Below, piece after piece: positions 1 to 64,000 of a DNA stretch of 64,000 nt (within the stretch, counting starts at the first letter, position 1; each line of letters begins with the position of its first letter). The stretch covers positions 10,755 to 74,754 of the forward strand of contig CACZTP010000001.1 in the NCBI GenBank assembly GCA_902784055.1. The letters run 5' to 3'. The translations under genes were made by a program, and so were the position numbers. The notes under the pieces were generated by a model. The model saw only the letters and a list, made by a program, of their open reading frames with translations, had not been told where the DNA came from and did not search any database. The DNA is from an uncultured Pseudomonadota bacterium (lineage in GTDB: Bacteria > Pseudomonadota > Alphaproteobacteria > RUG11792).

Positions 1-1306
1 GAATAAAATCAAACAATGATGTTAAATATGGTAAAACTTTATCGTTATTTAAATAATCAAGTATTTTGAAATACCCATTGTCAAAATCATATTTTTTATC
101 TTGATAAGATAAATATGGAATATTAATCGTCAATCTATATTTCAATTTATTGTCTTGTGGTTTATGTTCAATTTGTAAGTCAGAACTTATTTCGTCGCCA
201 TCGTAATTATCAACATTTATTATTAATTTTAATGTTCCGTTACTTAAAACCTCACGTGACATTTCTTTATATGCATCGCAATGTTCAGTATCATCAATTG
301 TTTTAAACTTTACGTTATCTGCAACCAAGTGATTTATTTCCACTATTATCTTGCTTGCGACTGGTATTTTTACTGTATCAACGACATTCGCTACTATCGT
401 TGATGCAGCTCCAAAATTTTTTCTTATAACATTTTGTTGGTTTGTTTTTGCTGTTTTGTTTACTGAATTTATTATTGATACGTAACTTTTCTGATAGTTT
501 GGATCAACACGCCGGCGATCTTTTCCACTTTCTAAAAATACAAGCCTATCGTCAACAGAGCGAGGAAAGTAGTCAGCGATGTAACGTTGAACTGATTTAG
601 GGCTTATACGATCAAACTGTGATGCACGGATAATATCTATATCTTCATTTTCCGTATTCAATTTTACACAGCCGAGGCAACCATTAAACATACAATTAAT
701 AAACGATGAATACCATCTATTTTGACTAAGCCTATCTTCTTTTAAGTGAGTAAATATATCATTTGATACAGCATTGAATTTTTCAATACTTTTGGCTTTT
801 GCAAAACTTCCGTCGCCTGCGCCTGCAAGGGTGCATCCATACGATATACCTATCCACTTGTTTACCTTGTTTAAAATAGCAAGATCTTTACTGTGTTCAT
901 AATAAATATTAGTAAGTGCTTTTGTTGCGTTTAGCGCGTGCATTGTCTGTGTTATACCATCACACTCAAAAATAACAAGATATCGTGGATTATGATGCTT
1001 TTTAAAAAAATCGTCGATACCAGAAAAGACTTCATTATCTAAATCTTGTGCATCAGACAGTTTTGATGCGCTAACAGCTCTATAAGAGCTGTTAGACCTC
1101 AGTCCTCTATACTTATCCGATACCTTATTATCTGAATACCAGTTTTCAGCTTTGGGAAAGTTACTTTCGCAACGGTCACTACTAATGTCATGACTGTTGT
1201 AGTACTCACTATTGGGGCATTCATTGCTGTTATAAGATGCTGCATAAGAAGAATTACATCCAAGTATTGAGAAACAAATTAATCCTAAATTTGATGAAAC
1301 TTTCAT
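1..1306 (-). CDS. Putative lipoprotein of unknown function; N-terminal 435 codons, ORF runs off the left edge
   Basis: Absent from the ORF track because it has no in-window stop. Minus strand has GAGG 6 nt before ATG(1306), then MKVSSNLGLICFSILGC (signal peptide plus lipobox-like ILGC). The frame stays open to base 2. Contains a G-I-S-Y-G (GxSxG-like) motif. No family recognised. Confidence 0.6.
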   Translation of the reverse strand, partial: MKVSSNLGLICFSILGCNSSYAASYNSNECPNSEYYNSHDISSDRCESNFPKAENWYSDNKVSDKYRGLRSNSSYRAVSASKLSDAQDLDNEVFSGIDDFFKKHHNPRYLVIFECDGITQTMHALNATKALTNIYYEHSKDLAILNKVNKWIGISYGCTLAGAGDGSFAKAKSIEKFNAVSNDIFTHLKEDRLSQNRWYSSFINCMFNGCLGCVKLNTENEDIDIIRASQFDRISPKSVQRYIADYFPRSVDDRLVFLESGKDRRRVDPNYQKSYVSIINSVNKTAKTNQQNVIRKNFGAASTIVANVVDTVKIPVASKIIVEINHLVADNVKFKTIDDTEHCDAYKEMSREVLSNGTLKLIINVDNYDGDEISSDLQIEHKPQDNKLKYRLTINIPYLSYQDKKYDFDNGYFKILDYLNNDKVLPYLTSLFDFI

Positions 1307-1460
1307 TATTAACCTCATGTAGTTAAGTTCAACTTCAGTATCAGAATATCAATACTTAGTTAAAAAATAGTTAACGAACGATTAACATACAAACAACACG
1401 ATTGCCCGAAACATCTATGATGTGGTGGAATATGTTTATTTTCCATTTATGTTGTTAATT

Positions 1461-2714
1461 TTAATGTCGCAATGCGTGCAACAATGGCAACGTGCCACCA
1501 GTTACTACTAGTAGAGTAGTGGTTATTATTGTAATTTTTTGCCAGTTGTTGAATTTGAATAAATCATATTTATAAGTATTATCTTTTATGACAGAACATG
1601 TATATATTATGTAACATGATGATAAAAGTATAATAGCCATTATTATAGCTGTTATAGTTGAATTATAATTGTTTGCATTACATAGAGCTTGAAGTTCTGC
1701 AACGAAACCTATGCTTCCAGGGATTGACGTTACACAAAGTGATGCAGTTAATAATAATATCCAAATCCTATTTGATATGTTGGTTAACCTATCGATATAT
1801 AGAGTTTTATACCTCGTTTTTATAATATCTGCTATTAAAAAGACTAATGCCATTGTAACACTATGAGCTAATAGGCTAAACACGAACTCGTTATTATTAG
1901 TGTTTGCAAGAGGAATAAATAAATATAAATTCATATGAACTATCGAACTATAAGCGAATATAACTTTTATATTTTTTTTACAACATTGAGAGGATACAGC
2001 ACTTACAATGCTTGCAACTATTAAATATGTGGTATATGGATGTAATGGCATTAAAAAACGAATAATAATAAGCGAGCTATATTTTAAAATTATTCCCGCT
2101 AATAATATTGAACACGTAGTTGCCGATTTACCATGTACGATAGGAACCCAATAATGAAATGGGAACATTGGAAGTTTTATTATAGTTGCCAATGCTATAA
2201 GCCAATAACACAATTGTGTTGTAGGAATAAATCCATATTCTTTTGTATCAATCTTTATTTGTATTATTGCTATAAGTAGTAAACATGCACTTATAAAAGT
2301 ATAAGCAATATATTGATATATTGTATTGACATTTGTATGTTTATTTTCTGAAAACATCATTAATATTATTAATATCATCGATGTTTCCATATATATAAAC
2401 ATTGAAAGTGAATTAGTAGTACAAAATGCTTTTATAGCACATATGGCAAATAATATAAGACTTATATGGAAAATCTTCGGTTTATATATATCTTTTTGCA
2501 TATTCCACATCGAACAAATTAAACATATGCCGGGAGTTGCTGTTGAAAACGCTTTAGAGAATAAATCGTTATTCTGAAGAAATAAGATATTACATATAGT
2601 TAAGCAAGCGAAATGTATAAGCGTAATAAAATTATGTTTTGATTTTATAAAAATCAATATTAATAAAGTTACTCCCGTAACAATAAAACTAATCATGGTT
2701 ATATACCAATACAT
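1461..2714 (-). CDS. nuoM: Complex I antiporter-like subunit M (short, 417 aa)
   Basis: Polytopic membrane protein. Motifs IKLPMFPFHYWVPIVHG (cf. K.P..P.H.WLPdAH), ILLAGIILKYSS and GSIGFVAELQ (GF..E). Overlaps the nuoL stop by 26 nt. M versus N/MrpD assignment rests on motifs only. Confidence 0.7.
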   Translation of the reverse strand: MYWYITMISFIVTGVTLLILIFIKSKHNFITLIHFACLTICNILFLQNNDLFSKAFSTATPGICLICSMWNMQKDIYKPKIFHISLILFAICAIKAFCTTNSLSMFIYMETSMILIILMMFSENKHTNVNTIYQYIAYTFISACLLLIAIIQIKIDTKEYGFIPTTQLCYWLIALATIIKLPMFPFHYWVPIVHGKSATTCSILLAGIILKYSSLIIIRFLMPLHPYTTYLIVASIVSAVSSQCCKKNIKVIFAYSSIVHMNLYLFIPLANTNNNEFVFSLLAHSVTMALVFLIADIIKTRYKTLYIDRLTNISNRIWILLLTASLCVTSIPGSIGFVAELQALCNANNYNSTITAIIMAIILLSSCYIIYTCSVIKDNTYKYDLFKFNNWQKITIITTTLLVVTGGTLPLLHALRH

Positions 2715-4065
2715 ACAATACTAAAAATACAAAACCGCTAAATATCCATATTGCATGCATTCTAAAACTGTTTTTATGTAATATTGCCAGCCTATTTCCG
2801 ATTTTATAGGGATTTTTATATACAACCGCAAAATATATAAATTCGATCAGTTTATTGAAATAATCAATTGAATTTATAAGCCATTTAAAAGACATATTAG
2901 GCATTTTAAAATTGATTTGTTTTATTGGTAATAACCGGGCAATTAGATAGGCTATAGCGATAGTAAACGCCATTTCGCCACGTGCATGATTTGTAACTGT
3001 GCTACTTAAATTATAAAATGCGATGTAACCAGTTGGTAAAGATACAATAAATAAAATCCATACAGAGTAAAGTTTAAACTTTTGCCCAATATTTTTGTTT
3101 TTAAAACATGTTAAGTATAATCTTATAAAAACAGCGTCTGACAATGTATTTGTTAGAATAACCCCTACTTTGCAATATGTAGGCATACCAATACTGTCTA
3201 TTGAAAGTTTTGCATACGAACCTACAAATGGGCTAATACCTATAGAAGAAAATAGAGCGAATAGCCCAAGTATCTTAGTTCCGTGACTACATACATATTT
3301 TCTTACATCCCGAGTTTTGTAATAATCTATATAATAATAAAATAATAAGAATGTTATTGATTTAAAAAATGCATGACATATAAAATATAATAATCCTAAA
3401 TCGGCGTGTTTTAATCCGCAGGCAACAAGCATTATTCCTGCTGACGATATTGTTAGCATTGCCATAATTTTTTTTATATCAATTTCAAACAACGCCATTA
3501 ATGAAAGTATTATTGCCGACACTAAACCAAATATTGTAGTAAAAAATAACAGCTCAGAATATTGAGAAAACAAGTAGTTGAATTTATAAATACATATAGG
3601 AGCAATACCTATTATTGTCGCACAATGAATAAATATTGAAACAAATGTATGAGCATTTGTTGCCTGCAATAGCCATCCAGAAAATGGAAACTGTGCGCTT
3701 TTACAAAGGCATGATATAAGTAAACACCAGACACCTAATCCCGTATTCTTATTTAAAATTCCGTATAGAAATAATAAACTTGCAAACATGTTATAAGCGT
3801 AAACGCTTGTTGCTGATTGGTTATGTTTCTCTAAACTAACAAATATCGCTGAAATTATTCCTAATAATTCTACACCTACAAAAAACAAAATAATATTTTT
3901 TGTTAGTACTGTTCCGCACATAACTAATGCAAATATAGCAAGTAAAAGCATTTTACTTTTTAACGTCCGTTTTGCATGTATTACGTCCTGATGTGTGAGA
4001 AGTATCAACAACATTGTACATATCGTAAAACATATAAGAAACTCTACTGAAACAGCAAAGAACAC
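2689..4065 (-). CDS. nuoL: Complex I subunit L (short, 458 aa)
   Basis: Motifs VGVELLG (cf. GWEGVG), CKSAQFPFSGWL (cf. GKSAQ.PL..WL), IHCATII (IHAATMV), HAFFKS (HAFFKA) and GSYAKLS (GFFSKD). The C-terminal stretch W.INSIDYFNKL..F.....KNPY followed by a final TM resembles the NuoL lateral-helix/anchor region. GTG start. Confidence 0.75.
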   Translation of the reverse strand: MFFAVSVEFLICFTICTMLLILLTHQDVIHAKRTLKSKMLLLAIFALVMCGTVLTKNIILFFVGVELLGIISAIFVSLEKHNQSATSVYAYNMFASLLFLYGILNKNTGLGVWCLLISCLCKSAQFPFSGWLLQATNAHTFVSIFIHCATIIGIAPICIYKFNYLFSQYSELLFFTTIFGLVSAIILSLMALFEIDIKKIMAMLTISSAGIMLVACGLKHADLGLLYFICHAFFKSITFLLFYYYIDYYKTRDVRKYVCSHGTKILGLFALFSSIGISPFVGSYAKLSIDSIGMPTYCKVGVILTNTLSDAVFIRLYLTCFKNKNIGQKFKLYSVWILFIVSLPTGYIAFYNLSSTVTNHARGEMAFTIAIAYLIARLLPIKQINFKMPNMSFKWLINSIDYFNKLIEFIYFAVVYKNPYKIGNRLAILHKNSFRMHAIWIFSGFVFLVLYVLVYNHD

Positions 4066-4106
4066 AGTGGAAAAATAGGCAATCTTTTACACTTCGCAGT
4101 GTAACA

Positions 4107-4349
4107 TTACGTACTTTTGTCAAACCAATTAACGACAAACAATATTGCAAGACTTAATTCGCTTGCAGTAATTATTACCAAAGTTATCAAAAATCCATTA
4201 GAAACATTGTTATAACTAAGCAATAAGCAAATGCTCGAAAAGATCATTATCTCAATATCAATGACTCGTCTAACGAGAGATTTATGAAATAACAGCGCAA
4301 CAAATCCGGTAATAAAAATTATTACCGCAGTTGCTAAAACAGTATGCAC
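4107..4349 (-). CDS. nuoK: Complex I subunit K (80 aa)
   Basis: Three-TM protein. DIEIMIF matches NuoK GLEIMIN (first membrane Glu). ITASELSLAILF matches AAAEASIGLALL (second Glu). GTG start directly abuts the dnaJ stop. Confidence 0.7.
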   Translation of the reverse strand: MHTVLATAVIIFITGFVALLFHKSLVRRVIDIEIMIFSSICLLLSYNNVSNGFLITLVIITASELSLAILFVVNWFDKST

Positions 4350-5489
4350 CTAAATATATCTATCAAATTTGTCTTTCGTCAATTTTGTTTTTGGATTATT
4401 TTTATCAGAACATTCGCTATTAAATTCCTCGATAAGATCACGTTGTTGTTTTGTCAGATCAACAGGGGTTTCAATAACTATTTCAACAAGCATGTCACCA
4501 CGTCGAGATGATTGATAATAAGGCATGCCAGCCGACTTTATTCTGACTTGGGTACCAGTTTGTGTCCCGTGCGAAATATTTATTGAATGAATTTTCTTGT
4601 CAATATCAAAAACATCTATCGTGCCCCCCAATATTGCTGTTGCAACTGGAATGTAAACAGTACATTTTAAATCATGCCCTTCAAGTTTAAATACATCATG
4701 AGGTAATACACTAACAACAACGTAAAGATTGCCTGCAGGGCTTCCCATAAATCCAGCCTCTCCTTCGTTAGGGATGCGAATTTGACTACCCGGTTCAATA
4801 CCTGCCGGGATCTTCACATCAAGGTTTTTTTCAGCTTTAACTCGACCAGAACCGGAACATTTTCTACATGGGTGAGAAATAATACTTCCCTGACCACCAC
4901 ATTGTTGACATGTTTGCTCTATAGTTAAAAACCCGTTTCTTGTACGAATGCTTCCACGCCCTCCACAATTTGGACAAACTGTAGGCGTGTATTTGTTATC
5001 ATACCCTTTTCCTGAACATAAATCACAACGGACAAAAGTCGTATATCTCAAGTTTTTACTAGTTCCATTACATGCTTCACGTAATGATACAGCAATGTCA
5101 TAACGTATATCGGCACCTGGTTGTTGTCTTGACGAGCTTCGCCCCCCCCCAAAAATGCTATCGCCAAACATTTGTTCAAAAATATCTGAAAAATCACCAA
5201 AATTACCAGATGAAAACCCGCTACTTGAAAAACCTTCAAACCCAGAACTTCCGCTACTTCCTCCACTGAATGCATCGGAGCCATATCGATCGTATGCTGA
5301 ACGCTTTTTGTCATCTTTTAAAACTTCATACGCTTCGTTAATTTCTTTAAACTTTTCCTCAGCTGATTTATCTCCAGGATTTTTATCGGGGTGGTATTTT
5401 AGCACTAATTTTCTATACGATTTCTTAATTTCATCAGCAGATGCATTTTTAGATACACCTAGTATTGAATAATAATCTTTATTACTCAT
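4350..5489 (-). CDS. dnaJ: Chaperone DnaJ
   Basis: J domain ([25 protein letters not shown]), a G/F-rich region, and four CxxCxGxG zinc-finger repeats ([32 protein letters not shown]). Confidence 0.97.
5142..5150. repeat. C9/G9 homopolymer inside dnaJ coding sequence (encodes GGG of the G/F region)
   Basis: Direct read: g ccccccccc aaaaa on the plus strand. Confidence 0.95.
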
Positions 5490-5681
5490 AATATTTTTTT
5501 GTAAAATTTTATCTTATATCTGTCACCACTATAATAACACATTATTTTAATCTCGTTACCTTATTGGCAATAGTACCACTAATTTAAGTTAATGTTTGCA
5601 GTAATTGTTTTGTAATTTTGAACCATCGGAATAAAATTTGATAGCATAATAAGTGTGGTGTTTCATAGTCTTTTCGAAATT

Positions 5682-6182
5682 ATGAACAAAAACTTCTTAT
5701 TAGGTTTGGGTATAGTTGTGTCATTGGGCTTAACGGCTTGTAGCAATCGTTGTCGCGTAGCGACTGCCGACGCTTCGAGTAACGCTAGTGCAGAATCCGG
5801 AGTCGTTCCAGGAAGTTCCGAAGACTTCAACGTAAATGCTTCACCAAAGATTTACTTTGACTTCGACAAATCGAATTTAACATCAGCTGGTTTGAATAGA
5901 GCTAAGACGCAGGCAACATGGTTAAAGACGTATCCAAATACGACTGCAACTGTATCAGGTCATACTGACGAAAGAGGTACGGCTGAATACAACATGGCTC
6001 TTGGCGCAAGAAGAGCTGAGTCCACTAAAAATGCAATAGTCGCAGAAGGTGTTGATGCTGGTCGGTTGACAACGATTTCCTACGGTAAAGATAGACCGGT
6101 AGCTGTTGTAGATCCGAGTAATCCAGTTGCAGCAGATGCGGCACATGCTCAAAATCGTAGAACTGAAACAACAATTAACTAA
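5682..6182 (+). CDS. pal: Peptidoglycan-associated lipoprotein (OmpA-family C-terminal domain)
   Basis: MNKNFLLGLGIVVSLGLTAC lipobox. OmpA-like domain IYFDFDKS.L.....TVSGHTDERGT.EYN.ALG.RRA. Start moved from track GTG 5655 to ATG 5682. Confidence 0.9.
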   Translation: MNKNFLLGLGIVVSLGLTACSNRCRVATADASSNASAESGVVPGSSEDFNVNASPKIYFDFDKSNLTSAGLNRAKTQATWLKTYPNTTATVSGHTDERGTAEYNMALGARRAESTKNAIVAEGVDAGRLTTISYGKDRPVAVVDPSNPVAADAAHAQNRRTETTIN

Positions 6183-6208
6183 AAGGTTGATTAGCATCAG
6201 TTTTTTTT

Positions 6209-6247
6209 CGGAGAGTTGGTCTATACGATCGGTCTCCGTCTTTTTTG
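6209..6247 (+). terminator. Rho-independent terminator candidate after pal
   Basis: cggaga..(loop)..tctccg stem followed by tcttttttg. Confidence 0.5.
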
Positions 6248-6264
6248 TTTGATTAGTTTCTATT

Positions 6265-6615
6265 ATGAGTTTTTCCAATATAGTCCAGTATTTTAATTCT
6301 CATTACAAGCAGATCAATTTTATATATAAATGTTTATTTGTTTTGTGTGCACTTGGATACCTTGGATATCACACATTATCAGGTAAAAATAGTTATAAAT
6401 CATATGTCGTTCTAAAAAAAGAAATTGATGAAAGACAAAAAATATTAGATGAACTAAAAAATAGGCTGAAAAATGTAAAACTTAAAGTCGATCACTTAAG
6501 GAACACATCGCTTGATTTGGATCTACTAGAAGAGCGTTGTAGAGCAATGCTTAATTATGGTTACAACGATGAGATAATAATACGTACATCAACGATTCCC
6601 AATTCTAACAGATAA
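6265..6615 (+). CDS. ftsB: Septum formation initiator (FtsB/DivIC family)
   Basis: One N-terminal TM, then a coiled coil and the D.D.LEE..R..L motif (DLDLLEERCRAMLNYGY). TAATG overlap with rodA. Confidence 0.6.
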   Translation: MSFSNIVQYFNSHYKQINFIYKCLFVLCALGYLGYHTLSGKNSYKSYVVLKKEIDERQKILDELKNRLKNVKLKVDHLRNTSLDLDLLEERCRAMLNYGYNDEIIIRTSTIPNSNR

Positions 6616-7694
6616 TGAAGTTTAAGCTAAGCAAACCACCATTATTTCCTATAACAGTAATTTTTGTATTATTTTGCATTTCATTAATTGAAATGTATTC
6701 ACTTACATATGAACATTTCCCGCAAAAATTGTTTCGACACATCGCGCATATAATTGCTAGTTCATGTATACTTATGGTGTCGTCAAGCATTCCAATAAAT
6801 TTTTTTAAACGTTACGCTTACAAAATATATTGTATAAGCCTTTCTCTTATATGTGCAGTATCGTTATTTGGGCAAACCGTAATGGGAGCAAAACGATGGC
6901 TAAAAGTAGGATTAATAACATTACAACCATCGGAAATTATGCGAGTAGCCCTTATTTTGGCTTTAGCAAAATATCTGAGTAATATTACATTGCCTGATTT
7001 AAAACATACAAGGTATCTCATTGGCTCAGTGATACTGTTATTAGTTCCGACTGTTTTTATAATAAATCAACCTGATTTAGGTACAGCAATGTTATTAATT
7101 TTTGTTTATGTTTCAATTATTTTTGTTGCTGGGGTGCAGATATGGAAATTAGTAGCTCCATTATTAATATTGTCTATAACCGCTCCATTAATTTGGGCAT
7201 CGTTACATGAATATCAAAAAAACAGAATTCTTATGTTTGTAAATCCAGAGACAGATCCAAATGGTGCGGGATACCATATAATTCAATCAAAAATAGCTCT
7301 TGGCGCCGGTAAAGTATTCGGGCTAGGTGTTTTTAATGGCACTCAATGCCAACTTGATTTTTTGCCGGAAAAACACAACGATTTTATATTTTCAGCAATA
7401 GGCGAAGAATTTGGCTTTATTGGTTGTGTAACAGTACTAGCACTTTATGTATTACTTTTAGTTTATAACTATAAAGTAGCAATACAAACAAAAGACAAGT
7501 TTTCTAAATACACTGTATTTGGAATAAATGCTATGCTTTTTTTCTATATATTAATAAATATAGCCATGGTGTGCGGACTTGCCCCTATTGTAGGTGTACC
7601 GCTACCTTATCTATCTTATGGAGGCACGGCTTTAGTGATATTAATGTTTTGCGAAGGTCTTATATTCTCAATTAAGAACTACTTGAATAAATAA
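6615..7694 (+). CDS. rodA: SEDS peptidoglycan glycosyltransferase RodA (FtsW/RodA/SpoVE family)
   Basis: NQPDLGTAMLL, DPNGAGYHIIQSKIALGAGKVFGLG, PEKHNDFIFSAIGEEFGF, PLPYLSYGGTA. Size and motifs favour RodA over FtsW. Confidence 0.8.
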   Translation: MKFKLSKPPLFPITVIFVLFCISLIEMYSLTYEHFPQKLFRHIAHIIASSCILMVSSSIPINFFKRYAYKIYCISLSLICAVSLFGQTVMGAKRWLKVGLITLQPSEIMRVALILALAKYLSNITLPDLKHTRYLIGSVILLLVPTVFIINQPDLGTAMLLIFVYVSIIFVAGVQIWKLVAPLLILSITAPLIWASLHEYQKNRILMFVNPETDPNGAGYHIIQSKIALGAGKVFGLGVFNGTQCQLDFLPEKHNDFIFSAIGEEFGFIGCVTVLALYVLLLVYNYKVAIQTKDKFSKYTVFGINAMLFFYILINIAMVCGLAPIVGVPLPYLSYGGTALVILMFCEGLIFSIKNYLNK

Positions 7695-7974
7695 AAACCA
7701 CTTCAACGAATAGTTTTAAAAAAATGTTGTTTGCTACATTCTTTACTCTTGTATGAATATTATTATATTCCTACCAACGGGTGTTTCAATTTTTAGTTAG
7801 AAGCTTATTAAAAAAATATCCAAGATTTTGTCAATTTGGCGCTGAAGATGCGTTAAATAGTACGTATAAGTCTAAACGACAAGCACCAAGCTGTTAAGTT
7901 GTAGCTACGATGTTTTTCTCTAAACTGTAGTGTAAACTAGCATTGAAAGCTTACAAAGCAACGGTTAAAAATTA

Positions 7975-8757
7975 ATGCTTCAGAGAGTAATTGTTTTTGG
8001 AAATCAAAAGGGTGGGACAGGCAAATCCACCCTTGCGATGCATCTTACAGTTAGTCTTTTGCATCAGGGATATAAAGTTGCAACAATAGATGTTGATGCA
8101 AAGCAAGGGACGTTTACAAGGTATATAGAAAATAGGATAAAAACAAGCCAAAGCGATCCTAAAATTAAATATCCTACACATAGATCCATTTTCGAGAGTT
8201 TTTCAGATTCCGTTCGTGTAAAACATAAAGAAAATTTTTTGAAGTTTAGTGAATTAATAAACTCGTTGAAAGATTTCGATTTTATAGTAATCGATACGCC
8301 TGGAAGTGAAACAGATTTATCAAAAATTGCTCATTCGTTTGCAGACGTAATAATTACCCCGTTAAACGAAAGTTTTATTGATCTCGATTTAATAATAAAA
8401 GCAAGCCCAGTAAAATCAGGATTAAATACTGGTTCATATGCTGAAATGGTTTGGGAACAAAAAAAAGCTCGTGCTCAACGAGACAAAAATAGCGTTGATT
8501 GGATAATTTTGTTAAATCGTATGTCAAGCGTAGAATCACGTAATAAAAAAGAACTAGAAAAGATTTTAATATTACTTTCTAAACGCCTTGGATTTAGATT
8601 TATAAAAGGATTTAAAGAACGAATTATTTTTAAGGAATTGTTTTTATCAGGCTTAACCCTTCTTGATGGAAATACTACTCGTACAGGTCTTAATTTGTCT
8701 CACATTGCAGCTCGCCAAGAGTTAAAAAATCTTCTTAAGGAGCTTAATGTAGCATGA
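7975..8757 (+). CDS. mipZ: Division-plane positioning ATPase MipZ (ParA/MinD superfamily)
   Basis: VIVFGNQKGGTGKST deviant Walker A, IDTPG, ITPLNESFIDLD, ILLNRMSSVESRNKK, LGFRFIKGFKERIIFKELF, HIAARQELKNL. Collinear with Caulobacter MipZ as I recall it. Confidence 0.85.
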   Translation: MLQRVIVFGNQKGGTGKSTLAMHLTVSLLHQGYKVATIDVDAKQGTFTRYIENRIKTSQSDPKIKYPTHRSIFESFSDSVRVKHKENFLKFSELINSLKDFDFIVIDTPGSETDLSKIAHSFADVIITPLNESFIDLDLIIKASPVKSGLNTGSYAEMVWEQKKARAQRDKNSVDWIILLNRMSSVESRNKKELEKILILLSKRLGFRFIKGFKERIIFKELFLSGLTLLDGNTTRTGLNLSHIAARQELKNLLKELNVA

Positions 8758-9074
8758 TAAAAATACAAAACGATGCACTAACAGCTATAATGGAAGCTAT
8801 TAAATTAAATCTCGGAAAATATCCACGAATTGTCTTACGCTCAGGAGGGTGTGCCGGGCATATGCTTGTTTTAACGTTGGATAATATCCATTCGGGAGAT
8901 ATTGAATACTCAGAACAAGGATTAACTTTTGCAATAGAACCAGTGGCAGAACCTTATACCGAAAACATAACAATATATAAAAAACCTGGACTTATGTCTG
9001 AAATACTAATCCGCAATAATTCAACAGAATATGTAAAATGCCGTTGCGGTAAATCTTTTAAAATTACAAAGTAA
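8754..9074 (+). CDS. erpA: HesB/IscA/ErpA-family iron-sulfur cluster insertion protein
   Basis: GGCAG motif and C-terminal C.CGKSF. 106 aa. ATGA overlap with mipZ. Confidence 0.8.
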   Translation: MIKIQNDALTAIMEAIKLNLGKYPRIVLRSGGCAGHMLVLTLDNIHSGDIEYSEQGLTFAIEPVAEPYTENITIYKKPGLMSEILIRNNSTEYVKCRCGKSFKITK

Positions 9075-9075
9075 A

Positions 9076-9831
9076 ATGCGTATTGCTACTTGGAACGTTA
9101 ATTCAATTCGCGTACGTATTCAACAAGTACTAAACTTCTTAAAAAATTATGACGTCGATATTTTAATGATGCAGGAAATAAAATGTACTAATAAAATGTT
9201 TCCATCTAACATATTTGAGAATAATGGTTTCAATTGTGCTGTATATGGTCAAAAAACTTATAACGGTGTTGCTATTGTTTCAAAATATATAATTGAAGAT
9301 GTAAATACTGGTAACAGTATATTTGAAAAAGATCAATCGGCTAGATATATTGACGCTTTCATAAATGGATTTCGTATTGTCTGTGTTTACGTACCAAATG
9401 GTCAAGAAGTTAATACGCAATATTATTTTTATAAACTTGAATTTTTAAACAAATTAATTAAACATTTATCTAATGTAGCAAATGTGGAAGATGCAATAAT
9501 AGGTGGCGACTTTAATATTGCTCGTTCAGATTTAGACGTATGGAACGTTAAGTTATGGCGTGGTCGTAATTGTTGTAGTAATGCTGAGCGTGAAAAATTT
9601 CAACGCTTATTGGATATCGGGTTTAAAGATGTGTTACGAGAGAATTCGGATGACCGTGAACTGTTCACATGGTGGGATTATAGGCATGATGGGTTTAAAT
9701 CAAATCACGGTTTACGACTCGATTATTTGCTAACATCAAAAAATATAAATGTCTTAAGTCGTCAGCGGTGTATTAAAATGCGGTCATTGCCACAGCCTTC
9801 GGATCATGCGCCTATACTAATTGAAATATAA
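9076..9831 (+). CDS. xth: Exodeoxyribonuclease III
   Basis: MRIATWNVNSIR, QE.K, GDFN.A, RLDY.L and SDHAP motifs of the EEP/ExoIII family. Confidence 0.95.
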   Translation: MRIATWNVNSIRVRIQQVLNFLKNYDVDILMMQEIKCTNKMFPSNIFENNGFNCAVYGQKTYNGVAIVSKYIIEDVNTGNSIFEKDQSARYIDAFINGFRIVCVYVPNGQEVNTQYYFYKLEFLNKLIKHLSNVANVEDAIIGGDFNIARSDLDVWNVKLWRGRNCCSNAEREKFQRLLDIGFKDVLRENSDDRELFTWWDYRHDGFKSNHGLRLDYLLTSKNINVLSRQRCIKMRSLPQPSDHAPILIEI

Positions 9832-10694
9832 TGTATTTTTTTATAAAAGTCTGTTTGTTTTATTTTTCATTAATTGGTATTGCCTCTTACTTATCGTTAT
9901 TTGAACGCAAACTAATTGGGCGTATTCAATGGCGTTATGGTCCTAGATATTGTGGAAAATTCGGATTATTACAGCCGATTGCCGACGGATTAAAATTATT
10001 CTTCAAACAAAATTCATTATCGGGGCACTCTGTTGTTTCGATCTTTTCTTGTGGTTTACTCCTGTTTTCATCTTTATTTCAGTTTGCTTTTTTACCTTTA
10101 GGTCAATTATCCCTATTATCTTCTCAGTATAGTCTCTTATATATAATAATTTGCCATACGCTAATTAACTTTGCCGAACTTTTAATTGGAGTTACATCCA
10201 AATCTAAATACGGAATAATTGGTGGTATTCGTTCCGTCTATCAAAAGTTTGGTAGCGACCCACTTCTTTTTTTAATACTGGTTTGTTTGTGCTCTCGTTA
10301 CGACTCCTTTGATATTGGATATGTTTCTATACACCATGATTTTTTTGTATGGCTATTAATTCCTGTATTATTTTCTGTAGCTCTTATTAATACAAGTCAC
10401 ATTCCCTTTGATTTTCTAGAGTGTGAAAGCGATTTGGTCGCAGGTGCTTATACAGAATACGGAGGTATCTTATTTGGTGTTATCTATTTATCTGATTATC
10501 TTAACGTTTTGTTTAATGCCTTGTTTATTTCTTCACTATTTTTACAAAAATTTTGGCTCGGAATTGGATCTGTTTTAATACTTTCAACAGTAATTCTAAT
10601 CCGAGCCATCATGCCACGATGTTTACAAATTCAAATGATCAAACTATCGTGGCGCACTATGTTTGTAATATCAATCTTTACAACAAAGTTGTAA
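9831..10694 (+). CDS. nuoH: Complex I subunit H (287 aa)
   Basis: ERKLIGRIQWRYGP....GLLQPIADGLKLFFK, SKSKYGIIGGIRS, PFDFLECESDLVAGAYTEYGG, LIRAIMPR. Collinear with NuoH/ND1. TAATG overlap with xth. Confidence 0.85.
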   Translation: MYFFIKVCLFYFSLIGIASYLSLFERKLIGRIQWRYGPRYCGKFGLLQPIADGLKLFFKQNSLSGHSVVSIFSCGLLLFSSLFQFAFLPLGQLSLLSSQYSLLYIIICHTLINFAELLIGVTSKSKYGIIGGIRSVYQKFGSDPLLFLILVCLCSRYDSFDIGYVSIHHDFFVWLLIPVLFSVALINTSHIPFDFLECESDLVAGAYTEYGGILFGVIYLSDYLNVLFNALFISSLFLQKFWLGIGSVLILSTVILIRAIMPRCLQIQMIKLSWRTMFVISIFTTKL

Positions 10695-10723
10695 TCGTAA
10701 CATTTCGGGTACGCTTTCATTCT

Positions 10724-13114
10724 TTATTCTGATTTATTATCAAACCACTTTTCGTTAAATTGTTTGTAAAACAAAGTATTAATGATAACGTAAAGCTGTC
10801 TTCGAGCTAAGTCTACGTTCTGTTTTACATCTTCTCCTAAAAGCTTAGAATCAGTCGCCACATTAAAATTTTCAAAATTAACGCCGTCATACTCTTTGAA
10901 TCCAATAAACTTTATTGATGAAAATGTATCGGAGGTTTTCTGAGTTTGATAAGAAAACACTGGTATAAGAACTTTTTTTAAAAGATTGCAGTCTAAAAAC
11001 ACGTCTTTTGTGTTATATTTTTTGACTCTTTTATTGTTTAACTTATCTTTTTCAAAATCTCCGGTTAAGATCTGAATTTTTCCTTGAGAATTAACGTATT
11101 TTAGTATATAGTACAACTGAACTCTCGCGAAAGCTTTTCGATCTAATTGTTTAAATATGCTATCAAAGTTCACTATATTATCATTTTCGTCAACACTATA
11201 TTTGTTGAAGATTTCGAGGTTCTCAAATTCACGGATCGACAAAAGCGCCGCAGTCTTACATATTGAATCCAATCCAGTTCGGGGATCTTTAATCAAAATT
11301 GATTTTTCATCTAGATGACTAAATCCGGAGGTTGCGCCTTTTGACTGGATTAGACAAGTCATATTTCCAGAACCTTTAGTACTTTGAACACAGACAGCTT
11401 CATACGCATTCCAAATGTTTTTTACTGAACCTTCTTTTGTGTAATCGATTTTTACACCTTTTCCTACACCTTTATTTCGTAATTCAGGTAATACGACGTT
11501 ATTGGAGTTGACAGTATTTTTTGTCTGATCGTTTTTGAGATTAGGCTGAGCCTCCCGTTTTCCGTTTTTCATGCGCAATCTAGCTGCTGCAATTAGATCT
11601 TGCATATTGGCCGAGGCGATCTGAACCTTAGGCTCTTTTTTACCGTTATTTTGCGAACCAGGATTCGAAGATACGACTCTTTTTGCACCCTCAGTTTTGG
11701 TGTTATTCGTATTTTTCGGATCCTCGTCTTTCTTTTTTGCATCAGCAATTTTATCAATGTTTTTCAGAACCTCAACCCTATCCGCCTCTGTTATTATACT
11801 TTTTACGGGTCCTGGAATATTGGCTGGTGGTGGCGGAGGCGGAGGAAATCCTTTACTATTCCCCTCTTCTACTTTAAGTTTACCCGGTACAGTATCACTA
11901 TTACTATTACTTTCAGAAACATTGTTGTCGAGAGCAGATACACTATTTGCTATTCCTTTATCTTTAAATGCTATATCGTTGTTTTTGTTATTTTTTATTG
12001 ATTTTCCCTCACCCTCTTTATCTGAGACTTGACTAAATTTTGAATCTAGTAATTTCTTGTTATTCGGACGCTGTGTGCTTTTTCTCGATGTGTAAATAGC
12101 CGATAATGTTGGAACAACAGCGTTTTCGCAGACTTTTTCAAAGATGTCTTCTTTTTCAATATCCGGTTTATTATGAATTGGGTCTACTTTTTGACTGTAT
12201 TTCTTTGTTGAAAACTTATGTATATTTAATTTCTTTTTTTTTAAATAATTTGATAATGCGTTGTTACAAGCTTGTTGAACGATTTTATTTGAAATTCTCG
12301 CACTATTGAGCGCGGCATTCGATTGACCGTTACCGGGTAGACTGTTATCCATTTCTTTAACAGTTGTGTTTATTAATTCTGTTTTGAGATCAGGCATGTT
12401 ATCGTTGGGTAAGTCAACTCTTGTGCTCATTGTTTGATTGAAGGTTTTTTGCTGTTCGAGTATCTTGGGTAAAACAAAATTACTTAAAATTTGGCTTTTT
12501 ACGAAGCGTAGATTCCAATCGTTGAAGAAATATCTTTCAGCAATGCTTTTATCTGAATCAAGTACTTGCCGTTTGTCAGGAAAAACTTCATTAAAGCGAT
12601 TCATGACGATATCGCCCCAACTTCTATTGTTATTATTCGTCAACGCATTCCAAACATAATCAACAGATTTTTTGTATATCGTTGTTAAATCGGGGGTAAA
12701 AAGCGCTAGTCTTGAAAAATTCGAAATAAATTCGTTTTTGAATATATTGACACTTTCAGTACCAATCCAAGCGTTTAATAAGCCCATTATACGACGAAAA
12801 TCGTTGTTCCTCCCCTCCTTGGTGTATTCATCATATGTGGCATTTAGAGATTGAAGAAAGTCGTTATCATGGTTTTCACCTAGAATAGAAACAGCAACAG
12901 CAGTTGCCACATGTTTTGTTTCATCTTTTGCAATGTAACGATTCGCTGGTTCACGCCCTATAAAAAGCTCAGATTCTTTAATTTGATCTTCTAGGGAAAG
13001 CCCCTTGTTTTTGATAGTAGTTTCCATTCCGTAAACGTCAAATTGTGGACAAACAACCATCAGCGATCCGAGCGCGGTTGTTAGTATTTTTAAAAACTTT
13101 TTCATAACACTCAT
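10724..13114 (-). CDS. Secreted 796-aa protein of unknown function with FPPPPPPP proline-rich motif
   Basis: Long uninterrupted ORF with an N-terminal hydrophobic signal-like segment (LTTALGSLMVVCPQ). The central region is low-complexity and K/N/S-rich. FPPPPPPPANIPGP is encoded at 11825-11848. No family recognised. Confidence 0.75.
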   Translation of the reverse strand: MSVMKKFLKILTTALGSLMVVCPQFDVYGMETTIKNKGLSLEDQIKESELFIGREPANRYIAKDETKHVATAVAVSILGENHDNDFLQSLNATYDEYTKEGRNNDFRRIMGLLNAWIGTESVNIFKNEFISNFSRLALFTPDLTTIYKKSVDYVWNALTNNNNRSWGDIVMNRFNEVFPDKRQVLDSDKSIAERYFFNDWNLRFVKSQILSNFVLPKILEQQKTFNQTMSTRVDLPNDNMPDLKTELINTTVKEMDNSLPGNGQSNAALNSARISNKIVQQACNNALSNYLKKKKLNIHKFSTKKYSQKVDPIHNKPDIEKEDIFEKVCENAVVPTLSAIYTSRKSTQRPNNKKLLDSKFSQVSDKEGEGKSIKNNKNNDIAFKDKGIANSVSALDNNVSESNSNSDTVPGKLKVEEGNSKGFPPPPPPPANIPGPVKSIITEADRVEVLKNIDKIADAKKKDEDPKNTNNTKTEGAKRVVSSNPGSQNNGKKEPKVQIASANMQDLIAAARLRMKNGKREAQPNLKNDQTKNTVNSNNVVLPELRNKGVGKGVKIDYTKEGSVKNIWNAYEAVCVQSTKGSGNMTCLIQSKGATSGFSHLDEKSILIKDPRTGLDSICKTAALLSIREFENLEIFNKYSVDENDNIVNFDSIFKQLDRKAFARVQLYYILKYVNSQGKIQILTGDFEKDKLNNKRVKKYNTKDVFLDCNLLKKVLIPVFSYQTQKTSDTFSSIKFIGFKEYDGVNFENFNVATDSKLLGEDVKQNVDLARRQLYVIINTLFYKQFNEKWFDNKSE

Positions 13115-13335
13115 GTTACGAGCAACACTTACACGTATAGTATAGTGCAGGTCTCTTATACATACAAGCCGTTTTTAATTAATTTTTACAATTTCAGCAG
13201 AAAACTTCGTTATTTGCGTTAAATTAATTTTAAATTAGGTACATTATATTACACATTAATCAACACATACTTAGATCTGCAATTAACAATCGCTTGATAT
13301 AATCAACATGGTATTAGTAATTTATTGAGAGTTGC

Positions 13336-14721
13336 ATGTTTAATGTTCATAACCAAGTAATACATCTAATTGGTATTGGTGGTATTGGAGTAAGTGGCTT
13401 AGCTGAAATACTTCATTCGCTAGGTTTTACTGTCCAAGGCAGTGATCAAGTAAATTCTGGGAACACAAAGCGTCTTGAAAATATTGGTATTAAAGTTTTT
13501 ATTGGACATTCAGAAGCAAATATTGCAAAAGCTGATATTGTTGTATACTCCTCTGCAATACATCCAAATAATGTTGAGCTTAAAAAAGCTCGTTCTTTAA
13601 ATATTCCATGTCTCACGCGTGGTGAAATGCTTTCACAGGTAGTGAGACTTAAAAAGTCGGTTGTTGTTGCCGGTTCTCACGGTAAAACAACTGTGACATC
13701 ACTTTGTGCTGAATTATTAGAGTTAGCAAACTTACAACCTACAGTAGTAAACGGCGGAATAATAAATTCATATGGAAGTAATGCAAAACTAGGCAAAGGA
13801 GATTGGGCTGTTATTGAATCTGACGAAAGTGATGGAAGTTTTATACACCTCCTGCCAAGTATTGCAATAGTAACTAATTTAGATAAAGAACACATAAAAA
13901 ATTATGGTAGTTTCCGTAATCTTCAAGATGCTTTTGTTAACTTTATTGAAAACGTACCATTTTACGGCGTAGCTGTAGTATGTAAGGATGATCCTAATAC
14001 AGGATATGTATTAGAAAAAATACGAAACAGGAAAGTAATAACGTATGGATTAAATGAAAACGTGGATGTTCAAGGAATTAATGTAAGACGAACTGACAAA
14101 GGATCTGTTTTCGATGTTAAATATAACAACGAAGTAATAGAAAGTGTGAGAATTCCATTATTTGGTATTCATAACGTACGTAATGCTTTGTCAATTATTG
14201 CTCTAGCCAACATATTAGGTATTGATATATCCATAACAAAAACAGTGCTTGCTAATTTTACTGGAACACGCCGACGCTTCACAGCAGTAGGAAATATTGG
14301 AGACGTACTAGTAATTGATGACTATGCTCACCATCCTACTGAAATAAAAGCGTTACTTGATGCAGCTCATCAACGAAAACCAGGAAAAGTTGTTATTATT
14401 CATCAGCCTCATAGATTTACAAGATTAAATTGTTTTTTTGATGACTTTTGCACATGTTTTTCGTCTGCTGATACAGTTGTGTTATTGCCAGTATATAAAG
14501 CAGATGAAATAGTTGACGCTCCGTTAAACTCTCTTCACCTGCTTGGTTCACTAAAAAATAGCATGAGTTCAGTATATTATGCAGAAAACAAAGTAGCATT
14601 GCAAAAAACTGTTAAAAATATAGTGGATGAGCAGAAATTAGGAAAGGATGATATAATTCTGTTCTCGGGAGCTGGAAATATTTCCAGTTGGGCATACGAA
14701 ATTGTATCAGCTTTACAATGA
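13336..14721 (+). CDS. murC: UDP-N-acetylmuramate--L-alanine ligase
   Basis: IHLIGIGGIGVSGLAE, VAGSHGKTTVTS, DDYAHHPTE. Confidence 0.95.
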   Translation: MFNVHNQVIHLIGIGGIGVSGLAEILHSLGFTVQGSDQVNSGNTKRLENIGIKVFIGHSEANIAKADIVVYSSAIHPNNVELKKARSLNIPCLTRGEMLSQVVRLKKSVVVAGSHGKTTVTSLCAELLELANLQPTVVNGGIINSYGSNAKLGKGDWAVIESDESDGSFIHLLPSIAIVTNLDKEHIKNYGSFRNLQDAFVNFIENVPFYGVAVVCKDDPNTGYVLEKIRNRKVITYGLNENVDVQGINVRRTDKGSVFDVKYNNEVIESVRIPLFGIHNVRNALSIIALANILGIDISITKTVLANFTGTRRRFTAVGNIGDVLVIDDYAHHPTEIKALLDAAHQRKPGKVVIIHQPHRFTRLNCFFDDFCTCFSSADTVVLLPVYKADEIVDAPLNSLHLLGSLKNSMSSVYYAENKVALQKTVKNIVDEQKLGKDDIILFSGAGNISSWAYEIVSALQ

Positions 14722-16256
14722 TTCCTTTTAAAAAGTTCTGCACAGTAAGTGGCATGACTTTAATAAGCCGTGTCCTCGGAGTTGTTCGGGAAAATATTTT
14801 ATCGCGTCACTTGGGAGCTTCAGTTGAAATGGACGCTGCCTTAATGGCGATGAAGTTTCCCAAATTTTTCCGTAAAGTTTTTTCGGAAGAAGGATTTAAT
14901 TCAGTATTTGTTCCATACCTTGCAGGGATGGAAGTGGCTAAAAAAAACAAACTTGCATTATTCTTTTCATCACGTGTATTTTCAATAATCACATATATAA
15001 TGTTTTTACTAACCATAGTGGTGCTTGTATTTGCTAAATATTTTGTACTACTAATGGCTCCTGGTTTTATAGATGATCCAGAAAAACTAGCTCTTACCGT
15101 CACATTTACACGTATAATGTTCCCAAGTGTTTTTTTCTTAAGTTTGTCAGCGGTGTACAGCTGTGTATTAATTTCTAATCAAAAATTTGGTTGGTATACA
15201 GTTTGTCCATTAATTATTAACATAGTTCTCATAAGTTCAATAGTTACATCGATAATATTTAATTATGTTGCTTTAGGGCTTGCTATCGGTTTGTTACTCG
15301 CAACAGTGGTTCAATTTTCATACTTGTACGTAGTGCTAAAGGTACAAAAACTGACGATTCCAATGTTATCCTGTACTAAAATAACCCCCACAGTGCGACG
15401 TTTCTTTAAAAAATTAGTCCCTGTAATAGTAAGCGCAGGAGTAGCTCAGATCAATGTATTTGTTGATTCATTCTTTAGTTCATATCTTGCTACAGGGTGC
15501 GTAACGTATTTATACTTTGCCGACAGACTAAATCAGTTACCATTATCGCTGTTTGGAATTTCTATGAGTATAATTTTATTGCCTGAAATTTCAAAGAGAC
15601 TTGCTTTAAAAGATGGTAACAGCGAACTCCATTCTTTATATAAAGATTCAATACTTTTTACTTTGCGATTAACTTGCCCTGTAATAGTAATAATGGCAGT
15701 CCTTGCTTATTATTTTATAGATGTAGTTTACGGATACGGCAAATTTACACCGTTTGACGTTAAAAACACAGCTCTTGTCCTTAAAATAGGCGCAATGGGA
15801 TTACCCGCGTATGTTTTATCGAAAGTTATAGCTTCGATTATATTTGCTCATAAAAAGATAAAAGCTCCCGTAGTGGCTGCATTGGCGTCTATAGGCTGTA
15901 ACATGGTTTTAAATAGTGTCCTAATTAAAAAATTCGGTTTTGCTGGTATTGCCGTTGCGACGACAATATCAGGTTATGTTCAAATGTTTGTATTGGCGAA
16001 AAACCTCAACACTGATCAAAAAATTTTCGATAAAAAATTTATAATCCAAGTATCAAAAGTAATTGTAGCATGTACTGCGAGTTTTTGTACACTCCTATTA
16101 GGACTTAAGCTGAACTTAACGTTTAGTTATTCTTTAGTAAATATAGCTGTTTACGGATCGGTTGCTACAATCGTGTATATTTACTCATTGATATTACTAA
16201 AAGATCACGGAATTTTATCCATTTTAGCAAAGTTAAAAACTAAAAAATCAATATAA
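14718..16256 (+). CDS. murJ: Lipid II flippase MurJ (MviN)
   Basis: N-terminus ..SGMTLISRVLGVVRE and a 14-TM-like profile. Start moved to ATG 14718 (ATGA overlap with the murC stop). Confidence 0.9.
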   Translation: MIPFKKFCTVSGMTLISRVLGVVRENILSRHLGASVEMDAALMAMKFPKFFRKVFSEEGFNSVFVPYLAGMEVAKKNKLALFFSSRVFSIITYIMFLLTIVVLVFAKYFVLLMAPGFIDDPEKLALTVTFTRIMFPSVFFLSLSAVYSCVLISNQKFGWYTVCPLIINIVLISSIVTSIIFNYVALGLAIGLLLATVVQFSYLYVVLKVQKLTIPMLSCTKITPTVRRFFKKLVPVIVSAGVAQINVFVDSFFSSYLATGCVTYLYFADRLNQLPLSLFGISMSIILLPEISKRLALKDGNSELHSLYKDSILFTLRLTCPVIVIMAVLAYYFIDVVYGYGKFTPFDVKNTALVLKIGAMGLPAYVLSKVIASIIFAHKKIKAPVVAALASIGCNMVLNSVLIKKFGFAGIAVATTISGYVQMFVLAKNLNTDQKIFDKKFIIQVSKVIVACTASFCTLLLGLKLNLTFSYSLVNIAVYGSVATIVYIYSLILLKDHGILSILAKLKTKKSI

Positions 16257-16257
16257 A

Positions 16258-16282
16258 AAAGGGTGACATCTGTCACCCTTAA
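16258..16282. terminator. Bidirectional hairpin terminator between convergent murJ and brnQ
   Basis: Perfect 8-bp stem gggtgaca tc tgtcaccc flanked by A-run and T-containing sequence. Confidence 0.7.
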
Positions 16283-16311
16283 ACTCGAATATTGTAAATT
16301 TGCAATGTTTT

Positions 16312-17412
16312 TTAAGATCTGTTTACCCTGTAATACCTTATCCATTGAACTATAAGGAACAACATAAGGGCAGGGTATAAGTAAGTTAAAACCTGCCCCA
16401 TTATGGCACAAAGTTTATCGAAACCTATAAGTGATGAGCCGAAAGTCATAGTTCCAGTAATAAGTATAAGCGGTTTACTGTCAACTTTGTTCCTACATAT
16501 ATCGTTCTGAAGGTATCCAGAGAATACTGTTGTCAACGCAATGTTTGTAGCTAAACAGCATACTGATATCACTATAGCAACGAACCACGCGCCAGAAGCA
16601 CCAAGGGCTAGCTCAGTAATTTTAGGAAATAGAGCGGCGTTTTCAGTGTTCTGCAACATTGGAGAATATTGAGACGCAAGGTATATAAGAGAAGCATAAA
16701 CTACTGTTAAAATAGTTCCTGCTATGCAAAATACAGTTACAGAAGCTGAGTTTATGTCAGTTTGTCCTGTATTTTTCATGGCATTTCTTATGTATGAGCA
16801 TATTGTCCCCATAATCATAAACGCTGTAAGCATATCCATTGTTTGGTATCCCATTGCGAGACCATTACCCAACGCAGAAGATGCAGAGGTATGGATTTCG
16901 GATACAGGCATATTCGGATCCTTGAAGTACAGGGCTAGTATTACAACACCTATAACTCCTCCGAACTTAAGTGGAGTGAATATCCGGCCAACTAAATCGA
17001 CAAGTTTCCCTGGGTTCCATGCCATAGCAGTCATAAGCAAGCAGTACAATGCTTTGAACGCAACATCATTCATTGAGGGAAATACTGTTTTTATACAATC
17101 ACATGATACGTTTACACTTCGAGCCATAGCTCCAAGAGGTCCTGTAAGGATCATTATCACAAGCATAACTGCGAAACTTACGTACTTTCCCATAGGTTTC
17201 AGTAGCTTTGTATTATCGCCCTCGTAAAGAACAGCAACATAACAACCTAAAAAGGTTACTAACACAGCAGAGATAACCCAGCCTAACGAAGCCCAAAAAT
17301 AATAATCCGGATACATTTTCCCGACTATTAACGGGAAGACAATATTTCCCGAACCAAAAATAATTGAAAAAATTGCAAATCCAGCAATAGCGAGTTTCGA
17401 GTTAAAAACCAT
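16312..17412 (-). CDS. brnQ: Branched-chain amino acid transport system II carrier (LIVCS family)
   Basis: N-terminal GFAIFSIIFGSGNIVFPL (cf. BrnQ F.MFFGAGNLIFP). Polytopic. Shorter than typical BrnQ. Confidence 0.8.
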   Translation of the reverse strand: MVFNSKLAIAGFAIFSIIFGSGNIVFPLIVGKMYPDYYFWASLGWVISAVLVTFLGCYVAVLYEGDNTKLLKPMGKYVSFAVMLVIMILTGPLGAMARSVNVSCDCIKTVFPSMNDVAFKALYCLLMTAMAWNPGKLVDLVGRIFTPLKFGGVIGVVILALYFKDPNMPVSEIHTSASSALGNGLAMGYQTMDMLTAFMIMGTICSYIRNAMKNTGQTDINSASVTVFCIAGTILTVVYASLIYLASQYSPMLQNTENAALFPKITELALGASGAWFVAIVISVCCLATNIALTTVFSGYLQNDICRNKVDSKPLILITGTMTFGSSLIGFDKLCAIMGQVLTYLYPALMLFLIVQWIRYYRVNRS

Positions 17413-17982
17413 AATTACCTCTTATGTGTCAAAAGTACATAACACTTTATTGTAACATTGATGTACTTTTGACTGCAATTCATAAAAACAGATTATAAAA
17501 AAGATGATCATTTAACGGATGCTTGTTTTTATACTTTAAACAAAACTGATAACACTTGTTGTAAAAGTAATCTATTTTGTTTTTGCGTTAATTATGCACC
17601 AGTCCGTAACAGATAACAGAGAAGTGTATAACAAAATATAGGATTGAATGCATAGCATCCGATAACGAACTAAATCTTTGACATCGTCGACAGGTCAAAA
17701 CTCATTCACTTTCATTACAACGACCTTATTGTGTGGTTTCACCTTTGTTTACTTTTATGCGGAAACTAAGGCGACAACACATAAATATATTAACTATGAC
17801 AACGCTTTTAAGCGGGAAATAGCTTCACTAGTGGTTTTATTGTTGTCTCTCATTGGTATTTATCTATAAATTCTTACCTCGATCTCGTAGTATTATGCTA
17901 TTACAATATAAAACTCGGTAAACTTTTCCAATCTGAACATCAATTTACTGACTTGTTAGGTTCTGATTTAAATTTCATAAAA

Positions 17983-18011
17983 AGAGGTGAAAGTTGCACC
18001 TCTGTTTTTTC
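17983..18011 (+). terminator. Orphan Rho-independent terminator-like hairpin in a 0.93-kb non-coding gap
   Basis: agaggtg-aaagttg-cacctct followed by gtttttt. No annotated plus-strand gene upstream. Confidence 0.45.
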
Positions 18012-18341
18012 TATTAAAATTCTGTCAAAAAAGCAATACCGGTGATAACAATGATAAATTAGCTGTAGATAATGGGAAAGGCTGTAAGCCTAATAAGACC
18101 TACAGCCAACCAAAAAACAGCAAATCAGTAAACAATGTAAAAAAACCAGCTTAAAAGTCAATAGCGAAGCTGTTGTTCATACTGCTCTTCTATATAGTCT
18201 AATAAAAATATATTATATGTCAATTTTCAACGTTCTTTATGTTGTTTATTTGCAACAAAATTTTTTGGTGTACATTTCTCACACAAAAACCTTTGCTCGT
18301 GTGATTAATTTTTATACCATTCAGTTAGGGTTTTATTAGAA

Positions 18342-19481
18342 ATGAGATTTTTAATGTCAATTAAAAAACTTGCGGTTTTATCCGCTTCTGTGTTGAGCTT
18401 TGCAAGTTCAACAATGGTATCTTCGGCTACGTCTGTAGACTCTGGCTCTACAGGTTCCAAATTCAGCTTGGGAATCAAACTTGGTGGTGTTTTAAGTAAA
18501 GGGAAGTCTGATCTTAACTTCTCAAAATACGCCATAACATCAATCTTAGGTCAAATGGTTAGATATGATGGTACACCTGATCATTTCAAACCGATATCTG
18601 GAATGTCTGATGCAGAAATTGATGAGTGTCAGGATAACGGGACTACTGATGCAACGACTAGTATCCACTCAACAGTTGCTGTAGCTCCGAATGTCGTGAA
18701 AATAATTTCGAGCCGATATAAGGCAGCAGGAGCTTCCGATCCTTATAGCAAGATCAAGGCCTATTCTGCTGAGTTGACAGACAGTATTGCCTCGTCAAAA
18801 GCGTTGGCAATAAACCTGCAAGCAGCTTTGTCTTTAGGTGTAAAACTTAACAACTGTGTAACCATTGCTTTAAATCCGTTATTCGAGATGCCGATTAAGG
18901 GGCGGAACGCAACGGTGTCCTTCTCTAAAGAGAGTACATCTGACAGCAAGGACAAAAATAGCAACAGTAGCAGTTCATCATCGAACTCTAACTCTAATTC
19001 AAAGAGTGACACATCTCTCGATGTTACAGTGAAAAGTAAACCAGTGTTTGGTTTTGGCGGATCTATAACAATAGACCTCAATCCATGTTTCTCTTTGGGT
19101 GCTGGAGCTGGCTGGAAGCGTCTTGGGTATGAAATTGACGTGACGAATCCGAATACTAATTTGTTAGGTATTACAGGTACTCCGAAGTATGATTCGGCTA
19201 AAAAAATTAATGCGACGAATACGTCAGGAGATGCGTTGAAATATATGAGAAGTACAACTGTTGTAAATAAAATTAAGGCTTCAATGAATGTTATGTATGC
19301 AGAGCTTACCGCGATGTACAACATAAACAAGCACTTTGGCGCGTATATTAATCTTGGTGTACAGTCTGGCGGACAGGCAACAATGAAGAATGAAAAAGAG
19401 AAAATATCAAATCCTGATTATGTCTACAAGAGAGGCATGAGCTACTATGGTGGAGTTGGATTAAGCTTAAAACTTATGTAA
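18342..19481 (+). CDS. Putative outer-membrane protein: signal peptide, passenger, Ser/Asn linker, about 155-aa C-terminal beta-barrel-like domain
   Basis: Signal peptide MRFLMSIKKLAVLSASVLSFASS. Linker NSSSSSSNSNSNSKSD. Alternating hydrophobic beta-strand pattern to the C-terminus (YYGGVGLSLKLM). Same architecture as the 52099-53925 gene. Confidence 0.7.
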   Translation: MRFLMSIKKLAVLSASVLSFASSTMVSSATSVDSGSTGSKFSLGIKLGGVLSKGKSDLNFSKYAITSILGQMVRYDGTPDHFKPISGMSDAEIDECQDNGTTDATTSIHSTVAVAPNVVKIISSRYKAAGASDPYSKIKAYSAELTDSIASSKALAINLQAALSLGVKLNNCVTIALNPLFEMPIKGRNATVSFSKESTSDSKDKNSNSSSSSSNSNSNSKSDTSLDVTVKSKPVFGFGGSITIDLNPCFSLGAGAGWKRLGYEIDVTNPNTNLLGITGTPKYDSAKKINATNTSGDALKYMRSTTVVNKIKASMNVMYAELTAMYNINKHFGAYINLGVQSGGQATMKNEKEKISNPDYVYKRGMSYYGGVGLSLKLM

Positions 19482-19509
19482 GGCTCAGTAGATTTGAGAA
19501 TAGTATCAG

Positions 19510-19537
19510 ACCCCCGGTTAATAGCCGGGGGTTTTTG
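19510..19537 (+). terminator. Rho-independent terminator
   Basis: cccccgg-ttaatag-ccggggg followed by ttttt. Confidence 0.8.
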
Positions 19538-19603
19538 CTATATAAATTAAGACATATCGATAAGTATTAACATCAGAAATTGAAAAAAACTGTTAAAGAA
19601 TGC

Positions 19604-21739
19604 TTACTTGCGAACAACTCGTTTTATAAACCCTGTAGATAATAATAGAGCGATTATTACATTGAGTCGAGACAGAGATGAAACGTTTATTTCTAAATAG
19701 AAATCTTTGAATGAATTAAACGTATTTTCAATGTTAACGCTTAAAATTGAAGAGTCTTGCTGTTCGACAATCTTTGAAATTCGACTAAGATTGCCAGGTT
19801 GATCGAGAATAGTTATAAGCAGTTTGGCTGAAAAATTGGTATCCTTATAATTATATGAAGGATCCCAGTACAGGTCAATAATTTGGTAATCAATGTTAGG
19901 CAATAGAGACTTCAATCGCAGACATTCCTCTATATGAACTTCAACTGACGGTTGATTTGTGACAGATTGAGATACAGCTCCAAACAATTTATCACCTAAA
20001 ATAGGAAAACAACAAAATGTTCTAATAATGGGAAAATCAGGTAACCCTAAAATCATTTCAGCGAGTTTATTTCCAGATTTTACATTTGATGTTAAAACTA
20101 GCTTTTTTCCAAAAATCTCTTCACATTTACGTGCAATTTCCCACATTGCCAAAGAGCTTGCACCTATAGCAAAATAGAATTGATTTTCATTGTCGAACCC
20201 CAAGCTTTTTATTAACGATTTAAGCCCGGAAGGAGATAGCACAGTATCGTTAACTTTTAATAAATCGTTAAAGCATGTCTTGCCTGTTATTTCTAAATTA
20301 ACATTTTCAAAATTCGTTAAAGCTCGGTGTATCGCCATCTTCGCTTTTGCTGTAATAACATACATTTGCCACACGCTATGTGGCGTCGCTTCTTTATCTG
20401 TCAGTATATTTATTTGATCTCCATTTGCAATTATTGTCTTTAATTGTGCTTCTTTGTTATTTATAGTGGCGCCCACCGCGTGATTACCGATTTCAGTATG
20501 AATTGCATACGCAAAATCCAAAACAGATGACCCGACAGGTAAAGAAATTATCTCTCCTTTTGGAGTTATACAAAAAACGTGTTCTGACGCTATTTCGGTT
20601 TTTGAATATTTTATAAAATCATCCATTTTAGAAGAGTTGTTAAGTGTTCTTACCATATCTTTCAACCATTGATAACTTGAATGCGTGCGGTATTTTGCTC
20701 CGTTGTTTTCCTTATATTCCCAATGAGCAGCAATGCCGTATTCGGCAATAAGGTGCATTTTTTGTGTGCGTATTTGTATTTCAATACGCTTATTAAGCGG
20801 TCCTATAATACACGTATGCAAAGATTGGTACCCATTCAACTTTGGTGCGCTTATGTAATCTCTAAAACGCCTTGGGACAACAAGATACTTGCGGTGTAGA
20901 ATTCCCAAAACCTGATAGCATTGTTTTTCATTATCAACTATAACTCTGAAAGCCATTATGTCCGATAGTTGATCGAACGACATAGTTCGTACGTTCATTT
21001 TGTTCCAAATTGAATAGGGAGTTTTTAATCTTCCATCAATTTTGTATTTAACTTTTAGTTCACCTAAAGCTTCGACGAGTTTGTTTCGTATTGTATTTAT
21101 TATTTCATCCTCAGAATTATATAAATCTTTTAATTTATTACGTATTGAGTCATACAAACTTGGATAAAGTTCGTAAAACGCCCTGTCTTGCAATTCATCT
21201 TTTATTTTATACAAACCCACACGTTCAGCCAGTGGAGCGTATATTTCAATCGTTTCTCGAGCTATCGCCTCTCTTCTACTTTTTCTTTTTTTAAATTTTA
21301 AAGTACGTATATTATGCAAACGATCAACAAGTTTTATAATAAGAACCCTTATATCAGATGCAGCTGCAAGTAGTAGCTTCTTATAGTTTTCCACTTGTTG
21401 CGTCGTTACCTTAACTTGTTCTATTTTTGAAAGTTTTGTTACCCCGTTTACTATTGATGAAATTTCTGAACCGAACATTTTTTTTAATTCAGGAAGGGTA
21501 GTAGATGTATCTTCTAGTGTGTCATGCAACAAACCAGCGACTATAGTCACCTGATCCATTTTTAACTCAGTAAGTATCTGAGCAACAGCTAAAGGATGGG
21601 AAAAATAAAGCTCACCTGATTCTCTCACTTGCGTTCCATGTTGTCTCAATGCGAACAAATAGGCTTTTTTTATGAGATCTTCATTAACGTTTGAGAGGTA
21701 GCTTCTAACTTCTTTTATTAGATCGTCATATGTGAGCAC
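19604..21739 (-). CDS. spoT: Bifunctional (p)ppGpp synthetase/hydrolase (RSH family)
   Basis: HD hydrolase motif (LLHDTLEDT). Synthetase motifs GRLKTPYSIWNKM, DIMAFRVIV, EIQIRT, AAHWEYK. Confidence 0.93.
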   Translation of the reverse strand: MLTYDDLIKEVRSYLSNVNEDLIKKAYLFALRQHGTQVRESGELYFSHPLAVAQILTELKMDQVTIVAGLLHDTLEDTSTTLPELKKMFGSEISSIVNGVTKLSKIEQVKVTTQQVENYKKLLLAAASDIRVLIIKLVDRLHNIRTLKFKKRKSRREAIARETIEIYAPLAERVGLYKIKDELQDRAFYELYPSLYDSIRNKLKDLYNSEDEIINTIRNKLVEALGELKVKYKIDGRLKTPYSIWNKMNVRTMSFDQLSDIMAFRVIVDNEKQCYQVLGILHRKYLVVPRRFRDYISAPKLNGYQSLHTCIIGPLNKRIEIQIRTQKMHLIAEYGIAAHWEYKENNGAKYRTHSSYQWLKDMVRTLNNSSKMDDFIKYSKTEIASEHVFCITPKGEIISLPVGSSVLDFAYAIHTEIGNHAVGATINNKEAQLKTIIANGDQINILTDKEATPHSVWQMYVITAKAKMAIHRALTNFENVNLEITGKTCFNDLLKVNDTVLSPSGLKSLIKSLGFDNENQFYFAIGASSLAMWEIARKCEEIFGKKLVLTSNVKSGNKLAEMILGLPDFPIIRTFCCFPILGDKLFGAVSQSVTNQPSVEVHIEECLRLKSLLPNIDYQIIDLYWDPSYNYKDTNFSAKLLITILDQPGNLSRISKIVEQQDSSILSVNIENTFNSFKDFYLEINVSSLSRLNVIIALLLSTGFIKRVVRK

Positions 21740-21912
21740 AATATCCTCTACCCTGCCCCTAAATTCAGCATAGCATGGGGATTTTGTATAAAATTATTTA
21801 ATAATATTGCCAATGAAAAATGAACGATTGAAGCGCTTGTCTGGTGAAATATTGAGCGTTTACCAGAGTATCTGTTATAATTAGATAAGCGTATGATTAA
21901 GAGTTTAAAAAT

Positions 21913-22557
21913 ATGTCGTGTGTTTTAAATATTCAGACGAGAGCCACTAAAGGGTCGGTTCATTCTCGTCGCCTCCGTCATAACGGGATGATTCCGGGAA
22001 TTGTGTACGGAGATGGGAAGGATCCAATGCTGATATCTGTTTCTGAAAAGGATCTCCGCAGAGAATGTTGCACATCTGCATTCTTCAACAAAGTGTTTAC
22101 TTTAGATACAGGAAATGGCATAGAAAAGGTTTTACCAAAAGATATTTATCGTCATCCCGTTACCGACAGTGTATTACATGTCGATTTCATGCGAATTTCA
22201 AAAGGGACTAAAATAAAGATTTTCGTTCCAGTTGAGATAACTAACGAAGATAAATCCCCGGGTGTTAAAAAAGGCGGAATTGTTAATTTGGTTGTTCACA
22301 AACTAGAGTGTTTTAGTGAACCCGAAACGATCCCTGAAAAAATTGTTTTGGATTTGTCTGGAAAGGAAATTGGTGAAAGTTTTCTTTTAAGTCAGATATC
22401 ATTACCTGAAGGTGTTGAGGCGGTAAATTCCGAAAGAGATAACGTTTTAGCGACTATTGTTATATCTAAAGTTGGAAAAGACGAAGACAAACAACCTACT
22501 GGAACCCCAACAACTCCAACTACAGATACAACGTCTGCAACGAAAATCGAAAAATAG
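21913..22557 (+). CDS. rplY: 50S ribosomal protein L25/general stress protein Ctc
   Basis: R..G.IPGIVYG, H.V....LHVDF..I, two-domain Ctc form with a T/P-rich tail. Confidence 0.9.
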   Translation: MSCVLNIQTRATKGSVHSRRLRHNGMIPGIVYGDGKDPMLISVSEKDLRRECCTSAFFNKVFTLDTGNGIEKVLPKDIYRHPVTDSVLHVDFMRISKGTKIKIFVPVEITNEDKSPGVKKGGIVNLVVHKLECFSEPETIPEKIVLDLSGKEIGESFLLSQISLPEGVEAVNSERDNVLATIVISKVGKDEDKQPTGTPTTPTTDTTSATKIEK

Positions 22558-23174
22558 TGACAACTATTTTTTTGATAGTTGGCTTAGGAAATCCCGGTTC
22601 AGTATATGCAATGACGAATCACAATGTTGGTTTTGCGTGTGCGGATTTCCTGGCTGACAGTTTAGATTTCCCCGTTTTGCGGGAAAAATTCAACGGTCTG
22701 TATTCAGAAAAGACTTTCGAGGTAACTACAGCTGGCAATAGACGAGCGTATCAAAAAATAATAATATTAAAACCTCAAACTTTCATGAATTCATCAGGGG
22801 TATCTGTTCAAAAATTTATCCAATTTTATAAAATTAAACCCGAAAACGTTGTTGTAATACACGATGATCTGGATTTAAAATCAGGTACTATAAGAATAAA
22901 ATTTTCTGGAAGTAGTGGAGGGCATAATGGCATCAAAAGTATTGATAATATTATAGGATCAGAGTTTTGGAGAATTAGAGTTGGAATAGGACGACCTAAT
23001 TGTAAGGACTATCCTACAAAAGACTATGTCTTGGCAAAAATCTCTGATAAGTTAAAGCAAAAACTGCCGGTTGTGTTCAAAGCAATTTCGAACAACATTA
23101 AAGAATTTCTTTTAGAAAAACATCCTAAGTCTATATCAATATCCAAAATAAAAGTAGATGCAAACCCAAGTTAA
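22557..23174 (+). CDS. pth: Peptidyl-tRNA hydrolase
   Basis: LIVGLGNPG..Y..T.HN.GF, HDDLDL, GGHNG. GTG start overlaps the rplY stop by 1 nt. Confidence 0.93.
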   Translation: MTTIFLIVGLGNPGSVYAMTNHNVGFACADFLADSLDFPVLREKFNGLYSEKTFEVTTAGNRRAYQKIIILKPQTFMNSSGVSVQKFIQFYKIKPENVVVIHDDLDLKSGTIRIKFSGSSGGHNGIKSIDNIIGSEFWRIRVGIGRPNCKDYPTKDYVLAKISDKLKQKLPVVFKAISNNIKEFLLEKHPKSISISKIKVDANPS

Positions 23175-23499
23175 AAAATGATCGGCAAAATAATTTGGGG
23201 TATAGTAATGATGTTAACAACACTCACTTTTACAATTCGGGCAATGCAGGGTTTGCCAATAGCGACAGTATTTTTCGAAACAAGAGAAATCGTTTTGGTT
23301 GATAAAGATAAATAAAAGTGATAAAGTTACAATAACAACTGCATTTTAAAAACTATCTTGCTCTTGTATATTGATAATACATTGAGGAAAACTATAAAGA
23401 AGCAATTTGAACTATTCAAGATAGTAAATATTCCGTATTTTTTAACCTATTATAAACATTGGATAAGAGAAGTAATTCCTTATTAAGGATTTGCCGATA

Positions 23500-24762
23500 T
23501 CAATTCATTTTTTTATTTATAGTGAATAAAATACTAAGAGCTATTCCAGCAAGGATCGAACTCAATCCGAAAGCATAGTTAAACCCGAACAAATCAGCTG
23601 TTTTTCCTATAATAGATCCGCCTAATAATAGGGATAAAGCACATGTAAGGTTATAAAGACCCAACCCTGTTCCCTTTAATCCAGACGGTGCTATTTCTGA
23701 TATCTTGGCTGCAAATATACTTTGTGAAACTCCGGTATATGACCCCATACAAAGAAGCGCCAATAAAGTCACTGATGGATTTCCTCCCCCGAAAATAAAT
23801 AACAAATCCGCGATAACAAACATACCTAATCCGAACATAAAAATAGGAGTTGCGCTTTTCATTTTGTCAGATATTTGCCCGGACACAATAGCTGTTAAAC
23901 TGTTTGATATATAACAAATTGCCAATATTAATGGACACATAAAAATATTTAGATCAAACGCCGTTGTGACGTTTAAAATTATCAATGATTCAGATACTTT
24001 TGCACAGTTATAAATTGCTGCGATTGCCAATAACAACCAATATCGTTTTGAAAATTTCGAAATATCCTTTATTTTTATGCCACATGATGATTTTTCTGTC
24101 TCTGATTGTTTAATAACTCTTTTGTTTTCTATGCCAAATATAACAATGATGACGGCAGTCGCTGCCGGGATACAGGCACACCAAAATACTAGTTGAAAAT
24201 TGTCTAATATTCTGTAAAGAACGGCAGCTAGCACAGTACCCAACAAGGCTCCAATTGCCGCCATTCCTTGACGCACGCCGAAACAACTAGCTTGGTGTTT
24301 TGCAGGAGCCCAGTCTCCAACTAAAGCGTCTCGAGGAGTTGATTGAATACCGTTTCCCATCCTTTCTAATACCTTGGCACAGAACAGAGGAGCAAAACTA
24401 CGCCCCAACGCTTCAAGCGGTTTTGCTAAAAATAAAAGAGACGCTCCAAATAAAAGCAATATTTTACGATTACACAAAAGATCGCTTAAATAACCGGAAA
24501 ACAACTTCATTATAAATGAGCAAGCCTCAACAGTTCCATCCAATATACCGATTTTTGTAAGATTAACACCTAAATTGTTGTGTAAATAAATTCCAAAAAA
24601 GCTGAAAATCATCAGTGTTGACATATTTATAAAAAACGAAGCAAAACAGATTGATTTAACCGTGCGTGGAACAGCACGTATTCGACCGAATAGATTTAAG
24701 GAATTCATTAAATGCATCCCATCCCGATGCGAATATACATTGAGACTAACCCAAGCGAACAC
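23500..24762 (-). CDS. MFS-type transporter
   Basis: About 12 hydrophobic segments. A G..SD....R loop motif (GYLSDLLCNRK) between TM2 and TM3. The true start may be an internal Met near 24717/24708. Confidence 0.75.
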   Translation of the reverse strand: MFAWVSLNVYSHRDGMHLMNSLNLFGRIRAVPRTVKSICFASFFINMSTLMIFSFFGIYLHNNLGVNLTKIGILDGTVEACSFIMKLFSGYLSDLLCNRKILLLFGASLLFLAKPLEALGRSFAPLFCAKVLERMGNGIQSTPRDALVGDWAPAKHQASCFGVRQGMAAIGALLGTVLAAVLYRILDNFQLVFWCACIPAATAVIIVIFGIENKRVIKQSETEKSSCGIKIKDISKFSKRYWLLLAIAAIYNCAKVSESLIILNVTTAFDLNIFMCPLILAICYISNSLTAIVSGQISDKMKSATPIFMFGLGMFVIADLLFIFGGGNPSVTLLALLCMGSYTGVSQSIFAAKISEIAPSGLKGTGLGLYNLTCALSLLLGGSIIGKTADLFGFNYAFGLSSILAGIALSILFTINKKMN

Positions 24763-24963
24763 GATACGTCAAGTTTGTGTTTTATGGAATTTAAAAGACG
24801 TGTTTAACTATTTTTATCAATTATTAATTAAAAATCACTCAGTATATAATGTTAATTATTTTTACAAATTAGACTACTATATAAAGCGATAGATTGTTAT
24901 ATCCACACAAAAATATTATCGTCATGCTATCCTCAAGTCGGTAACAGAGTTTATTAAATAGTC

Positions 24964-26571
24964 ATGAATAAGATTTACAAAATGTTACTTATCGTTTCAG
25001 GAGTATTGTCTTGCGTTGGATGTTCGAGTGTTAAAAAAAATCAAACCAAAAGTAGTAAACCGCAGGTTATTACTTTAAATGATGTAAAACAAAATACGCC
25101 TACGTTTTCTAAAGAATTAAATAAAAATGATAATGATCATATTCTAATAATAGAACGCTATAAAGTTAATTTCCCTCCGCAACTTATTTCATATATGGAA
25201 GGAGCATTAAAAAATAACAAGAAAATCGCCGAAGCACAGCACGATGTCCTTGCAACAAATGAACAACATAATATACAAAAATCAGCTTTTAAACCGGTAA
25301 TAGATTCTGTATCTGGAATATCAAATAGACCCACAAGACATTGGCAAAACATGTCTACAAGCGACGTAACAGTGGCTGCCGAAACTGCATATAGTACATC
25401 ACTTCGCATGCGTTGGAACCTATTTAAAGGAGGAGCTGACATTGCAAAACTCGAAAGTACTGATAAGCAAATTGAGGCACAATGGAAAGAGTACGATACT
25501 GTAGTTCAAGACGTATTACAACAAGTAGCAGAACTGTACTTTAATATTGTTTCAAAACAAAAAGAGATAGAAAATATTCGCTCATTGATGAATGCTCGAA
25601 AAGAAAGTATAAACGTTGCTTCACAAATGAACATTGCCGGTGTAGCAAAAGAAGTTGATGTCGCACAAGCAAATGCGGCTTACGCTGAGTCTGAGGCGAA
25701 ACTTTCTGTTGCCGAAGCCCAAGAGCAAACATATATGACACAGCTATCCGAAATTACAGGGTTGCCTGTTTCTGGAAAATTGCAACAACCAAAGAATTTA
25801 ACAAGCGCTACAGACGCTATGAAAATGCTAACAGAAAGAAGAGCTCTTGAAATTGCGTCAAAATTAAATCCTAAAGTAATAGCTTCTAACGCAAAATGTC
25901 TCGCGGCTCAAGCGGAAATGAAGGAGCCAGTTGATGGGTTTTCTCCGTCCCTAGATTTAGAAAGTGGTTTTTACGTAGAGCAGGATCATGACGTTAATGG
26001 GGTTATCGGTAAATCCGGATCTATGTCTACAACCAATGTTTTATATCGACATAATCCTGCAATAGGGCTTAGTCTTACAATTCCTATTTATAGTGGCGGA
26101 GGTGGTAAGGCTAAAAAACGACAAATGGGCGAAAACCTTACAAAAGCTCGAATTGCTCGAGATCGCACTTTGTTAGAACTCAGGACTGAATTAAAACGAT
26201 CGTTTGAAATGATAGAAGCGGCTAATGAAAACATAATATCAGGAGAACAAGCCATAACAGCCCGTAGTATGTCATTGCAAGCGACAAAAGATGAACTACA
26301 AGCAGGAATTAAAATAATGAAGGATGTCCTAGATGAACAACAGAAACTTTTCGAGGCGCAACAAATGCTTACTGAAGCAGTTAAAGACAAGCTTATTAAT
26401 CAATGTAAGTTGCTCAGTTGCTTAGGTCTTTTAAATCCGAAATATTTAAAATTAGAAGATCCAGGTTTTGATTATAAGAAAGAATTCGAACATCAGAAAA
26501 GAGGTTTATTCACTAGGTTTAGTGAGTGGAAAACAAATAAAAAACTCAATGATAAATACTTTAGTGAATAA
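24964..26571 (+). CDS. TolC/OprM-family outer-membrane efflux protein (lipoprotein-type signal)
   Basis: Signal plus Cys (LIVSGVLSCVGCSS). Two internal repeats of coiled-coil and beta segments typical of OEP/TolC. Confidence 0.8.
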   Translation: MNKIYKMLLIVSGVLSCVGCSSVKKNQTKSSKPQVITLNDVKQNTPTFSKELNKNDNDHILIIERYKVNFPPQLISYMEGALKNNKKIAEAQHDVLATNEQHNIQKSAFKPVIDSVSGISNRPTRHWQNMSTSDVTVAAETAYSTSLRMRWNLFKGGADIAKLESTDKQIEAQWKEYDTVVQDVLQQVAELYFNIVSKQKEIENIRSLMNARKESINVASQMNIAGVAKEVDVAQANAAYAESEAKLSVAEAQEQTYMTQLSEITGLPVSGKLQQPKNLTSATDAMKMLTERRALEIASKLNPKVIASNAKCLAAQAEMKEPVDGFSPSLDLESGFYVEQDHDVNGVIGKSGSMSTTNVLYRHNPAIGLSLTIPIYSGGGGKAKKRQMGENLTKARIARDRTLLELRTELKRSFEMIEAANENIISGEQAITARSMSLQATKDELQAGIKIMKDVLDEQQKLFEAQQMLTEAVKDKLINQCKLLSCLGLLNPKYLKLEDPGFDYKKEFEHQKRGLFTRFSEWKTNKKLNDKYFSE

Positions 26572-26586
26572 TAACGGATTAGCTCT

Positions 26587-27129
26587 ATGACAAATTATAA
26601 AAAAGATGAAGAAATGTCAATGGAGGATATATTATCTTCCATACGAAAATACGTTGCAGATGAAAAAAACACAGATTCCTTTGATAAACATGAAAATGGG
26701 ATAGTTCAGGATCAGTATCCAAGTGAGCAATACGATACACAATCGAGGGAAGACAACGATAATGTAATAACTTTGGGGCAGGAAGATGTCGCTGAACAAT
26801 CTGGCGGGACAGGGCATATTTCCGACGATAACATCGTTTTAGGAAATTCAACCACTGATTTCAATAATTTGAATGCCGAAGATACTACAGTAGGAACCTA
26901 TTCTGGGGCTACAGACAGAAATAGAGAAAGTCCATTTAATAAACTTGCAGAGGCATTAAAAACATACGGAACGCGTAAAAAGAACACGGAGTTAAGTATA
27001 AAGATGTCAATGGAACAGTTTTTTCGCACTGTTACTGAAAATTATTTACAAAAGTGGATGGATGCTAATATTAAAAGGGCTGTTGATGAAATAGTCCGAA
27101 AAGAAATAGAGAAGTTAAAACAGGAGTGA
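26587..27129 (+). CDS. popZ: DUF2497 / PopZ-like pole-organising protein
   Basis: N-terminal ..EEMSMEDILSSIRKYV (cf. PopZ EP.MEEILASIRRII), an acidic low-complexity middle, and a C-terminal helical ..YLQKWMDANIKRAVDEIVRKEIEKL. Confidence 0.7.
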   Translation: MTNYKKDEEMSMEDILSSIRKYVADEKNTDSFDKHENGIVQDQYPSEQYDTQSREDNDNVITLGQEDVAEQSGGTGHISDDNIVLGNSTTDFNNLNAEDTTVGTYSGATDRNRESPFNKLAEALKTYGTRKKNTELSIKMSMEQFFRTVTENYLQKWMDANIKRAVDEIVRKEIEKLKQE

Positions 27130-27133
27130 GACA

Positions 27134-27442
27134 ATGATCAAAATTCAATCGTTCGATGAAATAGACAAGCTGATTAAAGAAAAGGAGCTGTTGCTATTCG
27201 TTTTTGGTGCACCGTGGTGCGGTGGGTGTCGCATGCTTATGCCTGTCCTAAAAATAGTCGAGGATGAGCTACCGGAATTAACTGTAGCAGGTATCAATGT
27301 TGACGAATTTCAAGAAATTTCAGCAAAGTATGACATACAAGCAATTCCTACGCTTGTATTATTCAAAAACAACGTTGAAGTCGCATCTCATAACGGATTT
27401 GCATCCTCTCAAGCTATGATAGATTGGATAAAGGATAATTGA
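27134..27442 (+). CDS. trxA: Thioredoxin-family protein with WCGGC active site
   Basis: 102 aa. FGAPWCGGCRML..P and the cis-Pro region IQAIPTLVLF. Confidence 0.85.
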   Translation: MIKIQSFDEIDKLIKEKELLLFVFGAPWCGGCRMLMPVLKIVEDELPELTVAGINVDEFQEISAKYDIQAIPTLVLFKNNVEVASHNGFASSQAMIDWIKDN

Positions 27443-27457
27443 AGAAGGAGGGGGACA

Positions 27458-28207
27458 ATGGATTTCAGAAAAGAGACAAAATCTTTATTTAAAGATTTAA
27501 CAGTGATGTTTGCATTACTGTTTATTGTGTTTAGTTTTTGGTTTCAGCCTTTTAAAATTCCATCTGAATCCATGGTTCCTACATTGCTTGTAGGTGATTT
27601 TCTTGTTGTCGATAAACAATGCTATGGGTATACGAATAACTCGTTTCGCATGTGGTCCAAAACACTACCTTTACCAAAATTTTCTAAACGATTCTTTGCG
27701 TCCAAAAAACCACAATACGGTGATGTTGTAGTATTTCGAAATCCGAAAGATGGAGATAAAAACTACATAAAACGCCTTATAGGAATGCCTGGAGACAAAG
27801 TTCAACTTAAAGATGGCATTGTTTATATAAATGATAAGCAATGCAGTATTACTGAAGTTGATACATACTCACTGATGAGTAAAGGGGAGTATAAGATATT
27901 TAAAAAATATATTGAAACATTGCCAAACGGACGTGAACATGTGATAATAAAATACGTTCCTTTTGGCAAAGGATATTTTGACAATACAGAACCTTATACG
28001 GTTCCGGAAGGTCATTATTTTGTTATGGGAGATAATAGGGATAATTCAAGTGACAGTAGAGTTATGGAAACGTGTGGATTTATAGCAGATGAATATGTTA
28101 TGGGAGAGGCAAAATATTTGTTCTTCTCATCTAGTTGCAAATGGTATGAAATATTCAAATGGGTATCTTCAATAAGGTTCGACCGAATGTTCACAAAGAT
28201 AAGATAG
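27458..28207 (+). CDS. lepB: Signal peptidase I
   Basis: IPSESMVPTL (Ser box), YIKRLIGMPGD (Lys box), GDNRDNSSDSR. Confidence 0.93.
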   Translation: MDFRKETKSLFKDLTVMFALLFIVFSFWFQPFKIPSESMVPTLLVGDFLVVDKQCYGYTNNSFRMWSKTLPLPKFSKRFFASKKPQYGDVVVFRNPKDGDKNYIKRLIGMPGDKVQLKDGIVYINDKQCSITEVDTYSLMSKGEYKIFKKYIETLPNGREHVIIKYVPFGKGYFDNTEPYTVPEGHYFVMGDNRDNSSDSRVMETCGFIADEYVMGEAKYLFFSSSCKWYEIFKWVSSIRFDRMFTKIR

Positions 28208-28212
28208 ACAAT

Positions 28213-28929
28213 ATGTATTATATAGACGTTAACAATCGTGGAGTTAATCAACGGCTGGCAATATCAATCGAAAAGATAAGCCGACTAGAAGAAATGCTTA
28301 ATTACGAGTTTAAAAACAAAGAAACAATACGCTCTGCATTACGTCATTCAAGCATAAAGAGGGTTGCGATTCCTTTTGAACGTTTAGAATTCTTGGGAGA
28401 TAGAATTTTGGGAGTTGTAATTGCTGAGTACATATACAGATCAACAAAAGGTGATGAAGGAGGCATGGCTCGTATGCATTCTGCTCTAGTTTGTGCGGAT
28501 GCGTGTTATTCAATAGCCTTGCATTTAGGTCTGAATGAGATAGTCAAAACGGCAGGGAAACACTTAAGAAACAATAAAACTGTGTTAGCTGACGCAATGG
28601 AGGCAGTGCTAGGGGCTGTATTTACAGATAGCGGTAGAGACTACTTGAAAGTGGAAGAAATAGTTTTAAATCTTTGGAGACCTCTTGTTTTAAGATATAA
28701 AGCATCAGAGCAGGAGCCTAAAACTCAGCTTCAAGAACTTGTTCAATCTCGATCAAATGCAGTTCCGGTTTATACGCTGTTAGAAGTTTCTGGGGCACAA
28801 CATCAGCCTGTGTTTAAGGTTCAGGTATCAGCGTTAGGTAAATCGGTTGAAACATTAGGTCACTCTAAAAAAGAAGCTGAAACAATAGCTGCGCGCGAGC
28901 TATTGCATTTGTTGAGAAATGAAAATTAA
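28213..28929 (+). CDS. rnc: Ribonuclease III
   Basis: ERLEFLGDRILG signature, ADAMEAVLGA, C-terminal dsRBD. Start set at ATG 28213 just after the lepB stop (the track ORF begins at 28159). Confidence 0.92.
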   Translation: MYYIDVNNRGVNQRLAISIEKISRLEEMLNYEFKNKETIRSALRHSSIKRVAIPFERLEFLGDRILGVVIAEYIYRSTKGDEGGMARMHSALVCADACYSIALHLGLNEIVKTAGKHLRNNKTVLADAMEAVLGAVFTDSGRDYLKVEEIVLNLWRPLVLRYKASEQEPKTQLQELVQSRSNAVPVYTLLEVSGAQHQPVFKVQVSALGKSVETLGHSKKEAETIAARELLHLLRNEN

Positions 28930-30884
28930 TCTAAATCGAGCATTGAACCGATGTTTATGTTATCATTATCTTTATCTGGTACATCCCGTGTTGATGTTTC
29001 GTTTTTTTCGGCTTCTTTAATATAGTTTTTTAAAAACCTTGCAATAACACGTGTCGGAATACGTCCACCAGTTGACTTTGACGTCATTTTATCATGGAGA
29101 CTATCATTACCAACCCATACACCAAAAGCAAGACCATTATCAGTTTTTTCTGTATTGACCGATTCTTCATCATCGTCGGTTTCGTCGTATGGATCATAAA
29201 ACCCGATAAACCAAGCATCAGTATCGCCATTACTTCCTGTTTTACCGTAGACTTCATCGTTAACCTTGGCAGCGCGCCCTGACCCCCTTTGTACTACTGA
29301 ATGTAATAATTCTCGGCAGTTATCTAAAACCTCACTGTCTAACACATCTATTGGAGTTGGCTCTTCTCTTGTGTACAAAATAGTTCCATCTTTTTTCCTT
29401 ATTTCAACAACACAGTAAGGAACAACTTCATATCCATCCATAAATGATGCAAATGCCGCCGTAATATCTTTTAATGTAACTGGAGTGGTACCCAAAGCAA
29501 CACTTAAATCATTTTCTGAGACATTTGTTATTCCTAACTTTTTAGCAAATTGTGAAACACGATGTAGTCCTATTGATTTAGCTAGCCTTATGCAAGGAGA
29601 ATTTACAGAATAAGTAAAAGCATCAATTAAAGATATTGAACCACGAGTACACCATCCGAAGTTACTGGGGTGCCAGTTTCCTATTGATATAGGCGCGTCT
29701 GAAATTTGATCGTATATTTGATATCCATATTCAAGAGCGGCTCCGTAAACAAAAATTTTAAAAGCGGAACCAGGAAAACGTTGAGCCTGAGTAACTCTAT
29801 TAAATTGAGTCGCTGAATAATCAGAACCGCCAATCATTGCTTGTATTGCGCCATTCCTATCCATACATATAAAAGAAATTTGACTAAATTTATAATTATT
29901 TCCTTCAGTATTTAAGTAGAACGATGTCGCTTCATCAGCAATACGTTGTTTTTTATCATCGAATGTTGTAACGACTATTATGTCATCTTCTAATTCTCCA
30001 AGTATTTTTTTTGATTGCTCATAAGCAAAACTACAAAAATATTGAGAGCTGTCTTTTCCCCTAACTGTATGAGAAAATGCTTTTTCTGCTTCTTTTCCTT
30101 CAATATCCTTTGCGCTTTTTATATACCCCTGTTCTTCCATTTGTTTTAGGACTACAACAGCCCTATCATGAGCATAGTTTTTGTGATTTGATGGGTTGTA
30201 TTTTGCTGGGGCTCTTAATGCTCCTGCTAAAACAGCCGATTCGAAAACACCCAGTTGTGACGCAGGTTTATTAAAATACTTTTTTGATGCTGCATCTATG
30301 CCATAAGTTCCAGCTCCAAAATATACACGATTAAGGTACATCATTATTATTTCTGACTTAGTAAATTTATATTCAATCCACAGCGCTAGTAAAAGTTCTC
30401 TAATCTTACGCCCTATTGATCGATCGTTATGTGATACCATTCCTTCGCCGATCAATATATTCTTAGCAAGCTGTTGCGTTATAGTAGAGCCTCCTTGAAC
30501 AACTCTATGGGCAATGTAATTTTGATAAACAGCTCTAGAAAAACCTATAATATCAAAACCGATGTGGCTATAAAACCTTTTGTCTTCTATTGCAATAAAT
30601 GCATTAATAACATGTTCTGGGAGGGATTTTACTTGTACAACATCTTCATACAAATCCCCAAACGTTCCTAATGTTGTTCCGTTATAGGATTGTATTTCAA
30701 CAGAAGGGGAACGTATAGCTGTATTTATATTGTTAATGTCGGGCAAATCTTTTGCATAGTAAATTAACACCCCACCAACTGATAAACAGCCGACACAAAA
30801 GAATATCCCTATTAATTTAAAAAACACTCTTATGAATGAATGTTTTTCTGCCTTTTTAAATTTATATTTTTTACGCTTATTCAT
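28926..30884 (-). CDS. mrcA: Class A penicillin-binding protein (glycosyltransferase plus transpeptidase)
   Basis: GT51 motifs EDKRFYSHIGFD, GGSTITQQLAKN, RKIRE. Transpeptidase motifs PGSAFK (SxxK) and GKTGS. Confidence 0.9.
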   Translation of the reverse strand: MNKRKKYKFKKAEKHSFIRVFFKLIGIFFCVGCLSVGGVLIYYAKDLPDINNINTAIRSPSVEIQSYNGTTLGTFGDLYEDVVQVKSLPEHVINAFIAIEDKRFYSHIGFDIIGFSRAVYQNYIAHRVVQGGSTITQQLAKNILIGEGMVSHNDRSIGRKIRELLLALWIEYKFTKSEIIMMYLNRVYFGAGTYGIDAASKKYFNKPASQLGVFESAVLAGALRAPAKYNPSNHKNYAHDRAVVVLKQMEEQGYIKSAKDIEGKEAEKAFSHTVRGKDSSQYFCSFAYEQSKKILGELEDDIIVVTTFDDKKQRIADEATSFYLNTEGNNYKFSQISFICMDRNGAIQAMIGGSDYSATQFNRVTQAQRFPGSAFKIFVYGAALEYGYQIYDQISDAPISIGNWHPSNFGWCTRGSISLIDAFTYSVNSPCIRLAKSIGLHRVSQFAKKLGITNVSENDLSVALGTTPVTLKDITAAFASFMDGYEVVPYCVVEIRKKDGTILYTREEPTPIDVLDSEVLDNCRELLHSVVQRGSGRAAKVNDEVYGKTGSNGDTDAWFIGFYDPYDETDDDEESVNTEKTDNGLAFGVWVGNDSLHDKMTSKSTGGRIPTRVIARFLKNYIKEAEKNETSTRDVPDKDNDNINIGSMLDLD

Positions 30885-31197
30885 CTGCCGTTAATTTTTT
30901 AACTAACATTTCTAATTCTTCATATGTTTTACATTGAATTGATAGCTTTCCACCTTTACGAGTTATAACTAGCGAAGTTTGCAACCCAATTGCTTGTTCA
31001 ATACTATTAGCAATTTCTATCGCTTCCTCGTTTTTAGCTGGTAAAATAAGTGTTCCATCACTACTATTGCGTTCTACTACTGCTTTTTTTTGTTCTTTTT
31101 TATTCTTATGAGAATTCGATACGTCGATCGCTTCTGTTTCATCTAACTGCATATCTCCAAACAATGCAGATAATCCACGACCTAGTTTATTTGCCAC
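30877..31197 (-). CDS. parB: Severely truncated ParB (106 aa): N-terminal LGRGL peptide fused to the C-terminal dimerisation domain; no CTPase or HTH region
   Basis: GTG 31197 gives MANKLGRGLSALF... The C-terminus AIGLQTSLVITRKGGKLSIQCKTYEELEMLVKKL fits the ParB C-terminal pattern LG..V.I.....G.l.I.f.s.eeL..l...L. The track extension to 31257 lies inside parA. Confidence 0.7.
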   Translation of the reverse strand: MANKLGRGLSALFGDMQLDETEAIDVSNSHKNKKEQKKAVVERNSSDGTLILPAKNEEAIEIANSIEQAIGLQTSLVITRKGGKLSIQCKTYEELEMLVKKLTADE

Positions 31198-31958
31198 TTT
31201 TTTTGCCTTTCTAAAAATTCTTTTGCTAATTCCATATAAGCACATGCTCCCACACATTTAACATCATATATAAGAACAGGTTTACCATGAGATGGCGCCT
31301 CAGATATTCTTGTATTTCTAGGAATTACAGTATTAAATACTTGTTTCCCCATTGTTGTCCTGACATCGTTTTCTACTGATAGGCTTAATGCGTTTCTTTT
31401 GTCGTGCATTGTTAACAGTATTCCGAAAATACGCAAAGTGGGATTGAAAGAGTTTTTTACACGTTTCACAGAGTTTATCAAGTAATTCAATCCTTCCATC
31501 GCGTAGTATTCACATTGTAAAGGCACTATAACACCGTCAGCTGCGACCAAACCATTAAGGGTTAATATTCCCATTGAGGGTGGACTATCTATAATTATGT
31601 AATCAAATCTTTTATTGTATTGAAATAGTGCATTTCTCAATATAGTTTCTCTATTTTCGGCTTGAACTAATTCTATTTCCGCCCCTATAAGGTTTATATT
31701 TGACGGAGCTAGTGTTAAACCAGGGATTGATGTTTGAAGAATTATACCGTTTAGATTTTTAGATTGGATCATTAAATCATAAGTCGAACCGTTTTTTGTA
31801 GAATAAATACCCAATCCAGTTGTTGCATTACTCTGTGGATCTAAATCAATAAGTAATACCTTTTTTTTTACAGCAGCAAGTGCAGTAGCAAGATTAACAG
31901 CAGTTGTTGTCTTACCTACTCCTCCTTTTTGGTTAGAAATCAAAACTGTTAAAGCCAC
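31182..31958 (-). CDS. parA: Chromosome partitioning ATPase ParA/Soj
   Basis: NQKGGVGKTTTAVNLA, LLIDLDPQ.N.T, IIIDSPPS, IPRN.R..EAPS.G. Confidence 0.93.
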   Translation of the reverse strand: MALTVLISNQKGGVGKTTTAVNLATALAAVKKKVLLIDLDPQSNATTGLGIYSTKNGSTYDLMIQSKNLNGIILQTSIPGLTLAPSNINLIGAEIELVQAENRETILRNALFQYNKRFDYIIIDSPPSMGILTLNGLVAADGVIVPLQCEYYAMEGLNYLINSVKRVKNSFNPTLRIFGILLTMHDKRNALSLSVENDVRTTMGKQVFNTVIPRNTRISEAPSHGKPVLIYDVKCVGACAYMELAKEFLERQKKWQIN

Positions 31959-32024
31959 AATTCAATAGCTGGTAATTTAATAACAAAGATATTTTAACAC
32001 CTGGTGAAATAAACTAAAAACACC

Positions 32025-32567
32025 CTATGTTAATTGTACTTTTAGTAAAATACTGTCAGATGTTAGAGAGCTTTTTATTGGTTCATAACGAATATTACAG
32101 ATGTTATTTAACTCCGATTTCCACGTTTTGCCCCGGTGGAATATCCCTTCTTGTATTGAGAGTTTTTGCATTATATCTATTAATATTTCAAGCGAACCGA
32201 AAGCTCTTGAAACGGCAAAAAATGGTTTTTCATACATAGATGTGTCCATTTTGTAAATATCTCCTGTATATATTTGACATTTCAGCTTTAACAATCGACG
32301 CACTTCTTTTAAAAAAACTGATTTTTTAATGTCTTTTTCAATAAGGACTATATTATCAAACCCTGCAATTGCCAAGATAATACCAGGAAGCCCTGCACCA
32401 CTTCCTATGTCAAAAATAGTTCCATTTTTAGGTAAATAAGGAGCAAGTTGTAAACTATCATCAATATGTCGTGTTTTAACATCTCTTAATGTATCGGCTT
32501 GTACAAGATTGATATGTTTATTCCAATTGTTTAATAGTTCGATATATTTATAAAAAACGTTATTCAT
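32025..32567 (-). CDS. rsmG: 16S rRNA (guanine527-N7)-methyltransferase RsmG (GidB)
   Basis: W N..INL, DIGSGAGLPGI, SRA. Canonical position upstream of parAB. Confidence 0.9.
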   Translation of the reverse strand: MNNVFYKYIELLNNWNKHINLVQADTLRDVKTRHIDDSLQLAPYLPKNGTIFDIGSGAGLPGIILAIAGFDNIVLIEKDIKKSVFLKEVRRLLKLKCQIYTGDIYKMDTSMYEKPFFAVSRAFGSLEILIDIMQKLSIQEGIFHRGKTWKSELNNICNIRYEPIKSSLTSDSILLKVQLT

Positions 32568-32581
32568 TCGTTACCCAAATT

Positions 32582-33175
32582 TTATTTGTCACCCAATTTT
32601 TTATATATCGGAGTAGATGAATATTCGATATCAACACTTTCTTTTATTAAACCGTCTTCATCGTTAATAATATTCGGAATTTCTCCGTTAAAATAATCAC
32701 ATAACGCAACATATTGCATATACGCCAAGTTAACATTATTATTTAATAAATCCGCATCGATAATAACGTTTTTATATTTTGATTCTAAGTTTTCTAATGA
32801 ATCGGTTGATTGCCCAGAAAGTTTACCGTTTATAACTTCTCTATAATAAAAACTTCCACAATAAGAATTAATTGCGATAGCTTCACAATCTTTATTAGCG
32901 TGGAAATACGTCAGGAAATTCGATACACTTATAAATCTCACATTTGGATTAACAAGTTTAAGAGCTTTAATAATTGAGTTAACTATTCTTTGGGTTGTAA
33001 ACGTTAAAACTCCAGCAGAATATATAACTTTTGTTATATTTTTATCTCTTATTTCGTCACTTAAAAGCAATGGAGCTACATCGGCAATTTTATATGCATC
33101 CGAAAGGGCGTGCATTCTTGAAGTGTTAGGGCTAAAAATATGGCAACAGTTATTGCATAAGAAAAATGACAACAT
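32582..33175 (-). CDS. tsaB: Divergent TsaB (YeaZ)-like protein
   Basis: Collinear with TsaB, but the conserved blocks are degenerate: DTS is replaced by LCN, and GPGSFTG.RIG by SAGVLTFTTQRIV. Similarity then continues (..ISVSNF..; AINSYCGSFYY). Overlaps the upstream gene by 1 nt. Confidence 0.55.
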   Translation of the reverse strand: MLSFFLCNNCCHIFSPNTSRMHALSDAYKIADVAPLLLSDEIRDKNITKVIYSAGVLTFTTQRIVNSIIKALKLVNPNVRFISVSNFLTYFHANKDCEAIAINSYCGSFYYREVINGKLSGQSTDSLENLESKYKNVIIDADLLNNNVNLAYMQYVALCDYFNGEIPNIINDEDGLIKESVDIEYSSTPIYKKLGDK

Positions 33176-33849
33176 TATGACCTCACTTTTATATTTATTA
33201 CTTTCTTTAATTTTTCAAGCTCAGCATCGTTGGGTAATGATAAGGCTACATCATCTTTATCTTCATACCTCAGTACACACTGTTGTAATACCCACTCTTT
33301 CACGTTATTATCCTTCAAAAAATGTGCAATTTCTAATAAGTCGTCAAAATTTATATATCGGCTATCAACTGTTGTACGTATTTCGAAATCTAAATTATTA
33401 CGATGTTTAAGCATTTTTATAAAAGACTTTTCGGCTATATTACCAGAGTTTGAAACGCCGGTTATTTTCTCATAATTTTTAAAAGTTGTTTTTATATCAA
33501 ACCCCACCCAATCAACAACTGGTAAGATTTCACAAAATCTTTCATATATGTACCCGCTTGTATGCAAACCGACGGCAAAACCTAATTTTTTTACTTGAAC
33601 CATCGCTTCGTATAAATCTGATTGAAATAATGGCTCGCCACCACAAAAGACAATCCCTTCTAATAAACCTACTCTGCTTTTTAAAAAGCTGATTACATCA
33701 CTAAATGGTATGGTACCTGGGCTTATAGGCTGAAGATCTGCGTTATGACAATAAGAACATCTTAGGGGGCACCCTTGAGTAAAAATAATCGCCGACATTT
33801 TCCCTGGATAATCCAGCATTGAAAAATGTTGTATTGCGGCGATTTTCAT
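33175..33849 (-). CDS. Radical-SAM activating enzyme of the anaerobic RNR activase (NrdG/TIGR02495-like) type
   Basis: MKIAAIQHFSMLDYPGKMSAIIFTQGCPLRCSYCHN (CxxxCxxC cluster), then FCGGEPL. 224 aa. Confidence 0.8.
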   Translation of the reverse strand: MKIAAIQHFSMLDYPGKMSAIIFTQGCPLRCSYCHNADLQPISPGTIPFSDVISFLKSRVGLLEGIVFCGGEPLFQSDLYEAMVQVKKLGFAVGLHTSGYIYERFCEILPVVDWVGFDIKTTFKNYEKITGVSNSGNIAEKSFIKMLKHRNNLDFEIRTTVDSRYINFDDLLEIAHFLKDNNVKEWVLQQCVLRYEDKDDVALSLPNDAELEKLKKVINIKVRS

Positions 33850-33851
33850 TT

Positions 33852-35654
33852 TTAATTATCTTTGAACTTTTTAATTAACTCATCAACGCTAAGCGTTTCA
33901 TTTTTCGTGTTTCCAAGTTCTCGAAGTGAAACAGTGCCGTTTTCAATTTCTGATTTTCCTATAGTTAGAATACAAGGAACTTTTTGCTTAGAAAATTTCC
34001 TTATTTTATAAGGTAACGTATCGTTGCCCATATCAGTAACAGTTCTAAAATTGTTTTCAATTAGTTTGTTTTCTACATTCTTAGCGTATTCTCTACAATC
34101 ATCAGATACTGTCACTATCGCAAATTGTACAGGAGATAGCCAAAATGGTAGTTTACCATTGAAGTGTTCAATCAATATACCGATGAAACGCTCCATAGAA
34201 CCAAGCACCGCCCTATGCACCATAACAGGGTGTTTCTTCTCTCCTTCTGCTGTTGTATAGTGAATATCAAACCTTTCGGGTAAATTAAAATCAACTTGTA
34301 AGGTTCCACATTGCCAATCTCGACCTAAACAATCTTTTAAGACAAACTCAAGTTTGGGACCATAAAAAGCTCCTTCACCAGAATTCAATTCATAGGTCAA
34401 ACCTGCCTGGGTTGCCGCATCCTTCAAAGAATTTTCTGCTAAATCCCATATTTCGTCAGCTCCTACACGTTTTGCAGGTCTATCTGAGAATTTAACCGAC
34501 ACATCATTAAATCCAAATTTTGAATATATTTCCTTTAGCATTTTGCAGAAGTTTATAGTCTCTGAAACTATCTGTTCTGGTGTACAGAAAATATGCCCGT
34601 CATCTTGTGTAAAAGCTCGAAGTCTCATAATACCATGTAAAGAACCCGAACTCTCATTTCTATGGCACAGCCCGAATTCTCCGTATCTCAATGGCAAATC
34701 ACGGTAACTTTTTACAGAACCAGTTTTATAACAGATTATATGCCCTGGGCAATTCATCGGTTTTATAGCCATAGTCGTCTCCGACTCATCGACTATAAAC
34801 ATGTTTTCTTTAAATTTGCCCCAATGCCCTGATGTCTCCCATAAACTTTTGTTTAACAGTTGAGGAGTTTTAACGAGTTTATAGCCGTAATTCTGCATTA
34901 TATTAGCAATATACTTTTGTAATGTATCGTACAAAACTTGTCCCTTTGGTAGCCAAAAAACATTACCTGGAGCTACTTCATCAACATGGAACAAATCAAG
35001 TTCAACTCCAAGTTTTCTATGATCTCGCATCTGAGCTTCTTCAAGCATTTTACAATAAGCTTTAAGCTCTTTTTTGTTGGAAAATGCAACCCCATAAATA
35101 CGTTGCAACATTGGGCGTTTACTGTCTCCACGCCAATATGCTCCTGCTACCTTGTTCAATTTGAAACAATCGACTGGAATGTATCCACTTGACGGTATGT
35201 GAGGTCCTCGGCACAGATCTAAAAAATCACCGACTTGATACAACGAAACAGTATCGGTATCTATACTTTCTAAAATTTCAACTTTATAGGGCTGGTTTTT
35301 ATTCTTGAATAATTCTATTGCATCTATTCGTGATATTTCACTTCTTGTAAATTTTAAATCTTGTTTAATTAGTTCGCGCATCAACTCTTCAATCTCGATC
35401 AAATCATCTGATGAAAACTCTTTTAATGACTGTAAGTCATAATAAAAACCATTATCTATTGCAGGACCTATTGCAAATTTTATTTCTGGATCGATTTTTT
35501 GTAATGCTGTAGCCATTATATGGGCAAGAGAGTGACGCAGTATTTTTGCTCCATCTTCCGAGTGAATTGATACTAACTCTCCGTCTTTTTCAGAATGCAG
35601 TCCTAAATCAACAATTTCTCCGTTCATTTTTATAGCAATAATATCTTTATTCAT
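33852..35654 (-). CDS. thrS: Threonine--tRNA ligase
   Basis: Editing-domain HS.AH, class II motifs (FRNE-like HRNESSGSLHGIMRLRAFTQDD, GEGAFYGPK), C-terminal anticodon-binding domain. Confidence 0.97.
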   Translation of the reverse strand: MNKDIIAIKMNGEIVDLGLHSEKDGELVSIHSEDGAKILRHSLAHIMATALQKIDPEIKFAIGPAIDNGFYYDLQSLKEFSSDDLIEIEELMRELIKQDLKFTRSEISRIDAIELFKNKNQPYKVEILESIDTDTVSLYQVGDFLDLCRGPHIPSSGYIPVDCFKLNKVAGAYWRGDSKRPMLQRIYGVAFSNKKELKAYCKMLEEAQMRDHRKLGVELDLFHVDEVAPGNVFWLPKGQVLYDTLQKYIANIMQNYGYKLVKTPQLLNKSLWETSGHWGKFKENMFIVDESETTMAIKPMNCPGHIICYKTGSVKSYRDLPLRYGEFGLCHRNESSGSLHGIMRLRAFTQDDGHIFCTPEQIVSETINFCKMLKEIYSKFGFNDVSVKFSDRPAKRVGADEIWDLAENSLKDAATQAGLTYELNSGEGAFYGPKLEFVLKDCLGRDWQCGTLQVDFNLPERFDIHYTTAEGEKKHPVMVHRAVLGSMERFIGILIEHFNGKLPFWLSPVQFAIVTVSDDCREYAKNVENKLIENNFRTVTDMGNDTLPYKIRKFSKQKVPCILTIGKSEIENGTVSLRELGNTKNETLSVDELIKKFKDN

Positions 35655-35657
35655 TGA

Positions 35658-35942
35658 TTACTCCACTATTTTAGGAACACAGAACATATCAAATTTTTTA
35701 TTCTTTGTGTTTGACAATAACTCATTTCTCGTATTATCCATATGGGGAGTATCCGTTCGTTCAGTAGTGCTTGTCATGCAATCGAAAGTTGTATTGTCAA
35801 CTGATGTTGTATCAATCATTTTTAACTGATCGATCCAACCAAATATTGAATTCAATTTATTTAAAAACTGTTCTCGATTTTTTTCGGGTATTGATAGTTT
35901 CGCCAAACGGCAAACTTTATTAAATTCCTGATCGCTTATCAT
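35658..35942 (-). CDS. gatC: Glu/Asp-tRNA amidotransferase subunit C
   Basis: MISDQEFNKVCRLAKLSIPEKNREQFLNKLNSIFGWIDQL. About 94 aa. Start set at ATG 35942 (the track ORF extends to 36011). Confidence 0.85.
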   Translation of the reverse strand: MISDQEFNKVCRLAKLSIPEKNREQFLNKLNSIFGWIDQLKMIDTTSVDNTTFDCMTSTTERTDTPHMDNTRNELLSNTKNKKFDMFCVPKIVE

Positions 35943-36021
35943 ATAAGACAATCCTACTGAATACGTTACCGTTACAGAATAGCACGTTGTGCTCTTTTGA
36001 GGGAGAAACACAACTTTTAGT

Positions 36022-36825
36022 TCAAAAATCTGACTCTGAATTTATGGACCAATTGCAAATATCCAGGTTTATCAATTCAAGTAAATTGAAAAATAACTCA
36101 CTAGTGTTTTTTGATCTACTATAAAATGTCGTATTTTGACTTTGCCCCATATAAGACAGTTGAAAATTGCGTTTCTTATGCGCAGTTAAGTTGAGCAAGT
36201 CGCCACCTGAAAAACTTCGGCTTAATTTTGAGTTATTGGCTGTTGCTTCGGACGATTCAAGTATAAACAGAGTTTTCTGCGCTTTGGATTGTTTTTTATT
36301 AACTAGAATTTTTTCCAAATGTTTGCAATTATTCTGCTTACTGCGTTCATAAACTTTATTGGTTATATCCTCGCTTTCACTGTTGAGTTCAAGTATGAAT
36401 TGCTCTTCTGGTAGAGATATACTCAATCTGTTGGTTTGTGCCTGCAAGTGAGAACCGCCTCTTTTAATTAAAAATCTATCTTCTAGTGGTAGCTGGTTTT
36501 TAAGAAAAATATTTGAATGTTCCGGCAAGTTAATACTTGCAAGTTGTGATACAAACACATCTCTGTTAGACTCAAACCTTAAATCTTTTTCTTCAACGGT
36601 ATCTGTGGACAATACATTTTTTGTACGTAGATAATGTACAGCAATATTACTAATATTAGAGCGATCTTTGTCTGGAGTTTTGTATCCATAATTCAATAAC
36701 AAGTTACTTTTTGATAAATTGTTTATTATAGGTAAGCTCCGTGATCTTCTAGTGGCTTGGGCTTCAGACCAGAACGTTGATGACAAAAAAATCAAACTAA
36801 GAACAATCCTTTTTGATGTACACAT
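36022..36825 (-). CDS. Secreted protein of unknown function (267 aa)
   Basis: Signal peptide MCTSKRIVLSLIFLSSTFWSEAQA. Hydrophilic S/N/K-rich body. No recognisable domain. Confidence 0.6.
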   Translation of the reverse strand: MCTSKRIVLSLIFLSSTFWSEAQATRRSRSLPIINNLSKSNLLLNYGYKTPDKDRSNISNIAVHYLRTKNVLSTDTVEEKDLRFESNRDVFVSQLASINLPEHSNIFLKNQLPLEDRFLIKRGGSHLQAQTNRLSISLPEEQFILELNSESEDITNKVYERSKQNNCKHLEKILVNKKQSKAQKTLFILESSEATANNSKLSRSFSGGDLLNLTAHKKRNFQLSYMGQSQNTTFYSRSKNTSELFFNLLELINLDICNWSINSESDF

Positions 36826-36911
36826 AGCGTTAACTTAATAGATATGAAACATTCTTATGAAATTTTATCATTTGATGTAATTTTCAAAAGGCTTAGCTAC
36901 AAATTATTTAC

Positions 36912-37943
36912 TTATTTTTCAGGATCAAGGAATGTTTTGCTTATAGTTGCAAAAACAACAGTAAGGGGAACTGCAAGAAACAACCCAGCAGTTCCTAACA
37001 CAGATGTTGTGGCACATATTGAAAACATCATCCAAAATGGGGATATTCCAAGTTTTTCACCTATAAATTTAGGAGTTAGGTAATTTGAATCTATAAAGGG
37101 AATTAATAGATAGACAAGAACAGTGGAGAAGTATTGATAAATGGAAAAATCGTTAAGACACATAGCAAGAGTGACACCTAACCCTATAAATGAACCAAAA
37201 AATGGGATTATAGAAATCATTCCAGAAAACAATCCGCATACTACGCTTTCGCTGACACCTATTACAGTGAGTAACATGCAATATATAATTGCTAAGATAC
37301 AGCATAGAGATAACTGACCTTTTATATATTCAGCAAGTCGATTATTTATATTTTGAATTAACTCTAACACACTTGGAGAAGTAAGTTTGCGTAATAGTAC
37401 TTTTGAATATCTAACAAATTTATTCCAATCGCGAAGCAAATAAAATGTGATAATAGGCGTCATAAACATAAATATCAATATATATATTACTGATTTGCCA
37501 GTATAGATGAATTTTAGAAGGTAACGAGGAACATTTGAAACTATCGTTCTTGTATAATTCTGTATCGATGTACCTATATCAATAGGCTGATTAATACCTA
37601 TTTTTTTTAGAGAATCATATATTGCATTATTAATACTTTCTGCTGATACAGTATTAACTAGTATACTTATCTTGTTCAAAAGAACTATTGCTGACTTTTG
37701 AACAAGTGGAATTATAAAAACTCCCACAAGTGTACACACCGCTACAAGCAACGTGATTATTATGCCGGAAGACGTGGCTGGCGATACTTTGAATCGTGCC
37801 GATATCTGATTTGCCGGATAGTGAAAGCAATACGCCAATATAACGCTTACTATAAATGGGATCATCCATTGACCCATTGCGCACAATACAAAGAACAACC
37901 CAATAAAAAAGGAACAAAGAGTTATTATTTTATAGTTCATCAA
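36912..37943 (-). CDS. AI-2E family (PerM/UPF0118) transporter
   Basis: 8-TM profile and a conserved C-terminal region (IIPFFGSFIG......IDSNYLTPKFIGEKLGISPF......GTAGLFLAVPL). Confidence 0.85.
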   Translation of the reverse strand: MMNYKIITLCSFFIGLFFVLCAMGQWMIPFIVSVILAYCFHYPANQISARFKVSPATSSGIIITLLVAVCTLVGVFIIPLVQKSAIVLLNKISILVNTVSAESINNAIYDSLKKIGINQPIDIGTSIQNYTRTIVSNVPRYLLKFIYTGKSVIYILIFMFMTPIITFYLLRDWNKFVRYSKVLLRKLTSPSVLELIQNINNRLAEYIKGQLSLCCILAIIYCMLLTVIGVSESVVCGLFSGMISIIPFFGSFIGLGVTLAMCLNDFSIYQYFSTVLVYLLIPFIDSNYLTPKFIGEKLGISPFWMMFSICATTSVLGTAGLFLAVPLTVVFATISKTFLDPEK

Positions 37944-37990
37944 TGATTAAAGCGCAGTTAACCCGGGCAATGATAACACGATTGGGTTTA

Positions 37991-38848
37991 TCAAAGTTTT
38001 ATATATTTATTGAACCATGTAACTTGACGCTTGGCATAGTTACGAGAAAACTGTTTGCATATATTTCTCATTTCATCGTATAATATTTTTCCATCAAGGT
38101 ATAAAACAATTTCCTTAGCCCCTATAGTTTTGAATATGTGATATTTTGTAAATATTTTGTTGTGTGGTATACTTCTGAATTTTATTAAAAGATCTTTTAC
38201 CTCATCAATTGCTCCATTCTCAAGCATTAAATCAAATCTCCTGTTTATTTTTTTATAAAGCTCCTCTCTAGGTGGATTTAAATACACAAACTTCCATGTA
38301 TCATTTACAAATTTTAATTTTGGTTGTTCAAAAAAATATCGTATTGACTTACCACTTACCGTAAGTATTTCCCACGCCCTTACTATTTGGTGATGTTGCT
38401 CAGGTAGTATTCCTAAATCAGGATCGGCTTCATATACAATTCTGCACATTGATTTAAAATCACCTTTTGATAACTCAGCTCCCGCATCTCTGATGGATTG
38501 CGGAACGTCCGGTAATGGGGATATTCCATTGACTAAAACATTAAGATACATCCCCGTTCCTCCAACTACTATAGGTTGATGTCCTGCTTGCTTTACTTCA
38601 TCAATTTCCATGGTTGCAAGTTTTGCCCATTCTAAAGCCGTTATGTTTTCATTGTTGTTTAATATTCCAAACAATCTGTGATTAGCTTCACCTAATTCTT
38701 CTTTTGTTGGATAAGCACTTAAAACTTTCAAATCTTTATACAGCTGAAATCTATCGCAGTTTATAATTTCTCCGTTAAGTTCTTTAGCTAATCTGATCGC
38801 TTCTGCTGTTTTGCCTGAAGCTGTTGCTCCTACTACACTTACTATCAT
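37991..38848 (-). CDS. miaA: tRNA dimethylallyltransferase
   Basis: GATASGKT P-loop, I.CD.FQ.YK.L, VGGTGMY. Confidence 0.93.
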   Translation of the reverse strand: MIVSVVGATASGKTAEAIRLAKELNGEIINCDRFQLYKDLKVLSAYPTKEELGEANHRLFGILNNNENITALEWAKLATMEIDEVKQAGHQPIVVGGTGMYLNVLVNGISPLPDVPQSIRDAGAELSKGDFKSMCRIVYEADPDLGILPEQHHQIVRAWEILTVSGKSIRYFFEQPKLKFVNDTWKFVYLNPPREELYKKINRRFDLMLENGAIDEVKDLLIKFRSIPHNKIFTKYHIFKTIGAKEIVLYLDGKILYDEMRNICKQFSRNYAKRQVTWFNKYIKL

Positions 38849-40348
38849 TTATTGAACTCGTTCTAAATGTTTGTACGCAGATGACGCTTTATCTCTGTCA
38901 AATTTTAATTTGAAAACATCTGTTTGCAAAAAGTTACGCCATACTGACTTAATGTTATCCTTATATGCATTCAAGACCTCTTTCGATAACTCAATACTTC
39001 GTTTATTTACACAATTAAAAGAATGCCAATCAGGATACACTATATTAAATTTAATCGCGTCTGTATCTATCGATAGCGCTCGTATCATCAAATCTGTTTT
39101 CAACCCGCTTATTATATCTTTTGCAGATACGGAGGATGAAAGAGTATAGTAATCAATTTCTGCTACCTTTGAAATCTGTGACGATATTTTATTTTTATAT
39201 GTAATAGTCAAGTTATCAATTGTTATATGATCGTGTAAAGATTGTTGTTGCGGTATTTTGTCTATAAATGATTGTATTTTTTTGTAATAAAGATAATCAA
39301 TATCTTTTAATTCATTAAGGACTTGTTCTTTTGGCTCATTGTTTAATAATCTACCAAATATATCAAAAATTTTAGTTGTATCGTCTGTAAAATGTTTTTT
39401 TGGTTTTAAGTCAAGGACTTTTCGTAAATAAAGTAAATAAGGATTATGTAATAAGCAACTTATGCCATTTGCATTTACAATTAATTCTGTTTTTATATTT
39501 AATACAAGTAATTCGTTAAAGTTTTCCAAATTTTTGTATATTTTGGGATATATATTTTTTATATGTTCGACTTCCCCTGTTTTTATTCCTTGCCATAACG
39601 GCAAATTGGCTTGTTTTGAAAAGACATATATTATTGGACTTATATTTAGCAATGTGCTCCAGTTTATATGCGTAGTAAGCCCTAGTAATTCACGCTCATA
39701 TCCAGATAACCATAGATGTCCTATATTATTGCTCCATGTAATATTAGGGTTTACATCAAAAAAAATAGTTAAATAACAATTATGCTTAACGTTTGAAATA
39801 TCAGAAATAATTACATTTCCCACAGCAATATTGTCGATAACGATATCATTAAGTATTTTTATTATTTGTCTTATTTGTAAGTTGCTTGTATATTGTGTGT
39901 TGTCGATCGTATTATTTGCTCCAAGCTGACATTTTATTAATTTTCTTATTTTATTATCAGTGATAATTATTTGAGTTCTTCTATCTCCGTATTTTATTAT
40001 CTCGTTTATTTTTTTTAAAGCTGTAATGACATTATCGAAGCATATATATTTTATCAATACATTTTTGCATTCTGTTGTATCTATTTCATTCTCAATACTA
40101 TTATTAACAGAGGACTCCGCAATTACTTGCTTTAAAAAATTTCGATGCATTTGAGCTTTTTCATTTAACATTGATAATGGTATATCAAGGAAATTCAAAA
40201 ATTTATTATGCAGTTCTGAATTATTCGATAGTAATTGTGTTAGCCTTTCCAAATCATATGCCATCAATACCTTATAATTTAAGGGGCTGCTGTACACAGT
40301 CCCTAGTTTTGCGACAAGCTCAATTATATTACTGGTATTAACGCTCAT
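38849..40348 (-). CDS. Cytoplasmic protein of unknown function (499 aa) embedded between metG and miaA
   Basis: Long ORF with no signal peptide or TM. Abuts miaA (0-nt gap) and metG (9-nt gap). No family recognised. Confidence 0.7.
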   Translation of the reverse strand: MSVNTSNIIELVAKLGTVYSSPLNYKVLMAYDLERLTQLLSNNSELHNKFLNFLDIPLSMLNEKAQMHRNFLKQVIAESSVNNSIENEIDTTECKNVLIKYICFDNVITALKKINEIIKYGDRRTQIIITDNKIRKLIKCQLGANNTIDNTQYTSNLQIRQIIKILNDIVIDNIAVGNVIISDISNVKHNCYLTIFFDVNPNITWSNNIGHLWLSGYERELLGLTTHINWSTLLNISPIIYVFSKQANLPLWQGIKTGEVEHIKNIYPKIYKNLENFNELLVLNIKTELIVNANGISCLLHNPYLLYLRKVLDLKPKKHFTDDTTKIFDIFGRLLNNEPKEQVLNELKDIDYLYYKKIQSFIDKIPQQQSLHDHITIDNLTITYKNKISSQISKVAEIDYYTLSSSVSAKDIISGLKTDLMIRALSIDTDAIKFNIVYPDWHSFNCVNKRSIELSKEVLNAYKDNIKSVWRNFLQTDVFKLKFDRDKASSAYKHLERVQ

Positions 40349-40357
40349 TTCCTCAAA

Positions 40358-41893
40358 TTACACATTTGCATATACATCAACATCACAGTCGCTAATCTTC
40401 GGAAAGAGTATTTTTATCTCTCCAAGCTCTATATTATCAGGTAATTTTTCATCGGGATTATACGTAAAACTCGTTTCGATGTTCAAAATTTTAGTAAATT
40501 TTTCAGACGCAACGGGTATTACTGGATATAGCATTTTTGTAATCTTATATATATTTTCAAGGCACACATACAATGTCGCACTCATTCTGTTTTTATCCGA
40601 AGTTTTAAGTGTCCAGGGTTTTTGATTATCTAAATATTGATTTGATAAAGTTATTGCATGTTCCAATTTTTCAAGATATCTATTAAATGAATACTCTTGT
40701 ATTAATTGCGGGCATGATTGTATACAATCAGATACAGATCTATAAAAGTTTTTGTCATCATCTGTTAGTTTTTCAGGACGGTTTATATTCCCATTACAAT
40801 ATTTTTGAATAAAAGATAGTACTCTATTACAAAGATTTCCGTAACTATCAGCCAATACAGAGTTATATCGTTTTATAAAGCCTTCTTTTGAGAAGTTACC
40901 ATCAGCTCCAAAAGTAAGTTCTCGTAACAGGTAATACCTTAAAGCATCAGAACCGAAGATGTTGCAATATTTATAAGGATCTTGGACGTTACCAAGCGAT
41001 TTTGACATTTTTTGTCCTTCGCTTAACCACCATCCGTGCGAAACAATTTGTTTAGGTGGATTAATTCCAACAGCCATTAAGAACGCAGGCCAGTAAAGGG
41101 CGTGAAATCGTACTATTTCCTTTCCAACAAAGTGAATAACATTTTGCCAATATGGGTCATTGTTTTGGTTTTCATTTTCTGGATAACCATTAACTGTTAA
41201 ATAGTTAGTAAGAGCATCGAGCCAAACATAGACAACGTGTTTAGGATCGTTAGGAACTGGAACACCCCATGAAAACGTTGTCCTTGAAATTGCTAAATCG
41301 GTTAGTCCTTGTTCTATAAAACTCACTATTTCATTTTTCCGACTGATTGGAAATATAAAATCTGGGTGCTCATCATAGTATTTAAGTAACTTATCCCCAA
41401 ATGCCGATAACTTAAAGAAATAACAGGGCTCGGTCATATAGGTTACATCACCACCCAATGGAGATTTCCCATCAATCAACTCACTTTCAGCAAAATATGC
41501 TTCATTTCTTATGTCGTACCAGCCTTCATATTTTCCTAAATATATGTACCCAGCATCAGACAACTTTTCCCAGAAATGCTCAACTGTTTTTTTATGTCGT
41601 AACTCGGTTGTCCGTATAAAATCATCATTTGAAATGTTTAAAATTGGTAACAAATTTCTAAACAATCCAGATATTTCATCAGCAAATTGTTGTGGTGTTT
41701 GCTTGTTGTTTATCGCGCTTTGTTCAACTTTTTTGCCATGTTCGTCTGTGCCAGTAGAAAATTTAACGTTATACCCCATGATCCGGCAGAAGCGTGCATA
41801 TACATCGCAAACGACAGTAGTGTAAGCATGCCCTATATGTGGTTTTGCATTTACGTAATATATAGGAGTTGTAATAAAAATATTCTTATTCAT
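40358..41893 (-). CDS. metG: Methionine--tRNA ligase
   Basis: PIYYVNAKPHIGHAY (HIGH), KMSKS, class I fold. Confidence 0.97.
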   Translation of the reverse strand: MNKNIFITTPIYYVNAKPHIGHAYTTVVCDVYARFCRIMGYNVKFSTGTDEHGKKVEQSAINNKQTPQQFADEISGLFRNLLPILNISNDDFIRTTELRHKKTVEHFWEKLSDAGYIYLGKYEGWYDIRNEAYFAESELIDGKSPLGGDVTYMTEPCYFFKLSAFGDKLLKYYDEHPDFIFPISRKNEIVSFIEQGLTDLAISRTTFSWGVPVPNDPKHVVYVWLDALTNYLTVNGYPENENQNNDPYWQNVIHFVGKEIVRFHALYWPAFLMAVGINPPKQIVSHGWWLSEGQKMSKSLGNVQDPYKYCNIFGSDALRYYLLRELTFGADGNFSKEGFIKRYNSVLADSYGNLCNRVLSFIQKYCNGNINRPEKLTDDDKNFYRSVSDCIQSCPQLIQEYSFNRYLEKLEHAITLSNQYLDNQKPWTLKTSDKNRMSATLYVCLENIYKITKMLYPVIPVASEKFTKILNIETSFTYNPDEKLPDNIELGEIKILFPKISDCDVDVYANV

Positions 41894-42432
41894 TTCAAAA
41901 TTAAGTGAATCTACCTAGTAATCAGTATAACACGCATCACTTTTGTCACTCCAGATATTTTATGAAAATATATCGACACTCGAAGAACATTAGGGCATAG
42001 GTTTTGAATACAACCGAGGTTTTAATATCCTAATTGCTAGTAATTACAAGTTATTTAGCCGGAAGCAATATATCTTCAATAAGTAACCCTCCTTCTAATA
42101 TTATTGAAGGAACGGAGCATTAAACGTTTTTTGTGCGTTAGTTCTTTATTGCTGAAAATTGTTTATTGAAAAAAAATTTAAATGAAATGGGTAATAAATA
42201 AATTTGACATTATTGTGTACCGTCATAAATAAGGTGGTAGCATTAAACTCATTAACGAAGTAAAATATTACAGACTTTTTTATGGCTAGCATTCAATAAT
42301 TTCGAATATTTTAGTTTTTCTCGATACAGAGATGCAGTAGGCGCTAATTATTTTAATGGGAAGAATCTAAATAAATTTAATATCGTAAAATACCTTAAAG
42401 AAGTATTTCCCCTTCTTAAGGGCTACATTTTC

Positions 42433-44601
42433 GTGTTTGGGAAACAAATATTTAATGTCATATATTACTCCTTTAGTATAGCATTCATATGCACAACTAC
42501 AGTATTCAGTATTTTTTATTATTACGGGAAAGACCTTCCGAGTGAGTTAACATTACTTGAATACACACCAATAACAACGTCTCGAATATATGACAACGAT
42601 GGAAATTTAATTGAAGAATATTCGCAAGAACGGAGGACGGTATTGTCTTTCGATGAAATTCCAATATTAGTAAAGGGGGCATTTTTAATAGCTGAAGATA
42701 GAGATTTTTACGAACATGGTGGGGTTAGCTTACAAGGCTTCATGAGAGCTGTTATAGAAAACACAGCTCGAAAAGTTTGGAATAAAAAACCAACTGGAGG
42801 CTCGACTATAACTCAACAGGTAGCGAAAAACTTACTGGTCGGAACAGAACGCAGTATGCGTCGCAAAATTCGTGAAGCGATTATGGCATTTAGAATAGAA
42901 AGCAGTCTTTCAAAGAATAAAATATTTGAAATATACTTAAATCAATTATATTTAGGGAAAGGGTGCTACGGAGTTGCGTCAGCATGCGAATATTATTTCA
43001 ATAAAAATATTAAGGAGGCAACCCCTGCAGAGGTCGCTCTTATAGCATCATTACCAAGTATTCCGAATATATATATACACCATTTAGATTCAAAAAAATT
43101 ACAGATAAAGAAAAATTCAATCTTATACCAATTGTATGATATGGGATATATAACCGAACAACAATTAAAGGAGGCGATAAAGACACCTATAAAGATAAAT
43201 AACAGAACTCATAAAAACAAATATCAATATTACACTGACGAAGTATTTAGAATAATTTCTCAAAGGATTTCCAAAGAAGCATTTTTTAAAAGTGGGTTTA
43301 GTATAACTACAACAATGGATGCAACAGTACAATACATTGCAGTAAAAGCCCTTGAAGATGGACTTATTGAATATACAAAACGATACAAATGGAAACAACT
43401 GCATTTTACCGATACAGATCTAGCAAAAATACAAGAAAAACTACCTAGTACGATAAACGAAATTATCCCATGTAAAGCGTTAGAAATAAATAAAGATAAT
43501 ATTACTGCAATCGATAAAGACAACAACATTATCAATGTACAATTAAGTAAAAATTTTTATACTGAGGCAAGTATACATAAAGGCAATATAATATTGGTTC
43601 GCAAAGTAAATGACTATTATGAATTGTATGTACAACCTGAAGTAACTGGTGGAATTGTAGTAATGGATGCAAGTACTGGGAATATTCTAGCTATGTCAGG
43701 GGGATATAGCTTTGATATCTCATCGTTTAATTGTATAACCCAATCATTACGTCAGCCAGGCTCAGCAATTAAACCTTTTGTTTATGCGCTAGCTCTTGAG
43801 GCAGGAGCTAGCGAACATGATATCATTTCTGACGAACCTATACATATAAAATTTCCAGATGGGCGTATTTATTCTCCTAAGAACTATAACAATAAATATT
43901 TAGTAGAAATTGAACTACGTGATGCTTTAATACAGTCAAAGAATGTAGCTACTGTTCGTCTTGCTCAAATAATTGGAATGCGTAAAATTAATAGTATGTT
44001 TATCAACTTGGAGTTAACAGAAAAACGTTTTCCAATATCCGCCGTTTTAGGAGCAATTGATACATCTCCAATAAAACTGTTATCAGCATTTTCAATATTT
44101 GTTAATAAAGGCAAAATGGTGAGACCGAGATTTATAAAAAACATATCTCAGTTTAATAAACATTACGTTAGCGAAAATTTAACAGCCGATTTGACGAAAA
44201 TAACATTAAAACAAATTGTATCATCCGAAACAGCTGATACAATGCGTAGAATATTGCATGATGTTGTAACATCAGGCACAGCGTCGCGTTTAGCATCTCT
44301 TGAAGAACAGTTTGGTATTGAAGTAATAGGAAAAACAGGAAGCACAAATGATTGGAAAGATGCCTGGTTCATAGGAGCGGTTACAAAACATGGGAAAACA
44401 TTAATTGTGTGTGTCTTTGTTGGCTACCCAAAACCAAAGACTTTAGGGAATAAAATGTACGGTTCTGTTGTTGCAATGCCAATATTTAAATCTTTTATAT
44501 CGGATTTATTTTTATATGACGATTTAGCATTAACAGAACAGATCGAAACAAATCTTGCTCCACTTGATACGTCTGTCATAGCGTCATATGACGTAAACTA
44601 A
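42433..44601 (+). CDS. Class A penicillin-binding protein (second copy)
   Basis: AEDRDFYEHGGV, GGSTITQQVAKN, RKIRE. Transpeptidase motifs PGSAIKPF (SxxK) and GKTGSTND. GTG start; the frame is open upstream without a canonical start. Confidence 0.9.
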   Translation: MFGKQIFNVIYYSFSIAFICTTTVFSIFYYYGKDLPSELTLLEYTPITTSRIYDNDGNLIEEYSQERRTVLSFDEIPILVKGAFLIAEDRDFYEHGGVSLQGFMRAVIENTARKVWNKKPTGGSTITQQVAKNLLVGTERSMRRKIREAIMAFRIESSLSKNKIFEIYLNQLYLGKGCYGVASACEYYFNKNIKEATPAEVALIASLPSIPNIYIHHLDSKKLQIKKNSILYQLYDMGYITEQQLKEAIKTPIKINNRTHKNKYQYYTDEVFRIISQRISKEAFFKSGFSITTTMDATVQYIAVKALEDGLIEYTKRYKWKQLHFTDTDLAKIQEKLPSTINEIIPCKALEINKDNITAIDKDNNIINVQLSKNFYTEASIHKGNIILVRKVNDYYELYVQPEVTGGIVVMDASTGNILAMSGGYSFDISSFNCITQSLRQPGSAIKPFVYALALEAGASEHDIISDEPIHIKFPDGRIYSPKNYNNKYLVEIELRDALIQSKNVATVRLAQIIGMRKINSMFINLELTEKRFPISAVLGAIDTSPIKLLSAFSIFVNKGKMVRPRFIKNISQFNKHYVSENLTADLTKITLKQIVSSETADTMRRILHDVVTSGTASRLASLEEQFGIEVIGKTGSTNDWKDAWFIGAVTKHGKTLIVCVFVGYPKPKTLGNKMYGSVVAMPIFKSFISDLFLYDDLALTEQIETNLAPLDTSVIASYDVN

Positions 44602-44630
44602 CAACGTAACAGTTTTTCGGAAAATACAGC

Positions 44631-46889
44631 GTGCAACGGAATATTACAGGCGGAGTATTGTATATAACAATATCTTTGTTCATTCTATGTAGCCTAATTT
44701 TTTATGACGCAAACATTCCTGCACCTTTTGTTGCATCGACCAATGCTGATATAAATGCTACTTTATTTAAAATAATATTAGCCTTTTGTTCGAATATAAC
44801 AATACAATTTTTCGGATTGTTTTCATATCTACTTGTTGTCATTTCAGTTGCACGAGGAACATCTTTTTTCTACTGGGAACGAGCAAAATTTAAATATCAA
44901 AGACTATGGTTTTTTTTATTGCTTATACTTATTCCAACAATGTACAATGTTATGTCAACATATCCAGTATTTAAAAACGTACTATCATCAAGTAAATTTG
45001 ATTGTTATGCCGGTGGAAATGTTGGTTATTTTTTTTCAAAATTAATATTTATTGATTTATTAAAACAAACACAAGTATATAAGTGGCAAATAATTTTAAT
45101 ATTTATAACAGTTTTATGGGCATTACAATACGTATGTTGTTTCAGTTACGCTCGAATATTCAAGTCTTTAAAAGAAATAAACAATAAAAAAACAAATTTG
45201 TTCAAATTTTATACATATATAAAAAAAATGAGTGTTTATTTAAAAACATTGTTTATCGAATTGCAAAAATTATTCAACTCAAAATATACAAACCGCAAAA
45301 GATTAAAAAATTTTAAACAAAAACGTAAAAAATTACTAACAGTTTACAATATGAAAAAATCAAACAATATACATAACGAAACTACCGAAGATACTCAACA
45401 TGAAATTTTAAACACCACAAATGTTCAAACTAATGATGCAGATTATGAATGTGATAGTTATAACAAACAACCTTTTGATGAAAATATTGACTATTCACAA
45501 CATGAGGAATATCTTACTAGAAACGTTTCATATAATGACATCTCTATTAAACAAAAACAATATAAATATTTACTACCTTCGATTGATTTACTTGATAAAT
45601 GTGATATAAAACAAAATTACGACAAGCCAGAATTGTTTAAAGAATTATCAGGAGAGCTTTTAAAAGCAATGGACGAATTCGGTATTAAGGGGGAAATACT
45701 AAAAGTTAAACCTGGTCCCATAATTACAGTGTTTGAATTTAAGCCAGCTCCTGGAATTAAAACATCACGTATAATTTCGCTCAGTGAAGATATTGCCCGT
45801 TCTATGAGTGCTATTTCAGCTAGAATATCAACAATTCCGGGGAGGAACGTCTTAGGCATAGAAATACCTAACAAAGAAAGGCACACTGTACATTTATACC
45901 AACTATTTTCATGCGATGAATTTAAATCAAAAATAAATGGAATACAGCTAGCATTAGGACAAGATACAAATGGCAATCCTGTATTTGCTGATTTAACTAG
46001 AATGCCCCACCTTCTTATAGCCGGAACAACAGGATCGGGAAAGTCTGTATCAATAAATGATATGATACTTTCAATACTATTTAAATTTAAACCTAATGAA
46101 TGCAAATTAATAATGATAGATCCCAAAATGCTTGAATTATCTGTTTACGATAATATCCCTCATCTTTTGATACCCGTAGTAACAGAGCCTAAAAAAGCTG
46201 TATCTGCACTAAAATGGGCTGTAACTGAAATGGAACAAAGATATAGGAACATGGCTAAGCTCGGCGTTAGAAACATTGACGGATTTAATAAAAAACTAAA
46301 AGATGCAATTAAAAACCCAGACTTACTTACGAAGAAGGTGCAAATAGGATTTGATTCACAAACAGGACGACCAACTTTCGAAGTACAAAAGCTTGATTTT
46401 GAGCCTATGCCTTACATTGTAATTTTCGTCGATGAAATGGCAGATCTTATGCTTGTTGCGGGCAAGGAAGTTGAAACTGCTATACAACGTCTTGCTCAAA
46501 TGGCTCGGGCAGCGGGTATTCATCTAATAATGGCAACACAGAGACCATCAGTTGATGTTATTACTGGAACTATTAAAGCGAACTTTCCGACAAGAATAAG
46601 TTTTCAAGTTTCATCAAAAATAGACAGTAGGACTATCCTCGGTGAGCAGGGGGCAGAACAGCTTCTTGGGCAAGGTGATATGTTGTATATGTCTGGAGTT
46701 GGTAGGCTTTTACGTGTACATGCCCCATTTGTCCAGGACACTGAAATAGATCGTGTTGTTGATTTTGTAAAATCACAGGAACTACCTCATTATGTCGATA
46801 TACAAGAATCCGAGACTAATAACAAGTTAGAGACTGAACAACTAACTATAGAGCAACCTGTAAAGCGTCGCCGATCTCAATCTCACTAG
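44631..46889 (+). CDS. ftsK: DNA translocase FtsK
   Basis: N-terminal TMs, an N/K-rich linker, motor domain [33 protein letters not shown], and a gamma-like C-terminus. Confidence 0.95.
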
Positions 46890-46905
46890 TTAACGTTACA
46901 AAAAA

Positions 46906-46942
46906 AATAAACACTGCCTAGTTTTAATAGGCTGTGTTTATT
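46906..46942. terminator. Hairpin terminator between convergent ftsK and the 665-aa gene
   Basis: aataaacac-t-gccta-(loop)-taggc-t-gtgtttatt. The A7 run on plus gives a T-run for the minus-strand transcript. Confidence 0.6.
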
Positions 46943-46946
46943 AAAA

Positions 46947-48944
46947 TCATTTGCTAGAATTATTAAGTTTGTATTGTTCTTTAATTTTCATTCCTGGTTC
47001 AACAATCTTCTTAGGATAGAATTTTTGAGCATCGAAATAACCCTTTGGCCGATCTGGGTATATATTATCCCACCAATACGGAACCCAAATTTTACACTTT
47101 TTCAGACATGAATCTAGCCAGGTTTTATTTTCAATTGAAAAATCCGCAAACAATTTATTAACCTTTGTTGGACTTACTGCATATAAAGTACAACGCCTTG
47201 CGAATCTTATAAAATCCGACTTCGGAATGTTCCGTTCCCACCCCCATGATGATGATAAACCAAATTTTATACTATGATAAGTTGATCCGAGAATTGGTAA
47301 GGCTTTTAAGAAATCGATCCCGAACTTTTGACAATCAATTGCAAATTTAACAAAAGACGTAAATTTATCTTCGCAACAAAGTTCCACCGCATTAAACCAA
47401 CCTCTGTACTTCACATGTAATAAATTTTTTTCATTGTCATTAAAGGTTCTATTGTATAAAAGCTCAACAAGTAGTGCTTGTATTCCAAGATCCGTTTCAG
47501 AGCCGATAACACCTTCGGAGGCGTTCCACTTTTCTGGCGATATCTTCTTTAAAAAATTTTCTGGATCTACAGAACATCTCTGAAGCACTGGAGCAAATTT
47601 TATGGCAACGTCAAACGGCATGTTTATTTTGTATTTACCAGATAAATCAATTAGTTTTACTAACAGATCAATAGTTTCAAAAACAACATCGCCTTTAACT
47701 ATGTCTTCATTTAATTCGAAACATTTTTCTAATAACGCATTTAAAGAATAAATATCAAAATCTTGGGGATTAACAAGTTTTGTCGCGCTAATTTTGGACA
47801 TATATTGATCAAGAACTGTGTTAAAAGATGCTCTCGTTAACTTTTCTGTCTGCGTACAAAACTCAAGATACTGTAGCACAAGCCTAAGATATTCGAAATT
47901 GTAAACATCTTTTGTAAAAATGCGTAATGATTTTTTTGCTTGTACGGAATTAAATTTTAAAAAAAATTGCTTAAAATCACTATCACATTCCCCGAACTTC
48001 TTGAGTATAAGAGCGCAACTGTTAGAAGAAGCTGTATATCCATTTGCAAACAAAAGCTGTCCTTTTTTAAACGGATCTTTAGTCTCTTTTAACTGTTGTA
48101 TGGTTTGAGGACCATGTTCCAATGATGTATTTGTGGCATAAAGATAATCTATATCTTTACAGATAATCCTTTCTGCACATTTTCTTAATAGGTCATTGAC
48201 CCAATCTTCGTATCGGTCAACTTCTGCTGTTACAGACTCATCATATCCAAAAGATATTACATTGAGCTGTGTAAGGTAACAATACCAGTCGTTTTTTAAA
48301 CAATTGGTAAAAGCCTCTTCTCCAGAAAATTTTTCACACGATAATTGCCATGCATTAACATCGTTATTTCCATAAACAGAAAGACTATATTCAGACATTT
48401 TTTCTTTTATATCGGAAATTACAGATTGAAACAATTTTTCTGTAAGATCTGTATGACTACTGTTTTTTTGATAATTTTCATCATGAAAACGCTTATATAA
48501 ACCCAAGTAACACATCCATGTGGTTATAGCATTGCCAACATTTTTTAATGCATTTTCTGAATTTTCACGAAGATTTTGCCAAATATTGTTTATAAACAAA
48601 TTTGCCGTTTTATCATACTTCGTATTACGTTCTTCATCGGTAGTTGAGTTTATATCTTTTGCAATGACTATTAATTCTTTTAGGGCATTAATTGATGAAC
48701 TCCATTCGTCTTTGGTCGCCCAAAAAAGTTTTCCTTGCTCTTTTTTTAGACGATCGTTTATGTGTGATATTGTTTGCTGAAATCTTTCTTCAACAACGTT
48801 TACAATATTCCGTTCAAACGTGGAACTTTGTAAGTTACTAACTTCGTCTGTACTTACAACTCGTCCATCACTCGCGTGTAGCTCGATATCCGTTGAAATA
48901 ACAATTCCAAACAATGCCAACGATAAAAGTAGTGTTTTATTCAT
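46947..48944 (-). CDS. Secreted 665-aa protein of unknown function (paralog-family member)
   Basis: Signal peptide MNKTLLLSLALFGIVIS. AAGGTG RBS. Shares blocks with the decayed copy at 58740-59661. Confidence 0.75.
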   Translation of the reverse strand: MNKTLLLSLALFGIVISTDIELHASDGRVVSTDEVSNLQSSTFERNIVNVVEERFQQTISHINDRLKKEQGKLFWATKDEWSSSINALKELIVIAKDINSTTDEERNTKYDKTANLFINNIWQNLRENSENALKNVGNAITTWMCYLGLYKRFHDENYQKNSSHTDLTEKLFQSVISDIKEKMSEYSLSVYGNNDVNAWQLSCEKFSGEEAFTNCLKNDWYCYLTQLNVISFGYDESVTAEVDRYEDWVNDLLRKCAERIICKDIDYLYATNTSLEHGPQTIQQLKETKDPFKKGQLLFANGYTASSNSCALILKKFGECDSDFKQFFLKFNSVQAKKSLRIFTKDVYNFEYLRLVLQYLEFCTQTEKLTRASFNTVLDQYMSKISATKLVNPQDFDIYSLNALLEKCFELNEDIVKGDVVFETIDLLVKLIDLSGKYKINMPFDVAIKFAPVLQRCSVDPENFLKKISPEKWNASEGVIGSETDLGIQALLVELLYNRTFNDNEKNLLHVKYRGWFNAVELCCEDKFTSFVKFAIDCQKFGIDFLKALPILGSTYHSIKFGLSSSWGWERNIPKSDFIRFARRCTLYAVSPTKVNKLFADFSIENKTWLDSCLKKCKIWVPYWWDNIYPDRPKGYFDAQKFYPKKIVEPGMKIKEQYKLNNSSK

Positions 48945-48977
48945 AAATTTTTAACACCTTCTAAGCTATCTACACAT

Positions 48978-49006
48978 ACTATACCCCCCCCCCAGGACTT
49001 TGTCAA
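48978..49006 (-). promoter_or_regulatory. Sigma70-like promoter TTGACA-N17-TATAGT whose spacer contains a G10 tract
   Basis: Minus strand: TTGACA aagtcct GGGGGGGGGG TATAGT. The RBS and ATG (48944) lie 25-35 nt downstream. Confidence 0.55.
48984..48993. repeat. C10/G10 homopolymer (longest G/C run seen in the window)
   Basis: Direct read: ata cccccccccc agg. Confidence 0.95.
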
Positions 49007-49048
49007 ATATAATGTTATAATTTCTGATGTGTATATACGGTATTAGGT

Positions 49049-50086
49049 ATGTGTCATATGCTATTAAATGAGCAATTACAAGATTTTTTAAAAATTTTGA
49101 ACAAAATTGAGACAAATAATGAATTAGACATCGAATGTTCAAAGTTTTTAGGGAAATCTGGAATATTAACAAGAGAGTTCAAAAATCTTGCAAAACTATC
49201 TGATGAAGAAAAAAAAGCAACCGGGATAAGACTTAACGAAATAAAATCAATCGCTGAAAAAGCAATTAGAGAACGCAAAAACTGTATAAAACAAAAAGAA
49301 ATTGATCGAAAATTATCAGATGAGACTGTAGATATAACGTTGCCAGTACAAAAAGATTTTGGCAATTTGCACATTCTGACGCGTGAAACGCGACGTATAA
49401 AAAAGGAATATAAAAGCAAAGGGTATTTAATTCTTGATGGTCCTGAGATTGAAACGGAGTTTTTTAATTTTGATGCTTTAAATATTCCGAAATATCACCC
49501 CGCTAGGCAGTCGCAAGATACCTTTTATATAGAAAATTTTCCTGAAACACTTTTAAGAACGCAAACGTCATGCGTCCAAATAAGAGCGTTGCAAGAATAT
49601 GGCGTGCCTTTACGAATGATTTCAATAGGAAAAACATATAGAAACGACAAACTTGATGCTACCCATTCGCCTATGTTCCATCAAATCGAGTGCTTGGTTG
49701 TCGATAGAAAACCGATAAACGTTGGTCATTTGAAAGAAGCATTGCAACAAATAGTATCGTTTGTATTTGAAACAGATAACGTCTTATTGCGTTTCAGACC
49801 GAGTTTTTTTCCATTCACTGAGCCAAGCATGGAAGTCGATTGTTGTTATAGGAAAGTTAACGGAAAAGTTGAATTAGTATCTGATGGCAATTGTTGGCTT
49901 GAGTTGGGCGGATCTGGACTTGTTCATCCAAATGTATTTAAAAACTGCGGTATAGATGAAAAGGTATATGGATTTGCTTACGGTTTTGGATTAGAACGTC
50001 TTGTTATGCTTAAGTACGGAATAAATGATATTCGCTCATTCTATAATCCAGATCCGAGAATTCTTAAAAGTTACGCTTCAGCATAG
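49049..50086 (+). CDS. pheS: Phenylalanine--tRNA ligase alpha subunit
   Basis: HPAR..QDTFY, class II motif 2/3 (FRPS.FPFTEPS, GFAYGFGLERL). Confidence 0.95.
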   Translation: MCHMLLNEQLQDFLKILNKIETNNELDIECSKFLGKSGILTREFKNLAKLSDEEKKATGIRLNEIKSIAEKAIRERKNCIKQKEIDRKLSDETVDITLPVQKDFGNLHILTRETRRIKKEYKSKGYLILDGPEIETEFFNFDALNIPKYHPARQSQDTFYIENFPETLLRTQTSCVQIRALQEYGVPLRMISIGKTYRNDKLDATHSPMFHQIECLVVDRKPINVGHLKEALQQIVSFVFETDNVLLRFRPSFFPFTEPSMEVDCCYRKVNGKVELVSDGNCWLELGGSGLVHPNVFKNCGIDEKVYGFAYGFGLERLVMLKYGINDIRSFYNPDPRILKSYASA

Positions 50087-50137
50087 TGGAACAACATCAT
50101 TATATACTTAAAATATTGGTATAGCATTGGTATGTAA

Positions 50138-51268
50138 GTGGCACGGTTTGAAAATTTATCTTTAAGACCCTCATCTTTAAGTCAGGTCGTAGGGCAAGAT
50201 CTTATAGTAAACGCGTTAGCTAAAGGCCTAGCGCAGGATAATATTCCTCCAGCATTTCTTTTTTATGGAATAAGGGGAGTGGGGAAAACAACACTTGCTC
50301 GCATCCTTGCTTGCTCATTCGCTTGCACAAATCCAGTTAACGGAGAGGCGTGCGGTACCTGCAGATCGTGCAAGATATTTAAAACTGGATCTCATTTGGA
50401 TGTTTTAGAATTAGATGCAGCGAGTAGAACTGGCGTTGATGACGTAAGAGAAATAATAAGCGCTTGCCAGTATACTCCTGTAATAGGTCGTAATAAAGTA
50501 TTTATAATAGATGAAATTCATATGTTGTCTAAAAGTGCTTTTAATGCATTATTAAAGACACTTGAAGAGCCTCCAACTCATGTTAAGTTTATTTTTGCTA
50601 CTACTGAAGTTAATAAAGTTCCGGATACCGTAATGTCTCGATGTCTCGCATATAATTTACGCCCATTGCCTTTATCTGTATTAAGCAAACATCTTATGTC
50701 TATAGCAGAAAAAGATGTTTTTATGCTGTCACAAGATGCATCAGAATTAATAGCAGATGAAGCTGGCGGTTCTGTTCGTGACGCTTTATCGCTACTAAAA
50801 CAGGCTGTATTGTTATCACGTAATGTAACAGCTGAAGTTGTCACATCTATAGTTGGCAGCGCCAATCCTCGTGATATAAAGAACTTATTAAAATTAATAA
50901 CTGATGGAAAAGTTTATGATGCTTCTATCTGTGTGAAAGGAATGCTATCAGAAGGAGCGGACGCTGTTAGTGTTTATAAACAACTGCAAAAAGAATTATA
51001 TTCACAAATAATCGAAACCGTTAGTAAAAACGACAAAGGTGTTTTAACAAGGTTGCTCTATTTATGGCAAATACTGCTAAAACAATCTGAAAATATAAAT
51101 AGTGCGACTTATCCTGATTGTGTACTTGGTGCCGTTGTTATAATGCTTGCTCACGCTGCTGATTTCCCAGATATAAGAGCTATTATTAATAATACAAACT
51201 TGAATAAAAGCGTTATTGATGATGTATTAACACAATTTCCAAAATCTATAGTAATACCGGTTGAGTAG
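50138..51268 (+). CDS. dnaX: DNA polymerase III subunit gamma/tau (short, 376 aa)
   Basis: GIRGVGKTT Walker A, a Cys zinc module (CGTCRSC), DEIHMLS, SRC. Confidence 0.93.
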   Translation: MARFENLSLRPSSLSQVVGQDLIVNALAKGLAQDNIPPAFLFYGIRGVGKTTLARILACSFACTNPVNGEACGTCRSCKIFKTGSHLDVLELDAASRTGVDDVREIISACQYTPVIGRNKVFIIDEIHMLSKSAFNALLKTLEEPPTHVKFIFATTEVNKVPDTVMSRCLAYNLRPLPLSVLSKHLMSIAEKDVFMLSQDASELIADEAGGSVRDALSLLKQAVLLSRNVTAEVVTSIVGSANPRDIKNLLKLITDGKVYDASICVKGMLSEGADAVSVYKQLQKELYSQIIETVSKNDKGVLTRLLYLWQILLKQSENINSATYPDCVLGAVVIMLAHAADFPDIRAIINNTNLNKSVIDDVLTQFPKSIVIPVE

Positions 51269-51281
51269 GGGGTAAAAAAAT

Positions 51282-51893
51282 ATGGATATTAAACTTTTTA
51301 AAAATGACTTGCCTGAAGAGTTTCTAAATAATATTCAGTCAGTTGCAATTGATACCGAGGCAATGGGGTTGTGTCCATATCGTGACCGTCTATGTCTTGC
51401 TCAATTCTGTAAGGGTGATAATATCAGCTATTTAGTACAGTTCGATTGTTTTTGTAAATCTTACAATATTTGTAAATTGTTGACAAATAAAAACGTAATA
51501 AAGATTTTTCACTTTGCAAGATTTGATGTAATGATGTTATATAAATACCTTGGCGTAATGACTGAAAACATATATTGTACTAAAATTGCATCGAGACTTG
51601 TAAGAACTTACACAGATAAACATTCTCTTAAAGAATTATGTAAATCGCTACTTAATATTGAACTTGCAAAGACTGAGACATGTACAGATTGGGGCAATCT
51701 GAACTTGACAGAAGAACAATTAAAATATGCAGGAGAAGATGTTGTTTATCTCCATAAATTAAAAGAAAAGCTTGATATATTACTTATCAGAGAAAATAGA
51801 ACTGAAGTCGCACAAAAATGTTTTGATTTTCTATCTACAAGAATTTATTTTGATTTAATTGTTAGCCAAGAATACGATATTTTTAAACATTAA
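51282..51893 (+). CDS. rnd: 3'-5' exonuclease, small RNase D-like (DEDDy)
   Basis: AIDTEAMGL, HFARFDV, YAGEDVVYL. Confidence 0.8.
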   Translation: MDIKLFKNDLPEEFLNNIQSVAIDTEAMGLCPYRDRLCLAQFCKGDNISYLVQFDCFCKSYNICKLLTNKNVIKIFHFARFDVMMLYKYLGVMTENIYCTKIASRLVRTYTDKHSLKELCKSLLNIELAKTETCTDWGNLNLTEEQLKYAGEDVVYLHKLKEKLDILLIRENRTEVAQKCFDFLSTRIYFDLIVSQEYDIFKH

Positions 51894-52098
51894 TATAGTC
51901 TACTTATTTCTGTTCAAGCCTGTTTCCTTGATACTTGAATCGTGTATGTGATGTTTGTATTAATTTATGGTAAAAAATTGTTGCAAGAATGCACTTTTTG
52001 CCCACTAGTTATTAGCAGATATGACTATTTTGTAGAAATAGGTTTAACTTTTGCTATACTGAGTCCAGTTTGTTTGATTAATTTTAAAGGTTTTTGTT

Positions 52099-53925
52099 AT
52101 GAACAAAATGTTCAAGGTATTGTTAACATCGATGATCGCGATGCCTATGTTTGCAAGCCCAGACGTCGGAGCTAAGTCAAGATCTGGCTTTTTTATAGAG
52201 GCGAGCGTTTTTGGTCAGAGAGCAAAAGGGTCTTTTAAGAAGAATTCTGATTTGCTCGATAAATATAAAAGATTTCAAACTTGGTTAAAACAGAATGAAG
52301 CTACACAGAAAAAGATAGCTGAGGATGTTAATAAAATTCAACACTTACAAGCCAATCTTAACGCCGAAAATGATGCGGCCGCTTTAATTCAGAATGCATA
52401 CAAGACTACAACAGATATAGAATTCAACGGTGATACGGCTGATAACATTGATAACTCCCCGGGTTACTCAATAGATACATTCAAAATGAAAACAGTTAGA
52501 CAAGCCCGTCAATATAAATCTATTGGTCCTGGCATGTTTGTTGTTAGAAAAGATAGAATGATAAGAGTGGACGCTGATGGTTTCGCGAAAAAACTTGATG
52601 ATCCCGGTGCAGAGGGAGATAGTCTTATTCAAGCTGGTGTTGTCACTAGGAACGACGGAGCATTAAATAACCCAGCAAATGCTGCCCCTGACGCCAAGTT
52701 TGTTGCATATAGAATGACTGAAAGACCTATGGATGTGTTTGATGGTAACTGCGGCGAAGAGGCGGCTACTGGGGAAAGGATTGATCTTGATCAAATTGAT
52801 AGGTCCAATCTACAAAACGTCAATAATTTTTATTATGCGACTGATAATGATGGGAACGAGAACGAGGATTTTATAAGATTAAATGCAAAAGCTGCATGGA
52901 AAACTCATACTTACTCCGCTGATGAAGTCGTTGCTGACGGCACTTTGCGTGCGTCAATTGCGATCGGTCTTGATGATAAATCCTTAGAAGCAGCGGGTTT
53001 ACCAACCTTAAAAGCTTTGAACTTCTTGAATTTAAGTGGACACGGCGTTGTTCAGAATGCGTTGTATGTATCTGAAGATACCAAGACCGAAATGAATGGT
53101 AACTTTTTTTTAACGAATGCACGCACGTTTGGAGTTAACGTAGATTCAAATATAAAAGCAGCAATTGATGAGAGTCTTAGTGATTTTGACAAATTTAAAT
53201 CGAGTTTAATATCTTATGCAAAGAAGAAGGGGCTTGCCGCAGAGGAAGGAAACTCGGATTTAGCGTATTCAGATGCCAAAAAGTTTTCGTTTGGAGCAGA
53301 CGTAACACTCGGTTGTCGCCAATCCATAGGGGATTTTGATCTGTTCGGGGGGCTAACAGCTAGTTTTGTTTTCGCAAAAAAAACACTTGAAATAACGGAT
53401 TCTGATTCGAGTAGTAATGATAGTAGCAGTTCGAACGATGCGAACACGTCAGATGAGAACAAGGATAATGAGACATCAACAAATCTTAAATACCAGATTG
53501 ATGTTAAGATGAAGCCGAGCTTTGGTTTTACACTTGGACTGGCGTATCGAATTCTCCAAAATTTCTCTGCTGGAGTTGGAGTCGATATTACTAATGCTAG
53601 ATACGAAATAAATACAAACGATATAAACAAGTTGTTTATAGCGGAGAATGATGTCGTTGCAGATAGACTATCAGAACTTGGCGCAAGTACGTACAATTTT
53701 AACAAAGATGTTATTGAAAAAGGGCTGGGTAATAATAAATTGTCTGTGTCTAAGTGGGGGGTTAGTCCTTATGTAAAGCTGACATATCACTTAAACGACT
53801 GTGCCTCGATATTCCTGAAATTTGGATATGATAGGAGACATATTCTTCAAAACAGTAACACTAGTATTGGAGAATTGAAGCTAACAGGAATGAAATTTGG
53901 ACTTGGTATTAATTTAAATATATAA
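52099..53925 (+). CDS. Putative outer-membrane protein (608 aa): passenger, Ser/Asn/Asp linker, about 155-aa C-terminal beta-barrel-like domain
   Basis: Signal peptide MNKMFKVLLTSMIAMPMFA. Linker DSDSSSNDSSSSNDANTSDENKDNE. KPSFGFTLGLAYR... runs to the C-terminal GLGINLNI. Paralogous in architecture to 18342-19481. Confidence 0.7.
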   Translation: MNKMFKVLLTSMIAMPMFASPDVGAKSRSGFFIEASVFGQRAKGSFKKNSDLLDKYKRFQTWLKQNEATQKKIAEDVNKIQHLQANLNAENDAAALIQNAYKTTTDIEFNGDTADNIDNSPGYSIDTFKMKTVRQARQYKSIGPGMFVVRKDRMIRVDADGFAKKLDDPGAEGDSLIQAGVVTRNDGALNNPANAAPDAKFVAYRMTERPMDVFDGNCGEEAATGERIDLDQIDRSNLQNVNNFYYATDNDGNENEDFIRLNAKAAWKTHTYSADEVVADGTLRASIAIGLDDKSLEAAGLPTLKALNFLNLSGHGVVQNALYVSEDTKTEMNGNFFLTNARTFGVNVDSNIKAAIDESLSDFDKFKSSLISYAKKKGLAAEEGNSDLAYSDAKKFSFGADVTLGCRQSIGDFDLFGGLTASFVFAKKTLEITDSDSSSNDSSSSNDANTSDENKDNETSTNLKYQIDVKMKPSFGFTLGLAYRILQNFSAGVGVDITNARYEINTNDINKLFIAENDVVADRLSELGASTYNFNKDVIEKGLGNNKLSVSKWGVSPYVKLTYHLNDCASIFLKFGYDRRHILQNSNTSIGELKLTGMKFGLGINLNI

Positions 53926-53958
53926 CAATATTTTACGAAGATCATAGAGTTCTTGAGG

Positions 53959-53990
53959 GAAGCGTCACTTTGTTGATGCTTCTTTTGTTA
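53959..53990 (+). terminator. Rho-independent terminator
   Basis: gaagcgtca-ctttgt-tgatgcttc (one G-U pair) followed by ttttgttatttt. Confidence 0.65.
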
Positions 53991-54074
53991 TTTTGAAATT
54001 ATCTTACATTGGATTTTACGGGTAGTGTTATAATGCAAACGTAATTAAAATTAATGTGTGTATATTCAGCGAAG

Positions 54075-54461
54075 ATGAAAGTAGACCACTATCTAACGGA
54101 TGCGCAGTTAGATTATTTTAGATCAAGACTTTTAAAATGGAGAAGCGAACTTTTAAATGAAACAAATAGTACACAAAGCAAATTAAAAGGAGAAAAAGTT
54201 GTAGAAGCCGACGACTTAGATACAGCAAGTAATATGAGTAATCAAATGCTAGAGCTTAGAAGTAAAGATAGAGTTAGAAAACTAATACACAAGATAGATA
54301 AGGCATTAGCTAGAATTGATGACGGAACATATGGATATTGTGAGGAAACGGGCGAGCCCATAGGAGTAAAAAGGCTTGAAGCAAGACCTATTGCTACTCT
54401 TTGTATATCGGCACAAGAACAACATGAAAAAAACGAGCGGGAATATAGAGACGATGACTAA
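54075..54461 (+). CDS. dksA: RNA polymerase-binding transcription factor DksA
   Basis: Coiled-coil tip DDLDTA (DxxDxA). C-terminal YGYCEETGEPIGVKRLEARPIATLC. Start set at ATG 54075. Confidence 0.9.
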   Translation: MKVDHYLTDAQLDYFRSRLLKWRSELLNETNSTQSKLKGEKVVEADDLDTASNMSNQMLELRSKDRVRKLIHKIDKALARIDDGTYGYCEETGEPIGVKRLEARPIATLCISAQEQHEKNEREYRDDD

Positions 54462-55341
54462 AAAATGTGGTTTTGTATCAATTATTGGTAATACAAATGC
54501 GGGAAAATCTACGCTCCTTAATTACCTTATAGGCGAAAAGGTTTCTATAGTTTCACCAAAGATACAAACTACAAGGCAAGAAATACGCGGAATAGTAGAA
54601 TATGGTCAATCCCAACTGATATTTGTTGATACACCCGGATTTTGCCCGTCAAAGACAGCGCTTGAACGAGTTTTATTATCAAACTTTCGACGAGCGTATA
54701 AAAATTCCGATGTTACATTAGTACTCATTGACTGTACAAAAAAGAATTGGGAGAAAGATATTGACTTTGTGTCACATGAAAAAAAGTTAAATAGACCATT
54801 TGCAGTTGCTCTCAATAAAGTAGATTTACTCAAAGATAAGAAAAAACTACTAACTATTGCGGATAAATTAAGAACGTATCATTTTATTGACGAAATATTC
54901 TTTATATCAGCAATTAAAGGAACAGGAATTGAACCCCTGAGGCAATACCTTGCGGATGTTGTTCCTGAAAGCCCATGGCTTTATTTTGAGGATCACGACA
55001 AAACCGATCAGTCTTTATCATCGCGACTTTCAGAAATTACTCGTGAAACGATATTCGAATATTTAGATCAAGAGTTGCCATACAGTATTTATATAAGGAC
55101 AGATAAGTTAACAGTTACCGATAAAAGAATAAAAGTAATGCACTCAATAGTTGTTATGAGAGATACGCAAAAAGCGATAGTTCTAGGACACAAAGGTTCT
55201 ACAATAAGAGCAATTCGCCTTGCTACTATATCCAAAATGCGAAAAATTTTTAATAAAAATATAGAGTTAAAATTATTCGTTATTGTCAGAGACAAATGGA
55301 CAGAACGAAAAGAACATCTTATTGACGCTGGATTGATATAA
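54454..55341 (+). CDS. era: GTPase Era
   Basis: GNTNAGKSTL (G1), DTPG (G3), NKVD (G4), KH domain. Start set at ATG 54454, overlapping the dksA stop. Confidence 0.95.
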   Translation: MTKKCGFVSIIGNTNAGKSTLLNYLIGEKVSIVSPKIQTTRQEIRGIVEYGQSQLIFVDTPGFCPSKTALERVLLSNFRRAYKNSDVTLVLIDCTKKNWEKDIDFVSHEKKLNRPFAVALNKVDLLKDKKKLLTIADKLRTYHFIDEIFFISAIKGTGIEPLRQYLADVVPESPWLYFEDHDKTDQSLSSRLSEITRETIFEYLDQELPYSIYIRTDKLTVTDKRIKVMHSIVVMRDTQKAIVLGHKGSTIRAIRLATISKMRKIFNKNIELKLFVIVRDKWTERKEHLIDAGLI

Positions 55342-55557
55342 GTGAGTGTTTTCCAAATAATTTCTATTGTTTTAGCCTTAAGTGCAGTTTTCATAAAAAA
55401 TACTTTTACAGCAGTTGTTTTATTTGTCGGTCTTGTTTCAGTAATTGCTGGTATGGGTATATATAACGGACACGCAATACAAAGTGTAATAGTTTTTATT
55501 TGTTATATGACTGTTAATGTTATCCTTATCGGAATTTTTTACTGGAACGAACGTTAA
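55342..55557 (+). CDS. Small 3-TM membrane protein, possibly a truncated NuoJ
   Basis: 71 aa. GTG start abuts the era stop. ..VFIKNTFTAVVLFVGLVSVIAGMGIY.....IQSVIVFICYMTVNVILIGIF aligns by eye with NuoJ TM1-3 (..NPV.S.L.L......G........F.....I.VY.GA..VLF.F). Confidence 0.4.
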   Translation: MSVFQIISIVLALSAVFIKNTFTAVVLFVGLVSVIAGMGIYNGHAIQSVIVFICYMTVNVILIGIFYWNER

Positions 55558-55564
55558 TTATTTT

Positions 55565-56389
55565 TTATAAAGAGTTATATGGAACATAATCAATAGTTCC
55601 GTCATCACATTCATTAGCATATTCATGTCCTTCTGGGCATTCTACACAATCTGTTTTATTATCACCTTTCGGAAAGTACTTTATTGATCCATCGTCACAT
55701 TCTTCTGCATACTCAGCATCTGCAGGGCATTCAATACATTCATCTTTATCCGTTTTTACCTTTTCCTCCGGTAAATACTTTTTTGTCCCATCATCACATT
55801 CTTCTACGTAATCGTATCCTGGAGGGCACTCGACACATTCAGGCTCTGCTTTCTTATCAGTTTTTGGTAAGTCTTTTTTGGGACATTCACCAGCACATTT
55901 ATCGTCAAATTGTGGCTCCTTACTCGTTCCGTCATATATTATCATTTTATATTCTTCGAATTTTACAAGTATTTTTTTGTTTAACCCTAGACGTTCGGCA
56001 AATTTACCATTAACCGTGTATTTGGCAAATATATAAGATCCAAAAGCTTTTGTTCTTGATCGTGGTTCTATCTTTTCTTTCAGCCGTGATTTACCTGGGA
56101 TTATGTCATACGAGAATATTTCCAACTTATCTTTATATAATCTCCGCAACTCAGATAGTTGTGTAAAGTACGTCTGCGCATCCATACCATGCAGTTTTAC
56201 AACAAGATCCGATGAATAGGGAATAGCTATGTGACAAACAAACGGATTACCTCTATTTGCTTTTGGATCGACTTCAAAATCAACTCTTCTTACAAAAACC
56301 TTACGCTCAAGACTTGAACATCCACTAAAAAACAATATAGCACTGGCAACTATTAGTAAATTGCTGAATGTTCGAAGCATCGCCAACAA
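55565..56389 (-). CDS. Lipoprotein with three C-terminal Cys-rich tandem repeats
   Basis: Lipobox ILFFSGC. The C-terminus carries three copies of C[VI]ECP....Y..ECDDG[TS]..Y.P. Confidence 0.75.
   Translation of the reverse strand: MLAMLRTFSNLLIVASAILFFSGCSSLERKVFVRRVDFEVDPKANRGNPFVCHIAIPYSSDLVVKLHGMDAQTYFTQLSELRRLYKDKLEIFSYDIIPGKSRLKEKIEPRSRTKAFGSYIFAKYTVNGKFAERLGLNKKILVKFEEYKMIIYDGTSKEPQFDDKCAGECPKKDLPKTDKKAEPECVECPPGYDYVEECDDGTKKYLPEEKVKTDKDECIECPADAEYAEECDDGSIKYFPKGDNKTDCVECPEGHEYANECDDGTIDYVPYNSL
55568..55897 (-). repeat. Coding tandem repeats (about 31 aa, three copies plus a degenerate half copy) in the lipoprotein gene
   Basis: ECVECPPGYDYVEECDDGTKKYLP / ECIECPADAEYAEECDDGSIKYFP / DCVECPEGHEYANECDDGTIDYVP, preceded by KCAGECP. 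Visible at DNA level as repeated ccatc(a/g)tcacattc...gggcattc. Confidence 0.9.
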
Positions 56390-56472
56390 CCATGGTGCTT
56401 TTTATATAATTCTAACTCTTTATGAAAAATTAACGTTTTTGAAAATTGCAGATTATAGACTGGTAGTATACA

Positions 56473-56498
56473 GAAAAACCCGCCTGAGAAGCGGGTTT
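56473..56498 (-). terminator. Rho-independent terminator after the 17-kDa-antigen-like gene
   Basis: Minus strand: aaacccgc-ttctcag-gcgggttt followed by tttctg. Confidence 0.7.
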
Positions 56499-56525
56499 GA
56501 AATCTTGCTCATTATTGAGAAAAAC

Positions 56526-57011
56526 TTACTCATTTCCAGAAGTTGGAACAACACGACCGCCTGAGTTATTATATATAACTTTTACTCTCTGTCCCACTGA
56601 CAATTCGGGTGTTTTTCCTTGAGTTATAGCAACTGTCCCACCTTCGTCGAGTGCAATTGTGTACTCACACCCATCAACATTACGGTTTTGAATCGCATTA
56701 CCTGCTAATCCACCAGCTAGCGCTCCGATAGCTCCCCCTATTACCTGTCCCTTATTTCCAGAAGACACAGCGTTACCTATTAAGGCACCTCCAAGGGCTC
56801 CACCAGCTATGCCAAGACCAGCACCAGCGCCAGCTCCTTCATGACGCTTAATTTTTACAAGACGCTTTGATTGGATAGTGCCATAACTTACCCGATTTAC
56901 TTGTTTTGCCTCAGACGTAATATACTGATCTCCAGATAATGGATCGTCGCACCCCGACAAGCACATCCCAAGAACACAGCAACCGAAACAACTAATAATC
57001 TTAAAATTCAT
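56526..57011 (-). CDS. Glycine-zipper lipoprotein (17-kDa surface-antigen-like)
   Basis: Lipobox CLSGC. Gly-zipper GAGAGAGLGIAGGALGGALIGNAV...GGAIGALAGGLAGNAI. Start set at ATG 57011 (GAGG upstream) rather than track GTG 57035. Confidence 0.8.
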   Translation of the reverse strand: MNFKIISCFGCCVLGMCLSGCDDPLSGDQYITSEAKQVNRVSYGTIQSKRLVKIKRHEGAGAGAGLGIAGGALGGALIGNAVSSGNKGQVIGGAIGALAGGLAGNAIQNRNVDGCEYTIALDEGGTVAITQGKTPELSVGQRVKVIYNNSGGRVVPTSGNE

Positions 57012-57050
57012 GAGAACAACCTCAAAATTAACCACAAATTTATTATATTA

Positions 57051-57791
57051 CTAGTTCCGATCGAACGTTGCATTTACAACAATGCGGTAACGTTTCAGAT
57101 AGGACCGCTCCCCATCAGACCAATAATCACCATCCAAACGATTTTCGTCCGCATTTAGAACAGTAAATTTACCGGTAGATATATTCCTCAAACCTCTTAC
57201 TTTTACGCCCGCAGCCTCAGCAATTTTTTTGGCCCTAACTTTTGCATCTGCGGTTGCCTCATCAAGTAAATCAAGTCGTATCTTAGCGAAATCGCTTGAC
57301 GAGTAACTTGCCGATGCTGTAGCACAAATATCTTGTTCATACAAATCTGACAAATGAGAATTTAAACTTTTTACAGCATCAACCTGTTTTGTTTTGACAG
57401 TAATTGTTCGTTTTAATTCATACCTGTTCTCAGGTTTTTCAACATTGTTTCCACCCCCATACCGAGCATAGCGATCTGCCAGTCTGTCTGTAATCTCATC
57501 AGACGTCTCGGCAACTTCATCGTCATTAAATCCGTACTTATGAAGAAACTCTATTACCTTTCCCGAGGTGGATGCGAGAGTTGTTTTTAAATCGCTCATC
57601 TTATTTCCCTCGACGGTAAAACTTATATTCAATTTTGCCTCATCGGATTTAATAACCCGATCGGCAAGCCCATTTACACAAATGTGGGAATTCCGTTGTT
57701 TCATCAAATCCTTGACAGAATATCCTAAACAACACATAGCAAAAATTCCCAACACTCCTGATAGTTTTAATACTTTGTTTACTACTTCCAT
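57051..57791 (-). CDS. SIMPL/DUF541 (BP26-like) periplasmic protein
   Basis: Signal/TM segment, then a pattern typical of the 26-kDa periplasmic immunogenic protein family (..ISFTVEG.. and a late ..KIAEAAGVKVRGLRNIS..). Recognised by eye only. Confidence 0.7.
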   Translation of the reverse strand: MEVVNKVLKLSGVLGIFAMCCLGYSVKDLMKQRNSHICVNGLADRVIKSDEAKLNISFTVEGNKMSDLKTTLASTSGKVIEFLHKYGFNDDEVAETSDEITDRLADRYARYGGGNNVEKPENRYELKRTITVKTKQVDAVKSLNSHLSDLYEQDICATASASYSSSDFAKIRLDLLDEATADAKVRAKKIAEAAGVKVRGLRNISTGKFTVLNADENRLDGDYWSDGERSYLKRYRIVVNATFDRN

Positions 57792-57949
57792 AACTTTTAC
57801 AATACTATTACATCCTAAGAGAAATTATAGCATATTCTAAATATTTACACATTTTCCTATTGTAGGCTAATTGTTTATTTTTCATGTTAGAGGTACGGTA
57901 CATGTTAAAATAACAATGAATAAAATGTGACAGATAAAGTAGAAAGAAC

Positions 57950-58435
57950 GTGGTAACTTTTGAAAACATTAATAACTGGGAATTAATAACAAACAAAGGA
58001 CGAGTTTTATGTCTTGATTATGGTAATAAACGCACAGGGGTGGCTATTTCAGATCAAATTTGGTCTATTGCGACACCGCTCACAGTTCTAGATACTGCAA
58101 ATGTCTGCAATGGTATTTTAAATATATTAAAAGATTATAAGGTATCGTTAATTGTTGTAGGTATGCCACTAGCTCTTAATGGAGGAATGGATGGAAAACA
58201 ACTTAAAATAGTCGAAAAATTTACTGAAAAATTACAAGATTTTTTAAACAAAAATAACTTTGCTATAAAAATAATAATGCATGACGAAAGGCTTAGCAGC
58301 GTTGTTGCGAACAGGGTTTTATCAGAGGCAGATTTTACAATAAAAAAACGCAAAAAGAATGTTGATAAAATAGCTGCATGTTTTGTGTTACAAGGATTTT
58401 TAGACAAGGTTAGATATAAACTTTATGGGAATTAA
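57950..58435 (+). CDS. ruvX: Holliday junction resolvase-like nuclease RuvX (YqgF)
   Basis: LCLDYGNKRTGVAISD, VVGMPL..NG, DERLSS. Confidence 0.9.
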   Translation: MVTFENINNWELITNKGRVLCLDYGNKRTGVAISDQIWSIATPLTVLDTANVCNGILNILKDYKVSLIVVGMPLALNGGMDGKQLKIVEKFTEKLQDFLNKNNFAIKIIMHDERLSSVVANRVLSEADFTIKKRKKNVDKIAACFVLQGFLDKVRYKLYGN

Positions 58436-58739
58436 TTTTATTTCAGAATTATGGACAGGTATAAAATGTATATTTCGACAACCTGTTACTCTAAGTAAGA
58501 CTAACATTTTAGAACTTTCTCAAAAACGATCCTTTAATCGATTGCGTGTTGACCCTAGCAAATGTATAAAGTGTAAAAATTGCATGTATATATGCCCTAA
58601 CAAATGTATTCAAATTCTAGACACATCGATACAGAATGGTGAACACTTTAGATGGGATGAAACAAAATGCGCAAATTGCAGATTATGTGAAAAATCATGC
58701 CCAAAAAAAGCAATTAGAGTGAAATTAATACAATCATGA
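58425..58739 (+). CDS. nuoI: 2x[4Fe-4S] ferredoxin-like protein, probable short NuoI
   Basis: Two CxxCxxCxxxCP motifs (CIKCKNCMYICP, CANCRLCEKSCP), spaced as in NuoI. NuoI-type N-terminal lead G.K..F..PVT. 104 aa against about 160-180. Overlaps ruvX by 11 nt. Confidence 0.6.
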   Translation: MGINFISELWTGIKCIFRQPVTLSKTNILELSQKRSFNRLRVDPSKCIKCKNCMYICPNKCIQILDTSIQNGEHFRWDETKCANCRLCEKSCPKKAIRVKLIQS

Positions 58740-59661
58740 ACAAAACTGAAACAATCTTTTTGTATTAAACTATTACCTAACCATTTCTCAACCAAATTTG
58801 AAACTGGTCGCCTTTCTTTTAAGATTTCTGCGCAATTAACTTTTGTCGATCGACTACCACTTTCGTGTACATTATACATTCCTAAATTAATAACAGTGGA
58901 TAATACCGTATCGGGATTAATAGCCATATACCATTCAGAACCATTCGCTATTACGGAAAATTGATACAAATAGCACTTCCAATCGTGAAATAGACATTGC
59001 TTTAATTTTTTTTCATCTCCGTCGAATATTTCCAATAAACGAGGGTTTATTTTTTCTTCATAGCACCAAACGTCTTCGTCTCCATCATGGACATAATCTG
59101 CATAAAACGCAAGAGTTTTTTAGACCTTGTTGAACAATGTACCAGGGGCATCGAGATAATCTGTAGAAGCATACTTAAGTATAAACTTCTCCCTCAATGT
59201 GGTATATATCATTAATGTATTCATATATCCGAACGCCTTTTTACAAGCATTTGATTTTAATCGTTCATCAATTTGTTAATGATTTATCAATAACAAGATT
59301 TTCTAGTAATTCAGAAATCCGAGAGTACAGAATAGGAAATACTTTATCTTTGCCTACATTTTTAGATGAATTAATAGCTAAAACGCACAATTTTTTTAAA
59401 TTTTCAATAGACGAAGACCATTCATTGCCGGTTGTGATAGCCTCATAAGCCCAATAGTTTTTACCATATTTATTTGGTGCAAGTTTTATAAACTTATCAA
59501 CATTATAATTTACAGTTTTGTATAGATAGATATTTATATTAACATTAAAAAAGATCGTTTTTATCTTGTAATTCTGTCGCATGCACACAGCTTCGTTCAA
59601 GAATTACGTTAGAAAACGCTGATAGACATAACAAAACTAAAAATACTCTTTTATTAAACAT
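58740..59661 (-). pseudogene. Decayed, C-terminally truncated paralog of the 665-aa secreted protein gene
   Basis: ATG 59661 gives MFNKRVFLVLLCLSAFS.. then a stop after 37 codons. Homology continues in other frames: NEWSSSIENLKKL vs DEWSSSINALKEL, and FHDWKCYLYQFSVIANG vs KNDWYCYLTQLNVISFG. At least three frame or stop disruptions. Only about the first 260 residues are represented. Confidence 0.65.
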
Positions 59662-59760
59662 ATAACACTTATCCTTCACGACAATACCTTGCAATTAAAT
59701 TATACTTCTAAATTTATACACATAAATATATGTATAAATTTATGTTCTTTTTTGTTGTCT

Positions 59761-62055
59761 TTAACTCAATTCGTTTTTAAATTTCTGATAAATTTCGTCT
59801 AAACCAAATCTCAAAAAGTCTAAACTTTTTTCAAGTTTAAGTGTTTTGCCGCCAACTGAAACATATGGACCAAAACGACCTAGACAGAGAATTATATCTT
59901 TACCAAGTTTTGGATGTTTACCTAAATTTTTGGGTAAATTAGTAAGAGTTAAAGCATCATTTATATTTAAGTCTTCAACATTTGTAATAAATTTTGGAAC
60001 CGCTAAACGTTTAGGCTTCTTCTTTGTTGGATCTTTTGTGTTTTCCCATTCAAAATAATATCCATAAGGTCCTTTTTTCAACATTACATTGTCATTACCA
60101 TTGTTTGGATCCTGTCCAAGTATGTTTTGAGCGGTATTTTCAATTCCTATTGCTGGGGCGTCAGTTCCTTCTATCGACTTCATAGCTTTACATTCAGGAT
60201 AATTTGAACAGCCTAAAAACGCTCCCATACGACTTAATTTCAAATGCATTTTGCCCTTATTGCATACGGGACATAAATTTTCACCACTAAAGTTTTTAAA
60301 AATATAATCATGTAGATTATTTTCTAATGTATCTATTACTTTCGTTACTGTTAATTCTTGAGCAGAATTTATAGACGTGTAAAATTCCTTCCAGAAATTA
60401 TTAAGAACAGTTTCCCAATCAATTTTTCCGTTAGATATATCATCAAGTTCCTCTTCAAGGTTTGCGGTAAAACTATATTCAACATATTTTGTAAAAAAAT
60501 TCTTCAAGAATGAAACGACAAGCACTCCTATATTTTCAGGCACAAATGCACGTTTTTGAATTACCGCGTATTTACGCTCTTGTATTACATTAATAATTGT
60601 TGCATATGTTGATGGACGTCCTATACCTAACTCTTCGAGTTTTTTTACAAGACTCGCTTCATTAAACTTTGCTGGTGGTTGTGTAAAATGTTGGTTTTTT
60701 GTTGCGTCCTTGAGCGTCAATATAGTTTTTTCATCAATATTTGGTAATCTTAATTCTTGCTCTTTGTCATCATCTCCATATACTTTTAGAAATCCATCAA
60801 AAGAAATAGATGAACCAGTTACTTTAAATTTATATTTTTTATCGGTTGATTGAATATTTATAGTTACTTGATCTAAAACAGCGCTTTCCATTTGTGATGC
60901 GATAGTTCTTTTCCAAATTAGTTCATATAATTTAAGTTCATCTTCGTTTAAGGCATCTTTCAGGCTTTCAGGAATACGGGAACATGATGTTGGTCTTATA
61001 GCTTCATGCGCTTCTTGTGCGTTTTTTGTCTTAGTTTTATAAATTTTTGGATTTTTTGGCAAATATTTTTTATCAAACGTTTCGCTAATGTATTTACGTG
61101 ATGCATCCAGAGCTTCATTTGATAAATTAGTACTGTCTGTTCTCATGTATGTAATTAACCCCGTCATTGTTCCCTCAATTGATATACCTTCATATAATTT
61201 TTGAGCAATTTGCATTGTCTTTTTAGCCGGAAAACCAAGTTTACGCGATGCATCCTGTTGAAGTGTAGAAGTTGTAAATGGAGCGTAAGGATTACGTTTA
61301 ACTGATTTTTTCTCAACACTATCAACTGTATACTTTTTTGTTTCAACATCAGATCTTATATTTTCGGCTTCGACTTCCGTTTTTATATCTAGTTTTTCAA
61401 GTTTCTTCCCGTTAATGCTAATTAATGTACTTAAAAAATCTCCTTTATCAGTATTAAAAAGATTATGTAAAGTCCAATATTCTTCAGGTTTAAACGCTTC
61501 TATTTCAAGCTCACGTTCAACTATAAGTCGTAACGCAACCGATTGAACCCTTCCGGCAGATTTTGCACCCGGCATTTTACGCCATAAAATAGGGGATAAT
61601 GAGAAGCCAACTAAATAATCCAACACACGGCGAGCCAAATAAGCATTTACAAGGTTTTGGTCTAATTCTCTAGGATTTGCAAACGCCTCAGATACTGCAC
61701 TTTTAGTTATTTCATGGAAAACAACTCTTTGTATCTGTTTGTTTTTTAATAATTTTTTATCATTTAAAATTTCCAGTATATGCCATGAAATTGCTTCTCC
61801 TTCCCTATCGGGGTCTGTGGCTAAATATAAATTGTCATATTTTTTTATACTTTCAGCGATTTCTTTTATCTGTTTCTTCCCTCGAGCACTTTCTTCCCAC
61901 AGCATTTTAAAATGATTGTTCGGATCTACAGATCCTCTTTTTGATACAAGATCACGGACATGTCCATAACTTGCAATAACTTTATAATCCTTACCTAAGA
62001 ACGTTGATAAAGTTTTTGCTTTAGCAGGAGACTCAACAACAACTACACCTTTCAT
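59761..62055 (-). CDS. topA: DNA topoisomerase I
   Basis: Toprim domain (VVVESPAKAKT), active-site region (YMRTDS), C-terminal Cys4 zinc ribbon (CPVC..C..C). Confidence 0.97.
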   Translation of the reverse strand: MKGVVVVESPAKAKTLSTFLGKDYKVIASYGHVRDLVSKRGSVDPNNHFKMLWEESARGKKQIKEIAESIKKYDNLYLATDPDREGEAISWHILEILNDKKLLKNKQIQRVVFHEITKSAVSEAFANPRELDQNLVNAYLARRVLDYLVGFSLSPILWRKMPGAKSAGRVQSVALRLIVERELEIEAFKPEEYWTLHNLFNTDKGDFLSTLISINGKKLEKLDIKTEVEAENIRSDVETKKYTVDSVEKKSVKRNPYAPFTTSTLQQDASRKLGFPAKKTMQIAQKLYEGISIEGTMTGLITYMRTDSTNLSNEALDASRKYISETFDKKYLPKNPKIYKTKTKNAQEAHEAIRPTSCSRIPESLKDALNEDELKLYELIWKRTIASQMESAVLDQVTINIQSTDKKYKFKVTGSSISFDGFLKVYGDDDKEQELRLPNIDEKTILTLKDATKNQHFTQPPAKFNEASLVKKLEELGIGRPSTYATIINVIQERKYAVIQKRAFVPENIGVLVVSFLKNFFTKYVEYSFTANLEEELDDISNGKIDWETVLNNFWKEFYTSINSAQELTVTKVIDTLENNLHDYIFKNFSGENLCPVCNKGKMHLKLSRMGAFLGCSNYPECKAMKSIEGTDAPAIGIENTAQNILGQDPNNGNDNVMLKKGPYGYYFEWENTKDPTKKKPKRLAVPKFITNVEDLNINDALTLTNLPKNLGKHPKLGKDIILCLGRFGPYVSVGGKTLKLEKSLDFLRFGLDEIYQKFKNELS

Positions 62056-62128
62056 TTTTCGCGTTTATTAATATCAGCATGCTTACATAATACACTGCTT
62101 TGTAATGATTAAAAGTGTCTTAAAAATT

Positions 62129-62446
62129 TTATGGGAGATTAAGATATTGCTCTATCTCTAGTTTATAAGCAACATAGTTAGGATATATCTTAACTATAAA
62201 AGGATCTAACGTATCTTTTTCGTACTGACCAGTGATAAACAATGTCTGTTTTTTTAAAAAATCTGTAATTTGAAAATATATTTGCTTATCTTTTGTCACA
62301 AAGCAATCTGTAAGCGATTTAAATCCAGTTTTATATAATTTGCTTAAAGTATCTATTATAGTCGGTGTTTCTATATACAAATATCCGTTGCGTTCTGAAA
62401 CTTTGCAAACAGATCCGACTACTTCAAGAATTTTTTCAATTATCAT
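62129..62446 (-). CDS. Hypothetical 105-aa protein; weak resemblance to the N-terminal half of NuoC
   Basis: Clean ORF. FKSLTDCFVTKD.. (cf. NuoC F..L.D..G.D) and ..IYPNYVAYKLEIEQYLNL (cf. ..P.A.WyEREvyDm.Gi). The resemblance is by eye only. Confidence 0.45.
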   Translation of the reverse strand: MIIEKILEVVGSVCKVSERNGYLYIETPTIIDTLSKLYKTGFKSLTDCFVTKDKQIYFQITDFLKKQTLFITGQYEKDTLDPFIVKIYPNYVAYKLEIEQYLNLP

Positions 62447-62558
62447 TGATCTTTTTTGCTCCGAATTTTTTAAAAATTTTACATTATTTTTTATAAGTCA
62501 AAGTTTAACAAATAAAATTAACACTATTGCATCCAGCTTAACTTTCATGATATACTAA

Positions 62559-62634
62559 GGTTGAATACGGTTGAATACGGTTGAATACGGTTGAATACGG
62601 TTGAATACGGTTGAATACGGTTGAATACGGTTAG
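62559..62634. repeat. Perfect 10-bp tandem repeat (GGTTGAATAC) x7.5 in a divergent intergenic region
   Basis: Direct read: ttgaatacgg repeated 7 times at 62561-62630, with no mismatches. Confidence 0.97.
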
Positions 62635-62694
62635 CCCTTTTAGCTGTTAAGTTATTCAACTGTATTAAATTTAATTTTAATATAAGGAGTTTTT

Positions 62695-64000
62695 ATGAAT
62701 TGTAAAATATTAAGCAGGTTGTTGTTGGCAACAACATGTTTTGTCGTTTCATCTGCAATCAATTTGCTGTCTGCAACAGAAAATAATAGTACAGAATATA
62801 AAGTGCAACCTTTATTTTGTACTGAGTTTACCCAAAATTCAGTAGTCGAGTACGCAAAATCGAGAGGAATAAATTTTGATGATGCAAAAGACACGCTTGG
62901 TTATCAAGCCAATTGTACGAATTTACCTCGCATCATAGAGGTTCTTGATACGATACCATATAAATTTAAATGCTTAGACAAAAATTGCTTGGCGACAATG
63001 TTATATGCAACGGAGATCGGATTACCGATAAACAATTTTGGAAATTGTAGTAGTGCAGATGCAAAAAAAATGCTGTATGCAATAACAAATTTAAATAGCG
63101 GGAATTGCAAAAAAGGTGACGCAACATTCAACACAGGAATGTCGTACGTAAACGGGTTTCTTGTTTACAATATGTGCTTGAATATTCTAACAACGCCAAA
63201 TTGCCTATCTATTTATCAAAATTTTTATTCTGCCAAGGAAGCACTAAAAGATTTATTATTGAGGAAAATTAGTAATGACCAAGAACTTCAACAATATGCG
63301 AACAAACTAGTTTCCCAAAAAGTAAGGACACTTCAAGGTAACTTAGAAAATAGCGAACTTGCATCGACCTATTTAACCACGCTTTTAACTTCAAATTATG
63401 ATAAACTCATTCTCCCTGGTAAAAGTTTCGATAATATATTGTTTTCAAAAATAGCGGATATTTTTAAAACTCAGCCGAACATCGAATTATCGGAGCGCGA
63501 TAAACGGTTCTCCTTTACTGATAACGGCAGATTTGGTAGAGGGGAATTTGAAAAAGAACTTCTTTCTAGCAGGTACTACATATTTTCTGACAAACATTTT
63601 CCTGATTTATTAAGCAAAGCAGGCATTGACAAGCTAGAACAAGAATGTAAAAATATACAAGAACTTCAAAGGTATATTAATTCCATTTCTGACACATGTC
63701 GAGATGCTGAACATTGGTTTGAAATTTATCGAAAAAAAATGGATATCTGGGACAGAACGCCAAAAGATATTTGTAAAATTACAGGGAAAGAAAATTTAAC
63801 AAGTGAGGAGCAACAAAAGTTTTTGCTATTAAGTGATTTATATGCTAAAAAGTACGTTAGTTACAATTTGAATTCGAGTTTATACAATGCCTTAGGTCGT
63901 ACCTCCAAAAACGATATCGAAAAACGATATTCAGATCTTGACAAAAACTTCGAGGAATTCTCCAGCCGATATGGTCTGGCTCTTTGTTTACTATTCAGGC
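62695..64000 (+). CDS. Secreted Cys-rich protein of unknown function; N-terminal 435 codons, ORF runs off the right edge
   Basis: Absent from the ORF track because it has no in-window stop. AAGGAG RBS 5 nt before ATG 62695. Signal peptide MNCKILSRLLLATTCFVVSSAINLLSA. The frame is open to 64000. Confidence 0.65.
   Translation, partial: MNCKILSRLLLATTCFVVSSAINLLSATENNSTEYKVQPLFCTEFTQNSVVEYAKSRGINFDDAKDTLGYQANCTNLPRIIEVLDTIPYKFKCLDKNCLATMLYATEIGLPINNFGNCSSADAKKMLYAITNLNSGNCKKGDATFNTGMSYVNGFLVYNMCLNILTTPNCLSIYQNFYSAKEALKDLLLRKISNDQELQQYANKLVSQKVRTLQGNLENSELASTYLTTLLTSNYDKLILPGKSFDNILFSKIADIFKTQPNIELSERDKRFSFTDNGRFGRGEFEKELLSSRYYIFSDKHFPDLLSKAGIDKLEQECKNIQELQRYINSISDTCRDAEHWFEIYRKKMDIWDRTPKDICKITGKENLTSEEQQKFLLLSDLYAKKYVSYNLNSSLYNALGRTSKNDIEKRYSDLDKNFEEFSSRYGLALCLLFR

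What the first reader, a model, noticed from the sequence alone, without database searches (positions are those of the whole stretch)
10724..13114. 796-aa secreted protein carrying an FPPPPPPP motif (host cytoskeleton mimicry candidate)
The protein has a signal-like N-terminus, and its middle is long, disordered and K/N/S-rich. At 11825-11848 it encodes G-F-P-P-P-P-P-P-P-A-N-I-P-G-P. FPPPP is the established core ligand for Ena/VASP EVH1 domains (as in Listeria ActA, zyxin and vinculin), and poly-Pro runs recruit profilin (as in Rickettsia RickA and Sca2). The motif needs a GC-rich codon run (ccaccaccgcctccgcctcc) in an AT-rich genome, so it is unlikely to be compositional noise. The folded-looking C-terminal 230 or so residues are unassigned.
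Basis: partly seen in the sequence, partly recalled or inferred. Interest (0 to 1): 0.6.

Follow-up and report, generated by a model that had tools for sequence, protein, structure and literature searches.

The report
Hypervariable secreted polyproline protein of endosymbiont

Summary
The 796-aa ORF (10724-13114, minus strand) and its G-F-P7-A-N-I-P-G-P motif are real. A P7 run is expected about 8e-6 times per proteome by chance.

No homologue exists outside one genus. This holds for Pfam, NCBIfam, 5.8 billion proteins, a 1.84-billion-protein profile search and 41 family genomes.

**Main new result.** A second strain has flanking genes 98.3-98.7% identical (ω 0.10-0.23). Its allele of this gene is only 58% identical in protein, with ω = 1.8-2.5 overall and 3.4-8.9 in residues 231-417. 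That is strong diversifying selection.

**What stays conserved.** The signal peptide, blocks of the N- and C-terminal domains, and the proline run plus the following helix (ADRxEVLKN..KIADAKKKDE).

**EVH1 reading fails.** The defining Phe is Val in the other allele and Ile in a sister species. A profilin/FH1-like tract is compatible. The "WH2-like" LK[NK][IV] is not recognised by the Pfam WH2 model.

**Context.** The genus has an ATP/ADP translocase, T6SS sheath genes and a secretin. On another contig it encodes a signal-peptide protein with polyPro, a WH2-like helix, a central helix and an acidic tail ending in Trp/Phe (WASP-VCA-like).

Best reading: a host-exposed effector candidate. An actin role is plausible but unproven.

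The parts
10724..13114 (-). Gene X: 796-aa orphan exported protein (P0001)
   Evidence: The ORF is intact. The identical protein occurs on 5 independent assembly contigs. It sits in a conserved slot, murJ-murC-[X]-nuoH-xth, in three lineages.
13028..13114 (-). Sec-type signal peptide (aa 1-29; the likely true start is M4, MKKFLK)
   Evidence: It has an n-region KK, a 12-13 aa h-region and a V-Y-G|M site. It is identical in the second allele except for one synonymous change and the start position. Over aa 1-45, dN is 0.010. Paralogs and orthologs have similar signals ending ..Y-G/..Y-S.
12425..13027 (-). N-terminal all-helical domain (aa ~30-230) with motifs RRIMGLLNAWIG (12761-12796) and YFFNDWNLRFVKSQIL (12485-12532)
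   Evidence: It is 32% identical to the G002-lineage ortholog. hhalign against the P0003 / C1:488-2905 / G001 group gives probability 76.8% and E 2e-5, with both motifs aligned. The AF2 model has pLDDT 59.5 and pTM 0.62 and is all helices. There is no structural neighbour in the PDB.
11864..12424 (-). Hypervariable K/N/S-rich disordered linker (aa 231-417)
   Evidence: Between the two alleles dN is 0.41-0.63 and dS 0.07-0.13, so ω is 3.4-8.9 by four methods. In windows over aa 294-370, pS is 0.02-0.10 and pN 0.38-0.51.
11807..11848 (-). Poly-proline tract with flank: F423-P7-A-N-I-P-G-P436
   Evidence: Sequence. P0002 has GVPPPPPP--NIPKP. The G002 lineage has GPNIPPPP. The Phe is not conserved; the Pro run and NIP are.
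11720..11791 (-). Conserved helix island TEADRVEVLKNIDKIADAKKKDED (aa 442-465), a candidate short linear motif (WH2-like LK[NK][IV])
   Evidence: This is the best-conserved stretch of the disordered centre: over aa 444-473, pS is 0.00 and pN 0.11. It is nearly identical at the nucleotide level between alleles. The G002-lineage DNA aligns as RVEE / LKKVNK across its frame break. AF2 predicts a helix at 443-460 at low confidence. The Pfam WH2 model does not recognise it.
11552..11608 (-). Second amphipathic, basic helix NMQDLIAAARLRMKNGKRE (aa 503-521)
   Evidence: AF2 predicts a helix at 505-512 at low confidence. It is only loosely conserved: P0002 has VKDQLAAKFAQLKGERKD. Its function is unknown.
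10727..11479 (-). Orphan C-terminal domain (aa 546-796), ending IINTLFYKQFNEKWFD
   Evidence: It contains conserved blocks (KIDYTKE.SVKN.W, GSGNMT, FARVQLYYILKYVN, NDNIVNFD) between alleles. Only the last helix is recognisable in the G002-lineage ortholog. No homologues were found. AF2 was not confident here.
46947..48944 (-). Paralog P0003 (665 aa, signal peptide) sharing the N-terminal domain family
   Evidence: Its motifs NVGNAITTWMCY and CLKNDWYCYLTQLNVI align with those of gene X.

Best explanation
Gene X encodes a Sec-exported, host-exposed interaction protein (effector or surface factor). The organism is an obligate energy-parasitic, Holosporales-like alphaproteobacterium that lives in the rumen, most likely inside a eukaryotic cell such as a protist.

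The protein is modular:
1. A cleavable signal peptide.
2. A helical N-terminal domain shared with a small family of paralogous exported proteins. I infer this is a common export, anchoring or targeting module.
3. A long disordered linker.
4. An orphan C-terminal domain.

Almost the whole protein is being remodelled by diversifying selection between strains of one species, which is the signature of a molecular arms race at a host interface. Inside the disordered centre, a short module resists this turnover: a run of 6-7 prolines preceded by G plus an aliphatic or aromatic residue and followed by NIP.P, then an amphipathic helix ending in LK[NK][IV].K.

I infer that this module is a eukaryote-type short linear motif. 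The most likely mechanism is an FH1-like profilin(-actin) docking tract, next to a helix that contacts actin or another host partner. That would let the protein concentrate host actin-assembly components at the bacterial surface, alongside the WASP-VCA-like protein encoded elsewhere in the genome.

Shown:
- The gene is real.
- It has an export-type N-terminus.
- It is restricted to one genus.
- ω is well above 1.
- The conserved islands exist.
- The genome context is that of an intracellular energy parasite.

Inferred:
- Exposure to host cytosol.
- Profilin or actin binding.
For: - **Real, exported-looking gene:**
- **Restriction to genus g1:** only P0002 and P0004 were found among 5.8 billion proteins and 1.84 billion representatives. 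None of the other 38 family genomes has it.
- **Diversifying selection:**
  - Flanking murC and nuoH are 98.3% and 98.7% identical in nucleotides (dS 0.03-0.06, ω 0.10-0.23). Gene X is 78% identical in nucleotides and 58% in protein.
  - Gene X has dN 0.28-0.33, dS 0.13-0.16 and ω 1.8-2.5 by NG86, LWL85, YN00 and ML.
  - Codon positions 1/2/3 differ by 27/23/17%.
  - Only 34 of 453 same-residue codons carry a synonymous change.
  - Fisher p is 9e-6.
- **Conserved polyPro and helix island amid that turnover:**. It is collinear with NIPPPP in an ortholog at murC dS of about 1.5.
- **polyPro goes with export:** all three long polyPro ORFs of the genome have signal or anchor sequences.
- **Intracellular, host-dependent lifestyle:** TLC ATP/ADP translocase at 629-633 bits in all three genus genomes. 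T6SS VipA/VipB and a secretin lipoprotein lie on the same contig. The T6SS is the conserved candidate host-interaction apparatus of Holosporineae (PMC11909080).
- **Actin-manipulation context:** the C3 protein and its orthologs or alleles in G001, G002 and P0007 all carry polyPro, a helix plus LK[KAN]x, FLQNALS.AI..R, and an acidic tail ending in W or F. N-WASP/WASL CA peptides from Arp2/3 complexes are among the top PDB profile hits, aligned on that tail. It is the only one of 802 ORFs with such an ending.
- **Shared N-domain family:**
Against: - **No actin- or profilin-binding element identified:** the Pfam WH2 model gives no hit in this protein, either by hmmscan (E up to 10) or by a six-frame genome search.
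- **PDB searches negative:** sequence and profile searches with the island find no WH2-actin chains.
- **Weak hydrophobic face:** the face of the putative helix is weak in allele P0002 (DVKTDADRTEV).
- **Cross-lineage similarity not significant alone:** the similarity of the island between lineages gives BLASTP E of 1.1-2.6.
- **No shown route across the outer membrane:** a Sec signal only takes the protein to the periplasm. The secretin type was not determined, and T6SS substrates normally lack signal peptides.
- **Host, bacterial location and protein exposure are all unknown.**
- **Only two full-length alleles exist,** so site-wise selection could not be tested.
- **Structure predictions uninformative:** pLDDT 28.7 for the whole protein and 59.5 for the N-domain.
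- **Poly-Pro may be only a spacer:** poly-Pro tracts also serve as rigid spacers in envelope proteins.
Confidence: 0.4

Rival explanations
1. It is a variable surface or secreted antigen-like protein with no cytoskeletal role. In this reading the poly-Pro run is a rigid hinge or spacer between the N-terminal family domain and the C-terminal domain. The diversifying selection comes from host recognition, or from adhesion to a polymorphic host receptor.
For: - ω of 1.8-2.5 is typical of exposed antigens and adhesins.
- No actin-binding domain was detected.
- The modular family with a shared N-domain and variable C-parts resembles surface-protein families.
- The Phe of FPPPP is not conserved.
Against: - A mere spacer would not need the adjacent NIP.P and ADRxEVLKN..KIADAKKKDE island to be the most conserved stretch of the centre.
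- The two other polyPro proteins of the genome place the tract upstream of helix-LKKx motifs. In one case a WASP-like C-A tail follows.
- Poly-Pro persists in the otherwise unalignable G002-lineage centre.
Confidence: 0.35
2. This is the first reader's model: an ActA/zyxin-type FPPPP ligand that recruits host Ena/VASP through its EVH1 domain.
For: The allele in the window does read G-F-P-P-P-P, a formal match to the FPPPP core.
Against: - The Phe is Val in the other allele of the same species and Ile in the sister lineage.
- The flanks are not acidic, and there is a single copy against four in ActA.
- If the host is a rumen ciliate, Ena/VASP is, to my knowledge, not present in alveolates. This last point rests on established knowledge and was not tested here.
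Confidence: 0.07
3. It is a bacterial envelope protein, either periplasm-spanning or peptidoglycan- or outer-membrane-associated. In this reading the Pro-rich segment spans the periplasm as in TonB-like proteins, and there is no host target.
For: The protein has a Sec signal, a Pro-rich rigid segment and a basic low-complexity region.
Against: - No TonB_C, OmpA, LysM, SPOR or other envelope domain was found.
- Housekeeping envelope proteins are not genus-restricted orphans and do not show ω above 1.
- The N-terminus lacks a stable membrane anchor.
Confidence: 0.08
4. The gene is decaying or non-functional, and the high non-synonymous divergence reflects relaxed constraint or a local hypermutation mechanism such as a diversity-generating retroelement.
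For: - The G002-lineage ortholog is split into two frames.
- The contigs of G001 and G002 both break inside the gene.
- The gene contains an A9 run.
Against: - ω is significantly above 1, not about 1.
- Two 790-aa frames stay open at 22% nucleotide divergence in a 34% GC genome.
- The identical allele occurs in 5 assemblies.
- There is no template repeat and no reverse transcriptase in the genome.
- Variation spans 2.3 kb rather than a ~100-bp variable region.
Confidence: 0.04

Closest known systems
Formin FH1 / Ena-VASP proline-rich regions and their bacterial mimics (Vibrio VopL/VopF and Burkholderia BimA proline-rich plus WH2 arrays; review PMC9569871)
   Same: It has a G/aliphatic-preceded run of 6-7 prolines in a disordered region. 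A short amphipathic helix ending in an LKKV-like tetrapeptide follows closely. The protein is exported by a host-associated bacterium.
   Different: There is no sequence homology. It has a single tract and a single candidate helix rather than arrays. The helix is not recognised by the Pfam WH2 model. There is no dimerisation or FH2-like domain. No binding has been shown.
Listeria ActA / zyxin / vinculin FPPPP EVH1 ligands
   Same: The window allele contains the literal FPPPP core, and the protein has a signal peptide.
   Different: The Phe is not conserved (Val, Ile). There are no acidic flanks and only a single copy. There is no ActA-like Arp2/3-activating N-terminus and no C-terminal membrane anchor.
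Rickettsia RickA, Wolbachia wBm0076 and eukaryotic WASP/N-WASP VCA
   Same: The same genome, on contig C3 outside the window, has a protein with polyPro, a WH2-like helix, a central helix and an acidic Trp tail. Gene X shares with it the polyPro plus helix-LK[NK]x arrangement and the signal peptide.
   Different: Gene X itself has no central helix plus acidic Trp tail. Its post-motif region is basic and its C-terminus is a folded orphan domain. It is therefore not an Arp2/3 activator of the VCA type.
Holospora obtusa stage-specific periplasmic proteins (89-kDa, 63-kDa) released during invasion, and actin-based trafficking of Holospora in Paramecium (Sabaneyeva 2009, cited in PMC11909080)
   Same: These are orphan, lineage-specific, Sec-exported proteins of a Holosporales-type symbiont, implicated in host actin or nuclear interactions. 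They have little homology to anything else.
   Different: No sequence relationship could be tested because those proteins were not retrieved. This organism keeps a T6SS, which Holospora lacks. The host is unknown.

Membership tests
Class-I EVH1 ligand (ActA/zyxin FPPPP) | Aromatic or Leu residue (F>L/W/Y) immediately before PPPP, conserved in orthologs | tested here: not met
   It is F423 in P0001, V in P0002, and I (NIPPPP) in the G002 lineage.
Class-I EVH1 ligand (ActA/zyxin FPPPP) | Acidic residues flanking the core; usually several copies | tested here: not met
   The flanks are NSKG- and -ANIPGPVK, and there is one copy.
Class-I EVH1 ligand (ActA/zyxin FPPPP) | The host encodes an Ena/VASP EVH1 protein | not testable with these tools
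Profilin-binding poly-L-proline tract (FH1-like) | A run of about five or more consecutive prolines in a disordered region, typically preceded by G or an aliphatic residue | tested here: met
   The tracts are GFP7, GVP6 and NIP4. The surrounding region is 36% K/N/S and predicted coil.
Profilin-binding poly-L-proline tract (FH1-like) | Actual binding of profilin | not testable with these tools
   This needs a binding assay or a complex prediction.
WH2 domain (Pfam PF02205) | A match to the family model | tested here: not met
   hmmscan gave no hit at E up to 10, on the whole protein and on excised peptides. The six-frame search of the three genus genomes with PF02205 gave no hit in this gene. 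The only hit, elsewhere, is at control level.
WH2 domain (Pfam PF02205) | An amphipathic helix with 2-3 hydrophobic positions, followed after a short linker by LKKV/LKKT (PMC9569871, Fig. 3 legend) | tested here: inconclusive
   LKNI, LKNV and LKKV are kept in three lineages. The helix face is II..A..V.V in P0001 but V....A....V in P0002. PDB searches find no WH2 chains.
WASP-family VCA nucleation-promoting factor (RickA-like) | A central amphipathic helix with conserved Arg, followed by an acidic tail with Trp | tested here: not met
   In gene X, residues 503-545 are basic and the C-terminus is ..FNEKWFDNKSE. By contrast, the feature is present in the C3 protein and its three relatives.
Sec-dependent exported protein | An N-terminal n-h-c signal peptide with a (-3,-1) cleavage site | tested here: met
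   By inspection and hydropathy: MKKFLK / ILTTALGSLMVV / ..V-Y-G|M. There are no transmembrane-grade windows. No dedicated predictor was available.
Autotransporter (Rickettsia Sca2-like) | A C-terminal beta-barrel translocator domain | tested here: not met
   There is no Pfam autotransporter hit. The C-terminal region is predicted largely helical or coil, and the protein ends ..DNKSE.
Diversity-generating retroelement target | A nearby reverse transcriptase and a template repeat matching a ~100-bp variable region | tested here: not met
   There is no RVT_1 in the genome. blastn of the gene against the genome gives no repeat above chance. The variation spans the whole gene.
Lineage-specific exported-protein family sharing the N-terminal domain (P0003, C1:488-2905, G001 slot gene) | A signal peptide plus a helical domain with the ..LLN.W.. 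and ..[NH]DW.[CLV][YR][FL][VT].. motifs | tested here: met
   hhalign gives probability 76.8% and E 2e-5 over 107 columns, with both motifs aligned.

The most novel reading that the evidence does not exclude
Gene X is one part of a previously undescribed actin toolkit of a Holosporales-like rumen endosymbiont. The toolkit would consist of three Sec-exported polyproline proteins:
- Gene X itself.
- A WASP-VCA-like Arp2/3 activator.
- A membrane-anchored P11 protein.

Together they would dock profilin-actin and nucleate filaments at the bacterial surface. Gene X would be locked in an arms race with a host factor, giving ω of about 2 within one species, while its profilin/actin-docking motif is held fixed.
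Probability: 0.22. Interest if true: 0.75.

Novelty: new variant of a known kind. Interest (0 to 1): 0.55.

Why it matters
Actin hijacking by intracellular bacteria is understood almost entirely from a few animal pathogens. For the Holosporales-type symbionts of protists, actin-based trafficking has been seen by microscopy, but no bacterial factor is known (PMC11909080).

This locus gives a concrete, testable candidate in an uncultured rumen lineage. It also gives an unusually clean natural experiment. Two strains have near-identical housekeeping genes, yet the alleles of this gene differ at 42% of residues with ω above 1. That pinpoints the few segments the bacterium cannot afford to change: the signal peptide, the polyPro-plus-helix module and some domain blocks.

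If the module binds profilin or actin, it is a new, sequence-unrelated solution to a known problem. If it does not, the protein is still a marker of a fast host-symbiont conflict in the rumen ecosystem.

Tried and rejected
**Domain and homology searches**
- Pfam and NCBIfam on the whole protein and on excised peptides gave nothing.
- PDB sequence and profile searches with the polyPro island found no WH2 or actin-complex chains.
- A six-frame search with PF02205 found no hit in gene X, in the C3 protein or in the C5 protein.

**Searches for more alleles**
- Genome contigs and two JGI metagenome scans gave nothing.

**Structure**
- Full-length AF2 was useless, with pLDDT 28.7.
- The N-domain model is moderate (pLDDT 59.5) and has no Foldseek neighbour: best E 0.39, TM below 0.3.
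- The C-terminal domain was not modelled separately.

**Explanations rejected**
- A DGR or hypermutation origin of the variability.
- Autotransporter and TonB-like readings, for lack of domains.
- A T4SS route, since there is no VirB4.

**Other**
- The C5 P11 protein has no homologue, and its G002 copy is decayed, so its textbook-looking FNSIADELANIFKNGKAKLQSV could not be tested for conservation.
- An ELM-style WH2 regular expression recalled from memory was considered but not used as evidence.
Full report
**1. The observation**

The minus-strand ORF 10724-13114 is open for 796 codons. Residues 422-436 read G-F-P-P-P-P-P-P-P-A-N-I-P-G-P. FPPPPPPP is nt 11825-11848, encoded by ttt cct ccg cct ccg cca cca cca.

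Proline is 3.2% of residues in ORFs of 150 aa or more in this genome. A P7 run is therefore expected about 8e-6 times per proteome. Only three long ORFs in the 751-kb assembly have a run of five or more prolines.

The N-terminus has the layout of a Sec signal peptide. It has a basic n-region, a 12-13 residue hydrophobic core and a V-Y-G site, and the protein has no transmembrane-grade segment. The centre (231-545) is 36% K/N/S and predicted coil.

**2. The organism**

- The window is from a 751-kb, 28-contig, 93.6%-complete MAG.
- Contigs carrying this exact protein come from cattle-rumen metagenome assemblies.
- A relative at 61% MurC identity is the rumen MAG RUG11792, "uncultured proteobacterium".

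All three genomes of the genus encode an ATP/ADP translocase at 629-633 bits. They also encode T6SS sheath proteins VipA/VipB and a secretin lipoprotein. They have no VirB4.

A nucleotide translocase plus a T6SS in a genome of about 0.75 Mb matches what a recent review describes for Holosporineae. That review regards the T6SS as the most credible host-interaction apparatus. It also notes that gut-derived members may live in gut protists (PMC11909080). An obligate host-cell-dependent lifestyle is thus well supported. The host is unknown.

**3. Distribution**

- The protein has no Pfam or NCBIfam domain.
- Among 5.8 billion proteins the only relative is P0002, at 792 aa and 55-58% identity.
- A profile search of 1.84 billion representatives adds only P0004, the N-terminal part of a sister-species ortholog.
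- Six-frame searches of 41 genomes of the family find it only in the genus.
- In all lineages the gene occupies the same slot, murJ-murC-[X]-nuoH-xth.

**4. The main new result: diversifying selection**

The contig carrying P0002 (L003) belongs to a strain of the same species.

| Gene | nt identity | dS | dN | ω |
|---|---|---|---|---|
| murC | 98.3% | 0.056 | 0.007 | 0.10-0.13 |
| nuoH | 98.7% | 0.036 | 0.006 | 0.17-0.23 |
| gene X | 78% (58% protein) | 0.13-0.16 | 0.28-0.33 | 1.8-2.5 |

The gene X values hold for NG86, LWL85, YN00 and ML.

- Codon positions 1, 2 and 3 differ by 27%, 23% and 17%.
- Of 453 codons that encode the same residue, only 34 carry a synonymous change.
- The excess of non-synonymous change is significant, with Fisher p 9e-6.
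- In the linker (231-417) ω is 3.4-8.9.

This is not a diversity-generating retroelement. There is no reverse transcriptase, no template repeat, and the variation spans 2.3 kb. It is not decay either. Both frames are intact, and the identical allele recurs in five assemblies.

Such a pattern is what one expects of a protein at a contested host interface. I take it as indirect support for exposure.

**5. What resists the turnover**

Against this background the following are conserved:
- The signal peptide, with dN 0.01.
- N-domain blocks: HVATAVAVSILG, NDFRRIMGLLNAWIG and YFF.DWNLRFV.
- C-domain blocks.
- Within the disordered centre, the segment G-x-P6-7-NIP.PVK...ADRxEVLKN..KIADAKKKDE. Residues 444-473 have pS 0.00 and pN 0.11.

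The sister-species ortholog is in L014, where murC dS is about 1.5. Its centre is otherwise unalignable, but it has GPNIPPPP at a collinear position. At the DNA level it reads cgt gtg gaa gaa / ctg aaa aaa gtt aac aaa, which aligns with RVEV LKNIDK of the window gene.

That ortholog is split into two overlapping frames exactly there. The assemblies of G001 and G002 both break inside the gene. I analysed the two pieces separately and did not join them.

**6. What the motif is and is not**

*EVH1 ligand.* The Phe that defines an EVH1 ligand is Val in P0002 and Ile in the sister lineage. The flanks are not acidic, and there is one copy. The ActA/zyxin reading therefore fails its own conservation test.

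*Profilin tract.* A G/aliphatic-preceded run of 6-7 prolines is the format of FH1-type profilin tracts. This reading is compatible but untested.

*WH2.* The following helix ends in LK[NK][IV], resembling the helix-LKKV layout of WH2 motifs (PMC9569871). However:
- The Pfam WH2 model does not recognise it, in hmmscan or in a six-frame genome search.
- PDB searches find no WH2-actin chains.
- The hydrophobic face is weak in P0002.

WH2 membership is not established.

**7. Context that raises the prior for an actin role**

The other two polyPro ORFs also start with signal or anchor sequences.

*The C3 protein.* It lies at G000:C3:11320-14769, is 1149 aa and is outside the window. Its relatives are in G002 (29% identity), in G001, and a second allele P0007 (72% identity). 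All four carry, in order:
1. A coiled coil.
2. P5-P12.
3. A helix ending LKKF, LKKV, LKAV or LKNR.
4. FLQNALS.AI..R.
5. An acidic tail ending DDDWDN, DDDWAD, DDDDWD or DDDDDF.

These features are shown. A PDB profile search with this tail puts N-WASP/WASL CA peptides from Arp2/3 complexes among its top hits, at E 0.14-0.7 and aligned on the C-A segment. It is the only one of 802 ORFs with such an ending. This is a credible RickA/WASP-type nucleation-promoting mimic, although its V element also escapes the Pfam model.

*The C5 protein.* It is 396 aa, with an anchor, a P11 run and FNSIADELANIFKNGKAKLQSV. It is an orphan.

Earlier notes of this scan report similar VCA tails in other uncultured alphaproteobacteria and in Wolbachia. 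Gene X itself lacks a C-A tail.

**8. Architecture**

The N-terminal ~200 residues are all-helical. The AF2 model has pLDDT 59.5 and pTM 0.62, with no PDB neighbour. They are related to the N-termini of other exported proteins: P0003 in the window, C1:488-2905, and the G001 slot gene. hhalign gives probability 76.8% and E 2e-5. This suggests a shared export or anchoring module with variable payloads. The C-terminal domain remains an orphan.

**9. Verdict**

Gene X is a real, genus-restricted, exported protein evolving under strong diversifying selection in an energy-parasitic rumen endosymbiont.

Its interpretation is partly right: host-interaction candidate, and a non-random, conserved proline run. 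It is partly wrong: not an FPPPP/EVH1 ligand.

The most likely mechanism is that a conserved polyPro-plus-helix short linear motif docks host profilin/actin-type partners while the rest of the protein diversifies. I put this at about 0.4. The main rival, at 0.35, is a variable surface protein in which the proline run is only a hinge.

Noticed in passing
G000 contig C3:11320-14769 (+), outside the window; L006 5001-8447; orthologs L024 1498-5013 (-), L026 ..1743 (+); allele P0007: A 1149-aa signal-peptide protein has, in order, a coiled coil, polyPro (P5-P12), a WH2-like helix (ISMEDELKTVKLKKF; ISMADAIKNVRLKKV in the second allele), a central helix FLQNALSEAIKRRRQDLH, and an acidic tail DEGDDDWDN*. 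It looks like a WASP/RickA-type Arp2/3 activator mimic. N-WASP CA peptides are among the top PDB profile hits (E 0.14-0.7), but the Pfam WH2 model does not hit. It is restricted to the genus, and the second allele is only 72% identical.
   Followed up: partly
G000 contig C5:20826-22016 (-), outside the window; L005 5001-6188: A 396-aa orphan has an N-terminal membrane anchor, a P11 run, and about 35 residues later FNSIADELANIFKNGKAKLQSV, which reads like a WASP-type WH2. It has no homologues in 5.8 billion proteins. The G002 counterpart is riddled with stops.
   Followed up: partly
L014 4974-7794 (G002-lineage locus); G002:C30 end; G001:C15 end (L012): The sister-species ortholog of gene X is called as two overlapping ORFs (550 + 397 aa). 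Homology to the window gene switches frame just after NIPPPP, between RVEE and LKKVNK. The G002 and G001 assemblies both end inside this gene. This may be a real pseudogene, strain heterogeneity or an assembly error.
   Followed up: partly
G000 C1:77124-80934, i.e. 2.4-6.2 kb beyond the window's right end: This stretch holds a secretin lipoprotein (Secretin + Secretin_N_2), an OmpH-like chaperone, T6SS VipA and VipB, and then an HtrA-like protease. A phage-portal gene (a GTA or prophage remnant?) lies at C1:83835-84992. The secretin type (T2SS, T4P or Tad) was not determined.
   Followed up: partly
G000 C13:1946-3421 (-), outside the window: An ATP/ADP translocase (TLC, 633 bits) is present in all three genomes of the genus. 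It marks energy parasitism on a host cell.
   Followed up: yes
window 46947-48944 (-); G000 C1:488-2905 (-); C8:35211-35423 (+, at contig end); window ~58600-59660: A small family of signal-peptide proteins shares the N-terminal helical domain of gene X (motifs ..W(M/L)(C/V)Y.. and [NH]DW.CYL.Q..VI) with unrelated C-terminal parts. One member is a frameshifted remnant.
   Followed up: partly
window 12234-12242: There is a T9 run on the plus strand (A9 on the coding strand, encoding KKKK) inside the hypervariable linker of gene X. It is a possible slippage site. The second allele has AAACAAAGAT at this position.
   Followed up: no
window 9831-10694 (+): The NuoH-like gene next to gene X is short, at 287 aa (272 aa in the G002 lineage).
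   Followed up: no

Follow-up and report, generated by a model that had tools for sequence, protein, structure and literature searches.

What can a ParB do that has neither a clamp domain nor a parS-binding domain? ParB is a CTP-gated DNA clamp, and its ParA-activating peptide is thought to be active only when closure at parS pairs the peptides. The question is raised by a 64-kb stretch of DNA (the window) from a group of uncultured low-GC alphaproteobacteria, in which the gene at the parB position, here called mini-parB, has only 106 codons. Rfam and ARAGORN found no RNA genes in the window and hence no rRNA for taxonomy. Mini-parB sits directly downstream of parA in a gidB-parA-parB arrangement:

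30877..31197, minus strand: mini-parB, 106 codons plus stop, GTG start
31182..31958, minus strand: parA, 258 aa, intact, with KGGVGKTT (Pfam AAA_31, 1.3e-62)
32025..32567, minus strand: rsmG/gidB, upstream member of gidB-parA-parB (Pfam GidB, 1.1e-33)
28926..30884, minus strand: class A PBP (PBP1A), transglycosylase plus transpeptidase

The mini-parB frame runs from GTG 31197 to TAA at 30877-30879 and encodes (M)ANKLGRGLSALFG...LVKKLTADE, 106 aa. This confirms the reading in the earlier note, which had placed 106 codons from GTG 31197 at the parB position and had described the frame as coupled on both sides: mini-parB overlaps parA by 16 nt, and its stop overlaps the start of the PBP1A gene by 8 nt (ATGAATAA). 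A mechanical list of open reading frames gives a 126-aa ORF from ATG 31257, but this is not the real start. The start is 31197, because relatives have an ATG exactly at the equivalent position and three of them carry an in-frame stop 4-9 codons upstream of it, which leaves no other start. GTG 31197 is preceded, at 8-14 nt, by an SD-like GAAAGG, and both the position of the start codon and the SD-like sequence are conserved in relatives. An assembly error is ruled out: independent assemblies of different samples (ENA, Logan, NCBI) have yielded at least 12 contigs that encode the identical protein (P0001).

A comparison of orthologous loci, as suggested in the earlier note, identified a full-length ParB in the same slot. 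Locus L091, from a sister lineage, encodes a ParB of 294 aa (P0015; ParB_N 4e-30, HTH_ParB 1e-28) in the context GatC-ThrRS-rSAM-x-GidB-ParA-ParB-PBP1A, which is identical to that of the window, and the overlaps are also 16 nt and 8 nt. Because of this shared synteny and these shared overlaps, mini-parB is a true parB orthologue. The gidB-parA-parB synteny is kept in L081, L084, L088, L089 and L091, and the PBP1A gene lies 3' of every ParB variant where compared (L081-L089, L091 and L092; L093 and L094, with partial ORFs downstream, were left out). With 294 aa in the closest full-length orthologue against 106 aa here, the loss of about 180 residues estimated in the earlier note is borne out.

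The missing part is the middle. We built a custom ParB HMM (295 nodes) from 70 full-length ParBs, drawn from 80 parAB loci that had been gathered with ParA as query. In the six frames of the 64-kb window, its sole match is the mini-parB ORF (E=1.4e-8 for the whole sequence), and the match falls into two pieces, HMM 5-32 (i-E 0.0016) and HMM 237-293 (i-E 7.8e-5). The roughly 200 positions between them (33-236), which comprise the ParB_N CTPase and HTH domains, are unmatched. Pfam agrees: the ParB/Srx CTPase domain with its GERRxRA box (PF02195) gives no match in mini-ParB even at E<=1, and the parS-binding HTH domain (PF17762) gives none either and is absent in the alignment with P0015 and P0019. 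The CTP-binding box and the HTH are thus wholly absent, as the earlier note had stated. Alignment A2 shows that the mini proteins correspond to the two ends of P0015, and the domain organisation of mini-ParB can be given as follows:

31156..31197, minus strand: residues 1-14, putative ParA-binding, ATPase-stimulating motif MANKLGRGLSALFG with central Arg7
31057..31155, minus strand: residues 15-47, variable linker, predicted to be disordered, in place of ParB_N and HTH
31039..31056, minus strand: residues 48-53, GT(L/P)I(L/V/M)P motif directly before the C-terminal domain
30880..31038, minus strand: residues 54-106, ParB C-terminal (dimerisation) domain, by HMM, alignment to P0015 and predicted alpha-beta-beta-alpha fold

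Both ends had been recognised beforehand, the first as an LGRGL.AL-type ParA-stimulating peptide and the second as a fit to the ParB C-terminal domain, and both assignments are supported by sequence. K4, L5, G6, R7, G8, L9, A11, L12, F13 and G14 are invariant in nine orthologue clusters; the role of this N-terminal motif in ParA binding and ATPase stimulation is taken from published work (PMC12462528). At the other end, the HMM match and the alignment to the C terminus of P0015 make a convincing case, at the level of sequence, for homology to the ParB C-terminal domain. Pfam ParB_C (PF23552) aligns to residues 63-102 with E=0.002 and 18 bits, which is below its cut-off of 23.8; NCBIfam gave noise only, and no RHH family was found in the Pfam search. 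In the GT(L/P)I(L/V/M)P motif, four of the six positions (G48, T49, I51, P53) do not vary within the mini clade, and the motif can also be made out in the related longer ParBs P0016 and P0018 and, in part, in P0015.

The AlphaFold2 (AF2) model of mini-ParB has a helix at 7-13, a disordered stretch at 14-53 (pLDDT below 50 for residues 19-42) and then an alpha-beta-beta-alpha domain (H54-70, E77-81, E84-88, H92-102) with pLDDT 72-81; overall the pLDDT is a moderate 63. A Foldseek search of the PDB with this model gave nothing significant. The C-terminal domain of Bacillus subtilis ParB (5noc) ranks 7th with a non-significant E of 1.1 (TM 0.50 normalised by target, rmsd 3.4 A over 53 columns), a resemblance of the modelled C-terminal domain that is suggestive only. 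In sequence searches of the PDB, the mini profile A1 found no ParB, its sole match being eL13, by chance, and the mixed profile A2 matched ParBs of known structure in their ParB_N/HTH parts alone.

Mini-parB is no dead gene but is retained under purifying selection on both end modules, in agreement with the retained function that the earlier note had argued for. Nine clusters of orthologues (eight besides P0001) have 106-117 aa and 53-100% identity, and all 40 columns that are invariant among them lie in the two end modules. The linker varies in sequence and in length (33-44 aa); indels occur in the linker only, always in frame, and the frame is open in 9/9 clusters. Synonymous sites are saturated among mini-parBs (pS 0.62-0.81, about 0.7), whereas pN is only 0.08 for the N motif and 0.16 for the C module. 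Over the whole gene, omega lies at 0.10-0.28, with 0.49 for the closest pair (window and L090), which differs by only 14 substitutions; dN/dS of parA is 0.06-0.12. A single mini clade is weakly supported (43%) in the ParA tree.

When 1.84 billion representative proteins were searched with a profile, full-length ParBs with a similar C-terminal domain were among the matches. Four of their loci were fetched (P0015-P0018 in L091-L094); each belongs to another lineage and has its ParB in the parA-parB slot, and none is a paralogue. Apart from the full-length P0015 these are partly eroded: the N motif and the C-terminal domain persist in each of P0016, P0017 and P0018, and the states of erosion range from a diverged GERR box to a ParB that has lost ParB_N and kept the HTH. 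Judged by sequence, this erosion appears to be independent of that of mini-ParB and is counted here as support. P0020, P0028 and P0038, considered as further mini-ParBs, were rejected as fragments of normal ParBs at contig ends; they lack a Met, and their sequence begins within the HTH domain.

The partner of the short protein is complete. ParA conserves both Walker A lysines, D58/D60/N64 of motif 2, the Walker B Asp, the pocket for the ParB arginine (Y81/E117) and the DNA-binding R/K238 (M. xanthus numbering), and by these catalytic, arginine-pocket and DNA-binding residues it is intact. The centromere was sought as consensus parS (TGTTNCACGTGAAACA-like): no site with up to two mismatches is present in the 64-kb window and 8 kb beyond, and none with up to one mismatch in four related loci. 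As a control, 48/80 ordinary parAB loci (about 10 kb each) have a parS within one mismatch. The absence of parS is weaker as an argument, however, because L091, with its full-length ParB, also has no consensus site in 7 kb; the parS of the clade may have diverged from the consensus. The GC-skew profile gave no clear origin signal.

Mini-ParB is probably a dimeric activator or adaptor of ParA that works independently of CTP and parS, a relic of an in-frame deletion in a true parB. Other readings have to be weighed against this. Mini-ParB could be a regulatory or dominant-negative partner of a canonical ParB encoded elsewhere, on the chromosome or on a plasmid, that tunes a normal ParABS system by forming heterodimers via the C-terminal domain or by competing for ParA. 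The free C-terminal domain of B. subtilis ParB does disrupt ParB networks in a dominant-negative manner (PMC5731820), and the search for ParB in this genome spans about 72 kb only. Still, these 72 kb contain no second ParB-like ORF and the 7-12-kb stretches of L081, L084, L088 and L089 contain no other one, the mini gene itself fills the orthologous parB slot, and P0015-P0018 occupy that slot in their own lineages; a mini-ParB that serves a second ParB is thus improbable. That mini-ParB is a decaying remnant with no protein function, kept as a spacer for translational coupling between parA and the PBP1A gene, is very improbable indeed. The overlaps of stop and start codons at either end, the erosion of ParB in sister lineages and the higher omega of the closest pair would fit such a remnant, but the overlaps span only about five and three codons, and a spacer accounts neither for residue conservation that, against saturated synonymous sites, is concentrated on just the two functional modules, nor for the open frame with its in-frame indels.

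A minimal partition protein that is still bound to DNA would be another solution. ParG of TP228 and the omega protein of pSM19035 are small proteins with an unstructured, ParA-activating N-tail on a small dimeric C-terminal domain. Small size, N-tail and small C-terminal domain are common to mini-ParB, and its C-terminal dimer or a Lys-rich linker could bind DNA, whether at a new site or without specificity, and still segregate the chromosome, as these type Ib proteins do. The analogy is functional and one of layout only: ParG and omega have no relation to ParB and bind centromeres with a ribbon-helix-helix fold, whereas the domain of mini-ParB is derived from ParB, is predicted to be alpha-beta-beta-alpha and has no known centromere. 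The C-terminal domain of B. subtilis ParB (PDB 5NOC), which is small and dimeric and occupies the position of the mini C module, contacts DNA with a hairpin surface rich in lysine (PMC5731820). In the mini proteins the predicted beta-hairpin has a conserved T-[RKS]-[KR]-G-G-[KR], and mini-ParB keeps a basic T-R-K-G-G-K hairpin. Unlike that lysine-rich domain, however, the C module of the mini proteins ranges from neutral to acidic (net charge -3 to 0; -2 to +2 for the whole proteins), the linker is unconserved, and non-specific binding by itself marks no cargo. We regard a DNA-bound mini-ParB as unlikely.

How, then, would a CTP- and parS-independent activator work? According to the model, roughly 190-220 codons were lost long ago in an in-frame deletion that took out the ParB/Srx CTPase and the parS-binding HTH domains and left the ParA-binding peptide, a disordered tether of 33-44 aa and, after the GTPI.P motif, a C-terminal dimerisation domain of about 55 aa. 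This domain would homodimerise and thereby hold two ParA-binding peptides permanently close together. In canonical ParB such pairing requires the CTP- and parS-dependent closure of the clamp, which is described as working by bringing two N-terminal ParB peptides together (PMC12462528). Pairing should allow productive binding to, and ATPase stimulation of, the ParA dimer; with its peptides paired without a clamp, mini-ParB would therefore activate ParA independently of CTP and parS and could control the dimer-monomer cycle of an intact, DNA-binding ParA. Since an unregulated activator of ParA might be harmful, mini-ParB would need to be localised or regulated. Its independence of DNA we only infer, because the C-terminal domain of B. 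subtilis ParB binds DNA non-specifically (PMC5731820).

Compared to canonical ParB/Spo0J (Caulobacter crescentus, Myxococcus xanthus; nearest P0015), mini-ParB shares the gidB-parA-parB slot, the coupling to parA, the LGRGLxAL motif with its central Arg and a homologous C-terminal domain, but has neither the CTPase domain with GERRxRA nor the HTH. Because both domains are absent, neither a CTP-gated sliding clamp nor HTH-based recognition of parS is expected, and the parS-centred partition complex would have been abandoned in this lineage. In-vitro work has employed the N-terminal end of ParB as a free peptide (M. xanthus ParB1-20; Thermus Spo0J 1-20); in mini-ParB the peptide is produced naturally, from a gene, and its attachment to a putative dimerisation domain should mimic the pairing brought about by clamp closure. 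ParT of the Streptomyces plasmid SCP2 is ParB-like and works with ParA without CTP but still loads at parS and binds DNA (PMC12260392), whereas mini-ParB has no DNA-binding domain. We found no description of a natural ParB without both the CTPase and the HTH domain in the literature searched.

The C-terminal part of mini-ParB may also tie ParA to a partner other than a centromere, for which the polar proteins PopZ and MipZ, encoded nearby, are the obvious candidates; the earlier note had suggested a DNA-independent adaptor between ParA/MipZ and PopZ, and genes for these putative partners do occur in the window:

7969..8754, plus strand: mipZ, 262 aa (Pfam MipZ 7.1e-91, full length); possible partner, from context only
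26587..27129, plus strand: PopZ-like gene with a DUF2497 C-terminal domain; possible partner, from context only

Both MipZ and PopZ are ParB-dependent in Caulobacter. MipZ of the window matches Caulobacter MipZ (2xj4) with 2.8e-57; K13 and D42 are kept, with R196K, R219K and L248L at the other positions. The PopZ-like protein has a DUF2497 domain, which we take to be the PopZ family (Pfam PF10691, 3.7e-8, 34.1 bits with a cut-off of 27), and such a gene is also present in L084. A published mapping of the ParB region that binds PopZ or MipZ was not found in the literature searched. It is conceivable, though rather doubtful, that ParABS has here lost its tie to the centromere and become a protein-only module for positioning or regulation, with the mini-ParB dimer anchored to a polar PopZ/MipZ hub via GTPI.P and the C-terminal domain.

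Mini-ParB can be regarded as a separation-of-function allele made by evolution, a peptide and a dimerisation domain beside an intact ParA. It makes testable whether pairing of the peptides suffices for activation of ParA, what the role of ParA is where a centromere complex is absent, and how the MipZ and PopZ systems could run without ParB-parS; the sister lineages with intermediate erosion are a ready comparative series. Should the protein-only module be real, the CTP clamp would be dispensable and the ParA-activating and dimerising ends would not, the eroded ParBs of the sister lineages would be stages of a repeatable evolutionary route, ParA would gain a non-DNA cargo or a polar sink, and MipZ-based control of the division site would run without any ParB-parS complex.

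The par locus of the window has the customary gidB-parA-parB order, with rsmG/gidB upstream of parA, and the parB position is held by mini-parB, which is coupled to both of its neighbours by overlaps:

30877-31197, minus strand: mini-parB, 106 codons, from GTG 31197 to TAA 30877-30879
31182-31958, minus strand: intact parA (KGGVGKTT; Pfam AAA_31, 1.3e-62), whose stop end shares 16 nt with mini-parB
28926-30884, minus strand: class A PBP gene, whose start shares 8 nt with mini-parB

The encoded protein starts with (M)ANKLGRGLSALFG and ends with ...GGKLSIQCKTYEELEMLVKKLTADE. Its start site at 31197 is conserved in position, being GTG in the window and in the 92%-identical relative L090 and ATG in all remoter relatives. 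Because of this conserved start, an in-frame stop 4-9 codons 5' of it in three relatives and an SD-like GAAAGG ahead of it, a 126-aa ORF from ATG 31257 was ruled out as the real gene. Between a radical-SAM activase and gidB lies a conserved 197-aa ORF without family (169-197 aa group-wide), ORF and activase taking up window 32582-33175 and 33175-33849 on the minus strand; every group member has this ORF, the lineage with full-length ParB included. The activase is NrdG-like (Fer4_12 and Radical_SAM) and hints at an anaerobic lifestyle; record names such as STEW19, XIEF21 and LIUQ22, as we read them, suggest ruminant or animal gut metagenomes.

In the 106-aa protein, Pfam gave no match to ParB_N or HTH_ParB, and ParB_C stayed sub-threshold (E = 0.002, 18 bits versus a cut-off of 23.8). 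An HMM built from 70 full-length ParBs sitting downstream of ParA in unrelated genomes was run unfiltered on every reading frame of the window; its sole match was the mini-parB ORF (E = 1.4e-8), which aligned in two pieces, positions 5-32 and 237-293, and left ~200 central positions without counterpart. Since only the two end pieces are matched, the earlier note was accurate in describing 106 codons that overlap parA, an N-terminal motif and a ParB-like C-terminal end with the middle missing, and the HMM alignment it had proposed as a check matched both ends and found the CTPase and HTH region absent. AlphaFold2, run with a nine-sequence alignment, gave a mean pLDDT of 63, with a short helix at residues 7-13, no regular secondary structure at residues 14-53 (pLDDT <50 at 19-42) and a compact alpha(54-70)-beta(77-81)-beta(84-88)-alpha(92-102) unit (pLDDT 72-81). 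Foldseek of this model against the PDB returned no significant match; the C-terminal domain of B. subtilis ParB (5noc) ranked seventh, likewise not significant, with a target-normalised TM of 0.50. The predicted fold is consistent with a ParB C-terminal domain, if weakly so, and the assignment is carried by homology in the orthologue alignment. Directly before this domain is a further conserved element:

31039-31056, minus strand: motif GT(P/L)I(L/V/M)P, residues 48-53

G48, T49, I51 and P53 are invariant across all mini-ParBs. The motif is also discernible in two longer ParBs of sister lineages (P0016 and P0018), is absent from the general ParB profile and could serve some partner as a docking site.

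A profile of the nine mini-ParB clusters, searched without filters against 1.84 billion representative proteins, brought up no more than two mini clusters at the level of 50% identity, and mini-ParB is therefore confined to a single small clade. The next matches were ParBs of normal length, aligned at both ends, of which the best was the 294-aa P0015 (L091 5952-6836) with an intact GERRWKAA box, ParB_N (4e-30) and HTH_ParB (1e-28). Its locus has the gene order of the window (GatC, ThrRS, radical-SAM activase, 194-aa ORF, GidB, ParA, ParB, PBP) and the same ParB overlaps of 16 nt and 8 nt. This shared order and overlap, together with the alignment to the longer ParBs, identify mini-ParB as orthologous to a normal ParB; a short linker has taken the place of the whole stretch from ~residue 15 to ~residue 235. 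At the same parA-parB slot, the sister lineages present a graded ParB series, from the intact P0015 to partly eroded forms:

P0016, L094 325-1083: 252 aa, GKKRLRSA where GERRxRA is expected
P0017, L093 5001-5909: 302 aa, GLKRYVAV where GERRxRA is expected
P0018, L092 599-1264: 221 aa, an Asn-rich low-complexity stretch in place of ParB_N, HTH kept

All three retain both ends, N-terminal motif and C-terminal domain; of the loci L091-L094, only L091 and L092 were confirmed to have the PBP gene downstream. A neighbour-joining tree of ParA unites the mini-bearing lineages with a weak support of 43%; their sister group includes L091, L092 and L093, and a Paracaedibacteraceae MAG is the next closest. 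The nearest full-length ParBs are labelled 'Alphaproteobacteria bacterium' and 'Holosporales bacterium'. In the ParA tree, L092 groups at 90% with L091, whose ParB is full-length; ParB_N was therefore lost in L092 in a separate event, independent of the mini deletion.

At least 12 contigs, assembled independently by different pipelines from different samples (ENA, Logan, NCBI), encode the identical 106-aa protein, which excludes the assembly error considered earlier. Among 5.8 billion proteins, a word-indexed search gave nine mini-ParB clusters (106-117 aa, 53-100% identity); in all the fetched loci, L081-L090, the gene is flanked by parA and the PBP gene and shares the same overlaps with them. 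This comparison with relatives, which the earlier note had called for, thus found mini-parB kept in its own group and a full-length ParB in the slot of L091. In L089 (3588-5530), the PBP1A gene is broken into ORFs of 475 and 176 aa, the cause being a frameshift or else a sequencing error; mini-parB is intact.

Could mini-parB be a functionless coupling spacer? Across the nine clusters, all 40 invariant columns fall within residues 1-14 and 48-105, and the linker between them (33-44 aa) varies in sequence and length but is always in frame. By Nei-Gojobori counts between five lineages, pS of mini-parB is saturated (0.62-0.81), whereas pN, computed without the few codons shared with neighbour genes, is 0.08 for the N-terminal motif and 0.16 for the C-terminal module. 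Whole-gene omega is 0.10-0.28 for mini-parB, 0.06-0.12 for parA and 0.06-0.11 for gidB, all upper bounds because dS is saturated. Such module-specific amino-acid conservation contradicts a spacer kept for translational coupling alone; it reads as the signature of a protein with two functional ends and bears out the earlier view that function is retained and the gene is not dead. A possible but disfavoured role is to modulate a second, canonical ParB whose gene lies elsewhere, for which there is a precedent in the free C-terminal domain of B. subtilis ParB, which is dominant negative (PMC5731820). However, the mini gene sits in the orthologous parB slot, the very slot occupied by P0015-P0018 in all four sister loci fetched. 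No second ParB-like ORF was found in the 64-kb window and 8 kb beyond, nor in four related mini-ParB loci. Mini-ParB might also be a minimal partner that stays bound to DNA, as an analogue of ParG or omega, and this too is disfavoured: a basic hairpin, T-R-K-G-G-K, is conserved, but the C-terminal module is neutral to acidic in charge.

No parS within two mismatches of TGTTNCACGTGAAACA was found in the window and 8 kb beyond its end (reached through locus L095), and none within one mismatch in four related mini-ParB loci; by comparison, 48 of 80 ordinary parAB loci of ~10 kb each have a parS within one mismatch, 33 of them an exact one. This absence is only suggestive, since the 7-kb sister locus L091 with its full-length ParB also lacks parS. 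The window (1-64000; GC 33.8%) has no tRNA, tmRNA or Rfam family at gathering threshold and is unusually poor in RNA genes for a bacterial stretch of 64 kb. Just past its 3' end, on the same contig, L095 (431-5686) carries the T6SS sheath genes VipA and VipB, a trypsin-like protease and a secretin; a weak Rick_17kDa_Anti match (L095 15045-15530) lies inside the window.

Two further proteins of the window deserve attention here:

7969-8754, plus strand: full-length MipZ (PF09140, 7e-91; 2.8e-57 to Caulobacter MipZ 2xj4)
26587-27129, plus strand: PopZ-like DUF2497 protein (DUF2497 C-terminal domain; acidic, Asp/Glu-rich N-terminal part)

We take DUF2497 to be the PopZ family; the gene lies ~4 kb from the par locus and is also present in the related locus L084. 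In Caulobacter, MipZ is recruited by the ParB-parS complex, and the window encodes a full-length MipZ despite missing this complex. Compared to the Caulobacter protein, K13 and D42 are kept, R196K, R219K and L248L are conservative, and the DNA-binding R198 is replaced by Glu; mutations of R196, R219 and L248 weakened ParB-associated foci (PMC7229837). The window ParA, aligned to Myxococcus ParA (numbering as in PMC12462528), retains both Walker A lysines, D58/D60/N64 of motif 2, the Walker B Asp and the DNA-binding R238. In its ParB-arginine pocket, Y81 and E117 are kept and E82D and D110N are changed; D110N is also found in the ParA of a sister lineage with full-length ParB.

In M. xanthus, the central arginine of the ParB N-terminal peptide is required to stimulate the ParA ATPase, and closed, CTP- and parS-loaded clamps stimulate far more than open ones, clamp closure likely acting by pairing two N-terminal peptides (PMC12462528). 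In mini-ParB, the peptide on its flexible tether and the dimerisation domain would hold two peptides permanently side by side. Because this should pair the peptides without a clamp, we propose mini-ParB to be a constitutive dimeric ParA activator or adaptor, independent of CTP and parS; on this view the sliding-clamp partition complex would have been abandoned in this lineage. Without the clamp, ParA might control the initiation of replication, as Soj does, or act in positioning with respect to a polar hub. Candidates for a second interface are the GTPI.P motif, with its four invariant positions, and the C-terminal domain, with many, and its candidate partners are PopZ and MipZ; the literature searched yielded no published map of where on ParB PopZ or MipZ binds.

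Mini-ParB is a ParB by descent, but it lacks the CTPase domain and the HTH, both among the features that define the family, and a plain 'ParB' annotation is therefore unsuitable. It would be a functional parallel to the isolated ParA-activating peptides of in vitro work, and its layout is like that of the small type Ib partners. For ParABS research, mini-ParB holds high interest; a natural chromosomal ParB cut to these two modules was not described in the literature searched.

Follow-up and report, generated by a model that had tools for sequence, protein, structure and literature searches.

Is a run of ten guanines, placed inside the promoter spacer of a gene for a putatively exported protein, a slipped-strand switch of that gene or a fixed part of its promoter? 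The question is raised by a 64,000-nt stretch of DNA from an uncultured bacterium, referred to here as the window. The original prediction had assigned the run to a minus-strand promoter of orf665, a gene coding for a 665-aa protein. All the elements that it had named (TTGACA, aagtcct, G10, TATAGT, AAGGTG and the ATG) were found on the minus strand at the claimed coordinates, with a spacer of 17 bp. We considered three lineages carrying the locus: lineage A, that is the window; lineage B, with 95.5% nucleotide identity to A; and lineage C, the RUG14152 species. The features used in the following are:

49001..49006, minus strand: −35 hexamer TTGACA of the predicted orf665 promoter, read from the sequence and identical in lineages A, B and C
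48994..49000, minus strand: remainder of the spacer, outside the repeat: aagtcct (in lineage C, aagtctt), read from the sequence
48984..48993, minus strand: G10 homopolymer (C10 on the plus strand) completing the 17-bp spacer, read from the sequence
48978..48983, minus strand: predicted −10 hexamer TATAGT, 17 bp from TTGACA at G10 (TATAAT in lineage B, TAATAT in lineage C)
48976..48981, minus strand: staggered second −10-like hexamer TAGTAT, 2 nt downstream of TATAGT and 17 bp from TTGACA if the tract is G8
48955..48960, minus strand: RBS AAGGTG of orf665, in the block AAGGTGTTAAAAAnTTATG, which is kept in lineage C
46947..48944, minus strand: orf665 (ORF call), 665 aa, an orphan with a signal-peptide-like N-terminus, predicted all-alpha
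47959..47966, minus strand: T8 run inside orf665, at about codons 326-328 (T7 in one lineage B sample)
49013..49021, plus strand: extended −10 element TGTTATAAT of the predicted divergent pheS promoter, 6 bp from the orf665 −35 and read from the sequence
49058..50086, plus strand: pheS, phenylalanyl-tRNA synthetase alpha (Pfam match)
~58530..59661, minus strand: decayed orf665 paralog with in-frame stops, frameshifts and internal deletions, and with no G tract upstream

The tract and the two predicted promoters around it

The window has a GC content of 33.75%, and the G10 run is, as had been claimed, its longest G/C homopolymer; the only other G/C run of at least 7 nt is a C9 at 5142-5150, within dnaJ. 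From this composition about 0.002 G/C runs of at least 10 nt are expected per window, and the G10 run is non-random. The claim that the tract lies in non-coding DNA, inside a promoter spacer, agrees with what is read from the sequence: the tract is 40 nt upstream of the orf665 start codon (ATG at 48944-48942, minus strand), in an orf665-pheS intergenic region of 113 bp. A phase switch by frameshift within a coding region was also considered and is ruled out for G10, since the tract is outside the ORF.

For the promoter itself, matches of 11/12 were counted in the whole window, and 4 were observed against 4.4 ± 1.7 expected from shuffled sequences. The orf665 promoter is the best promoter match within 46.5-50.5 kb. 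Since a match score of this kind is at chance level in AT-rich DNA, the promoter reading rests on position and conservation and not on the score. Conservation was evaluated between lineages A and C, for which the synonymous divergence of pheS, dnaX and ftsK is saturated (dS 1.1-1.4). The block ACCCCCCCCCCAGGACTTTGTCAAATATAATGTTATAATTTC is identical at 38 of its 42 bases, the unbroken G10 included, and the block from the RBS to the ATG of orf665 is conserved as well; the other intergenic regions of the two lineages have 19-52% identity. The homopolymer sits between the −35 and the −10 of a predicted sigma-70-type promoter, and the footprint is conserved in the three lineages. As hexamers, spacer and RBS form a phylogenetic footprint in otherwise unalignable DNA, the orf665 promoter is very likely real. 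The near-consensus promoter claimed for orf665 is hence upheld by the A-C footprint, the match alone being not significant. A weaker alternative promoter, TATACA-N18-TATATT at 49035-49006, would place the tract in the 5′ UTR. No Rfam family was matched in the whole window, so that the conserved block is unexplained by a known leader or riboswitch.

On the other side of the intergenic region, the likely true start of pheS is the ATG at 49058 (MLLNEQ), which is conserved in lineage C; the longest ORF begins at 49049 and the Logan gene call is of 342 aa. The element TGTTATAAT is a perfect extended −10, approximately 31-36 nt upstream of this start, and a promoter of this type needs no −35. The same element, at the same distance, was found in RUG11792 and in an 'uncultured Holosporaceae' bin (L007, L008), both without orf665, and in RUG14087 (L005), also without orf665, it reads TGTTATACT. 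Its being kept in relatives that lack orf665 indicates that canonical sigma-70 promoter logic holds in the clade. The conservation extends among Holosporales-like rumen MAGs that are 69-77% identical in PheS, a group in which clear promoter conservation is rare.

Where relatives share the pheS promoter and lack orf665, the C run is missing upstream of pheS; judged from these sequences, the ancestral pheS promoter did not include the run. We read the region as two back-to-back promoters, with predicted starts near 48971 for orf665 and near 49028 for pheS, i.e. ~57 bp apart. In several relatives (L005, L006 and L007) the pheS −10 is preceded, at a distance of 10-14 nt, by TTGTCA or TTAACA, and at 49000-49007 of the window the reverse complement of this pheS-associated motif supplies the orf665 −35 TTGACA. 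The orf665 −35 may have been co-opted from this older motif.

Two further explanations of the run concern this arrangement. In Haemophilus influenzae hifA/hifB, a (TA)n repeat lies in the overlapping spacers of both divergent promoters and controls both of them. The likeness to our locus is a slippage-prone repeat in a short region common to two divergent promoters. We rejected the shared-spacer type, as the tract (48984-48993) is upstream of the nominal −35 of pheS and in the orf665 spacer only. The run could otherwise be a binding site for a regulator, or a rigid block of G.C pairs by which the two promoters are insulated or coupled, with the variation in length being incidental. We consider this improbable. 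It would account for a run that is conserved in composition, beyond its length class, and that lies just upstream of the pheS −35 position while within the orf665 spacer, between predicted starts so close that the polymerases must interact. However, pheS evidently needs no such run, given the relatives described above; the locus tolerates a run of 8 to 11 nt, no palindrome or second half-site accompanies it, and neither Rfam nor any other known element was matched.

Tract length and spacer geometry among lineages

For lineage A the tract is G10 followed by TATAGT in both the ENA and the Logan assemblies, and the identical DNA is present in a cattle-rumen metagenome scaffold (STEW19-1 SAMEA5383934; Logan ERR3275091). 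For lineage B it is G8 followed by TATAAT in six assemblies (L084, L089-L093), which derive from at least three BioSamples (SAMN18817948, SAMN18817858 and SAMN18817888) and from three assemblers. For lineage C it is G10 followed by TAATAT in five assemblies spanning two protein variants. A further lineage C contig (L098; Logan, SRR30827593) has G11, and here the tract is the sole gap in a 2,220-nt alignment with 99.2% identity to RUG14152. The run is uninterrupted in every lineage and, the G11 contig excepted, its consensus length is constant across all the assemblies of each lineage. These lengths were read from consensus assemblies, some of which re-assemble the same samples, hence only about 7 independent populations are represented. 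Invariance across strains was the check attached to the original prediction; the tract varies, with 8, 10 and 11 G's among close relatives. A PheS search of the collection for lineages between 89% and 100% identity found no more of them. A scan of JGI metagenomes with the tract-independent pattern AACATTATAYTTGACAAAGTC gave one match, in unrelated DNA of 50% GC, which was rejected as due to chance.

We considered whether the length differences might be artefacts of sequencing or assembly at poly-G, the true tract being uniform. Poly-G is hard for short-read chemistry, G11 has the support of one 2.2-kb Logan contig, and three contigs (L085, L097 and L099) end or turn chimeric within ~35 nt of the tract. 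On the other hand, the G8 allele recurs in all the lineage B material listed above, always linked to the lineage-specific TATAAT and to ~4.5% flanking divergence, and G10 is reproduced in ENA, Logan and NCBI assemblies of the two other lineages. An artefact is thus a very improbable explanation. As regards the three contigs, L085 and L097 are short and start 13 and 19 nt from the tract, and in L099 (SAMN18817926 scaffold_50658) the first 33 nt, which include C7+AAGA, are unrelated or chimeric and run on into pheS. Breaks of this kind near the tract could come from coverage dropout at poly-G or from heterogeneous lengths interrupting the assembly. We discarded the contig ends as evidence for such heterogeneity because they are too ambiguous: low coverage and poly-G dropout would account for them just as well.

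As controls we considered the other homopolymers of the region. In dnaJ (4350-5489, minus strand) the G9 at 5142-5150 encodes Gly-Gly-Gly and is present in the lineage A strain only: the site reads GGGGGAGGG in lineage B (L100, L101), at just 1.3% divergence, and GGAACGCGT in lineage C (L102), where the run is absent. A further 21 kb of lineage C is free of G/C runs of 7 nt or more. Since substitutions have interrupted the dnaJ run in relatives, a G run does not persist by default, and the fact that the promoter tract has stayed pure across dS > 1, whereas the dnaJ G9 has not, argues for selection on the purity of the tract. As for length, in an alignment of ~9.8 kb between lineages A and B, 2 of 34 homopolymers of at least 6 nt had changed. 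One is the G tract; the other is an A8 run in non-coding DNA (46900-46907), where ftsK and orf665 converge stop to stop, and this run is A7 in lineage B. A change of length is therefore ordinary for long non-coding homopolymers, and variability by itself is unremarkable.

The effect of these lengths on the spacer was evaluated by enumerating the −10-like hexamers of lineages A, B and C for tracts from G6 to G13. For lineage A, TATAGT is at N17 with G10 and TAGTAT is at N17 with G8. For lineage B, with the observed G8, TATAAT is at N15 and TAATAT, created by a G-to-A change, is at N17; at a hypothetical G10 this allele would be a 12/12 consensus promoter. For lineage C, G10 places TAATAT at N17 and G11 places it at N18. 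A TAnnnT hexamer thus lies 17 bp from TTGACA in the dominant allele of every lineage. The claim that the spacer is optimal only at exactly 10 G was too strong, since the staggered hexamer gives 17 bp at G8, which lineage B carries. Taken with the G-to-A change, the contraction by 2 nt in lineage B resembles a register shift that was compensated. The presence of staggered TAnnnT hexamers in each lineage makes a graded output likelier than an on/off one and suggests a dial.

The same observations bear on an explanation without switching, in which the promoter is static and constitutive. The 17-bp geometry would be selected, rare slippage would be purged, or else offset by moving the −10 to another register as in lineage B, and the tract would drift slowly. 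The constancy of the consensus length within each lineage, across samples and assemblers, is what such a promoter would give, and so is the N17 position of TAnnnT in all dominant alleles. The drift of the non-coding A8 between A and B is in its favour, as is the G9 that lineage A tolerates in the essential dnaJ, which does not suggest an extreme instability of G runs. Yet a static promoter leaves unexplained why ten low-constraint spacer positions have stayed pure G across dS > 1 in a 34% GC genome, when the dnaJ run decayed at once and the promoter run was kept. Moreover, G11, hence N18, is present in a strain 99.2% identical to G10 strains, and a mutation-prone run in a constrained spacer should be counter-selected unless useful. 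We regard the static promoter as quite possible, although we incline against it.

The orf665 gene and its bacterium

By inspection, the N-terminus of orf665 consists of MNK, a hydrophobic stretch of 14 residues and LHA|S, and a signal-peptide-like N-terminus is present in lineages A, B and C; the product is probably Sec-exported. No match was found in Pfam, NCBIfam or PDB (sequence profile). Searched exhaustively with HMMER, a set of 1.84 billion representative proteins yielded 3 matches: a truncated variant with 91% identity, the RUG14152 ortholog (36-39% protein identity) and a weak repeat protein. A word-indexed protein search gave 0 matches, orf665 itself included, and a scan of GTDB genomes with orf665 peptide patterns gave 0 relatives, the patterns being so strict that they missed the RUG14152 ortholog. 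Orthologs were located via pheS. The AF2 model, from a 4-sequence alignment, is all-alpha with a pLDDT of 39.6 and is unusable. In RUG14087, the only one of the relatives at 77-78% PheS identity examined for orf665, ftsK is followed directly by pheS with no orf665 between them, which restricts orf665 to a small clade.

Between lineages A and C the dN/dS of orf665 is 0.22, so the gene is real and purifying selection acts on it. The A-B comparison gives 0.81, against values of 0.115 (pheS) and 0.096 (dnaX) at an equal dS of ~0.06; diversifying selection on a host-facing protein would give such a value, and so would relaxed constraint. A T7 allele of the T8 run, found in two assemblies of one lineage B sample (L084 1126-1132, L085 1007-1013), truncates orf665 at 328 aa, with the downstream frame still open for ~90 codons; the other lineage B samples have T8. 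A second site of slippage, a gene at an early stage of pseudogenisation or a mistake in assembly could each explain the T7 allele.

The original prediction had also placed the gene in a local paralog family with a decayed copy. The decayed copy was found: it is co-linear with orf665 residues 67-140, 158-248 and 527-560 and retains a signal-peptide-like start, MFNKRVFLVLLCLSAFS. The family was not, since a phmmer search among the large unannotated ORFs of the window revealed no intact paralog. Considering the dN/dS of 0.81, the frameshifted allele and the decayed paralog together, orf665 could be in the process of being lost in some strains and not regulated.

The taxonomic context that had been claimed is roughly right. 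The nearest species representatives by PheS are rumen MAGs, RUG14152 with 89% and RUG14087 with 77% identity, followed by RGIG5096, RUG11792 and the 'uncultured Holosporaceae' bin with 69% each, and the nearest named DnaJ homologs are from 'Holosporales bacterium' MAGs. By these relatives the organism is a Holosporales-like rumen bacterium.

Some other features of the neighbourhood were observed. A second orphan ORF, located 2 kb downstream of pheS at 52099-53925 (plus strand, 608 aa), begins with what looks like a signal peptide and matched nothing in Pfam or NCBIfam; it is called with 605 or 608 aa in other assemblies, the choice of the start codon being the sole difference. On the lineage C contig k87_31694194 (L102, positions 7719-9023 and 20032-21251) a phage large-terminase gene adjoins the OmpA-family (pal-like)/dnaJ region and a 1590-aa autotransporter gene extends past the end of the locus; the gene order around dnaJ also differs from that of the window.

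A proposed promoter-spacer dial and its known counterparts

The claim of a slipped-strand phase switch was borne out in part: the tract is in the spacer, differs in length among strains and is unbroken across dS > 1, but its consensus length is constant in each lineage apart from the one G11 contig. The sequence of events that we propose is the following. The extended −10 promoter of pheS would have been inherited from ancestors without orf665, and TTGACA-N17-TATAGT would drive orf665, a fast-evolving, clade-specific orphan. Selection would keep 10 of the 17 spacer bases as a pure G run, in which replication slippage would shift the length, with 8, 10 and 11 fixed or dominant in different strains. 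Each change of 1 nt would alter the distance between −35 and −10 and, therefore, promoter strength. With two staggered TAnnnT hexamers per lineage, the result would be a graded 'volume' dial over approximately G7-G11 and no clean on/off.

We give even chances to this reading, in which the orf665 promoter is genuine, selection maintains its poly-G spacer and slippage, by changing the length of the spacer, tunes transcription (volume control). In this reading we infer the start site, the dependence of expression on length, a reversible and high-frequency switching within populations and the export of the protein. The stronger statement, namely that this is a true contingency locus in which slippage makes the output of an exported, lineage-specific protein vary heritably and at high frequency in a Holosporales-like rumen bacterium, is possible but rather unlikely. 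The T8 run in orf665 might add a second slippage site to such a locus, and the tract length might also shift the competition between the orf665 promoter and that of the essential pheS.

The closest known systems are promoters with a G homopolymer in the same position. The account of Neisseria meningitidis porA in PMC7864442 describes a poly-G spacer tract of ~9-11 nt, with expression that is best at 17 bp and falls as the tract shortens. As in porA, the tract of orf665 is a G homopolymer between the −35 and −10 of a sigma-70 promoter of an exported-protein gene, export being predicted for orf665. Switching of porA was measured in clones, whereas for the orf665 tract the differences are between strains only. 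In addition, the staggered −10-like hexamers of the orf665 promoter, unlike porA, should soften changes of 2 nt, and the gene, carried by an uncultured Holosporales-like rumen bacterium, codes for an orphan without porin features.

In Treponema pallidum, poly-G lies between the −35 and −10 of tp0126, an OmpW homolog, with 7-11 G coexisting in vivo, and G runs of ~7-12 nt are in the promoters of signal-peptide protein genes (tp0126, tprE/G/J and tprL; PMC7864442). The likeness extends to an uncultivable, host-restricted organism with a small genome. In that bacterium both the within-strain heterogeneity and the reporter effects were measured, whereas the orf665 tract is known from consensus assemblies, and the two bacteria belong to unrelated phyla with unrelated target proteins. 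As a candidate, orf665 is a credible promoter-spacer contingency locus of the porA or tp0126 kind, partly supported by these likenesses, with the switching itself being presumed.

For Helicobacter pylori sabA, the account in PMC4081817 describes a T-tract 'rheostat' in which repeat length gives graded, non-binary expression, and a similar graded output is predicted for orf665 from its staggered −10 hexamers. The sabA tract adjoins the −35 and acts via DNA phasing and UP-like contacts, whereas the orf665 tract is inside the core spacer. For Chlamydia trachomatis, homopolymer-based phase variation in an obligate intracellular bacterium is described in PMC4514472; both the phylum and the loci differ from ours.

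Our search of the literature on homopolymer phase variation in Rickettsiales, Holosporales and protist symbionts found nothing specific. As the mechanism is known in host-restricted Treponema pallidum (PMC7864442) and, according to the account cited, in Chlamydia (PMC4514472), the case is less novel than had been implied. Phase variation of this kind is textbook in Neisseria and documented in Treponema and Chlamydia, and what appears to be new here, with partial support, is the Holosporales-like example.

If the tract is static, the locus would be a clean case of compensatory promoter evolution, with a 2-nt contraction and a shift of the −10 register, and of modest interest. To our knowledge, the Holosporales-like group is known only as symbionts of eukaryotes, mostly protists. 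Protist hosts are without adaptive immunity, which is the usual explanation for such switches in pathogens. If the dial reading is true, phase or volume variation would extend to a symbiont group for which we found none in the literature, and orf665 would be a candidate for host interaction in a lineage with almost no functional annotation. It would also imply stochastic bet-hedging of an exported, fast-evolving protein in Holosporales-like rumen bacteria, which are most likely protist symbionts.

What the first reader, a model, noticed from the sequence alone, without database searches (positions are those of the whole stretch)
62559..62634. Perfect 10-bp x7 tandem repeat between divergent genes, upstream of a secreted-protein gene
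GGTTGAATAC is repeated 7.5 times without a single mismatch. The array ends about 60 bp upstream of the ATG of the Cys-rich secreted protein (62695) and starts about 110 bp from the divergent 105-aa gene. The unit length equals one helical turn. Copy-number change would therefore move upstream elements by whole turns, or change the number of identical protein-binding sites. Each unit contains TTGAAT, which resembles a -35 element. Perfect identity implies recent or continuing slippage or gene conversion. Together with the G10 promoter tract, this is a second simple-sequence element in front of a secreted-protein gene in the same window.
Basis: partly seen in the sequence, partly recalled or inferred. 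Interest (0 to 1): 0.62.

Follow-up and report, generated by a model that had tools for sequence, protein, structure and literature searches.

The report
Variable 10-bp repeat in gene leader
A perfect 10-base repeat at the start of the leader of a fast-evolving secreted-protein gene in an uncultured rumen bacterium varies from about 1 to 7 or more copies between near-identical strains, so it is probably a slippage-driven dial on that gene's expression, a known kind of bacterial switch seen here in a new lineage.

Summary
(GGTTGAATAC)x7.4 is perfect, lies at 62559-62632, and is unique in the 751-kb genome, a rumen Holosporales-like MAG.

The copy number varies. Contigs that span the locus carry 7.4, 6.4, 3.4 and 1.4 units in strains with near-identical flanks, and k-mer depth ratios suggest about 4 to 9 units across samples.

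The same 10-mer sits at the same locus in three species, although their flanks have diverged and the downstream protein is only 28-39% identical.

The array is not upstream of the promoter. It begins 2 nt after TGATATACT (62548-62556), an extended -10 motif that is this genome's usual promoter form and is conserved in all three species. The array is therefore the first 74 nt of the leader of the 524-aa secreted-protein gene. One metatranscriptome contig runs from inside the array into the ORF.

A 14-nt invariant box (62654-62667) is complementary to the repeat (13-14 bp, one G.U). This resembles the Haemophilus hmw1A 5'-UTR repeat hairpin.

The gene is a divergence hotspot: 77.5% amino-acid identity against 96-100% for its neighbours. 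The divergent 105-aa gene is a mini-NuoC, not a regulator.

Verdict: a new member of the simple-sequence contingency-locus kind. The effect on expression is untested.

The parts
62527..62532 (+). -35-like hexamer TTGCAT, 18 nt before the -10. The other species have TTGTAC (G002) and TTGTGT (L111) at 17 nt.
   Evidence: TTG is invariant in the three-species alignment. A T>C polymorphism occurs at 62532 in other strains.
62548..62556 (+). Extended -10 promoter TGATATACT pointing into the array. The inferred transcription start is about 62561-62565, inside the first repeat unit.
   Evidence: TGnTATACTAA is invariant next to the array in three species. TGnTATACT is the usual promoter form of this genome, lying 37-47 nt before the starts of metG-, gltX- and dnaA-like genes. 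The same motif directly precedes the 8-mer arrays at C7, C14 and C16.
62559..62632 (+). (GGTTGAATAC)x7.4 perfect tandem array, a hypervariable VNTR that forms the first 74 nt of the inferred leader.
   Evidence: Alleles of 7.4, 6.4, 3.4 and 1.4 units occur in spanning contigs, at least 5.7 in L114, and about 3 units in a third species. The array is unresolved in G002, estimated at about 5-6 units.
62646..62667 (+). Conserved box GTTAAGTTATTCAACTGTATTA. Its core, 62654-62667 (ATTCAACTGTATTA), is invariant in three species and complementary to AATACGGTTGAAT of the array. It is the inferred right arm of a leader RNA hairpin.
   Evidence: Alignment. It forms a run of 13-14 consecutive pairs including one G.U; such a run arises in 0.1-0.4% of shuffled flanks. 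The + strand RNA folds 5-9 kcal/mol better than the - strand. The core stem is invariant, so no covariation can be seen.
62684..62689 (+). Shine-Dalgarno AAGGAG, 5 nt before the ATG.
   Evidence: AAGGAG is kept in G002; L111 has AAAGGA there.
62695..64000 (+). Gene for a 524-aa Cys-rich orphan protein with a Sec-type signal peptide. It runs 269 nt past the window end, to G000:C1:75023. This is the gene served by the leader array.
   Evidence: No Pfam or NCBIfam hit. Only 10 relatives among 1.84 billion representatives. It is 77.5% identical between strains whose neighbouring genes are 96-100% identical. The AF2 model is all-helical with pLDDT 55. The signal peptide was judged by eye.
62129..62446 (-). 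Divergent 105-aa gene, a shortened NuoC-like protein. It is a neighbour and the cassette boundary, and is not part of the mechanism.
   Evidence: The AF2 model (pLDDT 87) matches NuoC/NDUFS3 chains with TM 0.66-0.76. In G001 it directly follows sspB, with no cassette between them.

Best explanation
The array is a slippage-prone 10-bp VNTR at the very start of the transcribed leader (5'-UTR) of a gene for a fast-evolving secreted protein.

Transcription starts from the conserved extended -10 promoter TGATATACT (62548-62556), within the first unit. The mRNA therefore begins with (GGUUGAAUAC)n, followed by a conserved box that can pair with any AAUACGGUUGAAU in the array (13-14 bp plus a looser inner stem), then the SD and the ATG. 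Replication slippage adds or removes whole units, giving alleles from about 1 to at least 7 units within one species.

The most likely function is a heritable, reversible dial on how much of the secreted protein is made, acting through the leader RNA. Copy number changes the leader's length, the unpaired 5' tail and the choice of pairing register with the box. The hairpin is a plausible RNase III substrate. This parallels the H. influenzae hmw1A 5'-UTR heptamer repeat.

Shown: the array; its copy-number polymorphism; conservation of the unit, promoter motif and complementary box in three species; array sequence present in an RNA contig; rapid divergence of the gene.

Inferred: the exact transcription start; that the hairpin forms in vivo; RNase III involvement; any effect of copy number on expression, and its direction.
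For: - Polymorphism: contigs spanning the locus carry 7.4 units (window, L105, L106, L116), 6.4 (L108), 3.4 (L109) and 1.4 (X9 contig skipping exactly 60 nt), all with near-identical flanks. Two contigs of one k=87 assembly break exactly at the array borders, which suggests a mixture within the sample. Repeat-to-flank k-mer depth ratios range from 1.2 to 6.3 across samples.
- Conservation: the identical 10-mer lies at the same locus in G002 and L111, whose flanks have diverged.
- Promoter: TGnTATACTAA is invariant next to the array in three species and is the genome's generic promoter form. The distance to the ORF start is 37-47 nt elsewhere and 147 nt here.
- RNA: the metatranscriptome contig 62596-62865 joins 37 nt of array to the ORF, with no coverage of the neighbouring genes.
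- Complementary box: a 13-14 bp pairing, P = 0.001-0.004 by shuffling, invariant in three species, and favoured on the + strand through a G.U pair.
- RNase III gene present.
- The gene is a divergence hotspot.
- Precedent: PMC12721329.
Against: - No transcription start has been mapped. The RNA evidence is a single low-depth Logan contig.
- The core stem is invariant, so there is no covariation support. The inner stem is only loosely kept.
- The complementary arm spans only about 1.3-2 units, so it is unclear how extra units would change the hairpin.
- A 1.4-unit allele lacks the full left arm.
- The three 8-mer leader arrays in the same genome have no complementary arm, so a hairpin is not a general feature of such arrays.
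- No RNase E/G was found, which removes one obvious route by which a longer 5' tail could matter.
- No expression data exist for any allele.
Confidence: 0.55

Rival explanations
1. The array is a neutral, tolerated slippage hotspot. It arose by chance in a leader that tolerates insertions and drifts in length without affecting expression.
For: Lengths from 1.4 to 7.4 units all persist in natural strains. Other leaders in this genome carry arrays of a different unit with no complementary arm. No expression data exist.
Against: The 10-mer is 10/10 identical in three species whose adjacent intergenic DNA has diverged strongly; the left flank is 67 of 160 aligned columns identical between the window and G002. 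A complementary box is invariant in the same three species. Such arrays recur specifically in front of secreted or membrane protein genes, including a different 7-mer array in G001.
Confidence: 0.2
2. The array works at the DNA level as tandem binding sites spaced one helical turn apart, plus one inverted site in the box. A DNA-binding protein bound there would act as a roadblock repressor downstream of the start site, and copy number would set occupancy. This is.
For: The unit length equals one helical turn. The unit sequence and an inverted copy are conserved in three species.
Against: The unit is not enriched anywhere else in the genome. The divergently transcribed neighbour is a NuoC-fold protein and not a regulator. 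The inverted copy differs from the unit at a position that gives G.U in + strand RNA but a mismatch as a DNA site. No candidate binding protein was identified.
Confidence: 0.15
3. The array supplies or positions promoter elements: TTGAAT acts as a -35, or copy number rephases upstream sites, for the 524-aa gene or for the divergent 105-aa gene.
For: Each unit contains TTGAAT. The array lies between divergent genes.
Against: No -10-like hexamer lies 16-18 nt after any TTGAAT, and the sequence just right of the array is not conserved. A conserved generic promoter lies immediately left of the array and points into it. An RNA contig contains array sequence. The 105-aa gene is ancestrally co-linear with sspB and predates the cassette.
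Confidence: 0.05

Closest known systems
Haemophilus influenzae hmw1A/hmw2A 5'-UTR heptamer repeat (ATCTTTC)n with an RNase III-processed hairpin (PMC12721329)
   Same: In both, a tandem repeat of variable copy number lies upstream of a gene for a secreted or surface protein that shows high allelic diversity. The repeat is transcribed as part of the 5'-UTR, and its units are complementary to a conserved downstream segment of the leader and form a hairpin. An RNase III gene is present in this genome.
   Different: The unit here is 10 nt and unrelated in sequence. The complementary arm covers about 1.3-2 units (13-21 bp), against 10 repeats in hmw. The array here starts at about +1. Observed copy numbers are 1-9, against at least 11 in hmw. 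Processing, the dependence of expression on copy number and the dependence of slippage on transcription were shown for hmw and are untested here. The organism is an uncultured rumen Holosporales-like bacterium.
Moraxella catarrhalis uspA2 5'-UTR (AGAT)6-23 repeat (Attia & Hansen 2006, as cited in PMC4679880)
   Same: A strain-variable tandem repeat inside the 5'-UTR of a surface-protein mRNA. It acts as a dial on expression level and not as an on/off frameshift.
   Different: A 4-nt unit against 10 nt. No complementary arm is mentioned in the text I read. For uspA2 expression was measured, with an optimum at 18 copies; nothing was measured here.
Promoter-spacer homopolymer switches (for example Neisseria porA poly-G). 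The window has one candidate at 48984-48993
   Same: Slippage-prone simple sequence controlling a gene for an exported protein. Both types coexist in this genome.
   Different: Those tracts lie between -35 and -10 and act by changing hexamer spacing. This array lies downstream of the -10 and changes the transcript.
Plasmid or chromosomal iterons with an inverted repeat at the rep promoter
   Same: Direct repeats plus one inverted copy near a gene start.
   Different: Iterons are 17-22 bp, are separated by spacers and flank a rep gene and an AT-rich or DnaA-box region. Here the units are contiguous 10-mers inside a chromosomal cassette with no rep gene. A separate DnaA-box-like cluster lies elsewhere (G000:C7:47810).

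Membership tests
Simple-sequence contingency locus (slippage-driven phase or rheostat control) | Perfect or near-perfect tandem repeat of short units | tested here: met
   7.4 perfect copies, TRF score 148
Simple-sequence contingency locus (slippage-driven phase or rheostat control) | Copy number differs between closely related strains or within populations | tested here: met
   1.4, 3.4, 6.4 and 7.4 units in spanning contigs with near-identical flanks. A k=87 assembly breaks at the array borders. Depth ratios range from 1.2 to 6.3.
Simple-sequence contingency locus (slippage-driven phase or rheostat control) | Repeat lies in the promoter, leader or 5' coding part of the controlled gene | tested here: met
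   It lies between the conserved extended -10 (62548-62556) and the SD/ATG (62684/62695). The transcription start itself is inferred.
Simple-sequence contingency locus (slippage-driven phase or rheostat control) | Controlled gene encodes a surface or secreted, fast-evolving product | tested here: met
   N-terminal Sec-type signal peptide (by eye). 77.5% amino-acid identity against 96-100% for the neighbouring genes.
Simple-sequence contingency locus (slippage-driven phase or rheostat control) | Copy number changes expression, reversibly and at high frequency | not testable with these tools
   The organism is uncultured. There are no raw reads and no allele-resolved expression data.
hmw1A-type 5'-UTR repeat hairpin | Repeat is transcribed as part of the 5'-UTR | tested here: inconclusive
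   One metatranscriptome contig (62596-62865) joins 37 nt of array to the ORF. No 5'-end mapping.
hmw1A-type 5'-UTR repeat hairpin | Repeats pair with a conserved complementary downstream arm | tested here: met
   13-14 consecutive pairs, P = 0.001-0.004, in three species. This is in silico only and the arm is much shorter than in hmw.
hmw1A-type 5'-UTR repeat hairpin | RNase III cleaves the hairpin and sets expression | not testable with these tools
   An rnc gene is present. Cleavage is untested.
hmw1A-type 5'-UTR repeat hairpin | Sequence homology of unit, leader or gene to hmw | tested here: not met
   The unit is GGTTGAATAC against ATCTTTC. The 524-aa protein is an orphan with no Pfam or NCBIfam hit. 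The element is analogous, not homologous.
Promoter-spacer repeat switch (porA/fim type) | Repeat lies between the -35 and -10 hexamers | tested here: not met
   The array starts 2 nt after the -10.
Iterons of a replication origin | 17-22 bp spaced direct repeats next to a rep gene, with DnaA boxes or an AT-rich region | tested here: not met
   Contiguous 10-mers lie between a nuoC-like gene and an orphan secreted-protein gene. The locus is chromosomal and syntenic in three species.
Known RNA family (Rfam 15) | Match at or above a family's gathering score | tested here: not met
   The best matches score 17-22 bits against thresholds of 36-128.

The most novel reading that the evidence does not exclude
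This lineage may have a general way of making expression dials: short repeats that arise and expand exactly at the transcription start of genes for exported proteins. Four loci in this genome share the register TGnTATACTAA-nn-TTG..., with 10-mer or 8-mer units. At the 10-mer locus the repeat RNA together with its conserved complementary box would form an hmw-like, RNase III-processed element, and that element would both set expression and, as reported for hmw, feed back on repeat instability through transcription. This would be the first such system in a protist-associated, Holosporales-like symbiont.
Probability: 0.2. Interest if true: 0.7.

Novelty: new member of a known kind. Interest (0 to 1): 0.5.

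Why it matters
Slippage-driven contingency loci are known mainly from a few human-adapted pathogens and mostly have units of 1-7 nt. This case is a 10-nt unit in a mRNA leader, kept with an identical unit in three species of uncultured, genome-reduced rumen alphaproteobacteria. The lifestyle of these bacteria is inferred from their small genomes and relatives, not shown, and they are probably associated with protists.

The array sits in front of the fastest-evolving gene of its neighbourhood. Together with the other leader arrays and the G-tract in the same genome, it suggests these bacteria vary their secreted proteins stochastically, which marks those orphan proteins as likely host-interaction factors.

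It also offers a second, independent natural system for testing the recent claim that leader RNA structure and RNase III take part in repeat-based phase variation.

Tried and rejected
- **Array as a dispersed regulator site:** rejected. No 8- to 10-mer of the unit is enriched outside the array.
- **Divergent 105-aa protein as the regulator that binds the array:** rejected. It has a NuoC fold and is an ancestral neighbour of an inserted cassette.
- **General rule that leader arrays carry a downstream complementary arm:** rejected. The 8-mer arrays at C7, C14 and C16 show only chance complementarity (P = 0.68-0.90), against P = 0.001 for the 10-mer locus.
- **Promoter inside or to the right of the array:** no acceptable -10 is present and that stretch is not conserved.
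- **Small ORF in the repeat:** every frame meets TGA within 30 nt (read from the sequence).
- **Known RNA family:** none.
- **Raw-read count of alleles:** not possible. Only Logan k=31 contigs are served, and these cannot cross arrays longer than about 30 nt.
- **Scan of JGI metagenome contigs for at least 3 units:** found only one unrelated contig (L107).
- **Fold search for the 524-aa protein:** not run, because the model is poor (pLDDT 55).
- **Strain variation at the C7 8-mer array:** the three assemblies found are of the same strain and all have 7.4 units, which is uninformative.
- **Mismatch-repair loss as the cause of instability:** not supported. mutS is intact.

Full report
**Observation.** The window holds (GGTTGAATAC)x7.4 at 62559-62632 with no mismatch or indel (TRF score 148; sequence). 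The run is 74 nt. It ends 62 nt before the ATG of a + strand ORF (62695) and starts 112 nt from the start codon of a - strand 105-aa ORF (62446). The window is G000:C1:10755-74754 of a 751-kb, 28-contig, 33-34% GC genome estimated at 94% complete. The array is unique in that genome, and no 8- to 10-mer of the unit is enriched elsewhere. Independent assemblies of the same strain reproduce it (L105, L106, L116).

**Organism.** TopA next to the array is 86% identical to that of a rumen MAG (RUG14152). It is 63-64% identical to TopA of Holosporales MAGs from termite guts and of another rumen MAG. Sequencing runs that hold the locus are bovine, goat, sheep and other gut metagenomes. The bacterium is therefore an uncultured, genome-reduced, Holosporales-like alphaproteobacterium of the rumen. 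That it lives with protists is my inference from its relatives and is not shown.

**Copy number varies.**
- Looking up contigs that encode the flanking proteins gave spanning assemblies with other lengths. L108 has 6.4 units and L109 has 3.4. Their flanks are identical to each other and differ from the window at 3 positions.
- L114 starts inside the array with at least 5.7 units.
- A Logan contig of run X9 spans the locus and skips exactly 60 nt (62558->62619), which leaves 1.4 units. At k=31 such a contig can only come from reads that carry this short form.
- Two contigs of one k=87 assembly (L106, L116) stop exactly at the two array borders. This is the branch pattern expected from a mixture of lengths in that sample.
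- In Logan k=31 contigs the flanks always stop 30 nt into the array, and the repeat collapses into cyclic unitigs. With array length L, the ratio of repeat depth to flank depth should be (L-30)/10. The observed ratios are 5.4 (X1), 4.3 (X5), 2.0 (X2), about 1.5 (pooled sample S3), 6.3 (X11), 4.2 (X13), 2.25 (X12), 2.0 (X16) and 1.2 (X10). These correspond to roughly 4 to 9 units.
- These depth estimates are crude. Several samples are at low depth, and a co-occurring sister species with the same unit would inflate the ratio.
- A residual risk remains that an assembler shortened an array. The 1.4-unit contig and the agreement with the depth ratios argue against that.

**Conservation across species.**
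- In G002 (= RUG14152) the same 10-mer sits at the ends of two contigs. One end adjoins the 105-aa ortholog (first unit GGTTAAATAC). The other adjoins the ortholog of the 524-aa gene, which is only 39% identical. The assembly broke inside the array, and depth ratios suggest about 5-6 units.
- A third species (L111; 105-aa protein about 70% identical, downstream protein 28%) has GGTTGAATAC GGTTGAATAC GGTTGAATAT at the same place.
- The adjacent intergenic DNA has diverged strongly. The left flank is 67 of 160 aligned columns identical between the window and G002. The 10-mer is nevertheless identical in all three species.
- In a more distant member of the genus (G001), sspB, the nuoC-like gene and topA are contiguous and the cassette is absent. 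The 524-aa gene, with its promoter and array, is therefore an insertion between sspB and the nuoC-like gene. The divergent 105-aa gene is an ancestral bystander.

**Position relative to the promoter.**
- Directly left of the array all three species have TGnTATACTAA, with TTGnnn 17-18 nt upstream. This is an extended -10 promoter that points into the array.
- TGnTATACT is the ordinary promoter form of this genome. Of 35 occurrences, 16 lie in intergenic DNA within 250 nt upstream of an ORF in the right orientation. They typically lie 37-47 nt before the start codon, including those of genes I recognise by eye as metG, gltX and dnaA.
- At this locus the distance is 147 nt, and the excess is the array.
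- The transcription start should fall at about 62561-62565, so the array is the first 74 nt of the leader.
- One metatranscriptome run (X19, sheep gut) gives a 270-nt contig over 62596-62865, which is 37 nt of array joined to the 5' part of the ORF. It has no coverage of the 105-aa gene, topA or the rest of the ORF. This fits a transcribed array and argues against a start between the array and the ATG. It is a single low-depth contig, and the true 5' end cannot be read from it.
- No acceptable -10 follows any TTGAAT, and the stretch just right of the array is not conserved.

**The complementary box.**
- The right flank is about 80% conserved between the window and G002. It contains a 14-nt block, ATTCAACTGTATTA (62654-62667), that is invariant in three species.
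- This block is the complement of AATACGGTTGAAT, a string that spans a unit junction. It gives 13-14 consecutive pairs with one G.U.
- Such a run arises in 0.4% of shuffles of the 62-nt flank and 0.1% of shuffles of an 80-nt flank.
- Leaders with at least 2 units fold into this hairpin in all three species. The energy is -19 to -23 kcal/mol on the + strand and -10 to -14 on the complement, because the one non-Watson-Crick position is G.U only in + strand RNA.
- The core is invariant, so it cannot show covariation. The inner stem differs between species and is only partly kept, with one compensatory pair and several broken pairs.
- The genome encodes RNase III. No RNase E/G was found. Rfam has no matching family.

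**The flanking genes.**
- The 105-aa protein gives a confident model (pLDDT 87) that matches the N-terminal part of complex I subunit NuoC/NDUFS3, with TM 0.66-0.76. It is not a DNA-binding regulator.
- The downstream gene encodes 524 aa with an N-terminal signal peptide (by eye), many Cys in the first 180 residues, and no Pfam or NCBIfam match.
- Only 10 proteins among 1.84 billion representatives match its profile, mostly through the N-terminal domain. Three paralogous N-terminal domains lie at contig ends of the same genome. Its AF2 model is all-helical but poor (pLDDT 55).
- Between the window strain and the L112 strain this gene is 87% identical in DNA and 77.5% in protein, with several indels. 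Partial topA, the 105-aa gene, sspB, carD and ompH are 98-100% identical in DNA and 96-100% in protein. It is a sharp divergence hotspot, as expected for a product exposed to a host.

**A recurrent architecture.**
- Three more loci in this genome have TGtTATACTAA followed at once by a tandem array and then the start of a gene for a membrane or exported protein. They are (TAATCTTG)x7.4 at C7:436-494, x6.1 at C14:329-377, and a decayed x4 at C16:16681-16716. The register is the same as here: TATACTAA-nn-TTG.
- These 8-mer arrays have no complementary downstream arm.
- In G001 a member of the 524-aa protein family has a different array, (AAAGTAC)n with at least 8 copies. It lies upstream of a TTGACA-N18-TATTAT promoter, and that array sits at four contig ends.
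I saw the C10 run there but did not retest its variation.
- Simple-sequence elements in front of exported-protein genes are therefore a theme of this genus.

**Interpretation.** The element has the defining features of a slippage-driven contingency locus that can be checked in silico. Its closest described relative in function is the H. influenzae hmw1A/2A heptamer repeat. That repeat is transcribed in the 5'-UTR, pairs with a downstream arm and is cut by RNase III, and expression falls as copy number rises (PMC12721329). The M. catarrhalis uspA2 (AGAT)n leader repeat is another parallel (cited in PMC4679880). I therefore favour a leader-RNA dial on expression of the secreted protein.

What is shown and what is inferred is listed under the best explanation. 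The main rivals are a neutral VNTR (0.2) and a DNA-level array of protein-binding sites (0.15).

**Verdict.** The feature is real, hypervariable and conserved. It is a new member of a known kind in a lineage where such loci have not, to my knowledge, been described. Its effect on expression is unproven.

Noticed in passing
G000:C7:47810-47900 (outside the window): Five tandem 11-bp units each contain TTATCAACA, which resembles a DnaA box (TTATNCACA). A sixth copy lies about 40 nt downstream. This is a candidate chromosomal replication origin.
   Followed up: no
G000:C7:436-494, C14:329-377, C16:16681-16716 (outside the window): (TAATCTTG)n arrays of 7.4, 6.1 and about 4 (decayed) copies directly follow TGtTATACTAA and precede paralogous genes for membrane or exported proteins. 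The architecture and register match the finding. They have no complementary arm. Three assemblies of the same strain agree on 7.4 copies at C7.
   Followed up: partly
G001:C6:1-60 (L009); also the C7 start and the C16 and C18 ends of G001: A different 7-bp array, (AAAGTAC)n with at least 8 copies, lies upstream of a TTGACA-N18-TATTAT promoter of a 726-aa member of the same secreted-protein family. The array sits at four contig ends, so at least two loci carry it.
   Followed up: partly
window 62695-64000 and onward to G000:C1:75023: The 524-aa gene is a sharp divergence hotspot between strains: 87% DNA and 77.5% protein identity, with indels, against 98-100% DNA identity for topA, the nuoC-like gene, sspB, carD and ompH. 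The whole cassette is absent from G001, where sspB, the nuoC-like gene and topA are contiguous.
   Followed up: yes
window 62129-62446 (-): The 105-aa ORF folds as the N-terminal part of NuoC (pLDDT 87; TM 0.66-0.76 to complex I chains). It is about half the usual length and is conserved in four genomes. This fits the other shortened nuo genes noted earlier in this window.
   Followed up: yes
whole genome G000: No RNase E/G (TIGR00757) was found in this 94%-complete genome, although RNase III and an intact mutS are present.
   Followed up: partly
G000:C1:77124-82379 (just beyond the window end): A secretin gene (Pfam PF00263 on the ortholog in L114) is followed by ORFs whose N-termini look by eye like the T6SS sheath proteins TssB and TssC. 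This was not tested with a profile.
   Followed up: no
Six further G/C runs of 8-10 nt lie elsewhere in the genome: C1:15896, C4:14280, C10:5105, C10:25111, C13:9182 and C21:1443.
   Followed up: no
L107 (JGI contig Ga0315277_10142026), 2114-2143 on the - strand: An unrelated metagenome contig carries about 3 units of the same 10-mer in a different, GC-richer context. This is probably a coincidence.
   Followed up: no
G000:C25, C3 and C6 contig ends: Three paralogs of the N-terminal domain of the 524-aa protein share a near-identical upstream region (…aaggaagaagggagaaagagacttATG) and all lie within 55-200 nt of a contig end. The likely cause is assembly breaks at a multi-copy sequence.
   Followed up: no
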